Of a stretch of 19,920 nt of DNA, positions 1-19,920 are shown piece after piece. Each line of letters starts with the position of its first letter. The stretch's first letter is position 1. A program made the position numbers and the translations under genes. The stretch comes from Bugula neritina (Eukaryota; Animalia; Bryozoa), in assembly GCA_964035545.1 (NCBI GenBank), contig CAXIUT010000293.1:1-19920 (forward strand), given 5' to 3'. The notes under the pieces are model-generated. The model saw only the letters and a program-made list of their open reading frames with translations. It searched no databases and had not been told where the DNA came from.

Positions 1-428
1 TTATTGCGGAATAGTCTAAAAGTAACTGATATATCGCATAAAGAATAAAGGATATTCCAGAGCTAGAAGGAGGTGAAGGGCTGATTACTATTTTTATTGT
101 TTTTGATTGTTTAAGAGAGGAGTTAATAGTTTTATTAGAACTGGAAGTTGGCTGTACCTTAGCCGCAGCATTTTGATTAATTTTTGGTGAAAGAGGTGTG
201 AGTTGGTAGCCATAGGTAGGAAGATATTTGGTTTTATTTTAGATTAGCTTGATTTGATAGTTTAGTTAGATATTTTTATAGAGATTGCGACCATTATGTG
301 TATTGTTGGGTGGTTGTTATGATGTTAATTGATTAGTTTTTGGAGAGGAAGGTTTGTAGTTTGGAGAGAGGGTGTTTTTATTGTTTTGAGGATGAGGATG
401 AAATAGAGAGTGATTAATTGTTGCCCAT
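1..428 (-). CDS. 5' part of a ciliate-type protein kinase-like (possibly pseudokinase) protein with N-myristoylation motif; runs off the window
   Basis: ATG at 428, no TGA down to base 1 with TAR=Glu: MGNNESLS...YLWLPTHTSF...FEENYELLSETIK...PFTSFELWNILYSLCDI. MGxxxS start; the ELWxILYSL segment resembles kinase helix alpha-E. Confidence 0.6.
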
Positions 429-607
429 AGGATTTGTTATTTATTAGTAAAGTTATTTTATAGTATTATAATTACTTTTTATAAACTATCCATTTAGATT
501 TATCAATCAGTCAGAAAGATTATATTGCAATAGTATTAAATGTTAATATTTAATAATCAGTCATTTCTTTCAAATAAATTTAATAATTATTTATTTTTAA
601 TGGTTTA

Positions 608-3107
608 TCATTGTGATTCTACTAGCACTAACTTTTCTTTCTCAATTTTATTGCACTATTATTCTTGCTGGCCATATTCATCGACCCATTTCTTCCAAAT
701 TTTCTTCTCAATAGCAATATCCTTGGATTAATTTGACTAGAACCAGCCAATTACTTCTTCAGCTTTCATCTTTTTTATCTTCAAAGAACGACACAGCCTG
801 TTAGTAGCTATTTGCTTTCGATTGTGATCTTTATGCCAATCTGAAACTGATAAGTTCATGATCTATCTAGAAAAAAGAATACGTATGAAGTAGAGGGACA
901 AGATGTTTTTTAAGCAAGTGAAATTATTTAATCAGCTTTGTGTTTTCTGCTTGTTTTGAGGTAAAATAAATATTTGAGACCTGGATATGTATTGGTTAGA
1001 CAGGGTGTGACTATTTCTGAATATTATAACAGTCCTTGAACAAGAATATTAAATTTATTTTTCATGAAGGTGATGTATTATGGAGTTTACAGGTTATATT
1101 TCCATTGATTTTGCCACTATGTATGACAAGAGTGAATGAGATTGTCAATAAAAGTTTATATTGATTCATTTTAAATACAATTAATATTATTGCTAAACTA
1201 TTTGAGTTCTTATCCATTGAAGTTGAGACTATTGTTGCTGAAAAAGAAAATGAAGGGTTAAATAAGTATTTTATTCATTATGATGTTTTTGGTAAAAGTT
1301 TATTAATTTTTTATTAAATTTTATAAGATATTTTTGTTGAAGAAGTTTGAAGGAAGAAATTAACTGGAATAGTTGATGAGTTATTTATAAGCATTTCTAT
1401 TAAAAATATTTTTGAGGTATTATTATGTATTAAGAGTTTGAATAATCATTGTTATTGAGTCAATAGTTAATTATTTGATAATTTTTTTTTGTTATTTATA
1501 AATCAACTGCTGTTTATTTATTGAGTATAAACTATTATACTAGAGGACTAAGAATATCAATAATAAAAAACTAATATCGTTTATTTTATACTATTTGAGA
1601 CAATAAAAAAGATATATTTTTATTATTAGGATTATTGCAACACTATTTCAAGAGAGATTGTTTATTGAATTATATTTTTTGGATTAAGTTGATAAGATTG
1701 TTTCTTAGAATATAAGTTATTACTGAATTATTGATAATTTTGTTGATGATTTATTAGTTATTGCATTATTAGTTTGATTTTTTTATTTAGGTTTTTAGTT
1801 ATTTTAATTGTTATTGATAAATATATAAGATGTTGTCGTATTGGTCGAGTTGAAGTGATTTTTATAACTATATTTTATGGCTTTTTGCCAGTTATTGGAT
1901 TATGTTTGATTACTCATGTGATGATAATTTAAATATTTATTGTTTTGCTATAGCTAATAAAGATGATTATTGTTTGCTTAATAAGATGGGTTAAGGATGT
2001 TAGAAAAGTATGTTATTTTAAATATATAATTCTTAATATAGTTAATTTTAGGTATATTGAAGGACTAAGGATCTATTTTGTTACTAGCGATAGAAAGAGA
2101 TATAGAAATGATTATGAAAGTGAGTGATGTTGAAGTTATTAGCTTCTAGGATAATTGGCTTGAATGTTGTGAATTGAGGTTGGTCTGATATAATTTATAC
2201 TTATTCTTTTACCAGTAAAGCATTTTTATTTTGTTTGTAAATGATAAACATTTCAAGATGAGTACTTTATATTTGTTTGGATATTTATCTTTAATTTATT
2301 AATAGGATGGATGATAGTTAAAGTTACTTAGAAATATTGTTTTTGAAAACTTCATCTTATTGAATCAGTTTAATAGTTGAATTTAGGATGTTAGTTTTAA
2401 CTTCTATTAGATGTACCATGACTCTGTTTTATCTGATTGTTAATATTTTGATATAATCTTTGACTGATGGTTGTATAATTGGTATGATTTAGATTGATTT
2501 GAAGTGTTCTTTAGTTTGTTGATAAAACCAACTCAAAAGTCCTTTAGATTGATCGATATCTTTAAGTTTTGTTAATGTCAATTGATATTTATTGTTTTCA
2601 TATGTCACTACTATCAGATAGAACTAGTCATTTTAAGTATAAGCTACATATAGTTCATTTTATCCAAAGTCAATAGCTTTGGAGATATATCTGATTTCAT
2701 CTTGATTTAACTTGATATTGGTTGAGGCTATAAGTTATAAATTTGATTTGATATTGCCTTCTGAGTTGATTTTGCATCGATAAAGATTGATTTAATTTCT
2801 ATTTGAGGTTAGAATTTTGTAAATTCTTTGTTTTTATGTGAAGGTCAGACAATTTTTATTGAGGAGATAATTCAACTTGAGAGTCTAAATAGATAGATTG
2901 GTACATGGCCAGTTAGTTGAGTGAATTAGGGATTGAAAAAGTAGAGGATTGCTTATTTTGAAGGCTGAATATGGAGAAGATATTTTGAATTTGAGAGGTC
3001 GATTGTTGATTTTTAGTCTAACTTGTAATGAAGGTACCATTAAGAGTATCATGGATGATTTATTTGAGGGTTTGGTGAGTCTGATGGGGTAAGAAATGAT
3101 GCGCCAT
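608..3107 (-). CDS. Large hypothetical protein (~810 aa; beta-rich N half, helical C half) with one unresolved frame switch near 1460-1490 (could be two genes)
   Basis: ATG 3107; 20-nt GTA..TAG introns at 3018-3037, 2885-2904 and 863-882 join long TGA-free frames; terminal TGA 608-610. A 1-nt discontinuity lies near the T9 run at 1482-1490. Confidence 0.6.
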
Positions 3108-3499
3108 TTTTGTGATTAATTGAGAATTATAATAAGATGATATATTATTAGATATTTAAGTCAGAATAGTCAAATAAGGCAAAATTAAAGCTATCTTAAC
3201 TATTTGTATTAAAAAAGAACTTTTAGTAGCATCTATCTATAAAATTAGAACATTTTGCTATTAAATTACATTATTCTAATATTGATTCCTCTAAATTTCA
3301 TTTAATCTATTTAATTTTCCTTCATTATTATAGCCATAACTATTTTCCTTATCTGAAGATGGCTATTCTCCTTTTAAATAAACAAAATCAGTAGTTGATT
3401 ATGAATAGTTTTTAAATGATGTAAAAGCTATTATTATATGTGTTGAGCTCACTAATAAAATTAAGATTACTACTGTATATTGAATCATTGCCTCTTATT

Positions 3500-4157
3500 T
3501 CATTGGTAGTACATTCTGCTGAAAAGTAACATGTTGTATTGATATGCAGCGTTTTAGAAATTTGTATTGAAGTCGATGCATGTTGAAGGACTTCCTGAAT
3601 TCATTACTGGTCTAAACCCTTCCTAAACCTTCACCTACGCATCTACTTGCTTCTATCGCTATTCTACCATCTATGCCTTCATCGTTGTCTTTTGTTATGG
3701 TTCTATGAGGTTTTCAAGAGTTTATGATGTGTTTTTGATCTGGGTAGGAGAGAGAGTACTTGAGTGGAGAGGAGGTCTAGTTCATAGTTGCGTTGTCCTA
3801 TTTGGTCACAAAAATATTCTATGAGTGAGTTTAGGTGTTGAGATGATGATTTTAGTTTTCTTTGGAAGAGGCTGAATATAATGTAGTTTACCTGAAAAGT
3901 GGTTGATGAGAACAATGCTTTGATAATTTGAGTTAAAATTGTTGTTTATCAAATAGCATTGAAAGCAGTCTTTAAATAGACTTATTTGAGTAAGAAGATG
4001 TATAGTTTTTGAATGATTTTAGTTTAATATTATTATTTTTGTTTATTTTTTTTAGTTTTAGGTATGATGTTTTGAGAATTAGTTTTATTTATCTATTATT
4101 CGGGTTGCAGAAGTAACAGGAAGGTTGAGGATTTTATTTATTGGTTAGGACTTGCAT
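3500..4157 (-). CDS. Hypothetical protein; 3' end uncertain (may extend to ~3160 through further tiny introns)
   Basis: ATG 4157 (MQVLTNKENPQPSCYFCNP...); 20-nt introns at 3872-3891 and 3740-3759 restore the frame; first in-frame TGA 3500-3502. Confidence 0.55.
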
Positions 4158-4534
4158 TTGTTTTTGGTTGTAACTTTAAAATTATAATGTTATTGATTAG
4201 TTATTATGAAAAGTCAATCAAAATAACAACCTATTTATGTTTCTGACTAAACAAAGGTCCAATAAACAACAATAAAGCTTTATCCATTTATTTTTTATCT
4301 TATAATATAATCATACCACTAGAATATTTTTTATACTTTCTTTGATATTCTGAAAATTGAAATAATAAGCATTCAATGTTTTATTACTTGATTCATATCT
4401 ATTTGCTTAGCTACATCATAATACTCAAGTATTTTATCTTTAAATCAAATTAAATAAAATACTTTATGAATAACAAATTTAATATTGACTTTACTTTTAT
4501 AAAATTAATATTCATAATTATATTAGGAATATCA

Positions 4535-6448
4535 TCAATTAGAAGGACTGCTACTAGTCGATTTACTTGACTGGTTGCTTGTTGCATTATTATCGAAAAA
4601 GTCACTTTCACAGTTTGTTTTGACATGCATGACATATTTGTAGTACTTTTTGTACTTGTGTTCTTCACAACGAGATTTCTTGGTTCTGGGCAAGGGACTA
4701 TCAGGTTTGGTCCATTGTTTGCAACTACATTATTTGTATTAACGATGATCAGTGCATTATTTCAAAATTTATTTTGATTTTTATGATATTTTAGACTTCT
4801 ATTCTTCTTTTTTAGGTGGTGGGTTGTCTTTCATGTACTTCTAGGTTTGATAACTATAATATATGACCCAATTGATTTGAATATCTAAGGCTTCTGCAAT
4901 AACTTTAGCATAGTTATTTATATTTTTTATTCCATTTTCAATACAATATTTAGCTATTTTCATAATAACTTCCATCTTAGTCATAAGCATTCTTTTTTAT
5001 TAAACTTTATCTTCTTTTGAGACATCTTTGTTGGTATTTAGTAATCTTGATGATTGAGATTCTGTTTCTATTTAATATGAATCATTAATTTTTTTGCCTC
5101 TATATCTTGCTTCTAACCTTATGTCCACGCATTTTATATTTTTACGAGTTATCAAGGCCAGAAGACCAACTAGCTGTTTGGCTAAATTTTCATCATAGAC
5201 GATTTCTTAGTTATTGTTGCCAGAATTATTATCTTCTGTATTATAAGCGCTGCAATCTTCTTATTCCTTGACCTTATCATTGTTTTATTTATTATCTTTG
5301 TTTTATTTATCCTATTTAACCTATTTATTTTCTTTGTTTTATTTATTATCTTTATCCTATTTATCCTATTTATCCTATTTATCCTATTTATCCTATTTAT
5401 CCTATTTATCCTATTTATCCTATTTATCCTATTTATTATCTTTGTTTTATTTACTATATTAACTATTAGAATGAGAAGTTGAGCTACTCCTTGAACTTCT
5501 TGAAGTTGAACTACTTTTTGAATTACTTGAAGTTGAGCTATCTTAACTTTATGTCTTTTGTTTAATATGAGAAGAACTAGATTGACTTATTTCACTTTGA
5601 CTTTCTTTTTAAGAGCTTTAATTTTCTAGAGAATCTTCACTCTTTTCTTAACTTCTCGAATTTTAATCTTTTTAAGAGTGGCTTTTATGACTTCTAGATT
5701 ATTTGCTATTATCCTAGCTTTGAGAATTTTAACTTTAATCTTAACTTTAAGGAAATTTGTAGCCAGATTTATATCTTTTAGTTTCTAGTTGAAGAAGTCT
5801 TTAATATGGGAAACTATTTTTATTTTATTAGTTTTGTTCTATTTCAATTGGGTCTATTTATATTTGCATATCTTAAGTGCTACAGTATTTCATTGTGAAG
5901 CCTTTCCTGTGTTAGGCAATACATCCAGGATTTCCTTTGTCTTAATTTTGTTGTAAGTTTCTTTATCCATCGAAAAGAAGTCTACTGTTTTCTGATTCAA
6001 TAGTGGTAGCTGTTCCAGAGATGGAAGTAGATTCATCAAAAATGTGACTTTAGTTCAAAGTCCATGACTTAGTTGTTACTGTTTCCCCTGTTTCAGGAAT
6101 AACAAAGGAGTCTTCTACCTTCACAGACATCTCAGGTTATCTTGAAAGGAATATTCCTAGAAGAGTCCCTGTTATGATGAATGAGATAATAACAAAAACT
6201 CCTGCTGCAATACAAAGTCTTTTCTTTAAAGTTGTTTTTTGATTTGGTTTTTGGTTTGATTTAACTTCCTCTTCTTGAGTTGGATTCTCTTTCCGATCTA
6301 TCTATATGTCTCCAAGAATAGAGTTTGGGTCTTGATTTACTTCTTTAGAATCAAATTAATTGCATTCAATATGAGATTCTGATTCAGCTTATGAATGTCC
6401 TTGGATTTTAGCATTAGTTGAAGAAGGATTATCTGCCATGCTTTTCAT
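4535..6448 (-). CDS. Intronless 637-aa predicted single-pass (type II) membrane protein with Ser/Glu-rich and Lys-Glu-Asp repeat region
   Basis: ATG 6448 to TGA 4535-4537, 1914 nt with no internal TGA; hydrophobic segment LCIAAGVFVIISFIITGTLLGIFL after a basic KKR patch. Confidence 0.75.
5351..5431. repeat. Coding 9-bp tandem repeat (TTTATCCTA)x9 with degenerate flanks ~5281-5452; encodes (Lys-Glu-Asp)n on the minus strand
   Basis: Nine perfect copies counted; minus strand reads AAA TAG GAT in the frame of the 4535-6448 CDS. Confidence 0.9.
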
Positions 6449-6525
6449 TGAAAATTTTAAATTATATCAGTTAAATTAGTTGTCTATTTATAAGTTAATT
6501 CATCAAAGTCAAGAGACTTTTATTC

Positions 6526-6801
6526 TCAAAGTATTTATAGAATGATACAATAATGAATTATCTTAATATTGGCATCTTTTAATTCCTTCCTTTAGAGATT
6601 CATTTTATTGAAATATAGTCGTAGTATTTTCTGTATTTTTTATTATTAAATGATTAAGTTATTTGGAAGTGATATTTTTCTTTCTATTTTGTATTAGATT
6701 AAGTCGCTGTATCGATAAACCTCTTAAATTTTAAACAGCTAAACGATTGCTTTTATTGAGCGTTAGTTTTTAAAAAGTCTAGAAGTTGATATGAATTTCA
6801 T
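6526..6801 (-). CDS. Possible small hypothetical protein (91 aa)
   Basis: ATG 6801 to TGA 6526-6528 (MKFISTSRLFKNERSIKAIVELFKIEEVYRYSDLIE...); fills an otherwise large gap; no recognisable motif. Confidence 0.3.
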
Positions 6802-6923
6802 CGACAAATATATATCAAAAAATAAAAAAAGATAAGAAAATATATATTAAATTATTAATTAATCTTTTATCATCCTTAACTAATAATTTCGATCAATAGT
6901 TACATAATTCATATATTAATATC

Positions 6924-8761
6924 ATGAAGTAGTATCATGATGGTCCCATCGAATGTACAAACATTATTCTAACTCAGATGATAAGAGATCATGTACAGAT
7001 ATTATCTGTTTGATCATCTTTATTTTATTGTCAGTTTTCATGTTAGCTGTTGGCATCTATGCCTGGACTCATCCAAATGGTAATTTCTCTAAACTTACCA
7101 CTGCATACGACCCTGACGGAAAAGGATGTGGAGTCGATTACCCTGATTTTCCATATATCTACTTTGCTTCTCCTCATGCCAATGTACTTATACATAGATA
7201 TAGTCTCTATGGGTAACAGTTTGTGTCAGAAAATGTCCAAGTAAGACAGATACTGTGCTTGAGTGTCAGCCTAATAGTGTGGTTACAAGTTGTCAAGCCA
7301 AATCTGACTCAGATAACACAAAAACTGTTCAAATCTATGATTCATCTGTTAGTATATCTTCAACTATTAAGCTGCAAATACTCTCTGTCTAGCTACATCA
7401 TAGACTCTACAGTAAACACTTGCGCCAGCTACAAGTGGCTATGGAACTAAGATTGCTGGTGTGATGAATGGATGGGTACTGATATTGCTTGCAATTCCTA
7501 TCGCCATTGTAATCGCTCTGCTAATCATGTGCCTGATTCGTTGTTTTGCTGGCTGTTTTATTTATGTTTTGATTATTCTATGTATCCTAGTATTGGTCGT
7601 ATTTGGAATTTATGTTTGGACTCAACCTGTAGGAGGAGCACTTGGACAAACTTCATCATTATTTTCAAATAATACAGGAAGAACCATAGTATCAATAATT
7701 TGCTTTTTACTAGCTCTTGCTATAGCTATCTTTTTCTGTTGCTTTAAGAGTAGAATAGCATTGGCTTCAAAAATTGTTGAGGTAGCAGCTGTATTTGTTA
7801 GTAAAAACTGTTATATAGTATTGATACCATTACTAATGTTCTTTATCACTTTGGTCTTCCTTTGTCTATGGATTCTAGAAATACTTGGATACTATTCATT
7901 GGGAACTCCTTCACATGAGAAGCATCAATATCCTTATCAGCACTTCTAACTGTCTGGATCAATCTATGCTCTTGGAGCTCTACATGTTTTCTACTTATTA
8001 TGGGTAGTATTCTTCTTGATTCATACAAGCGATTTCCTCATTTGTGGAACAGCTGCTAGTTGGTACTATAATCGTGACTCTCCTTACTGTTAAACTTCTC
8101 ATCGATATACAGGCAAGCATATGGGGTCTGTGGCTATGGGATCATTCTTCCTTGCTTTGATTGGGTTCATTAAATTTTTGTATACTATGTTAGCTCCTGA
8201 TGAAAATACAGAGCATACAGGTTTTATGTATTACTTAAGAAAATGTTGTGACTGTCTGTGTTGTCTGTGTATCGGTGCCTTGTTTGAATGGTTTAATGCT
8301 GGTGCTTATACTTGGATTAACATGGCTGGAGATAGTTACTGTACTTCAGGTATTAATTCTGCTACTTTGAGAGCAAAGAATCTTGCTTCAACTTCAGTTA
8401 TGGCTATCCTCGAAGTGGTACAATATTTTGTATTTAGGTCTTTTCCATCTTAATCAGAATTGGAATTACACTCTTAACTTGTTTCATCATCTATATGATA
8501 GTACAAAATGTTGGATCCTATAAAGATAAAATTACTGATTCCTCTTTACTGCTTGTAGTGGTAGGTCTTTTGGCTTTTGCTGTGAGTTGCTTTTTTATTT
8601 CGGTCTATTCTGAGTCAATGGAAGCTCTATATACAACCTATTTGATGGATGTAGATGCTGGAATGGATGGTGGAAGTTGTCCTGAAGAATTAAGGGATTT
8701 TATCCACTAGGCTCAACAAGAAGAACATATGATTCCTGTTGAAGAGAAAAGAAGCGATTGA
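6924..8761 (+). CDS. Choline transporter-like protein (CTL/SLC44 family)
   Basis: GP..KRSCTDIICL N-terminal motif, DPDGKGCG, VCVRKCP, multiple TM helices, HMGSVAMGSF, AYTWINMAGDSYCTSG. Introns 6955-6977 (23 nt), 7184-7203, 7352-7371, 8418-8437 (20 nt each); TGA 8759-8761. Confidence 0.92.
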
Positions 8762-8853
8762 TGATGCACATATTCATAAATATTTTTTATTTTAAAAGTA
8801 GTTTTATGCTCATTAATTTTCGTAGAAAATATAAAATTTGTATAATTTTTGAG

Positions 8854-9579
8854 ATGTAGCTTTAACTACGTGAGTTGATTGCTCAAAAAGACTAAATGGA
8901 AAAAGAACTGATGAATCTAACATAACAAATTTAACTATTGGATGAGATAAAACAGTTTAATAAAAACTTGACTGATGCTTAAGGTTTTCCTCGATAAGAT
9001 ATTGATTTTGGAGAACTTGCTAACTATAGATCTCTCAAAAAACGTAAAGCATAACTCAATAATGATCATTTAGCATTGATGAAGACAATCTAAGGTAAAC
9101 TTTATTCATTGCATGTCTCATTGCCCCAACAGGAAAATGTGATAAGTTAAACTCATGAGAGTAAAAATACTCCTTTGATTATGAAAAAAATGGAGAAAGA
9201 GGTTGAAAAAGTCTAAAAGAAGGCTGGAACTATTGACTATTTAACTCCTTTTGCTAAAATTTCTTTGGTGTCAGAGGGAAGTCCAGCTGAAAGAGCTGGT
9301 TTGAAGGTCGGGGATTTGTTAAGTGAGTTTGGCTAAATCAACATATATTCTTTAGACTGGCTTAAACAGATAGCTGGGGCAGTCAAGGAGTAAGTTCCTA
9401 TTGGAATAATAATTATGCGAGTGGTGGAAGCATAAGAAAAGAGTGGAAGTTCTGTTTTTAGACTGAAAGATGGGAACAATTATGAAAAAATTAAGATATA
9501 ATTGACTCCAAGAAGTTGGTAAGGCCGTGGGCTATTGGGATGCAAAATTGATCCAATTGATTCAAACTCTAAAAAATGA
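8854..9579 (+). CDS. PSMD9: 26S proteasome assembly chaperone Nas2/p27 (N-terminal helical domain plus PDZ)
   Basis: LTDA(E)GFPR(E)DID, LNNDH..LMKTI(E)..L..LH, PFAKISLVSEGSPAERAGLKVGD, LTPRSW(E)GRGLLGC; intronless, 241 aa. Confidence 0.92.
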
Positions 9580-9615
9580 TTATCTCATATTGTTTCTTAT
9601 TTTTTTATTAATTGA

Positions 9616-10206
9616 ATGAAAGGTCACAAGTAAAGTAAAGAAAAAAATATTGTAAATGTTGTCGACAGTGTCACAGGGTAGATTAGGATCAAAAAGAAGA
9701 GACGTAGAGTCGTGGGCAGTCCCCTATCAGGATAGGACTAGTCTTTTGAGCCTGATTTTAATCAGTATAAAAAGGTGGGATTACCATTAGATATGACTCG
9801 GGTGACTCAGGGCGGATGGGGGCTTGAAGAAAACAGAATCTACTTAAAGTTTCTTGAGAAATACAAGAAGGATTTTGGCAGCTAGATTTCACGGAGAAAG
9901 GTTAAAATTTTTAATTTACTCTCAAAGGCTCTGAGAAAAAGAACACCTGACCAGTGTCGCAGCCACCACCAAAAACTTCAGAACAAATTTAACAATAATA
10001 CTGAAGATATTATTGTTTATATCCGAGATAAGATTCTAGAGGCAAACAGAGGTGACCAAGACCGTGTTATGAGTGAGAAGGACCTTCAAGGTGTGAAAAT
10101 AACAGCGACTGGCACGTTAGATTTATCAGAGATTGAGAAGAGGTTTGTGAAGTAAGAGGAATAAACTTTCTTCTTTATCGACTTGGCAGAGGTCGGGTAC
10201 TGGTGA
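9616..10206 (+). CDS. Single-repeat Myb/SANT-like DNA-binding protein (SHAQKY-like, ciliate type)
   Basis: GGWGLEENRIYLKFL...RRKVKIFNLLSKALRKRTPDQCRSHHQK; basic NLS-like KKKRRR; 196 aa, TGA 10204-10206. Confidence 0.82.
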
Positions 10207-10368
10207 CTGATTGTTCAGGATTTAGAACATTTTTGAATATATTCTTTTATTAACTTTGAAAAGGGAAAAAAAATGAAACTTAGTATTATAGTAAAGTTAA
10301 GGAGTTAAAAATAGAAGATATGAATCAATCTTTAGTTTCTCAAGTTGCTGATAGAATAAGAACAGAAA

Positions 10369-11349
10369 TCAATTTTAGGTTTCTTTTGGTTCTTCTTCTT
10401 CTAATATAGATATTTTATAGTTGTCATGTAACTATATAATTTCCCAGCCGTCTTCATCCTCTCTTTTATCAATTTATAACCAGTCTTCATTTATCACTTT
10501 TTTTATACTCGTCATAAATTCTTCCTAGGCCTTACCTCCTGTCCTTAAAGCAGGACCTAGAAGTCCAATACATTCTTCATAAGCTGATTTAAGCTATTCT
10601 GATTTCTTTTGGGTGTTAGTTAGAGCTTCTTGAATTTTTTCTTCTAACTATTAAGATTTTTTTTATTTTGTGTACTTTGAGATAAACTACGAGAAGGCAA
10701 AGGAAGCTAGCATTGATATGGGATTGAGTTTGATTGCCATAGAACTTGCTTGGATGATGAATGTTTTAGTGAAAAGTTTTTAAGCAATGTATGCAAAGCC
10801 TTTGTTGACAATACTGCTGGAAACTTTATCTTTTACCTTTTCTTTAACTTTTTACCCGACTTACGATGATTTCTCTCCTATTATATTGGGTAATAATTCT
10901 TATCTAATTTGATAGTTTTTATTAGATGGAAATAAATGTTCACAATATGGTAGTTTAGTAATGTCTTAAAGCAGCTATTGATAAAAAGAATGAAGTTGTA
11001 GCATGTTATTATATTGATCAATGATTTGGTTGTTTACTTCAACTGGCTGAGGTATTAGAGGTTGAGGAGTATTGTTGGCTTTGATAAATTTTTCAATTGT
11101 TTTTTCGATAAATTGCTTTAATAGACAACACTATGATTGAAGGTAGAATTGGAAGTTGTTTTTTTAGATTTATTTCTGATATTAGGGAAGAGATTAAAGC
11201 TGTTTAAATGCATATTTGCGCCAAAGAGAGTAAGTATTAGGGAGAATAGGGAAGGATGTGCTATCAGGATTGTATTCTTAAACAAAAAATCCAAGTGTCT
11301 TGTTAACTATTTTAGTTAGAGGTTCTTCTTAGTTCTTTTATATTTTCAT
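10369..11349 (-). CDS. Hypothetical 326-aa helical protein with acidic C-terminus carrying two W-x-x-I motifs
   Basis: ATG 11349 to TGA 10369-10371, open with TAR=Glu; tail reads INEDWLEIDKREDEDGWEIIEL. Confidence 0.7.
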
Positions 11350-11364
11350 TGAACTATATATCAA

Positions 11365-12649
11365 TCATATACTACCAAATATTAAACTTAACCAAGAATA
11401 TTTATTTAATTTTACCAGGGGTTGGGGTTGGGGTTGGGGTTGGGGTTGGGGTTGGGGTTGGGGTTGGGGTTGGGGTTGGGGATTAATCTTTAATACCACA
11501 AATGCTGGCAGGATTGGATATAATAACCTTCGATAGCCTACTTTTCCAGTTGTTGTATTAACATTGAGTTAATTTTTCTTAGCAAAGGAAAACATATTTG
11601 CCATTGTTTCTGACTTTTACATAAAAATCAACTTGATTATCACTATGTAACTAAAAAACAAGGTTCGAAGAAAATGGGCTGCTTCCTTCACAGTTAAGAT
11701 CGCTTGATGTACCTTTACTGTAGAGTTATTAGATACATTTAGCAGATGATATGTTAAGGTTATTTTGAGCTGATATGAAATCTACTTAATTTGCACTGAT
11801 TGTTAGCCATTTTCCTGAACTTTGGTTTTTAGTAGGAGGGTCAAATGATTTTAAAATTTGAGAGAAAGTAAAAGTATTGTATGCTTTTGAAAGGTTGTAG
11901 GTTAAGGTAAAATGATTGTACCAATTGTAAAGATGTTCCATATTTGAGAGATCTTTGGATGTAAATTATTGAGGTAAAGGTCTACCCAAGTAGCGATCAA
12001 CTCTAATTGTATCATAAAGTTCTGAAAGTTTTTTTAAGTCCATTGTTTCTGAATCAATTTTGAATATCTTTGCCATAGATTCCAAGAAAGGATCATATAA
12101 TATGTCTATCCTGGCATATTCTTATTTTTGTTGTTAAATATTTTTATTTATCTATTGTTTTTCATTTGGACATGACTAGATAAGTTCACTACTATAGCTA
12201 ACAGTAGATATCAATTGTCCTTTAGGTAATGCAAAATGTTCTTAATTTGTATCATTTTTATAGTGATAGGGTGGTATCCTGTATTTCGGTTAGGCTGGAT
12301 TGAGAATTTGTCCATTTCCTAGTGGATACATTCCATATAGATTTGTAAGTGATGTTTGGATTGTTTTGTTTTGAGTGGTTGTGATGATTTGAATCCTTTC
12401 TTTGTTAAATGTTGAAGGTAGAAATGATAGTTAGTCGATATAATACTTTTTGAAGAGCTTTCCTAGAGATTACTGTTGCCTTAATCCAACAGGAGTTAGA
12501 TCATTCCATCGAGTTTTTGTCTGGTTTCCATCATACAGATCATTTGTATGAAACCTTGCTCCTGGAGCTAATAGAACAACAACTGACTGTAGTTTAGTTT
12601 ATGCAAAAATAGCTAGTAAAGCAATGATAAAGATCGCTATTTTTTACAT
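11365..12649 (-). CDS. Secreted histidine acid phosphatase (branch 2) homologue with degenerate active site; 3' end interrupted by a telomeric tract
   Basis: Signal peptide MEKIAIFIIALLAIFA; LTPVGLRQQ.SLG, LYGMYPLG.G, PFSSNLVF(E)LH, FYVKVRNNG. RHGxR reads APGAR and HD reads NE. TGA 11365-11367 is in frame only if 61 or 64 nt of the tract (or a single base) are removed. Confidence 0.8.
11418..11481 (+). repeat. Interstitial telomeric tract (GGGGTT)10 GGGG, 64 nt
   Basis: Perfect C4A2/G4T2 (Tetrahymena-type) repeat with unique sequence on both sides. Confidence 0.95.
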
Positions 12650-12688
12650 CAATTATTATAAAAATAAAAATAGCAATAGTTCAATTAA

Positions 12689-13275
12689 ATGGCTCAATAA
12701 TCCGAATACACTAGCATTAATTTTCTTTCTTCTGTAACCTTTTTATAACTCAGTTAAAATCAAATAAGAGTAAACTGTTAAGAGCCACTTCATTTGATGC
12801 CGATTTCAAGACGATGGATTTCGTATTAAATAGTCCAAAAGGAAATGTTAAAAAAAATATTAGCTTTCAGAAGAATGTCGATTGTTAAATAGCGAAAAGA
12901 TTTATACTTGCGATTGTTGGTAAGTATTAGGGACAGTAAGGGGCAGAAAAAAGGTGGGAAGGATTTATGGAAAATGTTTAATCAGGAAATTTTTAGAAAT
13001 TTGTAGAATAAATTAGTCATGAAGCACAGGAAAACAAAGCTGATGAAGTAAAACCCAATCCTGAGAGCAATCATCTGTTAAAATAAACATTCAAATAATA
13101 AAAAGGGGAGAAGAAGAAGTTGACTAGAATATATTCATCTAAGGCGTTGGATAAGGCTAAAGTTCAGTAGAAAGAATAGAAAAAATCAATAAGTTATAAA
13201 GATTCAATTAAGAAGGATTTGATGGAAATAAGAGATATTTTATATGCCGGATAAAAGTTTATCAGGTAGGCTTGA
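12689..13275 (+). CDS. Hypothetical charged protein (~188 aa)
   Basis: ATG 12689, 20-nt intron 12734-12753 (gtaacctttttataactcag), open to TGA 13273-13275. Confidence 0.65.
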
Positions 13276-13553
13276 CTGTTGATTAGTATATCGATAATAT
13301 TTAATATAGTTTAGAAATGAATAATTCGAATAATATTGAAGTTGAGAATTGGCATATTTTTGATCTTTGAATAAGGCGGGAGAGAGCATAGCGTTGATAA
13401 TAATAAGTAAATAGAATAATCAATCAAGATTAATTAGCAATAGACTTCTTATTGAGATATTTTTGATAATATTTAGTAGATAATATATGTTGATTTAATG
13501 TTCTTTTACTAAGATAGTTTTATACAAAGTGCGCGTGGTGTTAAAAACTAATA

Positions 13554-14131
13554 ATGGCAAATTTAGCGCCCAAGGATCTTTCAGAATTAATCGAGCATTA
13601 ATAGTAATCTTACTCTAGCTCTCTTTAAAAGGCAAGATCTGTTGGAGTCAAATCGTAGGAGTTGACTCCTCCTAAAAGATCGTATTGTCCTTAAAACTAT
13701 AATGCAACCATAAAAAAATAGATGATGCCAAGCGATAAAATTCTGTTCTATAAGAGTAAGCCCTATCATTTGGATTATTTGAATTCTATAACTATTTGTA
13801 TTTTGTATCTGATTTAGATGAGGGACGTTTGCAGAATTAATTGACTATTTCCAACAATCGTACAAGTCGTAGACGAGGTTGTCACTGTGTTAAATCTAAA
13901 TGTCAGTCAAAATATTGTTAGTGTTTTGGTAAGGGATTGGCGTGTGGAACTGATTGCTAGTGCGTAGACTGTCATAATTTGGAATAGAGAGATTAAGTTG
14001 TACAGCCTGAATAAAAAGGATGTAAATGTTCTAAATCTATGTGTTTGAAGAACTATTGCGAATGTTATCAGAGAGGAGAGCATTGTGGGAAGAAGTGTCA
14101 GTGTACTAATTGTAAGAATGTTGGTTTATGA
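13554..14131 (+). CDS. Tesmin/TSO1/LIN54-like CRC (twin CXC) domain protein
   Basis: GCHCVKSKCQSKYC(E)CFGKGLACGTDC(E)CVDCHN and GCKCSKSMCLKNYCECYQRGEHCGKKCQCTNCKN; 20-nt intron 13798-13817; TGA 14129-14131. Confidence 0.88.
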
Positions 14132-14156
14132 TTTATATGTATACTTATTGATAAAA

Positions 14157-15930
14157 TCATTTAGAGGAGGGTAAGTTTGGATAGAATGGTTTTGAGTGGG
14201 TCTTTAAGTAGTTTTATATCTTTTCGGAAAGAAGACTGCCTCTTGCTCTGGCTTTTTTTAATCTTTTTACGAATGTTTGTTTTATTTATGTTTACTAGGA
14301 TATTTATGGATTATCTTACTTTTTATTTGTAGTTTCAGTTAGATTTTTATTGTTTGAAGGTATTCTTGATGTGTTTCCTTCTTGAAATGAAGATATACTT
14401 CTTGTGTTTCCAGTACTTGTTTATTTATGATCTTCTTCATTAGTATTTTTAATTTAAAGAAGGCGTTAATTTTGATTTTTAAGAAATTAACTGAGTTATT
14501 TGATACAAGATAAAAGCTAATCATTCTGACCTTATTGACGATTAATACTTTCCAGAATAGCTTTTATAAGTTTTTTGTTTTATTTCAATTAATTTTATTA
14601 CGATTATTATAAGGGTTAAGACTAAATTTATTGAATATGTTTATTATTAAGTTATGGAGAAATAATTCTTGAAGATCTTTAACCGATAATATTTTATGTT
14701 AATTCTGATTGATTATTATTTTATTATTTTTATATTCTTGAATGTTTAAAAAATTAATTTTATGATTAATTTAATGATTACTATTGAAGATTATTGATTT
14801 TATATTATTTTGAGGGACTAATATATTTTTATTTATGTTTAGATTCAACAGTATTAGTGAGTTATTTACTTTGTTTATTTATATATCTTAATTTGATTAA
14901 AGTTTAATACTTAAGTGATTTTATATCTTTTTATTTCGAAGTATTTATATGATTTTATTATGCTTTAGCTATTTATTTTAGTTAATAATTAGATTTATTA
15001 TTATTTGATAGCTATTATTTTTATTTATTTAAATCAATATATTGATCTAAATGTACCATACATTTTGAAAGTTATTATTTTATTTATTTTATTGATTTTT
15101 GCCTATTTTCTGTATCAATATCACAACTTTGTTTATCAACAATTTAATTTATTACTTATTATTGACTTTTATTTCTTATTTAAGGTTATTTTGAACGATC
15201 TTTTGATTTACTTTTAGTATTGTCTTGTTATGATGTCTTATATTGTATGTTTCTACTTTTTATAACCTTTTATTTGATTCCTTGAGGATGACTTGCTTCT
15301 TTCATATTATTATCTTTATTTAATTCTATATCATTAATTTTATTTAACTTTTTATATCTACTTTTATCACTTCTACTATTAATATTTCGACTATTTTTAT
15401 TATTTATGTTTTAGAAATCAATAGTTCTATGTGTTTTAGTATTGGACTTATTATTTTTATTATTTTATGTTACTTTTTGTGATTGTTTGAGGTAGGGTAG
15501 ATTTGAAAAAATAATTACTTTTAGGAAAATAATTTATTTAGTGCTTTTTTATTTTTATTTATTGTTATTTTGATTGATTATTTTGAATTTTAGCTTTGTA
15601 TTTTGATTTTAGGTCTTTCAGGTTGTTGATTATTTATTCGCATGTATTTATGTACTTTTATGTGACTAATTATTATCGCTATGTGTAATACCTTTGACTT
15701 GGTTGGTTGATTTGATGGCTAACTGGTTCTATCGTTGGATATGGAGATATTTATGGAGAATTATAGATTGGTTTTTTGTAGTAATTATGAGGCAGAGAAA
15801 CAGAACGTTGCTATTTACGTTCATTATATGATTGTTTATATTTGATTTGCTAGTCAAGCATTTGTTTGTATATATGTTGTTTTCTTGTTTTTTAAGCTCG
15901 AAAGTATTAATTATCTGATAACTATAGCAT
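14157..15930 (-). CDS. Low-complexity Asn/Lys/Glu-rich coiled-coil protein; internal exon structure not resolved (one or two genes)
   Basis: ATG 15930 (MLELSDNEYFRAEKTRKQHIYKQMLDEQIKYK...); plausible last exon ...KPFYPNLPSSK TGA 14157-14159. Start and end frames differ, so an intron or indel is needed. Confidence 0.5.
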
Positions 15931-16185
15931 TGCCAATATTTTATTGTTTATATTTATATTTAAAACTCATTATCATATCATCAAACTTAATTAATAACTC
16001 TTATTCTTTTAAAAAACAGCTTTTTAGAAGAAATTACCCAAAATAATTTTAAAACAATAATTAGTTGATTGATATTCATTGAAATATATTTGAAATTATA
16101 AATTTTATAAGATTAATGATAAAAAGTATGTAAATTCCTATTTAAAATGCTAATAATATAATAATAACTCTATAAGAATTACTTA

Positions 16186-17768
16186 ATGTCCTCTTTCATT
16201 TTGATCCTCTTGTTTGCAGTCCCTCTTCTGGGTGACAATGCTCCTGTGGATATAATAAATGCTCGATAGTATATTGGAGATTACCAAACATCTCAAGAGA
16301 TGGTACTTCAGTTACGATAAAGAATACTTTTGACTATCTAGAAGGACGAGAAGGCAGGTTAGTCGCCTTCTTCTATGGTCAATCGAATCGAGATGTGATC
16401 AATAGCCTCGATATCTTCGTCATGGATCCAAGATATTAAGATGGTCGGATGGTTCTCATCGAGGTCAAGGAAATAATCGATATTGGTGATGGTAGTGAAT
16501 GGAATAATACTGATCATCATATTACTTATACTACTATATGGAAAGAACGCATCTAGGATACTTGTAATTGCTAAATAAATTAGATTAAGTTGATCATGTA
16601 TCGACGAGTATTGTCTTTAGTGGTTTGGATACTGAAGACTACGAGGATGTTTCGATTGATATCCATATGACAGGTACTAATTTTGAGTTTAAGTCTAGCC
16701 TTCAGTACTATGACCAGGTACATATCATCCAATGAAGATATTATCAACGCTGACATACAGTTTGTTTATCAGTTTTGTGGTGGCTATTCAAATTTATGCT
16801 GGATATGTATTGGTTCGTATTATGGATGCTCCTAACTTTGTTTTTAGCGGGAAGATGTCATTATTGACTTTATCTTTATGCAATATTGAAGACTTTTCTC
16901 AAACTATGAGTCATATTCAATATATCATGGGTTCTGAGGTATATAAATGGTTATATTCAGAGTGGTTATTTGTTTTTCATCATGCCTGCCTTGGCCTATA
17001 TCGTGTTATTTATTATATTCGATATGAAAATGTTATTTTTGGTGTGGAGAAGTCATAACCTTAGAAATATTGAAAATCCTCAGTTATTGAGAAAAAAATT
17101 GACATCTTTCTATATTCAATTTTGTACTTTGTTTTTAATTTAGACCTAGGACTATTCTTATATCTAACTCTTATATACTTCTTTAGTAATGATTAGTGGA
17201 TGATTATCTTGAGGAATATGATTTTGATTCCTCAGATTATACATAACGTTCGAATGGGAAATAATCCTGGTTTCAATTCTTTCTATATTTTTGGATTTAT
17301 TGGAACTAGATTGCTCATTCCATTCTATTAAAGACTATGTCCTTAGAATAGATTTCATTTGAGTCCTAATATTACCTTAATTTCAATAGTTCTATCACTT
17401 TATATCCTTGAAGTATTTATATTCTTAGTTAGGTGGTGCTTTTGTACTTACAGTCAAGATTAGGTTCAAGGTTTTTTGTACCCAAACGATTTCAACCAAA
17501 CTACTTCAATTATAAACAGAAACTAAAGCAAGATGACACTAATAGAGATTGTTAATGCACAATATGTTTGCAAAATATTTTCTAGGAACCACGTACAACT
17601 ATTAATGCTTCTGATTTGGATGACAGTTTAGTGAATAGTTCTTTACAGCAAGAAGTACCAGTGATGACTACTCCATGCAAGCATCATTTTCATGAGGAGT
17701 GTTTATCACAGTGGATTGAAGTTAAGTTGGAGTGTCCTACTTGTCGTAGTCCTTTGCCTCCTGTTTGA
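16186..17768 (+). CDS. Transmembrane RING-H2 E3 ubiquitin ligase, Tul1/Dsc1/FLY-like
   Basis: Signal peptide, lumenal domain, TM bundle with LIPQIIHN, RLLIPFY(E)RLCP(E)N, LQSRLGSRFFVP, then CTIC...TPCKHHFHEECLSQWIEVKLECPTCRSPLPPV. Introns 16303-16322, 16564-16583, 16718-16737, 16939-16960, 17124-17143, 17413-17432. Confidence 0.9.
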
Positions 17769-17912
17769 TCAATTATAGAGGTTTGATTGTGTGATTTAGG
17801 CAAATATTTAATACATTAGTTAATTTAGAGTTAGAATATTTGAGTTGTGAAATCGTTTTTTAAAAGAATTAACTCAGCTTAGCTTTCGATTATAAAATTT
17901 AGAATTATTTAG

Positions 17913-19529
17913 ATGAAGATAGAACATAACAATACATCAATGAAATTTAAGGCTATTGGGAAACGTATAGTAAGCAAATCTACTCGTCGTTCTGTCTAAA
18001 CAAGTCTTTTGCGCCCTTAATTACGAGCATTTCGCTTAGACTATTAAGAAGTCAACCCATCTGATAAATCAGGAAAATAATTTTCTTCTTCATCGTAAAA
18101 AAATAACATGTACAAGTATTCAGCTATTGAAGATACTCGTGTGAGTCGTTTCACTCATCACCAGATCTTATTAGTTGAAAAGAATATTTTGGTACTTGCT
18201 TTACTTGTTATCTTCTTGGGAATGATGAAAATTGAGGCTGATTTGAACTATCCTGAAGGGAACATCAGTTCTAATTTAATGACTGTCATCAGTTGTACGA
18301 CATGTATGTTAAGTAAGTATTGATTTATTTTAGTTTTATTGGCTTTTTTAAGGAAAATACTAGTATTACAGTTATAAATTGATCAGAGGATGATATATGT
18401 GAGAAAAGATGAAAGGAGCGATTGTCGAAGTGGTCTTTGGAAGGTGATCAGAGATCGTCGAAGAGTCATCTAATTGTTCCTTGAGATACTTCTCATTTTA
18501 CCTCATCCTATTACATTTTTTCAGGGAGTTAAATTTTCAATGTAAAATGAAAATAAAGGAGTTCATTTCATGTATTCTGTGAACGATATGTTAAGTGTTT
18601 TGATGATGGGTAAAATATACTTAGTTTTTCGTTCTCTGGTGGCTTTAACAATCTATTCTTCTCCTCGAGCGATTAGATTATGTAGTTATAATAATATCTA
18701 ACACAGTACTTTTTTTATTCTGAAATGTATTCAGCAGGAATATCCTTTAGGTTTCACAACTATTCTTTCACTAGTAACTATGTTCATCTTTGCTTTTGGG
18801 TTTAGAGTAACTGAAGGGAATCTCTACCATTTAAATCCTGATCTTATCAGCAAAACAGGATTCTAAGACTATACTACATGTATTTGGTATACTTTTATAA
18901 CTATGACTTCAATTGGGTATGGAGATTATATACCTATAACTGAAATAGGTCGTCTGTTAGCTATGATTATTGCTATTTTCGGTGTATTTTTAAATTCATT
19001 TTTGGTTGTAGCTTTAACTGAATATCTCAAAATGAAAACTGGATAAATCAGATCACATACAACACTTAATCGTTTAATTTAAGAGAAAAAAATATATTAG
19101 GAATCTGCTGGTGTTTTAGCTGAGACTATTGGAGTCACACAGATGTTGTCATAAAATAAATTGGATCCTCTGATATTGAAAAGAATGCGACCTGTTTTCG
19201 ATGATTTAAAGAAGAAAATTGATAAAAGTAAAGCTCAAAGTCGTTTGATTAAGGCTATTTTACCTCAATAGAATAAAACTTAGTTAATGATTCACTAATT
19301 TGAGTTGGTTAAAGACAATTTTAGGGAGATTTATAACAAACAACATAAGATCAAACAAAAAATATCAAAAATAGAGAATTTAAAGGGTGATCAGATGAAG
19401 AAAGTCAGGCAGAGTTTCATAAAAGAGGTTTTTTCGATAATTGGCAAGGATATGTGTGATTTAATAAGTAATTATATTAATATTTTTGATTATTTATATT
19501 AATACAACTTCTATGATGATAATATCTGA
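17913..19529 (+). CDS. 6-TM potassium channel of the ciliate-expanded SK-like (small-conductance Ca-activated-like) family
   Basis: LEILLILPHP, pore WYTFITMTSIGYGDYIPITEIGR, C-terminal coiled region; 21-nt intron 18313-18333; TGA 19527-19529. Confidence 0.88.
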
Positions 19530-19545
19530 TGATGATAGTTATAAT

Positions 19546-19844
19546 ATGCCAGATAGGGGTTGGGGTTGGGGTTGGGGTTGGGGTTGGGGTTGGGGTTGGG
19601 GTTGGGGTTGGGGTTGGGGTTGGGGTTGGGGTTGGGGTTGGGGTTGGGCGATAAGAGATGGATAAAAAAACGAGGCCAGAAGAAAAGTTAATGTAAGTAA
19701 TTTAGAGGGAATATAATCGATGGGCCCAGATTTCTTAGATAGAATCGATACTTCATTTAATGACTCAATGATCAAAGAAAAATCACAGACTTTAAAGGAG
19801 TCGCGTTTTAATCGAATGAGAATTCATATTTATAGGAAATAAAA
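19546..19844 (+). CDS. 5' fragment of a gene, interrupted in frame by one telomeric tract and cut by the terminal tract
   Basis: ATG 19546 (or 19513): MPDR[(GW)15]AIRDGEKNEARRKVNVSNLEGIESMGPDFLDRIDTSFNDSMIKEKSQTLKESRFNRMRIHIYRKEK, with no TGA before the terminal repeats. Confidence 0.45.
19556..19648 (+). repeat. Interstitial telomeric tract (GGGGTT)15 GGG, 93 nt
   Basis: Perfect repeat, followed by 196 nt of unique sequence before the terminal tract. Confidence 0.95.
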
Positions 19845-19920
19845 GGGGTTGGGGTTGGGGGTTGGGGTTGGGGTTGGGGTTGGGGTTGGGGTTGGGGTTG
19901 GGGTTGGGGTTGGGGTTGGG
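19845..19920 (+). repeat. Terminal telomeric tract (GGGGTT)n, probable macronuclear chromosome end
   Basis: G-rich strand runs 5'->3' to the end of the window; one G5 variant at 19857-19861. Confidence 0.9.

Follow-up and report, generated by a model that had tools for sequence, protein, structure and literature searches.

Does a telomeric repeat in the interior of an assembled chromosome record an event in the cell or an event during assembly? The stretch of DNA analyzed here (the window) is the entire 19.9-kb contig C302, which we interpret below as the macronuclear minichromosome of a ciliate. The 216-Mb assembly, from a different organism, contains some 300 small contigs of this kind. The window uses a ciliate code in which UAA and UAG are read as Glu and TGA is the sole stop. 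The window carries three G4T2 tracts. Here we argue, with a probability of roughly 0.78, that telomere-ended reads of shorter chromosome isoforms were stitched into the layout of this contig and that each telomere tail took the place of native sequence of the same length.

Results

Matching with the G4T2 12-mer gave 33 matches in the window versus 0 expected and confirmed the perfect tracts, G rich on the + strand, that had been reported to begin at 11418, 19556, and 19845. Internal tract 1 (11418 to 11481, + strand) is 64 nt long, or 10.7 units, and internal tract 2 (19556 to 19648, + strand) is 93 nt long, or 15.5 units; the repeats of the internal tracts are 100% perfect. Tract 3 (19845 to 19920, + strand, 76 nt) is the telomere at the contig end, with an extra G at about 19857 and the end phase ...TTGGG. 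The 196-nt stretch between the last two tracts (19649 to 19844) holds no convincing gene and would be subtelomeric DNA of the longest isoform only. An A directly precedes each of the three tracts, and the + strand of the window holds no C4A2, so that head-to-head CCCCAA repeats are indeed lacking. The original prediction also placed all three tracts inside reading frames. This description was not confirmed, as tract 2 lies past stop codons, tract 3 is the chromosome end, and open frames are ubiquitous: because TGA is the only stop, nearly every frame contains long ones.

Ciliate germlines carry telomere-like blocks at transposon ends, and the tracts might be inherited interstitial repeats, such as remnants of Tel-1/TBE-type germline transposon ends that survived an imprecise excision. 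No element flanked by telomere-like blocks, whether paired or inverted, was found in the window, where all tracts are co-oriented and no C4A2 is present on the + strand. The internal tracts are also perfect, unlike old inherited ones, and diverged samples of the same species, judged by contig spacing and sampled junction words, lack the tract. An inherited origin is therefore hardly credible.

The genes beside the tracts were informative. Tract 1 borders a phosphatase-like gene (11482 to 12649, − strand, Met at 12649; weak His_Phos_2 match on a fragment) at its very 3′ end. A homologue search, among records from which near-identical ones seem to be excluded, returned relatives that were all at most 84% identical, an exact look-up of three window ORFs gave no match on record, and a metagenome scan with a 27-mer of the right flank of site 1 gave no match. 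Metagenome contigs L036, L039, and L040 are about 66% identical and differ from the window in the order of genes around site 1; they were usable for comparison of the phosphatase C terminus only. Only four codons separate the conserved SICG motif from tract 1, whereas the orthologues continue after SICG for 22 codons (L039) or 16 codons (L040) before the stop. The last 12 to 18 codons and the stop are thus absent, a shortfall of 35 to 56 nt that would fit in the 64-nt tract. It had been suggested that collapsing the tract to GGG gives a sensible protein, but this yields a tail of about 55 to 56 amino acids after SICG, unlike the 16- to 22-residue tails of the orthologues. At site 2, a K+ channel gene (18390 to 19535, + strand; Ion_trans_2, with the selectivity filter TSIGYGD) is complete before the tract. 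It stops with an in-frame TGA TGA TGA at 19527 to 19535, and tract 2 begins 20 nt further on.

Other contigs of the set show similar damage. On contig C231, the SDHA gene has no in-frame Met between the upstream TGA and the conserved YTVVDH...GAGGAG region, and a 94-nt tract occupies the expected place of the start and presequence. On C10, one gene reaches its tract without a stop. Both the window and C10 are unique within the assembly, and therefore no tract-free copy of either is available there. On C14, a complete-looking tRNA gene, tRNA-like and with a probable intron, begins 1 nt past the tract; ARAGORN called no tRNA beside this tract. If the tract had replaced native sequence, the adjoining tRNA would be a coincidence, and we count this against an artefact.

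For comparison across the sites we used Logan contigs (k = 31 de Bruijn contigs) of three public runs, X1, X2, and X3, from two studies. These contigs are about 1% diverged from the window, and the runs contain 66 to 74% of the words from the 3 kb around the junction. From window position 11411 to 11491 there are exactly 79 letters between in X2 record 12, in X3 record 18, and in the window alike; the spacing was measured with letters 11412 to 11490 masked, and the content is deduced from the k-mer rule. In X1, two contigs overhang site 1 by 61 and 48 letters, which equals 79 given the k − 1 overlap of 30. In a k = 31 de Bruijn contig, a pure hexamer repeat is limited to 36 nt, and 64 nt is not possible. 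Equal spacing and this limit together indicate that the runs carry unique sequence of equal length at site 1. Four 31-mers sampled from the junction between the tract and the right flank were not found in any indexed run (0/4). A 10,395-nt X3 contig, colinear with the window from 9163, ends at about 19558 (computed), which is at site 2.

These data bear directly on whether the tracts are real interstitial scars, left where a break was extended by telomerase and rejoined so that single molecules run from flank through tract to flank. Such scars would agree with perfect, telomere-length tracts that start after A, as at true ends, and with a pattern that recurs about 270 to 295 times in small contigs. 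Insertion would nevertheless leave tract-free copies shorter by 60 or 90 nt, whereas the three runs show the same spacing as the window (79 versus 79 letters), which would be impossible after a 60-nt insertion at site 1. Flank, tract, and flank were not found together in the runs, as the four sampled junction words are absent and k = 31 contigs cross site 1. Genes beside the tracts that lack a start or a stop also argue against insertion. Extension by telomerase at a GGG seed followed by religation, as originally envisaged, is thus unsupported, and we regard scars as very improbable. About as improbable is that macronuclear molecules truly carry internal G4T2 through recombination or rejoining of capped isoforms that replaced about 60 to 90 nt. 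If true, this would mean an unknown route for telomere-capped ends back into chromosomes.

Across the assembly, the internal tracts resemble telomeres in several respects. They end in TTGGG in 266 cases, in TTGG in 18, and in TTG in 11 (raw counts), so that TTGGG makes up about 90% of some 295. All true contig termini examined (3 right and 6 left) are in the TTGGG phase as well, which suggests that each internal tract is a complete molecule end. Internal tracts measure 57 to 94 nt compared to 56 to 105 nt for terminal telomeres, and they start with GGGGTT after A or T, as terminal telomeres do. In length, start, and terminal phase they therefore have the properties of true ends, as expected of alternative telomere addition sites. 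The sequences preceding 20 telomere junctions revealed no conserved motif; the reported ATGAWTATYA at −49/−50 was unsupported in this sample. The 15-bp Cbs of Tetrahymena had 0 matches in the 216 Mb, an assembly without the germline of the present ciliate. The Tetrahymena Cbs is germline only.

Orientation was strongly biased, with 228 tracts forward and 38 reverse along the contigs (86% forward). As contig direction should be arbitrary, this dependence on the output direction points to an algorithmic origin. The original prediction had asked for such a genome-wide count by orientation, and the bias has no biological reason under insertion and rejoining. Two points count against an artefact: the larger contigs C41, C66, and C105 have tracts in both orientations, and a miniasm-type layout would be expected to retain an overhang that is C rich when read along the output, yet G-rich tracts predominate.

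Discussion

Our results suggest that the two internal tracts are most likely absent from real DNA and are markers of real alternative chromosome ends. In the cell, the chromosome would occur in nested isoforms whose right ends fall at 11417, 19555, and 19844, situated just past gene ends and each capped by about 60 to 100 nt of G4T2. During contig building, a telomere-ended read of a shorter isoform would enter the layout or consensus, and the next read would be placed by position, so that the unmatched telomere tail overwrites an equal length of native sequence. Tract 1 would then be the tail of the isoform ending at 11417, lying over 64 nt of native sequence, and tract 2 would be the tail of the isoform ending at 19555. 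Since tails overwrite native letters, the internal tracts would be in silico substitutions and not DNA insertions. The spacing and k-mer argument and the missing gene ends point to such an equal-length substitution. The observations themselves are the equal spacing, the absent junction words, the missing gene ends, the uniform end phase, and the orientation bias; from these we infer the exact assembler step and the existence of molecules truly ending at 11417. The case for an artefact builds on the k = 31 contig construction, only four sampled words, and the logic of the gene ends. The original prediction had offered, as a second possibility, heterogeneous ends merged by the assembler. This essentially fits, except that the sites are just outside genes and that the tract replaces sequence instead of adding to it.

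Several telomere addition sites per chromosome, giving nested shorter isoforms, are known in Oxytricha (Swart 2013, PMC3558436; Lindblad 2019, PMC6937825). As proposed here, the addition sites lie between genes, the isoforms share sequence with the longer form, and assembly pipelines merge or mask them. Whereas Oxytricha has single-gene nanochromosomes and G4T4 telomeres, the present ciliate has a peritrich-type code (UAR = Glu), multigene chromosomes of 10 to 25 kb, and about 60 to 100 nt of G4T2, and its isoforms are proposed from assembled contigs. In the nematode Oscheius tipulae, two telomere addition sites give long- and short-form chromosome ends, and artificial contig-end sequence backed by no reads was described (PMC8022731). 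There too, a mixture of molecules that end or continue at an internal site confuses the assembler. This system differs in its germline/soma elimination, its TTAGGC repeat, and the resolution of internal sites by read mapping.

In Oxytricha, telomeres embedded within corrected long reads were handled as chimeras (PMC6937825), and non-terminal repeats in reads or contigs were regarded as artefacts and filtered out. It is unlikely that library or base-calling chimeras (ligation, back-to-back reads, or template switching during amplification) made the tract-bearing molecules in vitro. Every tract finishes exactly like a molecule end, and as every strand ends 5′ to 3′ in G4T2, chimeras would yield co-oriented tracts. 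They would be expected to join unrelated pieces, whereas the flanks here are neighbours at native spacing in independent contigs. Resumption exactly 64 nt downstream would also be unexpected, and the third piece would measure only 272 nt. True-neighbour flanks and a tract that replaces sequence point rather to stitching in the layout or consensus.

What our best reading leaves as a real feature is the addition of telomeres at alternative sites just beyond the ends of genes, which is a known phenomenon; in the open-access literature we found nothing specific to it in the present ciliate lineage. The roughly 270 to 295 internal tracts in the small contigs are probably of the same origin and should not be taken as biology. 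Each would hide 57 to 94 nt of true sequence, often a gene start or stop, so that neighbouring gene models are damaged. At the same time, the tracts may show where telomeres are alternatively added in a ciliate that has been little studied and that combines UAR = Glu with multigene minichromosomes.

Results

The window carries three (GGGGTT)n tracts: tract 1 at 11418-11481 (64 nt, 100% perfect), tract 2 at 19556-19648 (93 nt, 100% perfect) and tract 3 at 19845-19920 (76 nt, one extra G), which reaches the contig end. As the original prediction stated, all are G-rich on the + strand with an A before each, and the absence of head-to-head CCCCAA repeats was confirmed, as no C4A2 was found on the + strand of the window. 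The telomere 12-mer has 33 matches in the window versus 0 expected. No telomere is present at the left contig end (window 1-60), so part of the chromosome is probably missing there. The idea that the tracts lie within coding frames did not hold. With TGA as the sole stop, open frames of 80 to 600 codons occur in nearly every window frame, so that being in frame has no weight, and any whole-hexamer insertion also preserves the frame. Tract 2 lies outside a gene, starting 20 nt after the stops (TGA TGA TGA, 19527-19535) of a K+ channel gene (one fragment matches Ion_trans_2 with E = 3e-14), and tract 3 marks where the chromosome ends. A phosphatase-like gene on the minus strand (weak Pfam His_Phos_2 match on one piece) meets tract 1 with its 3' end. 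Tandem repeats with 9/18/36-nt and 27-nt units lie at 5274-5540, within a long minus-strand open frame (4538-6466).

The window sequence is present in three public studies, whose samples are about 1% different from the window and hence not the same data; in the covering runs X1 to X3, 66 to 74% of the words of the 3 kb around tract 1 are present. Logan contigs of four runs were aligned to window 8500-14400, and spacing was taken from the record coordinates around the masked interval 11412-11490. X2 record 12 holds window 11213-11411 at positions 1-202 and 11491-13043 at positions 282-1834, and X3 record 18 (10,395 nt) holds 9163-11411 at positions 1-2249 and 11491-14400 at positions 2329-5237. 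Thus, 79 letters separate 11411 from 11491 in both records, as in the window. In X1, one contig extends 61 letters past 11411 and the next extends 48 past 11491, which gives 79 with a k-1 overlap of 30. After a 60-nt insertion, tract-free samples would be expected to have 19 letters here, not 79. A k=31 de Bruijn contig, using each word once, should hold at most 36 nt of pure hexamer repeat, which tract 1 would exceed. Because the spacing is equal and such contigs are unable to hold the tract, the X1 to X3 samples must, on these alignments, have unique sequence of equal length at 11418-11481. None of four sampled 31-mers from the junction of tract 1 with its right flank was found in any indexed run, a search that is weak alone and points in the same direction.

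Three genes adjoining tracts lack one end: the window phosphatase, SDHA on C231 and a gene on C10, both small contigs of the same assembly. The orthologues of the phosphatase in two related-ciliate metagenome contigs, L039 and L040 (about 66% DNA identity), have 22 and 16 codons, respectively, from the conserved SICG motif to TGA, and the window gene has only 4 codons (13 nt) between SICG and tract 1. The absent 35 to 56 nt, stop included, could fit inside the 64-nt tract. Collapsing the tract had been thought to give a sensible protein, but the resulting tail of about 55 to 56 residues resembles neither orthologue. On C231, the tract lies directly upstream of the conserved SDHA N terminus (YTVVDH...GAGGAG), with no in-frame Met between an upstream TGA and the domain. 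The stretch of about 31 codons (94 nt) covered by the tract is where the start codon and the presequence belong. The C10 gene enters its tract before any stop. Since genes beside tracts have lost their ends, the tracts appear to overwrite native sequence; the actual sites of telomere addition would lie just outside the genes. At the position where histidine acid phosphatases have RHGxRxP, the phosphatase-like protein (region 12473-12598, minus strand) and its two orthologues show PGARFH / PGARYH / PAAGYH; the protein may therefore be catalytically inactive.

The assembly comprises 216 Mb in 321 contigs, the biggest being 16 to 36 Mb; the window is the entire contig C302. Arrays of (CCCCAAA)n, 5 to 10 kb or more, occur at the left ends of large contigs C2, C3 and C6 (L021, L022 and L008). 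C3 and C6 begin directly with the array, and on C2 an A/T-rich repeat precedes it. The large genome thus appears to have TTTGGGG telomeres. The small contigs are about 15 to 25 kb and AT-rich. They come from a different organism than the big chromosomes, since SDHA of the large genome (C1) is intron-rich without in-frame UAR, C2, C3 and C6 carry (CCCCAAA)n at their left ends, and window DNA and C10 have no match elsewhere in the assembly. In SDHA on small contig C231 (L024/L025, C231:16781-20985), UAA/UAG codons occupy conserved sites. Five of them could be compared with the large-genome copy: three lie opposite Glu, one opposite Asn and one opposite Ala, with none opposite Gln. This alignment indicates a peritrich-type genetic code. 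The Tetrahymena breakage signal, in the form queried, was absent from the assembly.

Internal G4T2 tracts of 57 to 94 nt also occur on C10, C11, C14 and C231, in the same length range as terminal telomeres (56 to 105 nt). A genome-wide pattern matching each internal tract end once gave 228 forward and 38 reverse matches (86% forward), with about 1 in 10 of the matches listed being variants within tracts and not true ends. Raw counts of end phases were 266 for ...TTGGG, 18 for ...TTGG and 11 for ...TTG. The terminal telomeres observed all finish ...TTGGG or start CCCAACCC. Because the phases agree, the internal tracts are complete molecule ends; neither extension with microhomology rejoining nor a majority consensus would be expected to give this exact phase. 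A tRNA-like gene, probably interrupted by a long intron, starts 1 nt past an internal tract on C14 (C14:18553-18655; L012:8553-8655). Its acceptor is GACACTG...CAGTGTC, followed by a T-run, and ARAGORN made no tRNA call there. A long tandem array with a unit of roughly 60 to 70 nt directly follows the C11 tract (L003:5310-5700).

Discussion

The original prediction proposed that telomerase extends breaks whose ends are then religated, leaving intragenic scars. The equal spacing, the missing junction words, the lost gene ends and the preserved terminal phase leave this process unsupported. Instead, the chromosome most likely exists as nested isoforms with right ends at 19844, 19555 and, putatively, 11417. 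A short-isoform read ending in its telomere would have been admitted to the layout, as overlap rules allow short unmatched overhangs, and the next read would then be added by position, so that the telomere tail takes the place of native sequence of equal length. Contig orientation is biologically meaningless, and the forward bias therefore fits a directional stitching step. The forward rule is not absolute, as larger contigs C41, C66 and C105 carry both orientations, and from a miniasm-type layout we would have expected C-rich, not G-rich, tracts in the output direction.

Nested isoforms and internal sites of telomere addition are well documented for Oxytricha, where assemblies mask isoforms and corrected reads with embedded telomeres were filtered out as chimeras (PMC6937825). 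Random chimeras do not suit the window tracts, as the flanks are true neighbors at native spacing. For Oscheius tipulae, read mapping sorted out both the two addition sites at each chromosome end and artificial sequence made by the assembler (PMC8022731).

Genes for a choline transporter, the phosphatase, DUF2921 and the K+ channel are common to the window (9558-16135) and related contigs L036, L039 and L040 (ENA metagenome assemblies). Window 9558-14196 is missing from L036, and 12700-16135 is missing from L039 and L040. As the shared genes have different neighbors, gene order evidently changes fast on these small chromosomes. The X3 contig is colinear from 9163 with a projected end at about 19558, consistent with a real branch at tract 2. 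The most plausible reading of the tracts is that they are artefacts of assembly, placed where the chromosome has real alternative ends.
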